64,000 bases of DNA from Klebsormidium nitens (Eukaryota; Plantae; Klebsormidiophyceae), in assembly GCA_000708835.1 (NCBI GenBank), contig DF237069.1, positions 124,001 through 188,000 on the forward strand, in the 5' to 3' direction. The notes beneath the pieces are model-generated. The model saw nothing but the letters and a program-made list of their open reading frames with translations, was not told the DNA's origin and made no database searches. A program made the position numbers and the translations under genes. This document shows, one piece after another, positions 1 to 64,000 of the stretch (the stretch's first letter is position 1; each line of letters begins with the position of its first letter).

Positions 1-2370
1 GCGGCATTGACTTTGAGGGGCGGCCCATAATGGTGGTGGTCGGCGCGCACTTCATCCCCCGCTCCATCAGCCTAGACAGGTTCATCCTCCATTGCGTCAA
101 GGTGCGCTCGCTGCCCGCCGTCTTGGCCCGTATCTCACCAATGCTTCGCGGTGCTGATTATGATCCACTTGATCGTCGTTGTGCTTGGACAATGCAATCT
201 CAGCACGCTATAAAAGCTCTTTTGGTTCGAGGCAGTTGCAAAACAGGTAGTGCGCTTTTGCTGCTAGCCTGCAACTTTGGGTGGCCTAACCTGTGCATCG
301 GTGTTCAAGCTTGGAGCCAGTGAAAGAGAACACCGAACCTGTTGTCAGCAAGCTATAATCTCTCTCGTTCGAAAAGCGGTCGAGATGGATTGGCCCTTGC
401 CAAGTGCAATTTCAAAGCATTGTTAATGAGGTTAATGACATGTTTTTTCTCGAGTTTCCGCAGGAGTTCGAGCCGATCTCCCAAAAACCTTTCAGCATTG
501 TGTACATCCACTCCGCAGTCTCCTACGACCAGTGAGTACCCCTTGCATATGTGGATCTTGATTCGATTCTAGAGGCTTCGAAGAGTGTCTTGGTCTGCTT
601 TCGATAATGTGATAATTCAGTCTTTGGAGAAACTCCATTTTTGGCTGTCAAAGACAGTCTCGTCCTCGATGCTAGGATTCGTCTAGGTGTACGTGAATCT
701 GCGGCTGCATCTCCCGTTGATCGAATCACGAACCGAGGGGTGTGTTTCACTCCGAGTTCTGGACCTTTTCAAGAGCTTAGGCTTCCTTTGGGCTCATCCT
801 TTGGTCTCGATCTCGTGCTGCAGACAGCCTGGCATCACGTGGCTGGAGAGGCTGGAACAAATCCTTGGTCGAAAACACCGAGCCAATCTCCGGGTGAGCC
901 TCGTCCCCCCGCCTGCACCTGCGCCCCACTTTGTTTGACGCAATCCGAACAGGAGATAGAAAACGCGCTCTGAAAGCCCTATCATGCACACAGGCGGTGC
1001 CCAGAAACGTTAAGACCCGCCGGCACAATTGTATGCACGAAAACGCCCCTGCTCAGTCACTCGGGATGCAACCTTCCGCGTCCCTTTGCTTCTCCCAATG
1101 CGCAGCTTTCGCGATCCCGTTCTTTTTTGCTTCCTGCAGCACATCTACATCCTCCACCCCACCATCAGCTTGAAGGCCGGCCTGCTGCTGCTGCAAACGT
1201 TCGTCCAGCCCGAGGTGCGCCATTGGCTCGCTCACATTGTGCCGTGTGTTCTGTGCGTCCTGGGCCTTGGGTCGCTTACGCGGGCGAGTCGACGGCATAC
1301 CATTGCAAACCCTCAAGACAGTACTCAAAAGTGACGTCAGAATCTGGTATGTGACGAACTGGGAACGATTCCAGACCGGTTTGGCGACGAAGTGGCGACA
1401 ATCATGCGCCAAAAGTCGTAGTGACGGTCTAGTCACGTGCTTTTACGGTGCTGTTTTGTCGCTGAAGAAAGACAAGGGATTGAAGGTGTCGCTTCGGCGC
1501 CACTTTGGTATCGAATAGTACGGGGTTCGGTGCGGTTCCACAAGGCGCTCTGTTCCGGCTCCTTTATCATGATCTACCTCGGAGTCAGGCTGTCGATGTC
1601 AAAACCTCGACCTGTTGAAGTTCCGATTTGCCGGAGCACCTGCGGAGAAAATTTTATCAGACGGATCGTTGGGCTCTTGTCACTTCGAACCAATTGGGGT
1701 GCAGGGTCGATCGGAGATTCGCACAAGATGATCTCGAGCCGAGTGCATCCTATTGTTGCTGAGCTGCCCAGCCTATGGATTGGGGTTATGTAACGCTCGC
1801 AACTTTGCTGGCTTCGCAACAAGTAGCCGGCTGCCCCTGAACAGCCCTTGTGTGTGCCCAGGTGTGGAGCAAGGTGATCTACATCGAGCACCTGGGGGAC
1901 CTGTTCCGATACGTGCAGAAGGAGCAATTGTCAGGCATCCCCGACTTTGTGCTGCAGTGAGTAGCCTTCCATGCAGCACTCTGATTACACCTTGGAACCT
2001 TGATTCTTCAACTCTGGGCCTGCCCTCTTCTCTGGCGTTGTCAAGTTTTTCTTGTAAGATATTTCTACTGCTGTCGCAAAGGTGGCTGCTGGAATCTGTC
2101 TATTATTCTCTCAGGAAAGAAGTTGCAGAATGTCAAGATTAGCAGGTAAATTGTCAGAAACTAAAGAATGTTGCTGCAAGCAAAGCTCTTTTTGTTCCTG
2201 AAGTTTCTGCTCTGTTCGCTGCAGGCATGACTTGGAGATCTCGGGAAGTAAAGACGCCATATTGAGCGGGGCTGTCAAGAACCGTATACGACGAAGTCAA
2301 GAATGGTTGGGCGACCGCTGAGCCACCGCTTGTTGCGCGCAGCATTTCTCATGTACAGAACCGAGTGTAA
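1..2370 (+). CDS. GDAP2: 3' part of GDAP2-like (macro + CRAL-TRIO/BCH) protein; 5' end lies outside the window
   Basis: Phase-consistent GT-AG exons 1-101, 464-531, 824-893, 1140-1214, 1862-1956 and 2225-2370 translate to GIDFEGRPIMVVVGAHFIPRSISLDRFILHCVK-EFEPISQKPFSIVYIHSA...WLERLEQILGRKHRANLR-HIYILHPT...VWSKVIYIEHLGDLFRYV...IPDFVLQHDLE. This closely matches the CRAL-TRIO C-terminus of plant GDAP2/appr-1-p processing proteins as recalled. Stop TAA at 2368-2370. Confidence 0.88.
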
Positions 2371-4158
2371 GTAAGATGTTCACATTACCCTGACAAAATA
2401 AAGCAGACGTGTCTGCTCCTCACTTGGAGATATAAAGGTCCGACGATTGTCACGAGTTTCCCGCTGCTCAGTTAAAAGGGCCGCACACCCACCACTTGTA
2501 TATGCATGGCTCAATAAGCGCAGTCCATTTTCTTCCTTGCAAGTACACAGTATAGGTTGTGTATGGCTGATACATGCGCTCAGGCTGGATCGTGCTTGCG
2601 TTGCTCACTTTAATTGTGCAATTATCACGCAAACGGATATTGAAGTGTTAGCACGCTGTCCGCGCGGTCGATGCGAGACCAGGAACGAATCATGCTGTGA
2701 AATATGTCCCTATAGGGTGTACTTTGATAAAATTCATTGCGCATGCCAGGGTGCCGCCTGGCATGCATGGCTGGTCAGTGTGCACATCGTCGAAATGCGT
2801 GACTTGTTGTGCAGATTGTATATCTATCTAAGATTCAATGACGGACTGCAACTTTTGTTGCATTGTCCGTTTCCATGCCTCAAGTTATCCATGTCACGCA
2901 AAAAGAATATATGCATGCCGGCGCGGCGCGCTGCCCAGCCTGCTGAGGCCGGCGGGAATTGATTCCATAATGTTAGAAATCTGGGGGTGGCCCGGCAGGC
3001 TTGCATGCGTATAGGTGGACGCAACGATCGAGATTAGTACTGCACATGCCAATGAGTCCTGCACGGGCCCGGCCATATATGCATTAGCCGCAGCATCAGT
3101 TGGACATGATACAGTCACTCGCGAGCACCGTGCACGGACGTTTCAGTAAATGGAGAGTCAATAGTGAACTGCAACGTATTGAGAAACCACTCGCATGGCC
3201 ACTCATTTGCTCCCCGTTTGCTGTAATGACCTTCCTATCCGTTTTCCTTGACCTGCCATGATCAATGAAAAAGAACAAAGTTCTTTGATACCTCCGTTCA
3301 ATGCAGAATCGAGGGGGCAAGGACCGCGTCATGTCATCTGATCAGATCGAGGACGTTGCGCCTTCGCTGCGATCCGGATTGCTCTTCGCGTTGCTCATTT
3401 TGCTGACGCTTACTCGACAGGTGTGCAAAAAAGGTTCGAGTATGCCCGCACTAGATGAGCCGGCCACTCAGTGCCGGCTGAGCTCTACGTCGATTCAGCG
3501 TTGGTTCGACTCTTACCTTGTTGGTGCGCAATGTCAGAAAGATGAACTAGAGTGTGCCCAGTGCAAGGCTTCAGTTATGTAGATCGCGGTACATACTTTT
3601 GCAAATGTGAATTGTGACTCGGACCTCTTTCGAAGTTTCGAAAGGAGAATGGAGAATGGCCATGCAGTAGTCTTGACCCGATCTTTGACCGACTGCGATT
3701 CGGAAGAGACGACAAATGTGGAGGAAAGCGAAGATCCTGCTGCGAAGATGTGAGCAACAGCCCGCACACGTCGAATATGAGAACAACAGGGCGCGCAGGA
3801 CGCGTAAGGGAGCTGTATAGGAGGGTGCATGAAAGACGAGCGCGGCGCCATATTCGGCTAAGTGCGCCTCTCGATCAAGGTCCAGGCGTTAGTAGATTCA
3901 GAGTGAAACATTCTGACCCGGGCTCCTCGTTGAGGAACCTTTTGAGCGGTCTTCGATACTTTTGCGAAGATCAACCTGACATAATTCTGATCAGGTGCAT
4001 CTTGCACTTATCTCGCTAAGGAATCAATCTTGAGGACTGAATCAAAAGGACAAATGGCTTATACATCGTGCAGGCAGTGCAGCAATGAACCAATATCGCA
4101 CTGCTTCGTTTGAGGGGCTGAAAGAAGGGATCAGGCTAGCAAGGCTGGTCTCGAAAAC

Positions 4159-6759
4159 ATGGAGGAAGGTGCCAGTTTTATCCTCAGGTTACCAAGCGAG
4201 GTGCAATTGAAGATCCTTGACATGGCTGAAGATTCTGAGGCCAACAGACGATGTTACGAATTGTTTCCACTCGGTCCTATTTGGGCCAGGTGCAGGTGGG
4301 CCAAGCTCGCTGTTGTTAGCCGATTGTCACCAGCGCCTATAAGTCCTTTTATCAGCTAGGAAGTTTATGTGATCAAGGCAGATGATTTTATCGTTGATCC
4401 TGTATGTAGGTGCTTGTAATTGTCCGTTGACTTGGACCTTGACGAATGTTAGCACAACCTGGCTGTTTGGTTGTTCATGCAATGACGTTGGTCTACCAAT
4501 CTTGAAAATAGTATTTGGGGGCTGAGCGTAACAACCATGACCAATGCCTTCAAGACAAAGTTGTAGATGTTGATCATCCTACTAAGCGGATGCCCTTCAA
4601 CCCTGATATCTAACCATGCTTCCCTTGCAGCTTGGTTTGCAAACAGTGGCGTGACTTGTTTGAGAGTCGCCATCCTTGGCCTCATTTGACCCTCCGGATC
4701 ACAAACCGAGCTGCATTCAGGTCTGATGGAGAGAAGCAGAGCAGATTGATAGAATGCATGCTGCGGTTCCTTCCAATATGCATCAACAAGATTGAAAGTT
4801 TGAAGTTCGGCTGCGACGAACTGGACGAGAGCAAAATGGTGGAAATCATGCATCAGGCTGGACCGGTCTTGAAGAAAGTCGATTTTAGCTCCCCGGTAAG
4901 TTTGCCGTGTATATTCTCAGGTTCCAACATCCTTCGCACATTCATAACCTGGGTTTCAGGGCTTGTAGCATTCGATGGTCGTTCTCTCCTGATGATCAGA
5001 AACCACTATCTCCTTCCGAATAACCGGGCCTATTGCACTTTTATTCCTTTTGAATAAACACAGCAGTTGCATGCTCGCAGACTATTTGGTTACTGAACAC
5101 TTGGAAAGGTCTCGTCAAGTAGATACGAATCCAGTGATTATGAGTGTCTTACAGGGCCGCCAATTCGGACCTGGTATGGTCGATTGGTTCCGAAACTCTC
5201 CCCACATCAGAGAAGTGCACACAGCGTACAGCAAGCCGCGCTTGGAGCATATGCCGCCCTACCTGGAGGTCGCGAACTTCTCGAGTGCCACTCACATTAC
5301 ACCAGAGGGTTTGGAACGGCTTGCTGCCATCAGAAACTTGAAGTTAAGCTCCTGCTCCAGGGCCGCAAACGGTGCAAGTTTTGGGGTGACGCTGAAGCTC
5401 GAAAAAGCCAACGCATGGCATTGATGCAACAACCACCAGCTCTGATCAGGTTTTGCCGTCAAGCGCGCAAGCCATAGCCTCCCTCTCTCTGCTTCTCGAG
5501 TGCTCAGACTGCTCTACTTGCGTGTTCCAGAGTAATTTAACATGGTGCACTAAAGCACGTCTCCTTCCATAATGAAACGTCACGAGATTACCGTTGCTGA
5601 CCGTTCATTACGACCAGGTACTCAAACTGCAACCATATGTGACCGGTTCGGAATACCCTGAGGTCCTTGACTGCCACGCGCACATCGACGACCTTGCCGT
5701 GCTTTCTCAATTGGTCAACTTGGAGGAGCTCGAGATCATACGCGTAGTCATCTACTCTGTTCCCGACTGGCTTGGAAATTTGTCGCGCCTGAAAGTGAGT
5801 GTCAAAACAATCTAGTCTTGGAAATGCTGTTCGGTTACATACGAAGATGTTGATTGTCGAACAAGTTCAGATTTGATTGTTCACAAGTCCCAAGCTTTGA
5901 ATCTAGTGGCCTATTTAGTGGATCCCTTGTGAGAATTCGGCTTGTGTTCGTGAGGTATGATGATGCTCATTTGGAGCAGATTGCGTGGATCAGGGCACGT
6001 CTGTTTCGAAGCTTGCAGGCGCTTTTACCAGATTTTGAGGATCTAAGTTTCTCACATTGGTCGATCGAATCAGCTAGGAAAGACTCGTCAAATCAAGTTC
6101 ATAAAAGTCCCACCCATTCGCTGTCGTAGGGCCCCGACACCCACTCATCGTTCAAGAGATGATATCAAATAACGAAGCTGCGGTCATAAAATCCTCGTGT
6201 GCTTTGTCTTTTCCATCAGGCAGTGTACCTGAGCAAGTTCGTGCCACATCACGCCCATCCTTACTTCAACCTGCACCGTCTGGCCCACATCCAGCAGCTC
6301 AAGCTTCGTTTCGTGAACGAGATTCCCACCGAACTCGCTGCCCTTTCCAATCTCGAACTCCTCATGATGGACGCCTGGCGCTCCGAGCTGGACTTTGGCT
6401 CCCTGAGCACGTGCCCGAAGCTTAAGGTCATCACGATCGACAGCAGTAGGAACCTGCAGAGCGGCTACATGACAATCAAGGGTTTGGAGAAGGTTCCGAA
6501 TCTGGAGGCATTCCAGTATTTGCCAGAGCATTTGAACGGAGACATCGTGCTGGGAGAGGGCGGCCTGATCAACTTGAAGAATTTTGTTGCCACCGCGGGA
6601 GCAGGGCGTTTGCTGCTTGAGGGATCCCCCCAGGCTTTTGAAAGATTGTGCCACGGGGCAAAGAAGATCGTAATCAGCATGCATGACAAGAGTGCGACCG
6701 ATGAGAAAATCAAGGTGGGGATTCAGGGCATACTCCGAGCGGCGCGAGCCTCGGTGTGA
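4159..6759 (+). CDS. F-box / leucine-rich-repeat protein (spliced)
   Basis: Exon 4159-4289 (ILRLPSEVQLKIL) splices to 4631 to give WASLVCKQWRDL, an F-box motif. Later exons (~5155-5390, ~5618-5795, ~6221-6759) carry LRR-like segments (LSQLVNLEELEI, LGNLSRLK, LAALSNLELLMM, LSTCPKLKVITI, LEKVPNLEAF). Internal exon borders are only partly resolved. Confidence 0.75.
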
Positions 6760-7787
6760 ACATGGAACCAAGCATGGGCTTTGGCGGATTAATCACCTCC
6801 ACACATCCGGTGCTTGGGAAAGGCTCAATCCTCCAAATCGACAATTCAGGGCAGTACTTGAAAGATTTAGACAATCTGTAAGTTTGTTCAAGGTGATGCA
6901 CTGAAACTGTTGCATGAAGCGTACGTACGCGTTAACGCGGCAGGATGCGGCTTTCAATTGTTGACAGCAGACTCCAGGTGGACTGTCACATGTGGTACCA
7001 AGACGCAAGCTGACTATTAATTTATCAGTTCAATTCGTGGTCTAGATCTAGGCACTTGATTGCGCAAGATGTATGAAATTGCAAATCTGCTTCTACTGAT
7101 ATCCATGCTTGCAAAGGGCTACCTGAGGTCGGACTCACCTGCGTTCCCCTCATCGAGCTTCGTACAGCAATATTCTACATATAGGACATAACACCACGAG
7201 TTCCGTCGCAACCAGATCATGTGTCCGGAGGAACATGCTTTGTACGTGAACAGTGCGTGCAATTGCAGCACTCAATCGAAGTGACTGCATTCTGTTCCAA
7301 GCACACCGGATCCGAAATATAGGGCATGAAGACTCAAATATGCATGAGCTAATTGAGAATTAATGCGACATTCTTGGTGAGACTGAACTCTATGCATCGA
7401 AGGAACTGCGTGCTTGTAGCCAAACTTCTTTATACATCCATTTTTCTCGACAGGATATAGCCGCAGGCTTCATTTTGACACGTACATATGTTCCAGGCCT
7501 CCCGGGGCGCTGCTACTATGGTCCGCACTGTACAAGGCTTAATGTACACTGGCCACAGACCTGACAATGCTTTCCCGTCCACCAGTGAAAGCAACGGCGT
7601 AATCATCGACTGTAAGCTGGCTGATAGAAACCAAGTTCGCTTGAGCGACTCGAATGATGAAGCTTCACTTCACATGGTCTTTTCTAGCTTGGCTTGTTAT
7701 CCTCGATCACCGTCCGGGTGACGGTGGTGATCCAGCCGTCAGCCTGGAGATCTTACAGACAAAAGTCACTTTTGTACTTTAGACGCG

Positions 7788-10700
7788 CTACCTCCTTTCC
7801 GCTATCTCTGGTGTGCCAGGCGACGTGTCCCCATCAGAGACCACCACTGCCCCCGCTTCGTCGCCTGGGGCCCGTCTCCGCACCAACCGCCTGGCCTCGC
7901 CCCCGTGCTTCTGCTCACCCCCCGAGTCGCTCGCCTGCCCCTTCTTCCGGAGCAGCTCCCAGTACGCCGCGGGCTGCCGTCCCGGCCCGGCCTCTGCCGG
8001 CGCCGAGCTGCCCCTCCGGGCCCGCACCCGCCACCCGGCCTGCTCCTCGTCCTCACTGTTTCCTCCACTGACCTCGTCTTCAACTAGCGCACCGGCCAGA
8101 CTATTCTCGTATCCTCTTTCGTGGGGGCTTTCTTCCGACGGCGCCGGCCAAGCCATCGGCGATGTGCTTGCGTCCTGACCTGCGTCTTGCGAACGGTCGG
8201 TTTCCTTCGCCGGCGCTGGAGCCTCCTCGAAGCTCCACAGCTCCGCGCTTTGCGGCTCGAGCGCCTCCCCCGACAGCAGGTCCACGACATCGATGCGCTC
8301 CGCTGAGCGCCGCCGTCCTGCGTCGTCGCGGTCACTCTCTCTCCACCCCGTGCGGATCGAACTTGCCAACTTTTCCGACGGCTGCATCGAAACAAAAGGC
8401 CCCAAAAGGTCGTCCTCCTCCCGTCCTAACTGCACCTTCGCCACCCCCACTGTGCTGCCTGCACCTCCCGTCTCCTTCACTAACCTCTGCCCGCCCTCCG
8501 AGCTTTCCTTGGAAACAGTTGGTGCGATCGCGTGTACCCTTTCTTTCTGAGTCTCCGCTGCCGCTTGCTTTCCGACTTTCTCCATCAATTGCCCGGCCCC
8601 GTTTCCCACTGCCCGCTGTTCGTTCTCCTCCCCCTCCCCTGAAGACGAGAGCTCTTCCGACGAGAACCCGGGGGCCTGCGGCTGGGGCGGGTGGCGCGCC
8701 GCATGGGAGGGGCGGGGACCCCGGGTGCGCACAAAGTGCAGCTTCTTGCCCAGCCCCGACCCGGAGACAGCAATCGGGTCGCCCATGCGGACCAGCAGGT
8801 GAGTCAGCTTCAGCGCGCCGTACTCGGCCAGGAAGAGGGGCCTGCCACAGAAAACCCCACACATTTAACCAGCAACGAAAGGGTTCAGAAATAGCAACGA
8901 AACGTTGCGGTCACAGGAGGGACTGTGAAGGCATGAAGAGGCACAATCCCCGTAGGAGAGACAGTAGGAATGGTCCACCAGATGTAAAGAATAGGCCCGA
9001 TAATGTCAGAGCTACAATGACACAATGGAGAAACGAGGCCACATTCAGACAGGTCATAGATATCTGGTTTTAGGTTACTCTCAGCTACGCTCATACAGCG
9101 CTTCCTACATGTCTAAATTGCTTTAGTAGAAGCCGAACATGGCCAAAGCCCACACCTTGTACCTTCACAGCGATTTCCCCCCACCTGCCATACACCTTGC
9201 GATACTCGGTGGGCACTTTGACGAGGTCCAGCGGCCCCCCGTTGCGTGACAGCAGGTCCACCAGCTGCGCCTTCAGCCCCTGCAAATCCCCCGGCCGCGC
9301 CCACTCCCCGTCACCGCTCGATTCAGGCACGCTCCGCACGGGCTGTGGTCTCCCCTTCTCACTGCCCTCAAGTACGTACCCCCTGCCAGAGTCAGCCTCG
9401 ATTGCTGCCCAGGCGACTCCACCCCGTTTTGCTTCGCTGAGGAGGTTGTGGTGAAAGGGATTTGTCTTCGGATTTCCCTCAGGAAGATCCCCTTGGGGTG
9501 CCGCAAGGCCCTCGCTCTGGGCAGGGTGTCCGTTGAAAGGCGCGCCTGACGGGGGCGATCCGTCAACCGTTGAAGCGGAGCGGAGGAGAGCAGCAGTCGG
9601 AATGAGCCGCTGCTGGGGTGCGTTTGATGGCTGCGGACCGATCCAGGTGCGAGACGGGTGGCGTGCCGCAGTGCCCCGTACCCAAGGGGGTGTCTGTGTA
9701 AAGGCAGGGCTGCCGGGGAAGGAGAAGGGCGGAAGGGGAGAACCTGAATGACCAGGAGACATGGTCAGTAAGAGTTCGCTTCGTCCGGCCGTCACCACTA
9801 CCGCGACACGACAACACAGGGGAGGCATCTGCGAACAATACCACGAAAGCTGGTAGCAAATCCTCTGAAGAACTTCAAAAGCACCGGCAAATCGGACCCG
9901 ACCCAACCCGTAACATCTTCCAGCCATAACCAGAGGGAAACTGCTCACCCTCATTCGGTGCTCCTGATGCAGGCCCCGCATCCCCACTATAGTCTGGACT
10001 GTGGGCCGGCAACAAGCCCTGCCCCCGCGCAAGAGCCGGCCACTGCCACACACAGCTGGCGGCATTGGACAGCGCCAGCGACACGCCTTGCCCCGTGCCA
10101 GCCCCATGCGCCAGCACAACGGTGTACCCTCGCTGACTCAGCTTGTGCAGCGCAGCTGAGAAATCAACGTCGCCCTGGCCACGTAACAGTATAAATGTGA
10201 GTAAAAACCAGACTAGCAGTGCTTGGCTCAAGGCAACAACGTAATGGTGGATCGCCCTAAGTAACCAAGTAAGATGAAAAAGAGCTGCAGGCATGAACGA
10301 CCGTCCAAAAAGGTATACACGCAACCGGGTCAAATAGTCAAAGTAGGGCCAAGGAAACCTACCGAAATGAGGAAGATAGTCGAGGGGGGCGGGTGATCAA
10401 TTGCAAACCTGAAGGCAACAAGCATCCATCATCAAAAGATGACTAAGCCTCTCAACACCTTCCTTTCGTTTTAACCGCACCTGCCCTTGTTGAGACTGCC
10501 TGATTCAAGCCTGGTCAATGTACTGCATATTGCAAGGCGGAAGAGCAGACACAATCCTTTCATGACAAGTGTCAAGAGAAGGGCTTCGAACAAAGTAACT
10601 TAGTAGTCAAAGAGCGATGCTTACAAGAAGAGGTCCACTAAGATGGCCTTGTCTGCTGCATCTTTACGACCGCTGGGCACGTCAATCAGATTCACGCCCG

Positions 10701-11383
10701 TGCGCTGGCAGCCCTCCCGCAGCTTTCGGGGGAACTGCACATTTTAAAAGCTTGTCACTGACGTTGAAAAGCACACAAACTGCTCTAGCTCTGCCCACAG
10801 GTCCTCTCCTTCTGAGAGACTCTTTCTGATATGGTCTTCTGGAAAACGAGGCTACCAAAGAATACACAGAATTCTTTCGAGTTTGCGGTTTTTGAAGCCT
10901 GTCCACCAGAAGGTGCCCATGCACGAGGCTGATAAAGACAGCAGCCAGCACCTGATTGAAATCTCCATACGCAGAGAACACTGTGACGGGTCCGCCGACG
11001 ATCGGGTGTGTCTTCAGCGCCAAGCAGATGTTAACAGCCACGTCCTCAGACCGCACGTCGTTTGGCACCGGGCAATTCTGCACAGCACAAAAACTTTTGC
11101 TTTAGACAGTGGAGATATGGGTTGCTTTAAGTGATCGAGTGTCATGAATAGACTCAAGATCAAGAAACAAAGGTTGTGCTAAAGCTTCTCTCAAAGTTTG
11201 CCCCAGGGGAATAAGCAACAGAGTGCTTCTGTAGCAACACAGGTGCTTCCTCAAGTGGAGATGTTGATATAAAAGGACACCCAAGAATGCTGGCAAAGAA
11301 AAACAGCAAGCCCTTCTCACCTCTATGTCCCAAAGAAGCCCAACAGGCTGCCTCGCCATCCGGTCCGATCCAGCCATAGCCAT
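7788..11383 (-). CDS. NYN (PIN-like) domain endoribonuclease with OST-HTH/LOTUS domain (MARF1/At2g15560-like)
   Basis: Spliced exons give VGLLWDIE-NCPVPNDVRSEDVAVNI...FSAYGDFNQ-FPRKLREGCQRTGVNLIDVPSGRKDAADKAILVDLFL-FAIDHPPPSTIFLIS-GDVDFSAALHKLSQRGYTVVLA, with the NYN acidic motifs intact. A LOTUS-like segment LKAQLVDLLSRNGGPLDLVKVPTEYRKVYGR-PLFLAEYGALKLTHLL follows, then a low-complexity acidic tail. Stop at 7788. Confidence 0.88.
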
Positions 11384-11781
11384 TGTTTCCCAACACTTTT
11401 CGAAAGGACGATTCTGATGCAGAACGTCTGAGGTGCCTTATCACAGAGAAACCTATATGCTTATCTGTGGCAAGAGGTGACCAAGAAACTTGCTTGTCAG
11501 AAACAACAAAAAATTTACTGAGATATCCGGGCCACTTCACAAGCTTACTACCGCCTGTCTAACGAGCCCAGGGCCGCAACAAACGGTGCCTGGCAAATGC
11601 TGCCCCTTATAAAACTTCAGAAAGCGTCTGCAACGCTTCCCTCACGTCCCAGCTCCCTACCAGTATTTGTACTACGGAACTTCTGCTCCCTCTCTCTCTG
11701 CTGGCACCCAATGTTGCCAGTGCAGTCTGCAGCACAGGACTGTACAGGTGCGCATGTGCTCCTCCTCCCTTCTTCCCGAAC

Positions 11782-12533
11782 CAACCCAGACTCACGGCCC
11801 GTTTTGAGAAAACCTCTCGAAACACCAATTTGAAAGTTTGAGTAAACCTCTCAAAATACGGCGATCAATTTTGGACAAATCGTTCGTATCCGGTCGGGTC
11901 ATTTTGGAGAAAATGCTCAAAACTGCGTCGTGCGATACGAACAAATTGTTCAAATTTGCGACCGGGTCCGTCCGGGTCTGCCGTCGCGACGTACGGGTAG
12001 TTTTCAAGAGATCTCCACCGTCGATGTAGGTGGACCATCGCGACCCACAACATTGATCGCGAAGACCGCCGGCATCGCGGTACATAAAGGACGGTACCCT
12101 TATGGGTGGTTGGTCGGGGCGGCGGGCGACCGCAACTTCCCGGGGACAACGGACACTTCCCTCTGGACTAGTAGTTTAGGGACCGTGGCACCCGAGAAGC
12201 AACCGGGCCCTGCCTGTGACATTAAGGTCTCGCGGGCAACCCTGGGACAACCGGGCACTTCCCAAAAGCAACCGGGCCTTCCCGCTTTAGGGTTACACCA
12301 CTGCGAGTGACAACCGAGCAAGTCCTTTTAGTTTTAGTGTGTGCCCGGGGCTTCCACAAATTCGAACCTTTTCTTCGAATGGCGCAGCTAGAATACGAGC
12401 GATTTGATCAAAACTCGATCGGCTATTTCGAGCGATTTGTTCAAAACCCGGCCGGCACTTTTGAGCATTTTGTCCAAACCGACACGGCTGGTGTTTTGAG
12501 AGGTTTTCTCAAAACGGGCGTGAGACTGGGTTG
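11782..12533. mobile_element. Non-autonomous TIR DNA transposon (MITE-like), 752 bp, with 7-bp target-site duplication
   Basis: Left TIR 11782-11827 (CAACCCAGACTCACGGCCCGTTTTGAGAAAACCTCTCGAAACACCA) matches the reverse complement of 12489-12533 with 2 substitutions and 1 indel. Identical CCCGAAC flanks at 11775-11781 and 12534-12540. Subterminal TTTTG/CAAAA-rich repeats at both ends; no transposase ORF. Confidence 0.88.
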
Positions 12534-12713
12534 CCCGAACTGAGCTCGAGAGTGACGTGGGCACACGGCTTGACTTCAAGGTGACGTCCCTTCAGCCGCG
12601 TTACAGAGACCAAGGAAACGCAAGGTGGGCGCCACGCCGACAAAAGCTGGGCGAGTTGCTGTAACGCTAGACACGTTATGTGTGATCGAGGGATGATCAA
12701 GCGTGCTGCTCTA

Positions 12714-12722
12714 AAACCCTAA
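12714..12722 (+). promoter_or_regulatory. Possible telo-box (AAACCCTAA) about 200 bp upstream of the APE2-like ATG
   Basis: Exact AAACCCTAA motif in a promoter position; function is inferred from plant telo-box biology only. Confidence 0.3.
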
Positions 12723-12793
12723 ACCTCTGGAAAAGGGCTGGAAACCATGCATGACCAGCTTCTGGGTTTCACTTTAGATGCATGCGCGCTCAG

Positions 12794-12902
12794 TTCCATT
12801 ATACTGAAAGTAACGTTCCTTCATATTGGCATTGCATTTTTGGCTGATTCCATTATACTGAGAGTACGTTCCTTCATATTGGAATTGCATTTCTAGCTGA
12901 TT
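12794..12902 (+). repeat. Imperfect ~54-bp tandem duplication just upstream of the APE2-like gene
   Basis: TTCCATTATACTGAAAGTAACGTTCCTTCATATTGGCATTGCATTTTTGGCTGA at 12794 and TTCCATTATACTGAGAGTACGTTCCTTCATATTGGAATTGCATTTCTAGCTGA at 12848. Confidence 0.9.
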
Positions 12903-12922
12903 GCACCTCGCTCGCCAGCGCA

Positions 12923-15900
12923 ATGCAGGAAGCAGGGTCGCAGCAATCTGGGGGCGGCTGCAAGATTCGTGTCATGACATGGAATGTGAACGGCCTGTCC
13001 CGTATCCTTAAGAGCCGCTTCACCAGTCTTGAAAACATGCTGAACACGCTGCACGCAGGTGAGTAGCAGGGCGTGGTCCTTGTTTTTACTTTGTGTAGTC
13101 AATCACATAGTGCAGAGGATCATAAGTTGCACGAGCTTGCCCTGCGCTCTCAGGTCTATTTTCGTTCGGCTTAGTATATGGCTCTCCATTGATGTGCGGC
13201 AGAGGCAGACGACAGGAAGAAAGCCAGTGAGCAGCTACTCTGGGGCCGCTTGCCACTGAGGATGGAAAGAGGTCCAAAGTTTGCCAAGGCCCAAAGATGC
13301 TGACGTGTATTTGTCCCCTGTTTGCATGCAGACATTGTTTGTCTCCAAGAGACCAAGTTATCCAAGGCAGACATGGAGCGCTTTGAGCAGCTGGCCGTCG
13401 TGCCGGGCTGGTGAGGGGGCGCCTACGTCTTTGAAACCCGCCAATTGAGTGCACTTATGGGACTGAAAAGGTTTTGGCCCTCTTGAGGAAGCGTCTGGTT
13501 CGAAGCAATTGAGAGTGGTTCAGATATCAGTGGGAAGCCTGTGGACATATAATCTCAAGACTAGTATGTGTCTCATGCTCCTTGCAAGCAGTCAAAAGAC
13601 AAATTGGGTGCGTTACACTCGGAGGTTAGCCAGCAGGGCAACAACTAGATAGCTTGAAAGCACAAAAACCAGGTGGGGCAAGCACGACCATGCCCCTACA
13701 TCCAGACAAGCAGAAAGAACCGGGCGCGTCGTTATGCTCACTCTGGGTTGCTGACAGCCTGTTGTTTGTGGCAGGCAGTCCTTTTTCAGTTTCTGCACCT
13801 ACCGTGGCGGCTACGCTGGTACCGCCACCTTCTGCCAAGAATCCCTTGCCCCGGTGGCAGCCGAATCAGGCCTAACGGGGCCTGCAACCCAGGGTAACAA
13901 GCCGCCAGGGGCGACAGTGGACTTCCCGGACGATGAGGCGTTCTGGAACAAGTAAGCTGGGTTTGAGACTGGGCTGATTTCGGCTCGCCCCAAGTCTCTA
14001 AAAGCATCAGAGTAGTGCAATAGTGAAGGAATCTTGCTATACAAAGTTTGTTTTGCAAAAGACATCAATTGTTAAGTTTGTCGGTTGCTTGGATCTTGTA
14101 AGAGAGTAAGTCAGGCCCTCATTCCCCTCATGGATCCTCTTCTCAGGAAAGTCGAAGACAGGAGGAGACCAACCAGAGAGGCTTCTTTCATGCTCTGTCG
14201 CCCAAGTGATGAAATAAGGTACTGACGTCACATCAGCGGACTGCAGGTACGATTCTGCTGAGCTTGCGTTGATGGACAGTCAAGGGCGCTGCGTCATCAC
14301 CGACCACTCCGCCCTGGTGGTCTTCAACGTGTAGGTAAACTTGCCAGCGTCTATATCGCAATCTGTCTCTTCTGAGTTGTGCTCTCTTCGGCTTTGGGTC
14401 GATGAAAGTTTGACCCGATGTGGGCCTTAAAATGCTCAAGATAGCGCTTTTCTAATTCAAATTAGCACGCTGAAAGACGTCAACGCACGGGCCGTCTTGC
14501 TGTGGGCTGGCCTTGTTCCCTCTCCTACCTTGCCCGAGTCATTTTCCTTTCTTCCCGCAGGTACGGCCTGGCTGTGACCGCCCAGGACAGCCCACGCTTT
14601 GCCATGAAGCTTCACATGTACGAGGTGAGGCAGCCTCCAACGTGCTCTGCGGTTTTACCATGATCAACCGATGCATTCTTACACATCCCAACTTATCTTC
14701 GACTTCCAAGTCTAGTTCTTGCCGCACATATTCCTCTCCGATCCCAAGCCTCGCTTCGATTTCGCTCTCAATCTCGCTCACACTCCTGCCCGTCCTGATG
14801 TGCATAAACGTTTGAATAATTCTTCCATATGCGTCTTCTTTATGGATACTGCAGATTCTGCAACGAAGGGTAGAGGCCCTCGTGGCGAAGGGGCGGGCGG
14901 TGCTGGTGGTGGGCGACTTGAACATCGCGGTGGCACTTGAGGATCACTGCGACTACGCGGACGCCCGCCCCAGCGTCCAGAGCTCTTTTCTGGACGGCCG
15001 GCCGGACAGGACGCACCTGCAGGCACTGCTCGCCGCAGCGGGGGGTCCCCTCTCCGATCTGTACAGGTAGAGAGAAAGTTCCGCCGAGGTTTTTGTTCGT
15101 CAGTCCGGGGTATGGATCCTCTTTCCGGGGTATGGATCCTCCTGATGTCGATGACAGAAACATTGACTCAAAGGTTCTGCGAGACACGGCCGATTCCGAG
15201 AAACGGCCCGCAAGATCCTTGCGACGATGCCTCAGCTGACAGGGCGTGGTTCGGAATAATTACCCGCTTCCCTACATGAAAACCGTTTGACCATCGCTGT
15301 TGGCAAAAACCAGAGTGTCCAAATCTGCCTGCGATTGCAACTGATAGGCGTTGGGCGGTCGTGCAGGCAGCACCACGTGGGCGAGCGCTACTCGTACACG
15401 GTGTGGGGGGGTGCGGGGGCCCTGACCGGCAGCAGGCCTCGCAGCAGGGGGTCCCGCGTGGACTACATCCTGGGGGGGGGCAAGCTGCAGGTCAGCGGTA
15501 ACCTGTTCGCGTCTTTTCGATACGTCTTTGCCTGGCCGTGAAGCATATTCTGTTCCATTTGGGCATATCGGCTCACCAGTAGTGGGGGCGGCCTCGAGAG
15601 AGAAGTAGACGCTGTAAAGTGGGTCTGCCATTTTCTCTGCAAGAGACTGAGACTCACAGCACCCGAGCGCCTCAAAATAGTACGAGGCCTAAAAAGACGG
15701 TGTTGATACGTTAAAACTTGTTCATCTACGCCCGTCAGTGTCTGTCACTCGGGTCATTGTATACGCTATGATGATTGCAGGGTAGCCCTCTGGCTGCTGC
15801 CTGCACTGCCTCGGGGATTGATGCCCAGCTGTTGGGTTCCGACCACGCCCCGGTGTGGGCCGACATCAATCTTCCGGCTTCCGCTTTCGCCTCTTCCGGC

Positions 15901-16328
15901 GAGGAAGGAGCGGAGCAGGCCATCCTGCCACTCGACTCGCGGACTATCGCACGAGCTGGTAAGATGTAGACGCCTCGCATGTATGATCAACTCTTTCAAC
16001 ATTACGCTATGTAAGATAGGGCTGATTCGTCGTCGTTGCTTGTGGTGCAATCTGATATCTGAGCCGATTGTCGTACCTCACAGAGGAGGGCCTGTCATGT
16101 GAGTAGGGAGTCTGACCGTCTCTTTTAGATGTGTATCTTCGTGATGGAGAAAAGCAGCGTTTGCCAAACGCTTGACAAGTGATTCGTGGGTTGGTGGCAG
16201 GTCGATCAAGCAGACCGACTCGTCTCGAGAGTTGGCTTCAAACGCCGAAGGCCCAAGGGCGCAAGCGGAAAGCTAGTCCGCTGGAGGAAACACCGTCTCC
16301 TCCAAGTAGGCGGGAAGAAACAGAGTAA
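12923..16328 (+). CDS. APE2: ExoIII/APE2-like apurinic/apyrimidinic endonuclease (short form)
   Basis: Spliced exons give KIRVMTWNVNGL...ADIVCLQETKL...GYAGTATFC...DSQGRCVITDHSALVVFNVYG...VLVVGDLNIA...RYSYTVW...GSRVDYIL...GSDHAPVWADI. The last exon, 16201-16328, is in phase and reads RSSRPTRLESWLQTPKAQGRKRKASPLEETPSPPSRREETE*. The EEP catalytic N, E, Y, D-x-N and D-H residues are present. Confidence 0.85.
15105..15141 (+). repeat. Short tandem duplication (20-bp period) in an APE2 intron
   Basis: CCGGGGTATGGATCCTC at 15105 and at 15125. Confidence 0.85.
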
Positions 16329-16451
16329 GGGAAGGATGAATGTCCCACTTTTGGACGGTTTCGACACAATGCAGACACCATGCGCGCAGATGCGAATACG
16401 AGATGCGATTCTCACGTATACATATGACTTCCGACCTTGCTGTCTGCACAC

Positions 16452-16501
16452 TGACCATTCCTTTGTGACCACTGTTGACCATTTCCTTTGTGACCACTGT
16501 T
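16452..16501 (+). repeat. ~25-bp tandem duplication downstream of the APE2-like stop
   Basis: TGACCATT(T)CCTTTGTGACCACTGT occurs twice in tandem. Confidence 0.85.
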
Positions 16502-17747
16502 GCCCAATGCCCCTTTCAACGTGAGTCGTTGCAATATCGCAACATTCTGCCTGACGGTCAACTTCTGAAGATATATGCTTTCTTCCTGATATGGCGTAGA
16601 CTACCTGAGACCGCCATGGACAGCATGGCGTACATGGACAATAGGTTCGCAAATTTGGTCTTTCCAAGTGTACCAACTTATGGCCAGAAGTCGTCTACCT
16701 TCAATTGAACTACAAACCCAAAGATGAACGTCCAGATTCTTATGTTTCTATTAGCAGCATCTATGCGGGTTGTACGTGCTACGGTGTTCATTGATTTATT
16801 ATTTTACCGTAATAGTGCAGCCGGGTTACAATAACTCAGCATAATCTGCTTATGTCAAGTAAGCCAATGCTATACGCCTGCTGCGGTGTTTGTTGGCTTT
16901 GCCACCAATGGAAGGAGGTCACTAGTTCTGTGCCTATATGAGCCATCGCCAACGCGTCGGCCCCGCGGCTTCCACATGCTAAATGAAGAATCTAAGCTGT
17001 ACGTGGCGATTGAAGGCGATCATTCTTACAAGACCAGCTTACGCATCTTGCAAGTTTCTGGTTTTTAAACTCTCGAATGATTTTGCTTGTCAAGCTGGCT
17101 AATTGAGCTTTGCACTATACCGTAGTACGATGGGGCATGATGCAACAATCACAACAACAGAACAAGCAGAACATTCTCTGGACGAGGCGGCATCCAGACT
17201 CCAGCAAACAAGTTACAACGCCATAGGTATGATGATTGACGGATGACTCCTTCCTTACCCAACTTCGATACAGTTGTCGCGAATAGCAGCCGTCAGATGA
17301 GTCACATGCCTGCTTTTATGTACCCGCCGTGGCTGTCACACCGTCCATTTTCTACCCTCCGGATGTCATCATCATGCATCATGCCAACCTGCATAGGTGT
17401 ACAGCTGTACCGGCCAACCGGCACATGCATCATTCATCGTGCTGCAGGCTGCAAAGCCTGTAATGTGCAGCAGAGCTGGGGCGCATGAGCCTGCCATGGA
17501 GGCCAAGGCGATATGATTCTCGTGTGCTGGGCAATGAAGGAAAGATCGCTTGCAACAGGCACGGCATTGCTGATATTTTCTGTAGATGAACGTGTTTCGA
17601 CCATCCCTGTCACTTCCATGGAAGACCGACAATAATGGCGGCAACAGCATTGCCAATGTAATGCAGGTTGTTTGGGTGTTTGATGTGAACACAGTGCAAC
17701 CAGCTCAGGAAGGAGCGTTCAGCGCGTCGAAGGCATAAGCATCCAAA

Positions 17748-20700
17748 ATGGCACCAGCACCGCGGGATGAGAGGCTGATCAGGGCGCTTCAAGCCCGGGC
17801 GGCCTTGGCATCTGCACAGAATAATATTCGGAAGAGTGCGAGCTATCAGAAAGCGGTTGAGAAACTGACTGCCCACAGGCGGCCAATAACTAGTGCGATG
17901 GAGATTGGCATGGTGAAAGGGATTGGAGTCCAGATTAAGAAGCTACTTGAGAAGGTTTACAATGGGGATGTGGAAGAAATACCCCCAGAAGCTGAAGAGG
18001 CAATGGAATACGGAGACTTGCCCATTCCCCAGGTAAGAAAATGGAGGACTTGGGCAAGAAGGAGCAGAGGGCAATTCCACTTACATGAGGTGAAACTGTA
18101 AAGAAACTGGAGGCACCTGCTGTTCAGTAGATGTAACATCCATGTAGCAAGCATGAAAGAGGGTCCCAATTGTCTCGTTGTCTGGTTGTCTGCTCATCTC
18201 GTTGTTGTGAGCCTTGAGGCTAACTTTTTGCTGCTGCCCAGTTGCCCCGTACATTCAAATCAGGAGCCTCTACATCGCCCTCTGTTTTGAAGCAGGAGCC
18301 CTCTCCTGCATCCTTCCGTCGCCTTGTGCTGGGGCAATCTGAAGGGCCTTTTGAATGCAGCAAAGTCAAATAGCCCTGGGCGTTCCTTTGCTTGCCATGT
18401 GCCTCCTGTCTCTTGGTATGTGCATCCTATCAACAGTTTTCTACGTTCGATCTCTCTTGACCTCTTTCGTCAAAGGGTGGAGCATTGACCCATAAAAGCT
18501 GCGTACCGCCCACAGGGTTTCGCCTACATTCCTGGCCCCAACACTGGCGCCCGTGCCATTCTCATTGCCATGTTTGGTGAAACAAAGAGACCCGGATATC
18601 CAGGCTTCCTGATGAAAGATCAAATCCAGGCGGCAGCTACAGCAACAGGTGACTTTGACCATCCTTTAAGCTGTACAAGATGAAGGAATACGTCTCGGGT
18701 GTTTGTCAGTGCTTTCTCTGTTGAAAAGGTGCTGTTGTGTTTTCTTGTGCGCTTCTATCATCATATCCAAAGAAACTATCAAAGTAGATATCTGACCCCG
18801 TGTACGTTTCTGCAGGAATCAGCAACACCTCAATGTATCCGCAGCCCAATGTGGGCCGCTTCTACAGTGGTTGGGACGGGATCAGAACGCTGGAAGAGAA
18901 CGGCCTGGTTCTCAGAACCAAACATGGTAAAAAGGTCTCCTTCACTTTTGATTCTTGGATATAGCTGGACGTATGCGTATTCTGCAGACCACTCTCAACC
19001 ACAAATAGCTGCTTAAAGAACATCTCATCACATTTGCGTGTCTGATTAATATGAGGCATTACTTTTCAACAACGAAGGGGCACTCCAACTGAGCTGTGAT
19101 CGCAGAGATACAAGAGAGCATCTGGTTGAAGTAAGAGGTCTGATATGAAACAGCTGATTGCTGCAGGGGTTTGAATGACGACAATGAAATCACTGTTTTG
19201 TGCTTTCTATGAATGCGGACCTCTTGGTTGCATTGATGCTCGAATCAGTGTCTATTCCTGGACACTGTACTGAGAAGTCACCAGTACAGAGTCCCTAATG
19301 AACGCTTATGGAATCAGCTGCTTACACAGGTACAGATGACTAGAAAGTGTCTTCCCACAACGTTGCCCGTCACATCCAACATATAAAAGGTGACCCCCCC
19401 CCAAAAATGGAGGAAAAAGAAGAAATCGCAATATGCTGTTGCTTTGCAGGTATGGGGGTTAAGGAGCAGTTCCGCCTGACAGACCAGGGCCGGCAGCTTG
19501 CATACTTCCTGGAGGGAGAGCTGGGCCTACAACAAGGGGGCCGACAAGATGGCGGGGTCGCACTCCCCCAAGACTTCTCTCCCGCGCACCGCCGTCTCTC
19601 AGGTCACTGTCAGGGGCGCCAGGCGGGGGAAGGCGGCTTTCCAGAGGTCATGATCGGCCGGGGTCGAGAAATTGAGATGGGCAGCAACTTGCAACAAGTG
19701 GAAGAGGTTGAAGCGGCCACCGGAGAGGGCTTCCGCCTGTACAAGGCGGTGTGCAAGAGCAGCAGTGCGGTGAGGAAAAAGTACGCAGTGCAACTTCATG
19801 TCAGGGTGACACTTGCTCGAGACGCGGAGGTGGAGCAGGCAGAGGCCCTGGGGCGAGTTTTCGCGGGCAGGAGGCCGGAGCTGGTGGCACGGCTCAAAGA
19901 GATGGGCTTCAGCGAGGATCGGGTGTTGGCGGCTCTGGCGGCCACCGGAGCTGATGAGGCAGCCGCTGTGCAGATGCTAGTGGATGGGGCAAGCATGCAA
20001 CGTGACGAAAGTGGGACAGCAGCGCCAGGTGGCGTCACCCAGATGGTGGTAGTCAGGAGCGAGTGCGCTTGCCCCGAGGGGCGGTCGTCTCACGGCAAGT
20101 GCAAGCATGCGGCCGCCCTGTTTTTGAGAGTGGACGCCCACCTGCGGAGCGGGGCGGAGCTGGATCGGCCGGAGCCCGGTAAGAAGAAGACGCCCAGGAA
20201 GAAGCGAGAAAACGGGGATGGTGGGTTGCAAGCGAAAACCGCGCCCAAGAGGCGAAAAAGCGGAGGAGGGGCGGAGGCGCCTCTGCCTAGGGAAGAGGAT
20301 CGCAGCCTGGGTGCAATTGCTGCACAGCTGGCGAAGTCGGTGGGCTCACCAATAACGCCTCCAAAGCACAAGGACGTGGCGCGCACGCCTGTCGGGGCCA
20401 GCCCGCGGGAGATGGCGGCCCAGGCGGCCTTTGAACGGGCAGCCATGCAGGCGTCCCTCCGGAAAGACTCCCCGACGAGAGCGCCGCCGGTGGAGAAGGG
20501 GACGGGGCAACGGAATGTGGACTTTGTCGATCTTGAGGGAGGGCTGGGCCGCGCTCACGAGCGGCACGAGAGCGATCAGGGGGTTAGACGGGCGGTCTCT
20601 GCCAACAAAGAGTCGCGCTCAGAGACTTGGAAAGGGAAGGAAGCAGCCCGAGATGCGTTGCATGGTAGTATGCTTAACTTGGGCCGAGCGACCCCCGGAA

Positions 20701-23700
20701 AAGGCAAGGCGGTGGCCTTTGTCGACTTGGACAGCGATTGTGACGACCCGCCGGGGCAGCGGGATGCTGACTCCGAGGAGGACGCCGCTCTCCTCTCAGT
20801 GGACTGGAAGAGCCCCAGAGCCAGCTGGGGTAGCGGGTGGAGCAGCGCCGCTACTCCCGCATCAGATCACCGAGAGAAGAGCGGAGGGCGGCGTGGCGAG
20901 GAGGCTGGGCGGGGCCGATCGCTTGATCTGGACTGGCTGACAGGCGACAACGCGCCAGATCCTGCCGAGCTTGACAGGCTCGTGGATACGGTGACTGCCA
21001 CAGCGGAGCCCGGGAGTGCGCCCTCGGCGAGTGGTAGGAAGCAAGGTGGCGAAGTGGGCGGCGTGCGTCGCGTGACGGTCGTAGTTGATGAGACGGAGCG
21101 GCAGACCAACAGCAACCCGAACTCGGTGTACCTGGAGCTGCATCGCCAGCACGAAGCGCTGCATGCGGTGGCCGGCGTGGCGCTGGCGGCGGAGAAGCAC
21201 AAGCTGGAGACGGGGGACTACCTTTGGCTGGCAGAGACGGACGAAGGCAGGTGAGGACTCGATGCTTGCATCAAGCAGGGTTTGGACACAAGCTTCCGAA
21301 TCCATGGGTTGTTACAAGTCATGTGAAAGTTAATTTGTACTCTTGTTCGATGAAGGCATCATTCCATGAATACCTGTCGGCTGCCCGTCCAAAGTGCATG
21401 GGTGGGATTATTCGACTCAAGGGCAAAGAGTTTTGGCGGAATTACCATTATCTCGCGGCTTCGAAGGCTTTCGTTCGAGATTCTGGTTGGACGAGTGTGG
21501 GTCTTGACGGAAGCATGCAACTGTTAATCAAGGTTACTCGCGTCCCGTGTGACTCGTTTAGCTTCTGCTATATGTGCTAGCGTGCAAACAGTCTGACAGG
21601 TCTGAGTCTCCCCCTCCTTCGATACTGACGTTCAACCACCGTGGCTTCATTCGATAAGATGCTTTGTTGCAAAAATCCACGACTCGCTGACACTTCTCGG
21701 CTCAAGGAAGCCCAGCTCGGCTGCAGACTTCTCCTGAATGACCAACCACTCGTTGCACGAACTCCGAAGGAAACACGAACATAGGATGGCAACAACTGGC
21801 CCTCGACTGACAAATTGATCCTCTATTATGCACGGTCCGTTTGCAGTCGGTCCTAGAGCCGAATGAACACCCGTTTGAGTCTAGCCCAACTGACAGTCCG
21901 ACTCAATCGAACGAGTACACTTGTAACGAGGAGACTTTGGTTGGACCGGCAAATCTGTTTGTGATGAGAAGTGACGACTCTGCTTCATGTGCAGTTTCGT
22001 TCTCGACACGGTCATCGAGCGCAAGACGATGTCCGACTTGGTCACCCGGTCGGTCACGAACGCCCACCTGAAGCAGATCCAAAAGATGCGCGCCAGCGGA
22101 CTGCCGCACGTGTGCCTCTTACTCGAAGGAGAGTTTCGGTGAGCGCCTGCCTGCAGTCCCTCGGGTCTGTCGCCTGGTTTCCGCACAAGGGTTTGTTTGA
22201 ATCTTGCTGCGAGTTGCCTTCTAGAGCAGATGCAAAGGTCGAGCTTCTTTCCAACACCTGGAAACTCAAGATGGTCAGGTGCTGGAGTGAAGGACGTGCT
22301 GATCCCCCGGTCCTGTAAGCTGTCGGGCCCGAGCACAACCCTCGACGACCTCGGTCAACGTGGAGGTTCAAGACTTCGATACGTTATCCTCTGACAGTAC
22401 TCTCGAAAAAAGCTTCCTTCCGACGAGGATTGCAGTTTGCCTTCATAGTGGCCTTATACTCGCTTGCAGGACCGCACGCAAGTTCGTGGCAGTGGCGGGG
22501 CAAGACTGCCGCGGAGACGTGGACAGCGCGGAGGCGGTGTGGCAGCTGATGGCGGAGCTCCTGATCGGCACCGCAAAGGGGATGGACGTGCCGCAGGGGG
22601 TGCCTATTGGCAGCGGGTATGGCCCCCCGCCGCCAGTGAGGGTGCTCCAAACGAAGGACGTCAAGGGGACTTGCAAGCTGCTGACTCACATCTCCGCCGC
22701 TCTGGCCGCCAGGGTTGGAGGCGGGCTAGAAGGTGGGGAAGCTGCGAGCGCGGCAGCTTCGCGTCAGATCTCTCTTGAGGATTTCAACAAGGAGGCGCGG
22801 CAAAGGAGAACCAAGATGAACAAGCTGCTCAAGGAGGCGGAGGGGCGGGCAATTGAGAGTCGAGTAGGGGACGACGGGTTGGAGGATCCGGGCGAAAGAC
22901 GTGGGTTTGCGGACGAGGTTCAAAGACTGTCCGCAGATCCGGACGCTGGTGTCGGTCCCAGCGCAGCGCAGGCAAGGAGCGGGGTTGCTGACGCAAGCGC
23001 GCAAGGGGGCCAGCCCTGCGACGAGTGCGAGGCGCAGCGGGCAGCGCTCGAGTGCGCAGAATGCGAGCAAGCGCTGTGCTCCGACTGCTGCGCCAGCCTC
23101 CACTCCGGGGGGGCCCGGAGGGCTCACCGGCTGACGTCACTGCCCCCTCCGTGGCAGTGCGAGGAGTGCGAGGGGGCATCGGCGGCCGTCTCGTGCGGGG
23201 AGTGCGAGCAGGCCCTCTGCGCGAGCTGCTCCGCCAAGATTCACTCTAAGGGGGCCAGGGCACGGCATGCGGTGGCGCCACTGAGCCTCGCACCCATGCA
23301 ACCCACCTCACGAGTTTCGACGCCGCCCGACACTCACGATAGCGTAGAGAGGTCAGGGCGTGCGCTGATGGTGGCCAGTAGCAGTGTGTACGCGAGCCTG
23401 CGCACCGTGGATCTCGGGCCGAGAGTGGCTCTGGAGCAGACACGTGGCGAGCGGGACAGAGGCCCCGTGGAGGAGAGCCTGTACCTGGGCCTGGCGGACC
23501 CGGGTGGGGCAGCGGGGCGGGCAGGAGAACGCGAGGCCTTTTGGGTGGTCCTGGTCAAAGGGGACGCCTTCCTGCGGGGCATGATCCAATCGCAGGTAAG
23601 CTTGGTTGCAAGTGCCGCAGGCGAAACGGGTCACTGACTGAGTGCTCCCTCTGTCATTCGCGAGTTGGGGAATCTCCTCTTTACTCGATGTTGAGGGCGC

Positions 23701-24458
23701 ACGGGGGCACGATAATGAGGCAGGTCAGGACGAAAAGGCTACTTTGGCTATGCGAAGGATGCATTTGCAGGTAGCTGAAGCATCACGCATCTTGTTTTGA
23801 CAATGCTTTCACATTCATGTTGAGGACAGCGTGATGCTTTCATCAGCGACATCCAGCAGCGGATATGGAAAGCCTATGGATCCACCCAGGAGTCAAAAAT
23901 TTATGCAGCAATGGATACTTGCCCCTCTTAGCTGAGCGTTTGGTCTCAAACGAGGGGTCTCGCTGCTTACCACGATTTCGGTCGTACTCCAGTAAAGTCC
24001 AAGACAAACCTGCAAAAGTAGCTGCCACCTCGGCGCTTCTGCGCATCAACACCCGCTGCTTGTGCTAACCGCAGGTGGCAGTCAGCGGCGCATCCTCTGC
24101 CACCTGTCCGGAGCCCGACCTGCAGGCAGCGGCGGTGCTCTTCCTGACCTCCCTCCCAGACCCGCCCTGCCCCTCCGCCCACTCCCCAGGCAAAATCCTG
24201 ATACTCGAAAACGTGTTGCATCACTGCCGCGCGATGGCTGCGGCGGCAGAGCGAGCGCGGCTGAATGGGGCGGCAGGCCCTGGCGAGGACGGGGACCAGG
24301 AGCTGCGCGCGTTCTTGGGTTGCCACGATTTGAATGAAGAGATGATTCGGTGGATAGTCAGGATCATGTTCTCACGAGGTTGGAACGTGCAATTTACAGG
24401 TAATCAGCTCGAGAGCTCTCTGCTTTTCAGGCACTTGGCAAAGGCATATGTAAAGTAG
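17748..24458 (+). CDS. MUS81-like XPF/ERCC4 structure-specific nuclease with extra SWIM, UBA, 2x B-box and C-terminal EME1-like domains (~1345 aa)
   Basis: Eight GT-AG exons, all phase-compatible and totalling 4038 nt: 17748-18032, 18516-18648, 18816-18926, 19450-21250, 21995-22138, 22225-22278, 22470-23595, 24075-24458. N-terminal HhH-like region (YQKAVEKL..HRRPITSAMEIGMVKGIGVQIKKLL). MUS81-type winged helix (AYIPGPNTGARAILIAM...FYSGWDGIRTLEENGLV...FRLTDQGRQLA). ERCC4 core VVVDETER...KLETGDYLW...FVLDTVIERKTMSDL, with GDxnERKx3D intact. Confidence 0.85.
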
Positions 24459-25671
24459 TCTTAACGCTTACTCAGCTCAGTGTCAAAGCAACTTGTACAC
24501 TAGAAACTCGCTCAGGAGCAGTTTGCTCTTGGATGTGTATAAATGTAAACAGTGTTTGGTTTGGCAGTGTGCATCTAGGCAGGTTGACTGTGTTTGTGTT
24601 TGAAGGCTGACAAAGGTTTGCCTAATTTCGTGTCATATCTGGCGCCTCACTCAACTTTGCGCTCAACAATCACCGTTTTGGTTATTGCGGCCGCAGGACC
24701 GCAGCTGAAGTCAATAGGGGTTCGATGGTCTCTTTTCACAGTGACGCCGTAGCCAGTGCGCGGCCATATAGGCTTCTCATGGCATACAATGTGTATGATT
24801 GTTCTGTTGCCGATGCTTAGCTACCTAGAATGATCCTTCTCGATTGGACGAAGTGGAAGTATAGAGTCTACTTCTTCAGCACACGTATACAAAAATGGTT
24901 GCTTCAACGAAGTATACGGCGGGGTCTTGCGCGACTGCAGATCAACCATTTCATGAGTTCTTCCCTAACCGTCCATTTGATTGACGCACATGTGGTGCTT
25001 GCAAATCTGGTGCTTGGCCCGACGGTTCATGAAATCGAAGTGACAACTACCTGTGGATTTCCTAGATCATTCTTATACTAAGATGGACGAACCAGTGTAT
25101 GTGGCCGTGGCTATAGGTATCTTCAAAGGTACATAGCACGTACGCTTGTGGACGATCTGAACCGTCCTGACTCATGGGCTACCCGGATATGAGGGCGGAC
25201 CTGTCTAGTGCAATTCCGTCCCAGTCCAAGCTGTCGGATCATTGTAAGTTGGGGACAGAGACGTACGATGTCGGACGTCCGGATCAATCAAGGGCCCCAT
25301 CTGCACCGCGTGTACTAAGACCCGTACATGGATGTAATACTAAGCGGCCGTCGGATGCCAGCTATGCCAACTTCATTCCATATCACAGGCCACGACAGAG
25401 GGCTAATTGCAGTCTCCTATGATTACCGTTGAGTATATTCGACAGCCTTGCTTGCCTGTCCGAATGCAAGATTGGACCCTCGGCCAAAAATCTTCTCAGT
25501 ACTCGGCCTGCAAAGCATTGCAGTGGCCCCCAAACCCACATGTTGCGCGTCCGGGTCCCTCAGCAAAGATTCACATCATCCGTCCCTTACTTTGGCAAAT
25601 GGGTGAAAGCCGCCTGAAATTCGAACTCCTGAGCAATTATTGTCGAGAGCCGGATCGCTTTATTGAGCAGC

Positions 25672-28053
25672 TTAACCCGCTGCGGCCTTGATCTCGCCGG
25701 CTATAGACTCCGCTAAGGTGTCAACTGTGTAATTCTTTCCAAAGAATTTGACAAACTCCATGTTCGGGTCCATAAGATACCTGCACAAATACGAAAGGTG
25801 AGTCAGCATGTGCATCGACCTTCCACCGAGTCATGAGCAGATATCTGCAACCTCCTTTTAAGGCGTAATGAAGTGTAAAAGAGTGGAGGCTTCACAAAAA
25901 CCTCTGGTCCGGTTTATCCACAGCTCATGACATCAGGCGAGGCAGACAAGTCTGCGCGTGGCTTTGAAACTCACTGGATGATTGAATGGTCGACCAGGTA
26001 GTCGTCTCCTTCCTCCTCCGTCTTCATGTAGTATACCCGGTATGCTTTGGCAGCCTGCTTGACCGCTTCAGCACTTCCAGTAAGCCCCACGAGACGGGGG
26101 TGGAACTCTGGAGAAAGGGCGCAGCCTCAATCATTTCCAGACCGACACACAGATATCTGGACACGTCAAGTCGAGATCCTGAACACGCATGCCCTGAGCA
26201 CTGTACAGGTGTAGGACAAAGACAAGGGACAAAACAAACCCTTCCCAGAATTGTGTCTGCAAACTGCTAGAACTAAACGCGATCTAAATCACGGCAGCGG
26301 CATTCGAAAGTCGTGGTCCTTACCTTTGACATATCGCCCCACTTGTTCCACGTTATCTCGTTCTGGATCAACTGAGATGAAGATAGGGACGACCTTGACA
26401 CCGATGTTTGTCTCCACCTGTGGAAAAACGTAAGGTCAATACCCAGACATAACCAGGAGCTTCGTGCAACTTGTCGACTCCCGTTCGGATCCAATAATAC
26501 GATAAAAACTTTAGCTGGAAGAAGCACACGCCTTCTGGAGATCAACCGCTGGTCATCGACCAAACAACTTAAAGTGTATAGACATCCCAGCCCTCAGCCC
26601 TCAGCCCTCAAGTTCCGCAGTGCCCGGGACTGGCTCCTCACCTTGTCGATAGCCTCTGCCATCTTCTTCAACTCGTCAGGACAGATGTCCGGGCAGAAGG
26701 TGAAGCCAAAGTAGACCAGGTTCCAGTTCCCCTTGAAGTCCTTGTCCGTCACCTTCTTCCCATCCTGGTTCACGAGCTCAAACGCACCGCCAATTGCTGC
26801 CTTCCCGACGGACGGACCCTGTTTGACCGTTTCCAGCTTCCGTCGCTTCTCTCGATCATAGAACGCCAGCAGGCCCGCTCCTGTGATCAGCAGCAGGGCG
26901 AGGCTCCCCCAGGACACCGGCTGCAAGAGGGACAGCCGGTTGCTATTTCCACATCCAGAGAAACAATCTCACCCAGCCCTCTGCCATGACTCATGTGGGT
27001 TTTCCTGCTTGGATAAAGTAGATTGGGAGTTGAAGTATGTCAGTCAGTCGCAGAGTATGCTAGCATGTCAGTCAGAGTGAAGGCAAACGTTTTCAGCAAG
27101 ACTGGTCCCCCAAAACGGAGTAGGAGGATGGGGCTGTTGAGATAGGAAAGATCCTGGATAAGGGGGCTAGCCTAGAGAACCAAACAGAGCATTTGAGCCC
27201 AAACATCTTACTTGATTGTCTGATGATTATCAATTTGAAACTTTCAAGGCCTGTGCACCAACTGATGCTAAAATCCCGCATCACCATGCGGCGTTATCTG
27301 CAAGCCCGGACCTCCATCTAACATGTCAACAAGTGTTACTGCTACTGAGCAAAAGATCTTCTGTTGGAACCTGTGTTTGATTGGAACCACGGTGGATCAT
27401 GAACTATTCCTCTATGTGACCAGAGGAAAAACGTTGATTGTCAGCACCCTTCCAGGAGTATGAAGTCAAAATGTCGCTCAAGATCTGCCTCGGACGAGCA
27501 TCTCTACGACGGACAAAACAAACGCACCACCACACCATCAATCACAAAAGTAGGCCCAGATAGCAGAGCAGTGATAACCTTTCGCAAGTGCATCCTTCGT
27601 GACCTGGTTTGCAGCTCCAGCTTTACTGCTTACCCCTGACATTCTTCCCTTCCGCATAGCCACTGTAGCAGCTGGCGTCTGTTCTCCTGACGTACTGGCT
27701 GCTGCCTCCGGTATAGGCTTATCTTTGCCGGCCTCCTTTGCTGCGGCCCCGCTCTCCTCAGCCGCAGCTTTCAGAGTCGGAGACGATGTGAACCGCCGCA
27801 GCATTTGCAATGGGTTCTGCGGCTGTTGCTGAACAGTAATAGTTTCCCATGCTGCGAAGCCATTGGCACTGTTTGCAAGTGTTCGTCCTGAAAAAGTGCT
27901 GAAGTGATTGCTGATCCGTGCTGGCGCTGCCGTGCCTGCTTGCAGGGCCACGCCGAGATCTGGGCCTACGTGTTTCCACATTGCCTGCAAGTGCCATGTC
28001 TGCCGTTCCAAATGCTGCAGAACCTTGTGCAATTTAAACAGCTTCTGAGCCAT
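25672..28053 (-). CDS. SCO1: SCO1/SenC mitochondrial copper chaperone (HCC1-like)
   Basis: Long N-terminal presequence exon (ATG 28053), TM helix [18 protein letters not shown], then [15 protein letters not shown] (CxxxC), [33 protein letters not shown] and [14 protein letters not shown]. Stop at 25672. Confidence 0.95.
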
Positions 28054-29022
28054 CGGTTTCCGAGAAGAAGCTCCTTTTGCGCCACCACTGCCAATCACTG
28101 TGATCACACAGAGTCAGAGTGATCTTGACGAAGACGCAATTCGTGCCTGGACCTCCTCCTCTGACCTTGCCACCTGGACTAGGTCCTAGTCCAGCAAGAA
28201 AAGCAAGGGACAGCTTTCAAGTTTCATAGTAATTCATACGAGGAAGTTCGCTGTTCAAAATCCTCTGGCATATATACCGTAGAGCGCCCAAAACCGGATC
28301 ACGTACCATTAGTGGATCACCTCCGCCCTAAACTGGACCTATCTTGATCCAGTCTCGTATTTCCAACTGTACTAAACTGGATCAGCTCTTTTGTGCGGAA
28401 AACCGAGGTTGTTGACTCCAGAGCACCTCCAGAGCATGACCTAGAGTTGGTCAAATCTGGATCCAAGTGCATCGGCAGATAGCCTTTGAAAAACCTGGAT
28501 ATATGGAGAAAACCGCACTTTAAAATCGTATATTCGTTAAAAAATATTGCAGATAAGCGGTACGAAAAATAAGGTGATCCAGTAATGGGCGCTCTACGGT
28601 AATAGATAGGTGGCGTTTGCATCAAAAATTGTCTCAATTATTGTGCAAGGCCTCTGCCCAACACAGAATCCGATCCGAGGTGGCTGGTGCTATGGTTGGC
28701 CGACCGGGCCGCGTTTCAATAAACCTCCTATCGAAATGGGTTAAGGAGCGCAAACCCAGTCCGATCCTGCCGGTGGGTTCGACGCAAGCCGGTCACCTGC
28801 CGAAACCTTCTACGAAGACTCTCGAACCAAGTGCCGTTTTCTGAAATGGACTCTGTCAACTTCCTGGAACCTCCGAGTCCAGGGAATTTGCAGCGGCAGG
28901 CCGCTCAGCTACTACTAGCTGCATGTTCTGATATTTATGTGAAAGTCCAACTTGGACACACCAGTAGTGCATTTATGGGTCCTGGGTGGCTGCAAAGACT
29001 GAAGAGCTGGCGGGCACTCAAC

Positions 29023-30033
29023 ATGGCGGGTGTTAACAACGGTGTGCCTGCTGGAGAACAAGGTCTGCCAGGGCAAGCAGCGGTACCCAGCGAGGCCGGT
29101 CCAGAAAGGGCACAGGCAGGTGGCGGCGCCACTGGAGGGGAAAGCAACATAGTGTTCAAAAAGAAGGCACCCAGCAAAAACGTGAGGAGGAGAGCTCGCG
29201 ATGATGGTGACGATGATGATGCAGCTGGGGGAGCGTCGGCGGTAGTAAAGAAAAGCAGCAAGCAGCCACGTTGGGAGAAGGACGCTGGGACTCCCGATGA
29301 AGCTGGCGCGCAGAAGAAGGCCGGGTTTGTGTTTGATTCGAGCCGGCAGGTCCAAGTGGTAGGGGATGCAGGGGCCACGAGGACCAACGAAATGGAGACG
29401 GAGTTTGATAAGGATGGGCGGGCGCTGAGAGAGCAGCAGCTGAAGAAAGCAGGGCAAGGGAAAGAGGTCGATGATAAGGTGTACAGGGGTATGAATGCCT
29501 ACACAGATCATCGAGCAGGGTTCCGGAGGGAGCATACGATAGCGGGTGAGAAAGGTGGAGGGGCGCATGGGCCATTGCGGGCGTCTGCGCATCTTCGGGC
29601 GTCGGTCAGGTTTGACTACCAGCCTGACCTGTGTAAGGACTACAAGGAGACAGGATACTGCGGATTCGGGGACGCGTGCAAGTTCATGCACGATAGAGGG
29701 GATTACAAGTCGGGGTGGCAAATGGAAAAAGAGTGGGATGAGAAGGAGAAGTTGAGAAAGGCGAGGTTGGCACAAGGAGTTGAGGAGGAACAAGAGGACG
29801 ACGACGAGGATAGTGATGAGGATGCCTTGCCATTTGCTTGCTTTATCTGCCGGCAGCCTTTCAAGGATCCTGTGGTAACTAAGTGCGGGCACTATTTCTG
29901 TGAACATTGCGCTTTAAAGCATAATTCGAAAACAAAGAACTGCTATGTTTGCGAAAAGCCGACGGGGGGAGTGTTTAACACCGCACATGAGATCATTAAA
30001 AAGATGAAAGAAGAAAAGACTAAAGTAGGATAG
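29023..30033 (+). CDS. RNF113A: RNF113A/Cwc24 spliceosomal CCCH zinc finger + RING protein, intronless CDS
   Basis: Single ORF with [38 protein letters not shown] (CCCH) and [29 protein letters not shown]...CYVC (C3HC4 RING). ATG 29023 is the preferred start. Confidence 0.95.
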
Positions 30034-30547
30034 TAGGCCCGCTTTGTGTAAGCCTGCTGCAGCAGGAAGACCTTATCTACCTGAGAAAGGTGCATCAAGC
30101 ATCCTTTCAGATGCTCCAAACAGTCGCCAGATCATGTCTTCTTTGTTACAAAACACAACCAACCGTTCCTGCTCTCGGAAGCAATCTATCACTGGTTTGA
30201 CATAATTGCTTGTTGGTCTGCATTTCGTTTTAATTAATCTATGATCCTCGAGCATCAGTCGTTGAGCTGCAACATGAGTTGAGTTATTATTGCAAAGCTC
30301 GATGCATGGCATGTGTCACTTATAGGTGGTTGGCCACCGGTGACATATGTACAGGCAGCTCGTCGGCCAGCTTTAGTATCCCTAGCTGTTCATGATTGCG
30401 TGCTCTTCTAACCCAAGCTTCGATGAAAGATATCCAGCACATGGTCCACCAATTGCTTAACCAGCTGATTCATTTCGACAGAAGCTCCTACACCGCCTAG
30501 GATCGATCATGCACACGCAAACTTGTTGAGCAATTGCATGTTTATCT

Positions 30548-30773
30548 GCAGGAACAATTGTTTTGCAGAATTGGTATGAATTCTGCAATTGACAGATTGG
30601 TTCTAGCTGTCTGACAGTCCCTACCGTCATCATGGCATGTAGGTATATCACATGTTGAGCAATTAAAAGTTCGATAAGCAGGAAAATTTGTTCCAGAATT
30701 GGTATGATTTTTGCAATTGACAGCTGATTGGTTCTGTCTGACAGTCCCTACCGTCATCATGGTAAATATCACA
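30548..30773 (+). repeat. Direct repeat with 130-bp period between the convergent RNF113A and PRMT3 3' ends
   Basis: GCAGGAA...CAGAATTGGTATGA...TGCAATTGACAG...TGTCTGACAGTCCCTACCGTCATCATGG...TATCACA starts at both 30548 and 30678. Confidence 0.9.
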
Positions 30774-30990
30774 AGAAACACGATCCATTTTTGTGTGTTT
30801 GGGTCATGCATAAAAGTCGCAAACGGATCCTTCGCTGTTGCTAGCAAGTGAAGAAGAGCAAGTGAAGATCCCCTCAAATCCGACACCAATTATTCACATC
30901 TTGACAACCCCGCACATTCCACCTTCCAAAATCCCCAATCTTCTGCTGACGGATTATCACCTTTCAATCCCGCTCTTCTGGGCGGCTTCC

Positions 30991-36322
<5,332 letters not shown>

Positions 36323-37675
36323 AGTGCCAATAGCAAAAACTCATACACCTTTTCGTGATGCATTAAATTTACAGCAAGTTGAAAGTGGACCTTGGAATGC
36401 TTGAAGCGATGTCGTGAAACTTGGAAGTGGACCTCGTTAGCTCGGTAATTACTGACAAAGTCAGTACCGAGCTGTCGCAATCGACCCCGGGGTTTCCGAA
36501 AAGGGGGAAGTGGCGATGCAGACTGGATCACTCTATTAAGCCCGGTTCGGCCCGTCGAACGTAGAATTCAGTGATTCACGGTCTGATTTTGCAGACCCCC
36601 ATTTTCGACGGGTTTTGAGGTTCGATGCTTCGCAAAACTTTTTTCTAGGGGTTAAACCCTGAACCCTGCACGTGCCTGTCGGGTCTGCATCGCCCGACTA
36701 CCGACAGAGCCGCGCGGCCGGCCGTTCTCTGAATCGCGCCCGCCAGAAGTCGTAACGGGAATAAGCTTAAGATTTATCATAGCTTATCAGGAGCACACGC
36801 AATCTGACGTACGTATTTGATGCTCGCACGATCGATTATACAATTGTTTGCGGTGGATGGTTATAGTACGTGTAAAGCGTATGTTTGCAGGTCTTATAAA
36901 CTACCGGTATTTCATGCGTCTGAAGACTGAAGTGGCTTTCTTATACTATTTGTATGATTCAGCTGTTTTCGAATGGATTGAAATTTGAAATGATATCGCC
37001 TCATCGTAAACCAAGCGATTGCAGCGTTTCGCTGCCTACATTTTTTTAATTTTGTTTCAACATTCGCCCTACCCTATAGGGCCAGGCGGAATTCACGGGT
37101 TACAAACCCAGTTATACGTTCAAATGTTCGTTTTTCCTGCCCATTCGAACGCCGTTTCAAACCCATCTGACTGCTGCCAGTCGCTACAACTCAGGAGTCT
37201 GAGGACATCCTAGGTGGCGACCATTGCTTTGATTACAGATGAAATGTTAGGGTAGCGGTAGTACCAGGAATATGGCCGAATATACTGGTTTACAGTAAGA
37301 ACACGGTATTTGTGCAGACTAGTAGTAATAGCGAAGTGAGCAAAGCAGCACTGGTGAAGCCGCAGTCGCGACTCGCACCATGGCAGCACAGGCTTGAAGG
37401 AAACTCTCCATGCTGCTTAAACTTATTAAGTGCTTTCAAAGTTGGTCCCGACTCCCACTCCAGCTGGCCTCATTGTCCACTAGCTGTCCTTCGAGTGGCT
37501 CCATACTTTGTCGTCCTCTGATCCTGGTCCAGGATGTGGCGGGCTTGAAACAATGCAGAACGTTGACTGAGAAAGCAATGTGATTGCTGCCAGGCGAGCT
37601 GCTGTGACATTCGAAAGGAGGATAAAGAGAGCGCATTGCCTGCCGACGTTGTTAGCGGAGGGCTCCTCAGAAAAG

Positions 37676-40600
37676 ATGGTCGCAGCCTCGACCTCGCAGT
37701 CAGTGCTACGGAGCTGGCAGGTCGGGAATCCCTCTGTGCCCCGCTCAAAGGCAAATGCGGCACACGTCAGCAAAATTTGCTGCATCCTCAAAAAGGCCAA
37801 TGCAAGCCAGCCCTTCGGCTTCCAGAACCCCACAGGCCTTCCCCACTCTCTGGCTACCCGCAGCCACTGCCATCTCCGGCGTGAGTCTTTCCATGTCAGG
37901 TGCTCGAATGCCGCCGAAGCTGTGGCTGCAAAGCAACATCCGGCCAAGAAGCACCATGACAAGAGGCATGAACACCACAAGGCCACCGAGGACGTCGGTA
38001 TCATTGAGTGGTTGAAGGAAAATGGGGCGGAGCAGCCACAGGTTGCTTTGAAGGACAAGAAGGTCCATGGGCAAAACGAGCGCCCTATTCATGTCCTTGT
38101 GGCAGCAGAGGACCTGAAAGTAAGTCAGGATTGGCACATTCTTTGAGTCGCCAAGGTTTCCAGCCCCTTCAGGGGTGTTGCATTTCGAGCACCCCCACGC
38201 AGCAGCAACAAGTGACGCGTTCAGTGCAATTGGAGAAACCAATTCGTGCGAGCCAGTCACTCAGCTAGGCTCGCTTGGCACAAATCTTCTCGACGGCAGC
38301 CTCGCAACTTTGATTGCACTGTATGACATTCACTACATGCATCAGGGTGTGTAAGGCAACCCAGCTAAGTCTGGACCTGGACCAAGGAAACATAATTGGG
38401 TTTGCCTTGATTCCAGGCCGGCCACAAGGCGCTGTCCATTCCGGACAATCTGGTCGTCACACTTGAACGCGTGCTTGGCGATGAGAACGTTGGTAAGTAA
38501 GCCTGTATGTATTGGCTCAACTTCTGCACGAAATGTGGCAAGCACAATGCTGTTTCTTCTTTCTACTTAATAGTAACAGACAGAGCATCTATCAGAACCT
38601 GTCGTGCAGAGCTCATGCGGTTGTAGTGAGTGGAGACGGGAACTTGTGGCAATCGAGGGACTGTGCTGCATTACAGAAGAGTAGGTAATCCAAGTTCCCA
38701 GCCTCTAGCAGAACACCACAGCAGCAGAGTTCTGAGCAGCATCAGGATCTCAACTAACACCATGTCACAAACAAGGACTGTTGAAGAGTATTACGAATCT
38801 TCTGCAGCGGAGCTCCTGACAACCAACAAGCTGTCGGAGCTGGCGTGCTTGGCCCTGTACCTTATGTATGAGAAGAAGCGGGGGAGGGAGTCGTTCTGGT
38901 TCCCATTCATCCGGGAGCTGGACAGGCAGAGGGGACGGGGACAGGCGGCTGTCGAGTCGCCGCTGCTCTGGTCAAAGGACGAGGTCGACGCGTACTTGCA
39001 AGGGAGTCCAATGAAGGTGAAGGTGGCACGATTTGAGCCTGCATGATCCTACCACACTCTTCTCTTACACCAAGCAGACTATCAACTTTCTTTCCTGGCT
39101 TTCTCAATGTAACATTGCCGTGTGCACCAGTCGGCCTTACATCCTGAAGCCTGCTTCCTCCTGTGCAGCAAATTGTGGCGGAGCGGTTGATTGGCATCGA
39201 GCGGGAATACAACGAGTTGGACACAGTGTGGTTCATGGCGGGCAGCCTGTTCCAGGTGAGGGCTTCCGCTGAGCACCTGGAACTACACTGCCCACTTTCG
39301 CTGTGCCCTCTGGAACTACACCGCCCACTGCACTGTTGTACAGAGGATCTGGCTTCCTTAATGGAAGATGGGGGATGAGGTGTGACTTGCAACGAAAGAA
39401 CCGAGAGTTGGACAGTAGACCTACCCTTGACTTCACTGTTTTAGGTTGGGTCTTGTTGAATACAGTACGCTTCCACAAGAGCGGCATGGTTGTGCTTGGA
39501 TGGTTGTGGAACCCAGCAATTAAGTCTTGCAGATATCTCATCCACGGCTGCTGATCCTGCTCTTGGCTATCTAACTGCAGGAGTACCCGTTTGACATCCC
39601 CACCGAGGCCTTTACCTTCCAGATCTTCAAGCAAGCGTTTGCTGCGGTCCAGGCGTCCGTAGTGCACCTGCAGGTAGTCCTCTAAGCTTCCTTCTCTAGT
39701 GCTCCAACATGCCCCTCCTTCCTTCGAGAGGTTTCCTTTGCTTGGGGTCAGAGTGCCTGAGCTAAGCGGTTCAATCAAAAGGGAAGATGCATAGGTAGGT
39801 CGCTTCCTTTAGCCTTCGACAAACCCCTGTCTGCCGTCCAGTCTTTCGTCCGTTTCGGCAGACAAACTCTTTCCTCCATCTGGGGGGCCTATTCCTTCGT
39901 ATGCTGGTCTGTGACGTGTCCCCCGCTGCTACCAGGGCGTCAACCTGGCCAAGCGCTTTGCGTTGGTGCCGCTCGGCCCGCCGCTGACGTCGTACAAGAG
40001 CAATTGCCGGGCAATGCTCAAGGCGAACGCGGGGCACGTGGAGCTGGAGGTTGACCGGGACTACGAACAAGGGGAGCCCATCGTGGCCTGGTAAGTGGCC
40101 TCGACTAATTCGACTCCAATGCAAAAGCAGGGGCGTCGAGGGGCTTGTGGAGCCGAAAGCACGGGCGGGGTTGCTGGAGGATAGAGTCGTTCTGGCCGTG
40201 CTGGCTTCGATGGTTTGATAAAAAGTCGCCCGCCGTCTTGGACGCTCAAAGAAACCGTTCAACGAGTGTTGTCAGTCCAGCGACCACTTTTGCACTTGGC
40301 CCTCGCTCAAACCGTTCTCTCGGTATGACACCATTCGGTGCGCTGGAGCTGACACTCGGTTGCTCGCACGCAGGTGCGGGCCGCAGCCCAACGTGAAGCT
40401 GTTCTTGAACTACGGCTTTGTGGACGAGGATAACCCGTACGATCGGCTCACTGTGGAGGTAACGATCCAGCACAGCCGCTCATTCATTCTGGAGGTTGTT
40501 TGTTCTTGCGAGCAGATTACGATAGATGCCGCTGACAGTTGGGCCAACTTCATCTGCGATTGAGGGCACTGTTACCTTCCGACGGCCGCCGTATGATTAA

Positions 40601-42206
40601 AACGTGCCATGTCATAGCGTCTAGTTCGAAAAGAAGACCAGCAATCTTCGGGTAGGGGCTTCACTTTGGCTTGGCGCCTTTCCTGAAGGAACTTGCCGCT
40701 CCGGCCTCAGGTCTCCCAAGTGCTTTCGCGTCCGTTAAATCCCGACCATGTCCTACTTGACAAGCAGCTGTTTCGCTAACTGGCCCCTGAGAAAGGCGCC
40801 GAAGCCGGTCTTAACTGAGGTCAAGGGTCGCGGTGCAGGCCGCTCTCGACACCAAGGATCCGCTGTACCAGCAGAAGAAGGCCATCGTGCAGAAGAACGA
40901 GAAGATGCGCGTGCAGGCTTTCCAGGTGCGGCCTCTCTGTCTTGACCATTCTGCGCCACTTGGTGATTTTAGCGACACCTTTGAACCGCGGAGGAGCAGA
41001 TGTGGACAGCGAAATTGCTCTTCACTCGTCCTCACCTCGACTGCTGCCGATTCGTTCTCACCACGGAGAATCACATCTTGGTTTCGTAGGCATCCGTGTC
41101 GTGTTTTTCGAACATTACGAACATGTCATGGGATGCGCCATGCTGTGAGCTAAACCCCAGACGGGTCCGGCCCGGCAAAGTCTGACGGAAACTGTTCCCG
41201 TGTCGATCGCTGTTCAGATCTACCGCAACAAGGAGATGGCTGCGGTGTACGAGATGTTGCCGTACGTCCGCTTGGCGCACGTGGTCGAAGAGGAGGCGCT
41301 GGAGGACGTCATCTTCGCCAAGGGGCCCATCTGCCCCGTGAGTCGGCCGCCCCTCTCTTAAAGACGCGCGAAAATGCATCGCCTTAAGCTGGTGTAGTGT
41401 TCCAGAGCTCTCTTCCACATCTGTCTTCCGAAGTGGTGACATGGAATCACCTGCCAGACACGTGCGAATGAATCCTCCCAGGCTGAGCTGTACTCCAAAG
41501 AAAGAAGAGCGGAAGCGCAATCTAAAGCTGATCTGTTTGCGAGCTAGACAAAGAGGGCCAGGGGAGGCTCAGAGAGGTTTGCCAAATTGTTCGTGATGAC
41601 GAGGGGCCGACCCGGAGTTGCCGCTTGCTCTCATATTTGCAGGTTCCTATTGTGGCTGCGGGAGGGCCTTTCTTTGATGCGCATCTGGTTGCGAAGACGG
41701 GTATCCTGCTGTTGTCACACTCGTTCCGACTCGTGCTTAGGAGCAGATTTAGAAACATAGGGTAAGCATGACCATGTGTGCTGTGGTTCAGGTGAGCCCC
41801 TGCAACGAGAGGGCCGTGTTGAACCAGATTCGGGATTATACCGTTGAGCGCATGGCAGGCTACGCCACGACCATCGAGGAGGACAACAAAGTGGTAAGCC
41901 CCCTCCTGCATTCTTAATTGTTGCTACTTCGACTCTTGTATTTGTTACCTGTTGGCTTATGTGAGATCTATTGAGAATAGCTTGCAATTTGATGTGCTGG
42001 CATTGGTTTTGATCTCAAGCTGGGAATTGCATGTACAGATTGGGGACGACAAAGCACCTCCAAAGAAGCGAGTCGCCTCGAAGTTACTAAAGCTAGAAAA
42101 GAAGATCCTCAGGAACTTCTTGGCAGCTGTCGACGAGTTGATTAACGAACTGCCAGATGGGTCGGATATCCCATGCCAGGGAGTGTTCCCCCCAATCTTT
42201 AAGTAG
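37676..42206 (+). CDS. SAFE1: Plastid Rubisco-LSMT-family SET-domain protein, SAFE1 (At5g14260)-like
   Basis: Transit-peptide-like N-terminus, then ELLTTNKLSELACLALYLMYEKKRGRESFWFPFIRELDRQRGRGQAAVESPLLWS, IEREYNELDTVWFMAGSLFQ, YPFDIPTEAF, CGPQPNVKLFLNYGFVDEDNPYDR and KKRVASKLLKLEKKIL. These match the Arabidopsis At5g14260 sequence as recalled. Confidence 0.85.
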
Positions 42207-43504
42207 CATTGATCTGTCCATTGGTTTCTGAAAGGATCACATCCAACAGTTTGCTAACTTCCCAGAAGCCTCGGAAATCATAGGGTGATACTGAGCCTGC
42301 AAAGTGCAGTGCTATACCATCTTTTTGGATTCCTGCATGAATTTGGTGTCATAGTAAGCTCTTGTGCCTATAGTAGTCAGCAATCTGGCTATATAGTGCT
42401 GTCTTACTTGCGAGTGCACCGATCATGCTGTGCCACATGTGCACGGAACTTCAATACCATGATGACCCCGTGAAGTACGACACTGATGCACATGTGTGCG
42501 CAATTTGAATGACTGGTTGGAACATACCAGGCTAGCTTATCGCTGAATCCTACCATATGCTACTCGCCACGCATCAATCGGAAGCTATGAGGTCAAAATT
42601 CGTAATATGCTCAGAAGCACATGCACATGTCCAACAACAGACGATCTCGACTTTGAGTGAAAATACAAGGTTGCGATATTGGCATGCTATCTCACACTAG
42701 CTATGCGCAAACAGAGGGATGCATAAAGGCGTAAGACTTAGATTATGTTTTTTGCTTCGAGCAATCACCTGTCGTTTCACTGAAAACTACAGAGGAACTG
42801 GGCTGTAAAATCTTTCACTACTTACAAACAGGCTGAAGTGCGAGCTACGTGGATTGGTCCTATACTAGCTTATCCATGTTTCGTCTAGGTAAAGTCAGCC
42901 AATCAAATTCCAGTGCTACGTAGTGAAACCTACAGTAAGTACATGTCCCCACAACTAACAATTTGATGCTATGTACAGTATGCACAGCCTTTACAACAAC
43001 TCCTCCCCCCCAATGCTTTCGATAAATTTCTACAGTTTATTGGTCTAAACAGCATTTACAAGTATGTACAACTGACTATACAACCCTGACAGAATGTACA
43101 AGCACAGGGACCCCTTATGGGTAAGAAGTGCTTCTGTTTGGAAGCACTCGTTCAAAGCTCGACCTTTCAGCGGAGAGGAAGCATGTCTTATAGACTAGCA
43201 GCCACGAGTGACTCCGCGTTCACATATTCCTGCAAACATCACAGTTTGTCAATTTGAGCTGAAAAGTCTTAGAAGCAGCAACTACGTATTGAGCAATGCC
43301 CACCATAAAAGAAGTGCCCGTCTTTGCACTCAACGGATATATCAATCTACGCCAGAAACCCTGAGCCGAGAACGTAATCAAGCATCACAAAGTCTGAACT
43401 CGGAATCAGAATTATATTTTCACTATGCCAGTCGGTGCAAAAGACCAGCTGCAAATAGCGGGGTTTAACTCTTCACATCCGGCCAAGCAATATGCGACCC
43501 TGCG

Positions 43505-46500
43505 CTAACGCAAGACTCTACAGTTGCTCACCTCGTGGCTGGCCTGGTGCGAGACGACCACCTCGCCCGCTGCGTCGAGGTCCACCACGAGACTGTCATT
43601 CTCAAGGAACCCCCCCACGAGGATGTACTCGCTCAGCGCGTCCTCCACAAGCGCCGTCACCTTTCTGCGCAGCGGGCGCGCACCGTAGCTGCGGTCGTAG
43701 CCCTCCTCGCAAATCTTGGTGACTACGCTGTCCGTCACCTCCAGCTGCAGTCGCCGCTCCGACAGGCAGCGCGCCTTCACCTCCGCCAGCATCAGGGCCA
43801 CGATCGAGCGCACCTGGGAGCACCGGCGGTGGCAGTGAGCTTGGGAGCAGAGGGAAGATACCCNNNNNNNNNNNNNNNNNNNNNNNNNNNNNNNNNNNNN
43901 NNNNNNNNNNNNNNNNNNNNNNNNNNNNNNNNNNNNNNNNNNNNNNNNNNNNNNNNNNNNNNNNNNNNNNNNNNNNNNNNNNNNNNNNNNNNNNNNNNNN
44001 NNNNNNNNNNNNNNNNNNNNNNNNNNNNNNNNNNNNNNNNNNNNNNNNNNNNNNNNNNNNNNNNNNNNNNNNNNNNNNNNNNNNNNNNNNNNNNNNNNNN
44101 NNNNNNNNNNNNNNNNNNNNNNNNNNNNNNNNNNNNNNNNNNNNNNNNNNNNNNNNNNNNNNNNNNNNNNNNNNNNNNNNNNNNNNNNNNNNNNNNNNNN
44201 NNNNNNNNNNNNNNNGGCAGGTCCGGTCCATGAGCATGGCCTACCTTAAGCAAAACACCCCCTTGGCCCGCTGTGTGCCCTGCTCGATTTCAAACCCAAT
44301 ATTGACATTGCTGGCAAGGAAGTCTACCCGCCTTTGCTGTCAGCAATCGCAATATCAACCAGAACGAAACGAATCAAGAATGGCAGGGTTGCATATGGAG
44401 CGCCCACCTCGGCCTTCTCGAGGGACTTGAAGACGACGACCTCGTCCAGGCGGTTGAGCAGCTCGGGGCGGAAGTAGGCCTTCATCTCCTCCATGACCAT
44501 GGCCTTCATGCGCGAGTACGCACCGCCGTCCGCCTCTGCGGTCGGCAGCACAAAGCCCAGCTGGTTGCTGCCGCCACGAGCAATGACCTGGAAAAAAGGT
44601 ACACCGAAGTGAGCCATCAATAGGAGAAGAAACATTGACAAGTTTGCAACATGCAGCCGCATTCATCCCGGACGGGTTGCTGGGCTTCTTACAGTCCGAC
44701 CGAGGCAGACGTTTTAGAATTACAGCCCATCAGTGCTGCAAGAAGCGCCGAAAAAAACTCGCGGAACATGCAACTCCTGCGCTCTGCACGGTGCCTCATC
44801 GTCCGCGTACCTTGGACCCGATGTTGGAGGTCATGACGATGAGCGTGTTCTTGAAGGACACGGCGCGGCCCTGGCTGTCGGTGAGGCGGCCGTCCTCGAA
44901 GATCTGCAGCAGCATGTTGAACACGTCGGGGTGCGCCTTCTCAATCTCGTCCAGCAGGATCACCGTGAAGGGTCGTCGCCGCACAGCCTCCGTCAGCACA
45001 CCCCCCTCGCCATAGCCCACGTACCCTGCAGTAGAGACTCTGGTTTAAAAATGACGGCCTCGAGAACAGGCCGACATGGAAACAGAAGAACACTTGCAGA
45101 CCGGAATCCGAGTAAGGCTTAACCAAGAAGCCGTGAATGTGATAATACCAATTTTCGGGAAAGCGACCAGTATCCGAGTGCCCACAAGAAAGTAACATTT
45201 CCAGCCACACACCAGTGCAGTACTGCCCAACTGCAGGTTGGCTGAACCGATGAGTAATGCTTGCTGTTGCGAGTGTTGTCTGCGGTGGTCACCTGGGGGC
45301 GCTCCCACGAGCTTAGACACGGTGTGGCGCTCCATGAACTCGGACATGTCTAGGCGGATCATGGCGTCCTCGGAGCCAAAGTACTGCTCCGCCAGGGCCT
45401 TGGTCAGCTCCGTCTTGCCCACCCCTGTGGGGCCCGAGAACAGCATGGCCGCAATGGGGCGCTTTGGATCCTTCAGCCCCACGCGAGCGCGGCGCACAGC
45501 ACGCGCGATGGCGCTCACAGCGTCGTCCTGCAATTTATCAGCGCAGCTGTGAGACGCTGCTGGCAAATCAAGAAAAAGATGGACAAAGATTTGACACACT
45601 TGACCCTATACCTCGTGAAGGAACCCGACCACAGCACGAAGGTGTCCTTTCTGGCCTGAGGCGACTGAAGCACCTTGACAAGGGCACACCCAGAGCGGGC
45701 GTTCAGTGGGCCGCTCCGAAATAGTCCTATGCTCTGCTGCGAGCAAGCTGGCGGAGGAAGTGTTGAGCCCACCTGGCCGATCACGCGCGTGCGCAGCGTG
45801 TCCTCCAGGTCGACCAGGCGCGCACTCTCCTCAGTGGTAAGCTGCTGCACGGGGACGCCCGACCAGATGCTGGCCACCGCCGCAATGTCTTCCAGTCCCA
45901 CCACAACATCCTCCTCGTCCTCCCAGAAGGTGCTGAACCCCGCGCGCTTCACTGCAGCGTCCAGTTCCGAGATGTCTGCGGCGCCCGGGGCGGCCGCAAT
46001 GGCGGCCTTGGAGGGAGCCTCCTCGAACAGATTGAACGAGGGGGATGATGGCTCGTTGGCGAGGACCAGCGCGCTCTGCTGCTGCTTCTGAACTGCCCGG
46101 ATCTCGGCCCAGATGTCGGCAGGCGCTGCCGAGAGGACGCTCGTCTGGCGCTGCTTGCGCATGTTGAAGGCGCTAATGCGGGCGCGGCTGCCAGCCTCGT
46201 CGAGCAGGTCAATGGCCTGGAGAAGAATTTAGGGGGACAGGGTCAAGCCACCGAGGGGACAAAGAAACATTTACGGACAGACCGTTGCGACAGGGAGGGT
46301 GATTTGTCCTCGACGATCTAGTTCTAAGTACGTGCGTCGTATGATTGCCAGTCGGATTTCAAATCCAGTAGGGATTCTTTGAAAGGCAGAGATGACAACT
46401 TCAAGAACAATAACACTCGCCGTTGACTCTTCTGTTGGGAGTCACATGAATCAGCTGTGTGACCTGCAATCATGGTTCCGCCTCACCTTGTCTGGCAGGA

Positions 46501-49261
46501 ACCTGTCAGCAATGTAGCGCGCGGACAGCTCCACTGCGGCATCCACCGCCTGAGGGCTGAACTTGCACTTGTGGTGCACCTCGTACTTGTCCTGGATCCC
46601 ACGCAGGATCAGCTTGGCATCTGCCTCCGATGGCTCTAGAACCATCACTGGTTGGAAGCGCCGCGCCAGGGCCTTGTCCTTCTCAATGTGCTTGCGGTGC
46701 TCATCCAGAGTGGTGGCGCCAATGCACTGTTGGAGGAGCAAGCACAGAAGAAGGTTACTTCATGGACACTGATTGCGCGATGGCTTTCTTCCAAAACACC
46801 TGATATATCAATCAATCTTGATGCCGAGGATGAGAGAAGTGACAAGGCAGAACTTTAGCATATATTGAGCGCGAAGTGTCCTGCAGGATAGATTTGTAAC
46901 TCTTCTCGTCTGCCACCAGCGTTCCACGGGCTTTAGGCAGGGGGGCTTGCATCGCTTTCGGCGCTTACCTGGAGCAGCCCTCGTGCAAGCGCTGGCTTCA
47001 GAAGGTTAGCAATGTCGAGACCGCCACCCCCGGAGCCGCGGCTGACCGAGCCGGAACCGACCAGAGTGTGCACCTCATCAATCATGAGGATAACATCCCC
47101 CGCCGTCTTAGTCTCCTCCACCAGGCTGGTGACGCGCGTCTCCAGCTCACCGCGCTCCTTGGCGCCCGCAATGAGCAGACCCATGTCTAGCGACATCACG
47201 CGCTTCTTCTGCAGGGGGGAGGGGCAGCTGGCTTGGCGGGCGCTTCAAAGCGGAAAATGATCTACCAGGTTGCATGGACGCAAGCCAACAAGTCAGGCGG
47301 CCAACAAGCTGCTTCACTTTCCATCCACAAAACAATCTCTGCTGTCGCTGGGTCTGGCATTGTTGCTGCCGCTATGTCTGGCACGGCAGAATGCATCAAC
47401 AGTAATCTCGACAATCCAAGTGCAGGCGACTTACGTTCAGAAATTCTGGGACATCATCCTTCACAATCCTGAGAGCCAGCCCCTCTGCGATGGCGGTCTT
47501 GCCCACACCGGGCTCGCCCAGCAAAATTGGGTTGTTCTTGGTCCTCCTAGCCAAGATCTCAACGACTCGTTGCACCTCTTTTGCGCGCCCAATCACTGGG
47601 TCAATCTTCCCCTCCGCTGCTCGAGCAGTGATGTCAACACAAAAGTTGTCTAGGGCACCCTTGCCTGTAATCACAAGATCATAGAGTGAGGAAGGCGCTC
47701 TAGCAGCAAACAAGTCAGATGAGAAGTTCCCATAAGGTCTGCAAGGAAACAACCATCTGCAAAGACTCAAATGACTTGCACGCCACTGAGCTCCAGCGCA
47801 CCAGCATTTCTGCCGTTAAGCCTGGCAACTGTCAATTGCAAAACAATGAGCTGACAAGCGGTTGCATAAGGTAAGCTCACCTTTGCGGCTCGTCTGAGCA
47901 GACCTTCTAACACCAACACCTGCGGTCGCCCTCTCACTGGCTGGACTAGGGTTCCCCCGAGTCTCCTTTGCATGCTCGTCGTTGATCTGATCTACAGCCT
48001 CTGCTTCAAGTTTCTCCTTCCGAAGGCCCAATCTGAACATCAGCAGAGCTCGAAACTTAGAATCGCACACCCGCTGACCGGTAAAATACCGCCAACGAAG
48101 AATAACAAAGTCTGCAAGGCTCACAACAGCTCATCAAGTCATTTCCAAGATGCAGGTGTCGCTGCAGACAAGACGAGAGCAAACATCTTGTTAGCACAAC
48201 ACGTTCTCCTGCTCATGTGTGCAACTCACCTTTCGATCAGTTTGCTCGCGCCGCCATCATCCGCTCTGACGAGACCCACCAGAAGGTGCTCAGGAGATAT
48301 GTACTTGTTTCCCAGGCGCTTGCTCTCGTCCGATGCGGCTTCAAAAGCATTCTTGCAGCCCTACAAAGAAAGGAGGCGCACTTATAGGAGGCCTTTCTAG
48401 CTCCTGCTTTTCATGACTAAGAAGACCTTCAGGCATGCCAGTGCCCGTTAGTTGATCTAATTTGGCTGAGAAGGCAGAACACCTCAAGGAAGAGAACACA
48501 GAACTTACCGCTGAAAAGGGGATTTCGCCCATGCCGCCAGCGCTTGACTCTGGAGTAGTGATTTGACGCATTGCTTCCCTGGCCCTTTCAACTGTCAGAC
48601 CTGTCCTCAAGAACCCTCCTTCGCCTCTTGCCTCTGCCACCAGCCCAAGGAACAGCTGAGCAGTCCCAACCTGCACCGTTTACAATTGGTCCTAAATGTG
48701 AGGGTCCAACAATCCTTTTGAATTGGAGAGATGACCTTCATGCATTGATTTTTGGCAGGACGCAGTCTTAGGAGGTCCAAATAACAAGCATAACAACGAG
48801 TAGCTGGATTTCGGGTCCTTCTTGCACTGCAAACAATAATTAAGCTATGAGAAGGGAGCAGCAAGAAAGTCGCGTACCTCCCTCTTGCCCAATGCTTTCG
48901 CCTCCTTTTGCGAATTCATGACAGCCTTGATGGCTCTCTCAGTGAACTTCTCAAAAATGGCCACAATCACACCTCTCCGAGCACCGCCCCTGTGCCTCAC
49001 GCTAGTTGCTGCTGCCAGACTTGCAAGCAGACTGGAGGGACCTGCCACTGATCTGCTTAGCCTGTCCAAAGTGCACTCTCTTCTCAAGCCCGTGCAAGAA
49101 GCATCCAGCATAATTTTGCTGCATGGCGCATGCTTCTGAGCCACATGGGCTTTGCCAGCCTTGTGACTCCTCCTGCTTTGCCTGTGGCATCCTTCTCTCG
49201 CTGAATTGCTGAGTCCCAAGGAGCTAAGAGCAAAGCTAGGTGCTACTGCACTCATTGCCAT
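43505..49261 (-). CDS. CLPD: Chloroplast Clp ATPase chaperone ClpD (ERD1-like)
   Basis: Transit peptide, then [23 protein letters not shown] (ClpD-type rather than ClpC-type). NBD1: [38 protein letters not shown] and [18 protein letters not shown]2: [37 protein letters not shown] and YGARPLRR. The last exon or stop is uncertain because GTGAGC at ~43530 could be a donor. Confidence 0.93.
43864..44215. other. Assembly gap (352 N) inside a ClpD intron
   Basis: Run of N. The flanking exons (...KSLEKAE | [11 protein letters not shown]...) join in frame, so no coding sequence appears to be lost. Confidence 0.95.
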
Positions 49262-50968
49262 GTTGGCGTATCAACGTAGAGCAAAAAGGAGTGTTTGACA
49301 ATCCGCAGAAACAGAGAGGAGCCGCCAGCAATTGATCCAAAAGCAGCACTCTCAAAAACCTCTCACCAACGACTAGGGCTCCAATTGCAGCGGCTCTACT
49401 GACCTCCCTAGCTGTGGGCCTGCTCTGACTTGTAATCTTGCTCGAAAGCGGCTCCTTCCTTCCCCCTGGTGCGCCTCGCACAGAGTCGACACAAGCGACC
49501 TCGAATGCAGAGCTCCTACCGTATACCGGTAGTCCGAGTCTTCGCCAGAGTTCGCCATGAGATTTTGGCGCGCAAGTACGTGGCACTTCCAACACCTACC
49601 GGGCAGACTCTAGGGACACCGGCGTTTGCCACGAGCAAATCCCCGAGATGATCCAGTCTGAGGACCAGCTTTCGCTGACCGTCGGCGTCTATCTGGAGTA
49701 TCCCGGTGAATGCAGCTCCCGATCGGTTCAAACTTTGGCGGTGCTGACAGGTGCCGCTGATCTGGAAAGTCAAAATTCCAACCGTCTTCAGGCAGCTGGT
49801 CTCCACGTCACAAGTGGCACGCGGGAGCGGTTACCAGGCAGCTCCGCGAGTCGCCACGTTGGATTCACATGCATGGGCATTGGGCTTCTGGGGCCGGAAT
49901 TTGGGGTTTGCATATTGTCATTTTTGCCCTGGATTGTGCGGGCCTGGATTGGTACTCTCCCCCGCCATGAGGCTGCACATCGGGGCGACTGTCCCCGAAA
50001 TCCTACGAAATTCATTATGGAATCTGGTACTACAGATTTTCGGAGCTTTTGTTGAGTAGGTACTCACCGTCGGTTGTGTATCCAACGGTGTTAAAATGCA
50101 GACGAGAGATCTCGACCAAATCCGACGGCAAATATAGTACCGTCACTCGAAACCCCCTGGCATGACAGTGCTGACTGACTCGGCCATCGTTGAATTGGCA
50201 GCCTACTGAAGAAGCAAACCATCTGCAGATCAAGTTGGTGTCGGCATTGAGCTGCAATTCGAACACATCGCAAGCCACTCGCTGGACGCTATTAAGTTCC
50301 AGCTTCTCTGTTCTGGCTCTTGATAGACATGCCGGCTCTTTCAAATTGACATATATCACGAGTCCCTATACTAGCTTCAGTGGAAATACATGCGTGAAAT
50401 AGCTTATACAATACATGGTTCAGCTTCAGCCTTTCAGGGATGTAAACGAAGTCATGGATCTTCTTCCTTGCAACATAATTTCGAAGATCCTACATGCGAT
50501 ACACCCTAGTCTTAGCACACAGACAATGAGCGTGAAATGAGCTATGGACAAATTCTGTGTCGTGATAAGGAAGTTACCATAAGGATTGTCAAAAAACTTT
50601 TGGCCCTTTTACTCCAGACATAGTGATGATGCAAACAGCAAAAAAATGTTTCATACAGAAAGTGCAGAAAAGAGTTTAGCGACCTGGCTAAAAGTTTGGG
50701 GCTACCACATATACCCTTCAATCCTACCCGAAAACCACCCTCCCACAACCTGATGAGGCGAGACATTTATACAAGGCTGGATCATCCGCTGTATTGTCCT
50801 AGCACTTATGAACAAGAACCCCAAAAACAAGAAGTTTATAGATCTTTCTAGACAACACTATATTTACAAGATGAAAGCACATGGTGCATCGCCTAGCTTC
50901 GCAAAGCCGTCTTTGCTGTTTCTTAGCTGTACACATGCCTGAATCTGCGGCCCTTTTGCCGCGCGGCC

Positions 50969-53900
50969 TTAACTCGTCCGGTAGCATCCGCCTGGTTCCA
51001 ACAGCGCTGGCTTTAGGACCTTTATGGCTCCTTTGATAGACCCGTGGCAGGCTGGGCACTGCAGGGCCAGGCTGGGCGCGCGGTCTTTGGTCCCGTTGCT
51101 CTGGGTCCTGGTAGGCAACATCAAGCAGGAGGAGCAGAAGCGGCACCCGCACGGGTCCACCGCGGTGTTGGCCGTCAGGGTGTGGCACAGCAGGCACTTG
51201 TTTGATAGCCGCAAGAGAGACAGCTCGCTCTGCAAGGTGGAGGCAGAGTATTATCGGCACTGACTGCGTACACCAGCAAGGGAAGCATGAGCTTCGGGCT
51301 CGAGAAACTACCATGCACTTGCGATCTGCACATTCAGCATATAGAATCTATTTCGACGTTGGAGAGAACTTTCTATCGCCCCGCAGCAAACAGACTGGTT
51401 ACCTCCGTCGGCCTCTGAAAGGAAAGCACTAACTTCCTGTTGGCGTGCGGAAGGACCACGGTCACCAATGGCCTCGCTAGTTCAGCATTAACTAGAGACA
51501 GGGCATAGGCGTGGGCCCGCACCTGCAGCGTGTGCTTCTCCACGAGCAGCGCCGCGATGTTGGCCTCCAGGTCCTTGTGCTTCGCCTCCAACACCTCGAG
51601 GTCGGCCTGGTGGCCCAGGAACTGCGCCTCCTGCGCCTCCAGCTGCTCGTTCAACTGACGGATCTGGGGGCAGACAGCACAGACAGTCAAGACGAGACCA
51701 CCACAGCAGGGACGGCTGCATCATGCCTTCTCCTTGCTATCGCAGTGCTAAGGCTGTCACTACGTCCATCTAAGCGGCACCACTACAGAAAACGGGAGAG
51801 GTCGTAAAGATCTCGTAGAAAACAAACGTCAACTTCACGTTCCAAAACCTCCTTAAAACGGCCGTTTGACTGATGCAACTCTTTTCCGGAAAGGATATCG
51901 ACGTCAAGGAGCCCCCTGCTGAACGCCACCCCTTCCAGGTTTGCCCGCAACCTCATGTCTCAACTGCCCACCTGCTTCCTGAGCGTGCCGTTTGCTGCCC
52001 GCTCCTCCCCCAGCTCGTGCCGCAGCGCCGCCACCTCTTCCCGCAGTGCCGCCACCTCCGGCCTCTCCTTAGCCTCCTCGGTGCGCGTCAGCTCCGCCAG
52101 GCACGTCTCCAGCTTGGCACGCGTCGCCAGCTCTTGCTTCAGCTTCCAGGCCACCTGAGCGCCCTCCGCCTCCAGCCGAACGCGCGCCTCCTCTGCGGTC
52201 CGTAGCTCCCACGCCAGGCGCCGCGCCTCGTGGGCCTCACTGCGGGACCGCTTGGGCTCCGCTCCATCGGACTCGCCTGCGCCCTCAGCAGCAACTAGGC
52301 GCTTCAGAGCATGCCGCGCTGCCATGGTGGCCCCAGGCGAAGTCTGCGGGCTGGAAGGCTGCTGCAATGAGGGGGAAACAGGGTCATGTTACAAACAGAT
52401 TGATGTTAGAGCACGCGACTCAAATGGGACACCGGGTCAGGTCCTGATAATTACAGACGCTTCGGCAGTGCAACTTGCCACCTGCACGTTAAGGATCACG
52501 GGCTTTACTGTACCTTCTCATATCTCGAAACCGATTGGTTTTGAAATTGAGGAGCACCTTGACGTGCAGCCTCCACGGCACATGATACGAGAGCCCAGGG
52601 TGCAGTACACAGGTCAGCCTTCCTCTTTACAAGCTTTCAGCACCTGGTACCAGTGACTTACCGGTGCCTTCTCCGGGCTGGTGGTTGGTGCGGCCGCCTC
52701 GTCTGCACTGTCCTTCTTGCATAGCTCTGCGCAGGCCCCCGTGCTCCTTTCTGGCCCGTTGTCCTCCTTCTTGAGCCGGTCGCTGCTGGAGGGGCCCTGG
52801 TGCGTGGACGCCGCCAGCATCTGAGTAAGGGCCTCGTGCGCGCCAGCCTCGTCCTCGTCCATCTCCGAGAAGTCGGCTGCCCCCAGGTCGCTCACTTTAA
52901 CTGCAGAGAAAACGCACTTCAAGGTTGCTGCAAAAGCCACGAGCAAAAGTAACATGCTTTCATCATGACGGCTTCAGATACGCAAGACACCCTGTTCCCG
53001 GGGTTTCTATTGGCTGCGTGGTTCCGCCGGATAACAAGAAGCGTTAAGCCATGTTCATCGTCTTGTTTGCAAGCAACGATTAGCATATCCGGCTTGGCAG
53101 AGCTCAGGCATACTCCGACTCCGATGACCTCTAAGCCAGGAAACTGCTCCAAAGCAGGAGGTGTTTCCAAACGCTTCGGATCACTGCACAATTGTTGCAC
53201 CTGTGGCCTTACCTTGGAAGCACCTGAGGTGCTGCCTGCCCGCCTGTTGCTCTGACAGCAGCTCCAGCGAATCCTCGCGCCGCACTTTGGCTGCCAGCAG
53301 CAGCCGGTCCACCGCACTGTGCGGCCGCACCGCCTTCTTGGTGCGCGTCCTCTTCTGCAGCCGGAACTCCAAGCTCAGGAAGGGGAACGCCTCCTGCTCC
53401 TCTGACACCGGCTCCGCCTTGGGCAACTTTCGCTTGCGGCCCCGGGGCTGCGCCTCCTGTGGCGTCTTGTTCCCCTTGGGGCTTCCCCGAGTGCTCCGCT
53501 TGAGCCCCGGCGTTCGCCGCTTGCCCGCCCCCTTGGCAGCGCGTGCCCCGCTGTTCAGGCGCTGCTTGCGCCGCAGCTCAAAGTGGTACTGGCAGTACTT
53601 GGAGTCCTCGATGCGCGGCCGTCCGCACTTCCACCCGGTGCCCCCGGACATGATGCACCGCTTGAACTCCCCCTTGAGCTCGCCGCCGTCCTCTGTCTTC
53701 ACTTTGACCCCCTCTGCTGGACCGTTCCCTTGGGCTCCCAGCCGCTCCTGTACATGCCCCTCATGGGCTTCCGCACCAACGTCGTCTGCATGTCCCAAGT
53801 TGTCCAGGCCGCCCGCGAGCGCCTCAACAATCATGCCCACTCGTCTGAGAGACTCCCCCTTGGGCGACATGCTGCTTTCTGGCCGGTAGGGCGGCTCCCG

Positions 53901-56445
53901 CAAACCAGCATCTGCTTGCATGTCCTGATGCCCCTCTCCCCTCTCCTGCGCTCGTAGAAACGCATCTGGCAGCTCGCCCAACACGGCTCTGACAGGGGCA
54001 TGGGCTGTCATGGTGCCACTTGAACCCCCATCTACAACGCTCTCGGCCTTAATGCCAGGCTGCAGTGCCTCCTCATTCTTCCCACCTGCTCCGCCCGTTC
54101 TGGCCTCCTCACTGTACTTGTGCGCAAGCGCCCATTCTGCCAACTCCTTCTCGCTCGCACCAATTGTCACATCTGGTCCCAGTGCGGATGCTCCATTCTC
54201 AAACTCACCCCTCGCCCATGGCTCCCTTGCTGCTCCTGGGGTCACGGCAAACCGTTTCTTCATTGGCAGGTGCTGCTGTGGAAGGAGGGGCGGCGGGCCA
54301 CCATCTTCATCCCCAACAAGCTCGTCACCAGAGGAGTAAGCCTGCTGCCTATCCAGACCGTCTCCCTCAGAGCCCTCAGAATCTGTACAATCATTTCCCC
54401 AACCTCCCCTGTGCACTTCCCTGCGGAGCCCTTCGGTAGTTCCCTGCTGCAGGCTCCTTCTTCGAGTTCTCCTGCGCCCGTTGCTGGAATCAGGGGCCTC
54501 CGCCTCTGCCTCAATGCTCTGAGTGCGGCTCAGCTTCTCGTGCGCCGGCAGGTTTTTGCGGGGAATCAGCTTCCCGTCCACGTAGTCCCTGCAATGCCGG
54601 AAGTCTCTCGTGCATACCAAGAGCCAGAAAATGACCTGATTGACACGGTCTTTGCAGCACCAGCTCTGCATAGCTCCTAAAGTCTGGCCGTATGCTGGCT
54701 TGGGAACTCGCACCTGCTTCATGAAAAGAACAGGCAGCCAGGTATACATGCAATGCAATGTGCAGAATTCTGACAAAAAATGAGGTGCCTGACATACTGC
54801 AACAGCACCTTGCAGTGCGAAGGGCGACCTTGCAATGCATGCACCTTACCTGATATGATATATACAGTAGCGCGATCCCGGGTGCCTGGACCTGCTGCAC
54901 CGCCAGCTGCGGTTGTTGGACTTGCAGCAGCGCTCTCCCTCCTGCAACCCCGGCAGCAACCCCGCCTCCTCCTCCTTGTCCCAACCGCCCGCTTCTTCGA
55001 TTCCCGCTTCCTCGTCCTCCCTCTCCTCCACTGTTTTCTTGGCTGCCTTCCTCTTCGGCTTGACGGCGACAAATTCCTCTTCTTTTAAGGGCTCGTCAAC
55101 CTGTGCCCCTGCCCTCTTCTCCTCCTCCAATGTGACGGCCTTCTGGCCCCTCCTTACACTGCTCTCCTGCTTCTGGTTTTTCCCGCCGCCTTTCGAGCTT
55201 CTTGAGCCAGGCTTGGTAGTGGCAAGCCCTGCGCCACCAATGACCTCATTGTGCACGCTAGCAACAGCGGCCTCTGGTGCGGCGACAGTCAAGCCAAATA
55301 GCTCATGGCTCCTGGTCTCCTCGCTGCACTCTGCTTTCTCAACGGCGTCAACATCCCCACTGACTTCCTTTGCAGAGCCATGTGTCGGAGAGGCAGCTCC
55401 TTCTTGAGGGTCCCCTGCTAAGGTTTGGCCAATGTGTGCTGCTTCCCCAATATCCCTAGTATGTACAAACTCCTTCTCATGCCAATTCCTGCACAGAGAA
55501 GGCTCAGATGGTCAGTACATGCCTTTTGATAGCATCAGCTCTATGGCTTGATGAAGGAATGTATGCTGGTCAATTGGAGTCAAAACATGCTGTCACAAAA
55601 GGATCCCTCCTTCTGACATCCTCCCAGGAGGCAGAATGGACATGCAAGCTTTCAACAACCTGTGGGCGTCGATTCCCCATGAACATTCAGCTCTTGCCGC
55701 TTGCCTCAACTGAAACTGAGAGCCACATTCCAAATCGGAGTTCGCTAGATGGGACTTACATTCCATTGTTCATCCCATGCAGGTTGCTAGCAGCCACCTG
55801 CTGATTGTCTTCTTCTTTGTTCCTGCCCTCTGCCACCACTCCATGCTGTGAAAGACCCATGGCCTGCTCCTCCTTCCGCTTGGCCTGCTCAAGAGTTTCC
55901 CGCTCCAGCGCCGCTGCCACAGCAGCTAGGGCAGCCCTCTCTTCTTCAACTTTGAGCTCCTGCAAGTACCAGGACCCCTCCATTTAACAACAGGCTTCTG
56001 CTTAACCTAGCTTTTATTGAAGCAAGTGAACATGGCCTGCGCCTACCAAAACATTGCTTCTAGAGCGCCCTTGCTTCTAAGGGCTTCTAAAGCCAAAACT
56101 GGACACCTCAAACCACCTGTAGTTGGCGCTTTACTTCCTAACTTTCTGGAGCAAGTAGATGCCCCAGTTGCCTGCCAGATTTTCCACGCCTGCCCAAACT
56201 GTCCAATGTTAATACAGAATAGAAAGACAAGGAGCGCCAAACAAGAAGCCCCATACCTGCAACATTTTCCTCCGTGCAATCAATTCCTCCACAGGATCAG
56301 CCCATGAGAACTGATTCTGGTAATATGCAACTCCACATTTGTTGCAAAGATTCTTCTCTCCGGACGGCCCTCTCCTCCACTGGGAACTCCACTTGATAGA
56401 ACAACAAAAGCATCCTCCATCTGGCCCTTTCACTTTCCCATCCAT
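50969..56445 (-). CDS. GATA zinc finger - WRC - WRC - coiled coil - RING protein (~1144 aa)
   Basis: Eight phase-compatible GT-AG exons totalling 3435 nt: 56445-56257, 55959-55760, 55488-54850, 54588-53213, 52900-52662, 52361-51972, 51663-51523, 51229-50969. GATA finger CFCCSIKWSSQWRRGPSGEKNLCNKCG (CX2CX18CX2C). Two WRC motifs with C-x9-C-x10-C-x2-H spacing. C-terminal RING CLLC...PCGCRFCSSC...CPAC. Confidence 0.82.
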
Positions 56446-58002
56446 GCCCCAAACCTGCAGAAAAATCAGGATTCTCTGCAGTGTGAGAGGATACGCAGTG
56501 CTGTTGACCACACTGTGTTGAACCAATGAGGCTCTGATTCAGTTGCACTTCAACCAACCGGCATGCCTTCCAAACAATGCATGTATAATGAACGCTTCTC
56601 CTTGTAAGAAAATCGAAAACTCCCATTGCAGCAAATGCAAATTCCAGCTTCAATCTTGAAGATGCCATTTCTGGTCCTGAGAGGCCTTAAAGACGCAAAA
56701 ACGTTCAAAGCATGTTCACCTGCATAAAGGTGGCTACACATTGAATCTCAACATGACATACGCAGGCACAAGGCTTCTTCCAATTGTGAGGTAGACAAAG
56801 GAGTCTGGCGGTATGTTTGACCTTTTCTGCTTTCAGCGTAACGAAGGTCTAGAGCACTTGAGGTTTCATAATACTTTCTGATGGATGCGGTAACTTGCTC
56901 TCAGAAGATTGGAAGTAAGAAACTTGAGAATCACAGAGGTATGCCGAAATGCAGGACATGCAAGGAGCCCTGCTCATGCAACCCTCGTCCAATCCCCCCA
57001 TGTACAAAGCCTCCAAATATCTGGTGAGAAGATGACACGGGGAGCAAAAGCTTCTCCAAGGGCGGCACTTACTGTAAAAGGTCTTGTTTCATATGCCTCC
57101 TTCTCTTCACACTCCTTCCTGCTTGCTCATTGTGGCTACTATGGACAGACCGCCCTACAAGGATCAGCCAACACCTTCTGTTTGCACGTTCTCAAGGTCC
57201 ATCTAACCCTGGGCAAGAAGGGGAGCGCGAAAAAACGTTTTATATCGCAAGGCAAGCAAGCCTGTCAGCAGATGTTGGCTGCCTTCCCGCAACCGCCACT
57301 TCCTCTATTTAGCTGCTTGGGCTCGTTCAAAGGTCCAATTGTTTCTCATTACTCTCAACCCTTCTCAAACTGCGACCCACGGTCGAATAGCACTGCCACT
57401 TCACAAGGAGGCGCCATGATGTGCCTGTCAGGACACCCTTCCAGGTCAACTGAATTGTGAGATTGGTTGGCCCTGCAAACCTAGGTACCTGCTTGAACTT
57501 TGCTTGAACTTGAAGTTGCACCAGTTCAACTTCATCTTCCTGGACCCTGGTTGCCTTGTCACGCTTGTGCTTTGTATTACCGGTACCTACCTACCTACAT
57601 ACCTAGATTGGCGGACTAAATGGCGTTGCCACATACAAGTCAATGACAGTGGTGTAAATGACCCCGGGGAGCCGATCCGGGGCTACTTATATTCAGGTGG
57701 GAATGCACAGGAGCCCATGCCCCGGGGAATTCAATAGCAGTCCCCAGCTGGCTCCAGCCTGAATATGAAGGAGGGCTCCGCTCAATTTTGTGACTGCACA
57801 GAATCTAGCTACCAAATCACGGTAGGTGCAAAATCACGGTCCGGTTTGGAAAGGAAGGGGGAGGAGTCCGAGGAGAGCGCCTGCCTGGAAGCACACTTTT
57901 GAAGGGACAGAAGAAGACGAAGCGTCCGAGCAGACTGGCTGTCATACGCTGATCGAGTTTCCTCTTTGGTGCCTCTCGTTATTGTATGCTGGTGCACTCA
58001 AA

Positions 58003-60228
58003 ATGGCCGGACCAACAGTGCTCCCAATGCAAGTCCTCAACCAACTTATGGACAATGGACTATTTGATACTCTTCGAAAAAGCATCACAGCCGAACTTGA
58101 AAGCAATGTAAGCTGCCATCCACCTTTCACCCTTGCACGTTTTGTTTTCCAGGCTTAAGCAGACTCGGCTGGGATGCAGTTGCGATTAAGAGAAAGTGAT
58201 TGTTTCTTTGAGAAAGTCCGTAACAGAAGGATAATGTTTTTGGACAGTGCTCTTATGATTGTCTTGGTTCAATCCTGTGGCTGCTCAAGGATAGTAATTA
58301 GCAGTCACGTAGCACTCTCTGAGCAAGTCAAGAAACCCATGCAGATGGAACTCAAGAAGTTCACCACTGCAGAGGTCGAGAGAAGTCAAGTACTTCAGGC
58401 TCCAGGGGCTGAGAGAAGGTCACGAAGGGAGCTCTTTGAAGCTCTTAGAAGGGAACTACAGTGAGTAGGCCCCTTGACTTTGCACTTGGTGGCGGGATTG
58501 CATTGCAGTGGACTTGTGAAGCATCATCAAAAGTTTCCTTCAGCACCATCCATAGGTTGTCGTGGTTACTATAAACAAATTCCTGGTGAAAAGGAAGCTG
58601 TTTTCTGAGTCTGCTATTCCATGATCTCGATTTCCGATGCAGACGGGCCATCCAGCTTTCTTGCAGTCTGCCCACCCAGTTCCCGCAGCAAAACTTGACA
58701 TGTACTTTTCGACTCTCTTTTGTCCTCTTGCAGGAGCAAAGTACTGGAAAGGGCTTCCGAGGCAGCCTGGAATGCGATCCTCTCAAAAGACAGTGTTGGT
58801 CGTCAGATTGAGGAGCAGGTGGAGAAGACGTGGTGGGAACTCAATGGCTGGGGAACACCGCCTGAGCGCATTCAACCCCCAAAACAGAAGCCAGCAGAAG
58901 AGAAACCTCTGGTTGTTGTTGAGCACTCAGCCCCTTCATTGACCAATGCGTCTGGCATTGGCAGCGGAACGGCAGATGAAAGAGGCCCTGATGCGGTGGG
59001 AGCTGCAGACCAGCCAGAGGCCGCTGCTCAAGTGACACTAGGTGCCGGAGCAGCACCTCGAGAGGCTTCACATTCCCTTCCAGAGGAAGTTCAGTACGTG
59101 CCTCTTAGAATGGACTTGGACCAGGCGCCAGGGGAGGGGACTGAGGGTGGTGCACCTCCAAGCAGCGGGGTTCTTGTGGCCGAAGTTCGCACTGCAGGGG
59201 GAACAGAGTCAGAGGGGCAGTCGCGCCTTCTTTCAGATGCACCGGCAGAGGCGTTCGGTCAAGTTGGCGTCAAAGCAGCTGCAGTGGACGATCCGACATC
59301 CATCGCCGCTGAGCCAGCAAATTGTCTTGAAGGGGAAGCGACACGGGCGGCAGCCTTTGTCAGGATGCAGGATGGGTCAGAGCCGCATCTTGAAGCCCAG
59401 GAGGGAGTCGTCAAGCAAGATGATCCATCCCTGAAAGAGTCGGAGCAGGAACATGTGGGGAGTCGTCTCATGGACGGGCCTGGAGGGCTAGTTGAAGAAA
59501 AAGGAGAGACGCATGGTCAGAACACGGAAAGCTCAGTGGAAGGGAATGTTGAGGAGAAGGGGGACAAATCTGGTGCAGAGCAGATTGTTCACAATGAGGT
59601 CCAGCCTTCCAGCATGGAGATCGCAGCGCCAGGTCTTGAACTTGAAGCAAGCAAGACAAGAGATCCTCGCAGAGCAAGAGGAGGAGACCGGGATACAGAT
59701 GTCCAGTTGCATCCTAGCATAGGGTCGGAAGCAACGGAAGAGTTCGTTTCTGGTACAGGGCCAGTTGAAGGATCAGCAACGCCATCTTTGGTACCCTCAA
59801 GCAAACCAGAAATTGTTAGCAGCCCAATTGAAGCAGACGTCGAGATGACGGAAGCCACTGCGCTGGCCGATGTTTCGAATGCTGTTGAAGCTGGTCAATT
59901 GCAGACTGGTGGGGATTATGTGGAGGCAGCTGCTGATGGTATCCATCCATCAGTGGGCGGAAAAAGGGGCGTCGAAACAGAGGAGGAACAAGCGGGAAGA
60001 GGAACGGAGGAGCAAGGGGCCACAGAAGCGATAGGGCAGCTGGATGGACGGGCGAGACTGGGAGGGGCAGGTAGCGAGGTGCAGGTTTCGGGAGGGCTAG
60101 GTGAGGTGGAAAAGCCGGCAGGGTCTTCAAACAATCAAGAACAAGGGGTTTCAGAGATTGGGGCAGCACCTGTCGGAGCGTTGATAAGTGAACCTCTGAT
60201 CGAACCCCAAACAATGGAGGAAGGATGA
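58003..60228 (+). CDS. Shg1/BOD1-domain protein (COMPASS-associated-like) with long acidic disordered C-terminus
   Basis: Exons 58003-58107, ~58320-58460 and 58733-60228 give VLNQLMDNGLFDTLRKSITAELESN...VERSQVLQAPGAERRSRRELFEALRRELQSKVLERASEAAWNAILSKDSVGRQIEEQVEK. This resembles plant BOD1/SHG1-domain proteins as recalled. Confidence 0.72.
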
Positions 60229-61292
60229 GATTGCTCATCCAACTTGTTCGATCTCGGTTGCCAGACCTCCATATTGAAGCTTGCTTCTGGATTGGAGTTG
60301 TATTGCTATAAGTCTCAAATCTGATGTCAATGCAGAACTTATCCCTAAGGGGCTCTTGATTCGACATGAAGGAGTGCTTCAATTGCAGGCTTAAATCAAT
60401 TGACGACCTGAGATGTTGCATACATATCTATACTGTGATCCAGGTTTTGGCAGGTTGTTGATGTGCCAGCGCTTATCATGCTCGCCTCGCCGGACGCCCC
60501 TTGCTTACATGATTACACGTTCGTCTGAAGAAGGTCGATCAGAGTACTTAGCTATACAAACGACGCGCATTCAATAAACTCAAGCACGACTCGCTGGCTG
60601 AGAATTATACTCACGCGCGACGGTACGTACCTGGCACGCCTAGATCTATGCGGGCATGCGCCTCATCCATTCTAATCGAAATTGCAAATCGAACCCGCGG
60701 CGCACACATCAAGCACTGAAATTCACGCGTCTCATGAGCAATGATCTGGACTGGCCGCGCGAATGGATGGGATCAGTTGGACATACATGACGGCCTCGCA
60801 ACTACAACCTTGGCATCCTGTGGTTGCACATGCTCGACAAGTGCCAGACAGCTGTAGCTCCTATAAAGACAGCTGACAGTTGCCGCCCCTCCTAGCTACG
60901 AGGACTACCGCTGCTTATCGTTCAGTATCAAACAGTTTCGTTGACACTTCCTGCATGTCACATGCTCAGCAAAACGGCGTGCTTCATTCGCAGAGGAAAC
61001 TGCATCTTGCCACGGTGGCTTCAAACATCGCATGTCTGGACAGAGATGCATATCTTACAATTCGTATATGGCACGCTTCGAACAGGGAGCAACCTTGACG
61101 GTCGATGCTGCCAGAGCAACTGCACTGACCACGGTGTTTCCTTCGTTGGCTGCTCATTTCTACCATGACTCAGCACGTATAAGGCCAAGCTGCTATTTTC
61201 AAGGCCTTGACAGGCGGCCGAGGGAGTGTCTGACCAGCTGCCAGCTCCATCCCTTCGACACAGCCGATTTGGGCAGGGATTGCACGCTGTCA

Positions 61293-64000
61293 TCAGGTAC
61301 CTTCTGAACCGAAGTCTGCCGACGCTCTCGTGCTCCCGTCCCTCGCTTCGTCGGATCCCTTCGTCCCATTTTCATGCGCCGTATTTAACGCACCCTCTAC
61401 CTCTGACCGTGCCGCATCTAACGTCTCATCCTCCGCCACTTCCTGTCCCTCCTTCGAAGCTTCGCTCAGGCCTCCCTCGCCACTTTGCCCCCGTTCATCC
61501 TGCCCATCCACGCTACCTACGTATGCCCCGAGTTGCGTGCTGCCGAAGGCGTCTCCTTCCTTGGCCTTCCGGTAGCTAATGTACAGCAGCACCTGGATCA
61601 CGCTCGCAAGCACGAGCCAGGCCGCCTTGCCGAGCCGCGCGCGCGCCTGGTGCGACCACTCGACGACCGTCACTGTGCTGATGGGCAGCGGCGCCTTGGT
61701 GAAGAAAGTGAAGTAGAGCATGACTGCGATAGGAGTCAGCAGCGGCAGCAGGCGGTACAGCGGGAACGAGGGGGGGTGCACGAAGCGGCGCTGCCGCACG
61801 GCCTGCTTGCTGGAGACGTTTTCGAGGAGGATGGCGGGCCCGGCGACTCCGAGGAGGGGCAGCACGGTGAGGGCGTAGAAGAAGTAGGAGAACCAAGACG
61901 CGATGCGCAGCAGGCGGAGGCCGGGGTAGAGCGCGACCAGGGTGAGGGGGTTGATGCTGGGACAGAGAAAGGATGGGGCTCAGAGAGGACCTTACGAGAA
62001 ATGCAAGTAGGAACGCTGGTGGAGTGAGGCGCGTCGTAAAGTAGCGCACCCCAGCTGCGCACTACTGAGGAGCGACACAGCTTCAGAGGCGCCGACAACC
62101 AGGGAGGATTGTTGGTGTAACTTGTGCAGGCTAAGGTGGGGGGACTTGTCGTTTTCCTTCCATTACTACACGGACTTCTGTGAGAATATGAATGCGGCCA
62201 ATATTTCAATATTTCAGGCGGTCAAAGATTCTACAATCGTACCTTTGCTCTGGCGTTCTGAAGAGGACGACCAGCTGCACCTTATCCATTTTCTGCAAGA
62301 CTTATCTCAATCCGGTTTATGAGGCTTTCTGGTACCCTTCCTCTTCACTGGGGACTGCTCTGATTATGACTGACCGCCATGTTTATACGGGGGCCCTGGG
62401 CATCTGTAAAAAGTCGCGTTTGACTTTGTAAACAGAATTGACCACGCAAGTCTTACTGTGAACGAAAGAAGCTGGTACGCCTGGTCAACAAGAAACTTCT
62501 GGGCGGAGGTATCGGTTCATGGCCCTACGAGGATAGCAATGCAGTGACTGCCCCGGCTCACCGGTTGAGGATCTTCATCTCCTGGATGAGCTCCAACTGG
62601 CGCGTCCTGGTATCATCCAGGAACCTGTCCCCTTCCAGGCCTGCGTACACGACCACCAGCAGCAGGGGCCAGTACACTTTCAGCTGGGTCATCGCCAGGG
62701 GCCGCGCGTGCGCCCACCAGTCCCGCAGCGTGTCCCGTATCCGCACAGGCCGGTGTGAGAGAGTGGCAGCAACAGTGCGTGTGACGGCCGTGATAGACAG
62801 GCCGGTGGCCAGGGCCAGGTAGCTCATGTTGAGCAGCAAGAAGGCAAGGGCGGTGAAGACGGAGAGCTTGTTGACGATGATGAGAGCGGGGGGGTCGAGC
62901 GCGCGAATCAGCTTCACGGTGGCCACCTGCCAGCAAAGGCACAGCTCGGTAAGGAGCCGACTTGGCAATATGTTCGATGTGATGAATGGCCTCATCAAGA
63001 AACACTAGCTTGCATATTGGGAACAAGATCCATGTCTTTTCTGCCATTTGACAAGAGGCTCAGCTACTTGACCTGAGGCACACTGCCTCAGTAAGTCGGG
63101 GGGCGGCTAACCTGTATCATTTCCTGGATAAACCACAGGAGCGATTGCAGGAGAATCAGGCCCAGGGCATAAACTGGCCCCATGCCAAGGAGCACTCTGA
63201 AGGATGCCGGCAGCTCCCCCAGAAAGCCAAAGTCTTTGACTGCCTCCTTCCCGATGAACCTGCGATTGCAACACTCATCAAGGGCTACCAACTTGAGCGG
63301 CAGAGTAACGCGTGCTTAAAGGTTCATTCCAGAGTCCATATAAAATTGCCACTCTACCAATGTGGACTTACATCAGAATTGCAAAGAGGCAACCACAGAC
63401 AAGCTGCCGCTTGCACCACCCCGCCATCAAAAAATTCCGGGAAATTGGGCTGACGGGACTCAACACATAGATAAAAAGCCGGACCAGTGCTTACCTGTCC
63501 TTCAGGGAGGTCAAGACCCCTCGATTCTGTCCGCCAGCAGCCGAGGGTGTGTTCTCATCTCCAGGCGCGTCATTTTCGGATGTTGAAGTTTCGGGCTGCT
63601 CCAAAGCGCCCTGACGCGATGATGAACAATAATTGTTCAGCCCCACAGCAGTCACGTCACACTATAGTAAGGTGGTCAAGGCCCTTAAGCCCGATTGCAA
63701 TGAGACAGGTAGTCGAGAGCGAGAGAGAATGCAATTGCATGGATCTTATATTGCTCCACTGATGCAGAAACATACAGAGAACTTAAAATGGTACACTATT
63801 ACCACATCTGGACAAAGAGACAAGGCAAAGTGACCATAACTTCCAAATCAAACATCAAATGATTAATTTGTGCAACATGCATCAACTGTAAATAGTGGTG
63901 GTCAAACGCAATGTGGTCTGCCCACCGTGTCCGAGGACGGTGTGGAGGCAGCCCCAGCCGCCTTCAAGCGCCTCCTTCCGGTGGTTTTGCTTATCTTTGA
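61293..64000 (-). CDS. Uncharacterised multi-pass membrane protein, possibly plastid-targeted; 5' end lies outside the window
   Basis: Five phase-compatible exons (64000-~63926, ~63610-63497, ~63270-63110, ~62930-62562, ~61960-61293). They encode a Ser/Thr/Arg-rich N-terminal part, then about 6-7 hydrophobic helices (MGPVYALGLILLQSLLWFI, LSVFTALAFLLLNMSYLALATGLSITAV, VYWPLLLVVVYAGL, IASWFSYFFYALTVLPLLGVAG, LLPLLTPIAVMLYFTFF, AAWLVLASVIQVLLYISY). Confidence 0.75.

Follow-up and report, generated by a model that had tools for sequence, protein, structure and literature searches.

To our knowledge, all characterised eukaryotic nucleases of the XPF/MUS81 family work only as heterodimers, in which an active subunit and an inactive one are associated via paired (HhH)2 domains. 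ERCC4-like partners can lose all of their motifs, as exemplified by the central domain of ERCC1, by FAAP24 and by SHOC1/Zip2-Spo16. Neither a MUS81 with tandem ERCC4 domains nor one bearing B-boxes has been described in the literature titles and abstracts that were searched. This work concerns a MUS81-family gene in the window (the whole stretch of 64,000 nucleotides that was analysed), the protein product of which ends in a tail that the original prediction had read as a second, catalytically dead ERCC4-like domain, making the enzyme a candidate single-chain MUS81-EME1. The gene is laid out as follows.

17748..24458, forward strand: the whole MUS81-family gene, seven exons, 1327 amino acids.
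17748-18032, 18516-18648, 18816-18926, 19450-21250, 21995-22138, 22470-23595 and 24075-24458, forward strand: its exons.

Contigs from four public runs, each belonging to a different study, were aligned on positions 19200-24700. One contig of 3.9-4.5 kb per run skipped 21251-21994, 22139-22469 and 23596-24074 (4/4 runs), with all three skipped stretches having GT..AG ends, and the join 18926/19450 was likewise present in each run's contig (4/4). The runs were only guessed to be RNA, but the precision with which introns are removed marks these contigs as spliced transcripts, and the last three introns are backed by them. The two upstream introns we infer from the reading frame, from their GT..AG ends and from their conservation in two related sequences, L001 and L002. 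The transcript contigs extend past the stop codon to between 24592 and 24642, depending on the run. A GT at about 24400 constitutes a possible donor, but it is unused, as the contigs of the four runs continue unspliced through it to beyond the stop.

Scanning Pfam exon by exon gave a domain order of HhH, winged helix, UBA, SWIM, a putatively active ERCC4 domain with GDY and ERKx3D, two B-boxes and the tail. At the N-terminus, HHH_8 (PF14716) scored 33.5 bits against a cut-off of 30, while the MUS81-like winged helix (PF21136) was a weak match, under its cut-off, at E=7.5e-4 on an exon fragment of 44 amino acids; UBA and SWIM were matched by the same exon-wise scan. Two features lie between these and the tail.

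21057..22731, forward strand: the putatively active ERCC4 nuclease domain, amino acids 713-912, split over exons 4, 5 and 6.
23011..23280, forward strand: two tandem B-box zinc fingers, amino acids 1006-1095, between the nuclease and the tail.

The nuclease domain carries VVVDETE and GDY in exon 4, ERKTMSD and LLLEG in exon 5, and VRVLQTKD in exon 6, with exon 5 alone matching PF02732 at E=1.7e-5 (25.2 bits, against a cut-off of 24). GDY and ERKTMSD are invariant across three orthologues, and with VVVDETE, GDY, ERKTMSD and LLLEG all present, the nuclease looks catalytically intact. The B-boxes matched PF00643 over two stretches (E=9.5e-13), their best match in the PDB being the tandem B-box of plant CONSTANS (7wsj, E=8.8e-7), and they occupy the place that (HhH)2 has in canonical MUS81. 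No HhH family was found by Pfam in amino acids 826-1327 at E<=1, and the exon-wise scan detected no Pfam family other than the B-boxes after the nuclease. Of the features that define the MUS81 family, the N-terminal HhH and winged helix were found, as was the GDXnERKX3D nuclease, and the C-terminal (HhH)2 was not. The protein has also visibly gained unrelated modules, in the form of UBA, SWIM and the B-boxes.

The tail is approximately 205 residues long, is encoded by 23356-23595 and 24075-24455, and is closed by a stop codon at 24456-24458.

23356..23595, forward strand: N-terminal half of the tail, amino acids 1121-1200, at the end of exon 6; it contains the FWVVLVKGDAFLRGMI segment.
23596..24074, forward strand: intron inside the tail, 479 nt, GTAAGC...CCGCAG, with GT..AG ends and phase 0; the joint is present in 4/4 runs.
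24075..24458, forward strand: C-terminal half of the tail, amino acids 1201-1327 and the TAG stop; it contains KILILENV and WNVQFT...LAKAYVK.

The peptides quoted in the original prediction are all in the sequence and in frame, with EREAFWVVLVKGDAFLRGMIQ at 23527-23589, at the end of exon 6, and both GKILILENVLHHC and EEMIRW...LAKAY in the last exon (24075-24455). The ellipsis in that quotation silently spanned the 479-nt intron, a bridge that the spliced transcripts bear out, and the start that had been placed at 23380 is close to that of the conserved block, which begins at about residue 1121-1125 (23356-23368). The tail had also been said to lack ERKx3D, in agreement with which there is no GDXnERKX3D motif in amino acids 1121-1327 of any orthologue; the actual GDY/ERKTMSD pair is upstream of the tail, in exon 4 (GDY) and in exon 5, at 21995-22138 (ERKTMSD). 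The protein terminates one to five residues past the last predicted helix, and Pfam found no HhH family in or after the tail, orthologues included.

Searching exon 7 with phmmer against 1.84 billion representative proteins gave one match, P0001, of 127 amino acids and 83% identity, which is an ORF fragment; P0002, P0003 and P0004 were added by word searches of 5.8 billion clusters, and all that the representative and word searches returned were intron-bounded ORF fragments. Nothing beyond close orthologues emerged from either collection. Related nucleotide sequences comprised L001 (Logan SRR23617307), L002 (a JGI metagenome contig), and L003 and L004 (both from Logan), with L003 being nearly identical to L002. 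L001 and L002 contain the same seven-exon gene, with intron positions shared with the window, and the intron within the tail is at the same position in the three sequences examined for it (L001, L002 and L003), with no cross-species similarity inside the intron itself. Similarity between the window and L002 is restricted to the exons of the MUS81-family gene, the introns and flanks not being conserved. The neighbouring gene in L002 is of the NAF/CIPK type, which, like the CONSTANS-type tandem B-box, points to the green lineage. Scanning metagenome contigs gave no matches to the exon-exon junction of the tail and no relatives with its peptide pattern, and a spliced copy of the tail was found neither in the protein collections nor in the metagenome contigs. 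The tail domain is confined to a narrow clade, as far as the searched databases show, and the gene is restricted to a few closely related genomes, which are probably green-algal.

Between the window and L001, the tail has a dN/dS of 0.19 over 203 aligned residues (amino acids 1125-1327) with no indel, and the two halves behave alike (0.20 in the N-terminal half, 0.19 in the C-terminal half). The same comparison gave 0.13 for the nuclease domain and 0.13 for the B-boxes, against 0.68 and 0.79 for the two flanking linkers. The tail is therefore under purifying selection. Its identity is 82% to L001 (203 residues) and 58% to L002, with exon 7 considered separately being 83% identical in P0001/L001 and 61-65% identical in L002 and P0004; alignment showed the N-terminal half to be conserved in L001, L002 and L003. 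Elsewhere in the protein, identity to L002 is 64% for the HhH and winged helix, 61% for the UBA-SWIM region and 67% for the B-boxes, but 21-38% for the linkers, and the nuclease domain aligns gap-free at 89% to L001 and 80% to L002. Low dN/dS, combined with identity at the level of the domains rather than that of the linkers, indicates that the tail is a real, folded and functional domain. The Cys and His residues of exon 7 were considered as a zinc site, an idea that was rejected because L002 does not share C1232, H1236 and H1249-H1250.

It is correspondingly hard to sustain the explanation that the tail is non-functional, whether as a mis-joined ORF, an untranslated region or a decaying remnant. 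Such an origin would fit the lack of homologues beyond the narrow clade and the lack of a family assignment. However, the joins are in frame in spliced transcripts from four studies, the dN/dS is 0.19 with no indels, and three further sequences preserve both the tail and the position of its intron, while the introns themselves are not conserved. Lack of function is thus extremely improbable, and the reading of the tail as an artefact is excluded.

The fold of this domain was sought through several types of sequence search. Pfam yielded no relevant family at E<=10 for either half of the tail, the halves being searched separately in three to four orthologues; a match to the androgen receptor family, with an E-value of 0.11, was discarded as chance. 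NCBIfam contributed no families, and neither phmmer nor a profile hmmsearch against all PDB chains, a set expected to include MUS81-EME1 entries, produced a relevant match to the tail at E<=10. When the tail was aligned with the nuclease domain of the same protein, by Smith-Waterman and globally, with 16 parameter sets and 500 shuffles each, the scores were those expected of shuffled sequences (z from -0.6 to +0.7), and hhalign assigned a probability of 0.1-0.2% to the alignment of a four-sequence tail profile with a three-sequence nuclease profile. Given an alignment z of about 0, the tail was rejected as a recent duplicate of the nuclease domain. These negatives are weak for four reasons. 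Firstly, the profiles were shallow, there being only four close sequences. Secondly, the tail was searched as two exon pieces. Thirdly, even the genuine nuclease domain reached only 25 bits, on one exon. Fourthly, inactive ERCC4-like partners are notoriously divergent. Simple sequence searches also miss the inactive partners SHOC1/Zip2-Spo16 and FAAP24.

Structural predictions were of two kinds. AlphaFold2 modelled exon 7 (two sequences) as all-helical, with five helices and a mean pLDDT of 41, and the N-terminal half of the tail (four sequences) as two strands followed by a helix, with a mean pLDDT of 40; at such confidence, neither model is good enough to be searched by fold. A profile of the Chou-Fasman type, averaged over orthologues, recovered most of the known elements of the nuclease domain used as a control; for the tail, it gave the order strand, (helix), strand, strand, helix, then, after a gap, strand, helix, helix, strand, helix. 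This matches the order in the control domain, although the method is crude and non-specific, and the L002-specific insertion sits in a predicted hairpin loop. The crude secondary-structure order is hence weakly suggestive, in that it would be compatible with an ERCC4-like core, of the restriction-endonuclease-like alpha/beta kind with six strands in its central sheet, without being specific to one.

One explanation is that the tail is a degenerate ERCC4-like pseudo-nuclease of the EME1/ERCC1 type, packing on the active nuclease of the same or of a second chain. The host enzyme is of the MUS81 family, with intact GDY and ERKx3D and no detectable (HhH)2; the tail, at about 205 residues, is close in length to the 200-residue nuclease domain and has no catalytic motif; its predicted strands and helices follow the order of that domain, with the low-confidence AlphaFold2 strands and helix of the N-terminal half in the expected places and the L002 insertion in a loop; and pseudo-nuclease partners are generally known to diverge fast. 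Against this, the tail has no statistical similarity to its own nuclease (z about 0; hhalign 0.1%), no match to Pfam ERCC4 and no PDB match at E<=10, and is not followed by (HhH)2, unlike EME1, ERCC1 and FAAP24. The AlphaFold2 model of exon 7 is all-helical, albeit with a pLDDT of 41, and the secondary-structure method is crude, its pattern being non-specific. Nor was ERCC4 ever among the language-model neighbours, which for exon 7 comprised HEAT-like proteins and FIRRM, and for the N-terminal half PseudoU_synth_1; all of these ESM Atlas neighbours were below the reliability marks and were treated as noise. Hence an ERCC4-like tail is possible, though doubtful.

The five helices of the exon 7 model raise a different explanation, which is that the last exon (amino acids 1201-1327) is a strongly diverged helical module of the (HhH)2 type, pushed away from the nuclease by the inserted B-boxes and still pairing with the (HhH)2 of a separate EME1. 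Five is the number of helices in (HhH)2, the extreme C-terminal position is that of (HhH)2 in canonical MUS81, and L..FLGCHDL.EE..RWIV might loosely recall a helix-hairpin-helix. However, the confidence of the model (pLDDT 41) is too low for it to count, no orthologue has a Pfam HhH match, there is no match at E<=10 in a PDB set expected to hold the (HhH)2 of MUS81/EME1, the G-h-G hairpins are absent, and the strand-like KILILEN and WNVQFT clash with an all-helical domain. This arrangement is consequently quite improbable.

The reading that is tentatively favoured, with confidence a little short of even, is that the tail, of unassigned fold, is a non-catalytic module for interaction or dimerisation that is specific to this lineage and stands in place of (HhH)2. 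The nuclease, lineage-restricted and of the MUS81 family, would then end in a genuine domain of about 205 residues that is folded but not catalytic. This domain may mediate protein interaction or dimerisation and regulation, and may substitute for what pairing with EME1 through (HhH)2 supplies in ordinary MUS81. It would constitute one more lineage-specific addition beside UBA, SWIM and the B-boxes, and would not share the ERCC4 fold. As a positive claim, an unassigned fold is weak, since the negatives all come from fragmentary searches with shallow profiles. Two observations count against this module of unassigned fold: strands and helices follow one another in the tail, on a crude prediction, much as they do in the nuclease domain of the protein, and a nuclease domain with no apparent (HhH)2 needs some partner surface.

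In its full form, the ERCC4-like reading is of a partner-independent, single-gene equivalent of MUS81-EME1, with an inactive ERCC4-like partner in cis, in a small algal clade, and it is unlikely. It would entail that (HhH)2 pairing has been lost, with B-boxes instead, and that regulatory features of the EME1/Mms4 type, such as a long disordered region bearing SIM-like motifs and a ubiquitin-binding UBA, are carried on the same chain. If the tail is ERCC4-like, the protein would be a natural single-chain heterodimer, useful for probing the contribution of the inactive subunit. With another fold, the architecture is still unusual, although of narrower interest.

The algal protein can be set against the known systems. 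It resembles canonical MUS81 in its HhH (PF14716), its weakly matched winged helix (PF21136), and its ERCC4 domain with GDY and ERKx3D. It differs from canonical MUS81 in three respects: there is no detected C-terminal (HhH)2; approximately 400 extra residues, with UBA and SWIM, separate the winged helix from the nuclease; and two B-boxes and an orphan tail of 205 residues extend beyond the nuclease. The tail is similar to the nuclease-like domain of EME1/Mms4 in being non-catalytic, of similar size, predicted to alternate strands and helices, and attached to a MUS81-type nuclease, and VVLVKGDAFLRGMI may have a local likeness to a strand-helix segment of EME1. Yet unlike EME1/Mms4, the tail is on the nuclease's own polypeptide, has no (HhH)2 behind it, and is without sequence or profile similarity in Pfam or the PDB. 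ERCC1, FAAP24 and SHOC1/Zip2-Spo16 are encoded by genes of their own, pair in trans and have (HhH)2-like parts, whereas neither trans pairing nor an (HhH)2-like part is seen here. The archaeal XPF/Hef homodimers need no partner, since both halves of the dimer come from a single gene, but they achieve this with a pair of identical chains that each carry an active ERCC4 domain and (HhH)2, rather than through a second domain in cis. The algal enzyme combines an intact active site with a conserved orphan domain at its end, and no (HhH)2 was detected in it; it must therefore handle dimerisation and substrate positioning in another way.

The MUS81-family protein carries two inserted domains, flanked by the winged helix on one side and the nuclease on the other, and both are kept in the orthologues on L001 (a Logan contig from SRR23617307) and L002 (a JGI metagenome contig):

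19875-19979, + strand: UBA domain (E=2.5e-8)
20049-20132, + strand: SWIM domain (E=2e-4)

Two short hydrophobic-acidic motifs also lie within the protein's long disordered insert:

20517-20537, + strand: VDFVDLE (aa 533-539)
20709-20738, + strand: AVAFVDLDSD (aa 597-606)

The latter is near-identical across L001 and L002, and the former is partially conserved in L002. Both look like SUMO-interacting motifs, and are candidates for a class that is usually described for EME1, rather than MUS81.

In the public runs that give a spliced contig over the gene, short contigs additionally cover intron sequence at 21380-21641, 22223-22475 and 23592-24015, at depths of 2-6 versus 41-87 for the spliced contig. 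These represent either unspliced pre-mRNA or DNA carry-over. Were the last intron retained, the protein would stop 14 residues past exon 6 and lack exon 7.

The corresponding intron, inside the tail, was also located in L002:

L002 13920-14336: tail intron (417 nt, a multiple of three)

This intron is open in the exon-6 frame until a single stop at 14286-14288, and hence a gene caller added 123 intron codons to exon 6, generating a 520-aa product. For the N-terminal half of the tail (L002 13638-13919), the language-model features of the ESM Atlas gave 30 named neighbours, every one of them a PseudoU_synth_1 fragment, with scores of 0.88-0.90 and at most 139 shared features. These values fall below the reliability marks, and the neighbourhood is taken as a lead only.

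The flanks of the orthologue in L002 (1-7800 and 15000-20422) exhibited no synteny with the window. Upstream of the orthologue are a CIPK-like NAF-domain kinase gene and an EF-hand gene, neighbours consistent with a green-lineage organism. In the window itself, an ORF looks like an exon of a copper chaperone:

26594-26926, - strand: candidate SCO1/SenC-type exon, an ORF whose N-terminal segment is hydrophobic and which contains the motif CPDICP

The remaining domain lies between the nuclease and the tail:

23011-23280, + strand: plant CONSTANS-type tandem B-box (top-scoring PDB entry: 7wsj at E=8.8e-7)

As B-boxes can mediate self-association, this tandem pair may provide an alternative dimerisation route. 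In canonical MUS81, this position is normally the site of the (HhH)2 domain, whereas in the window protein it is occupied by the tandem B-box.
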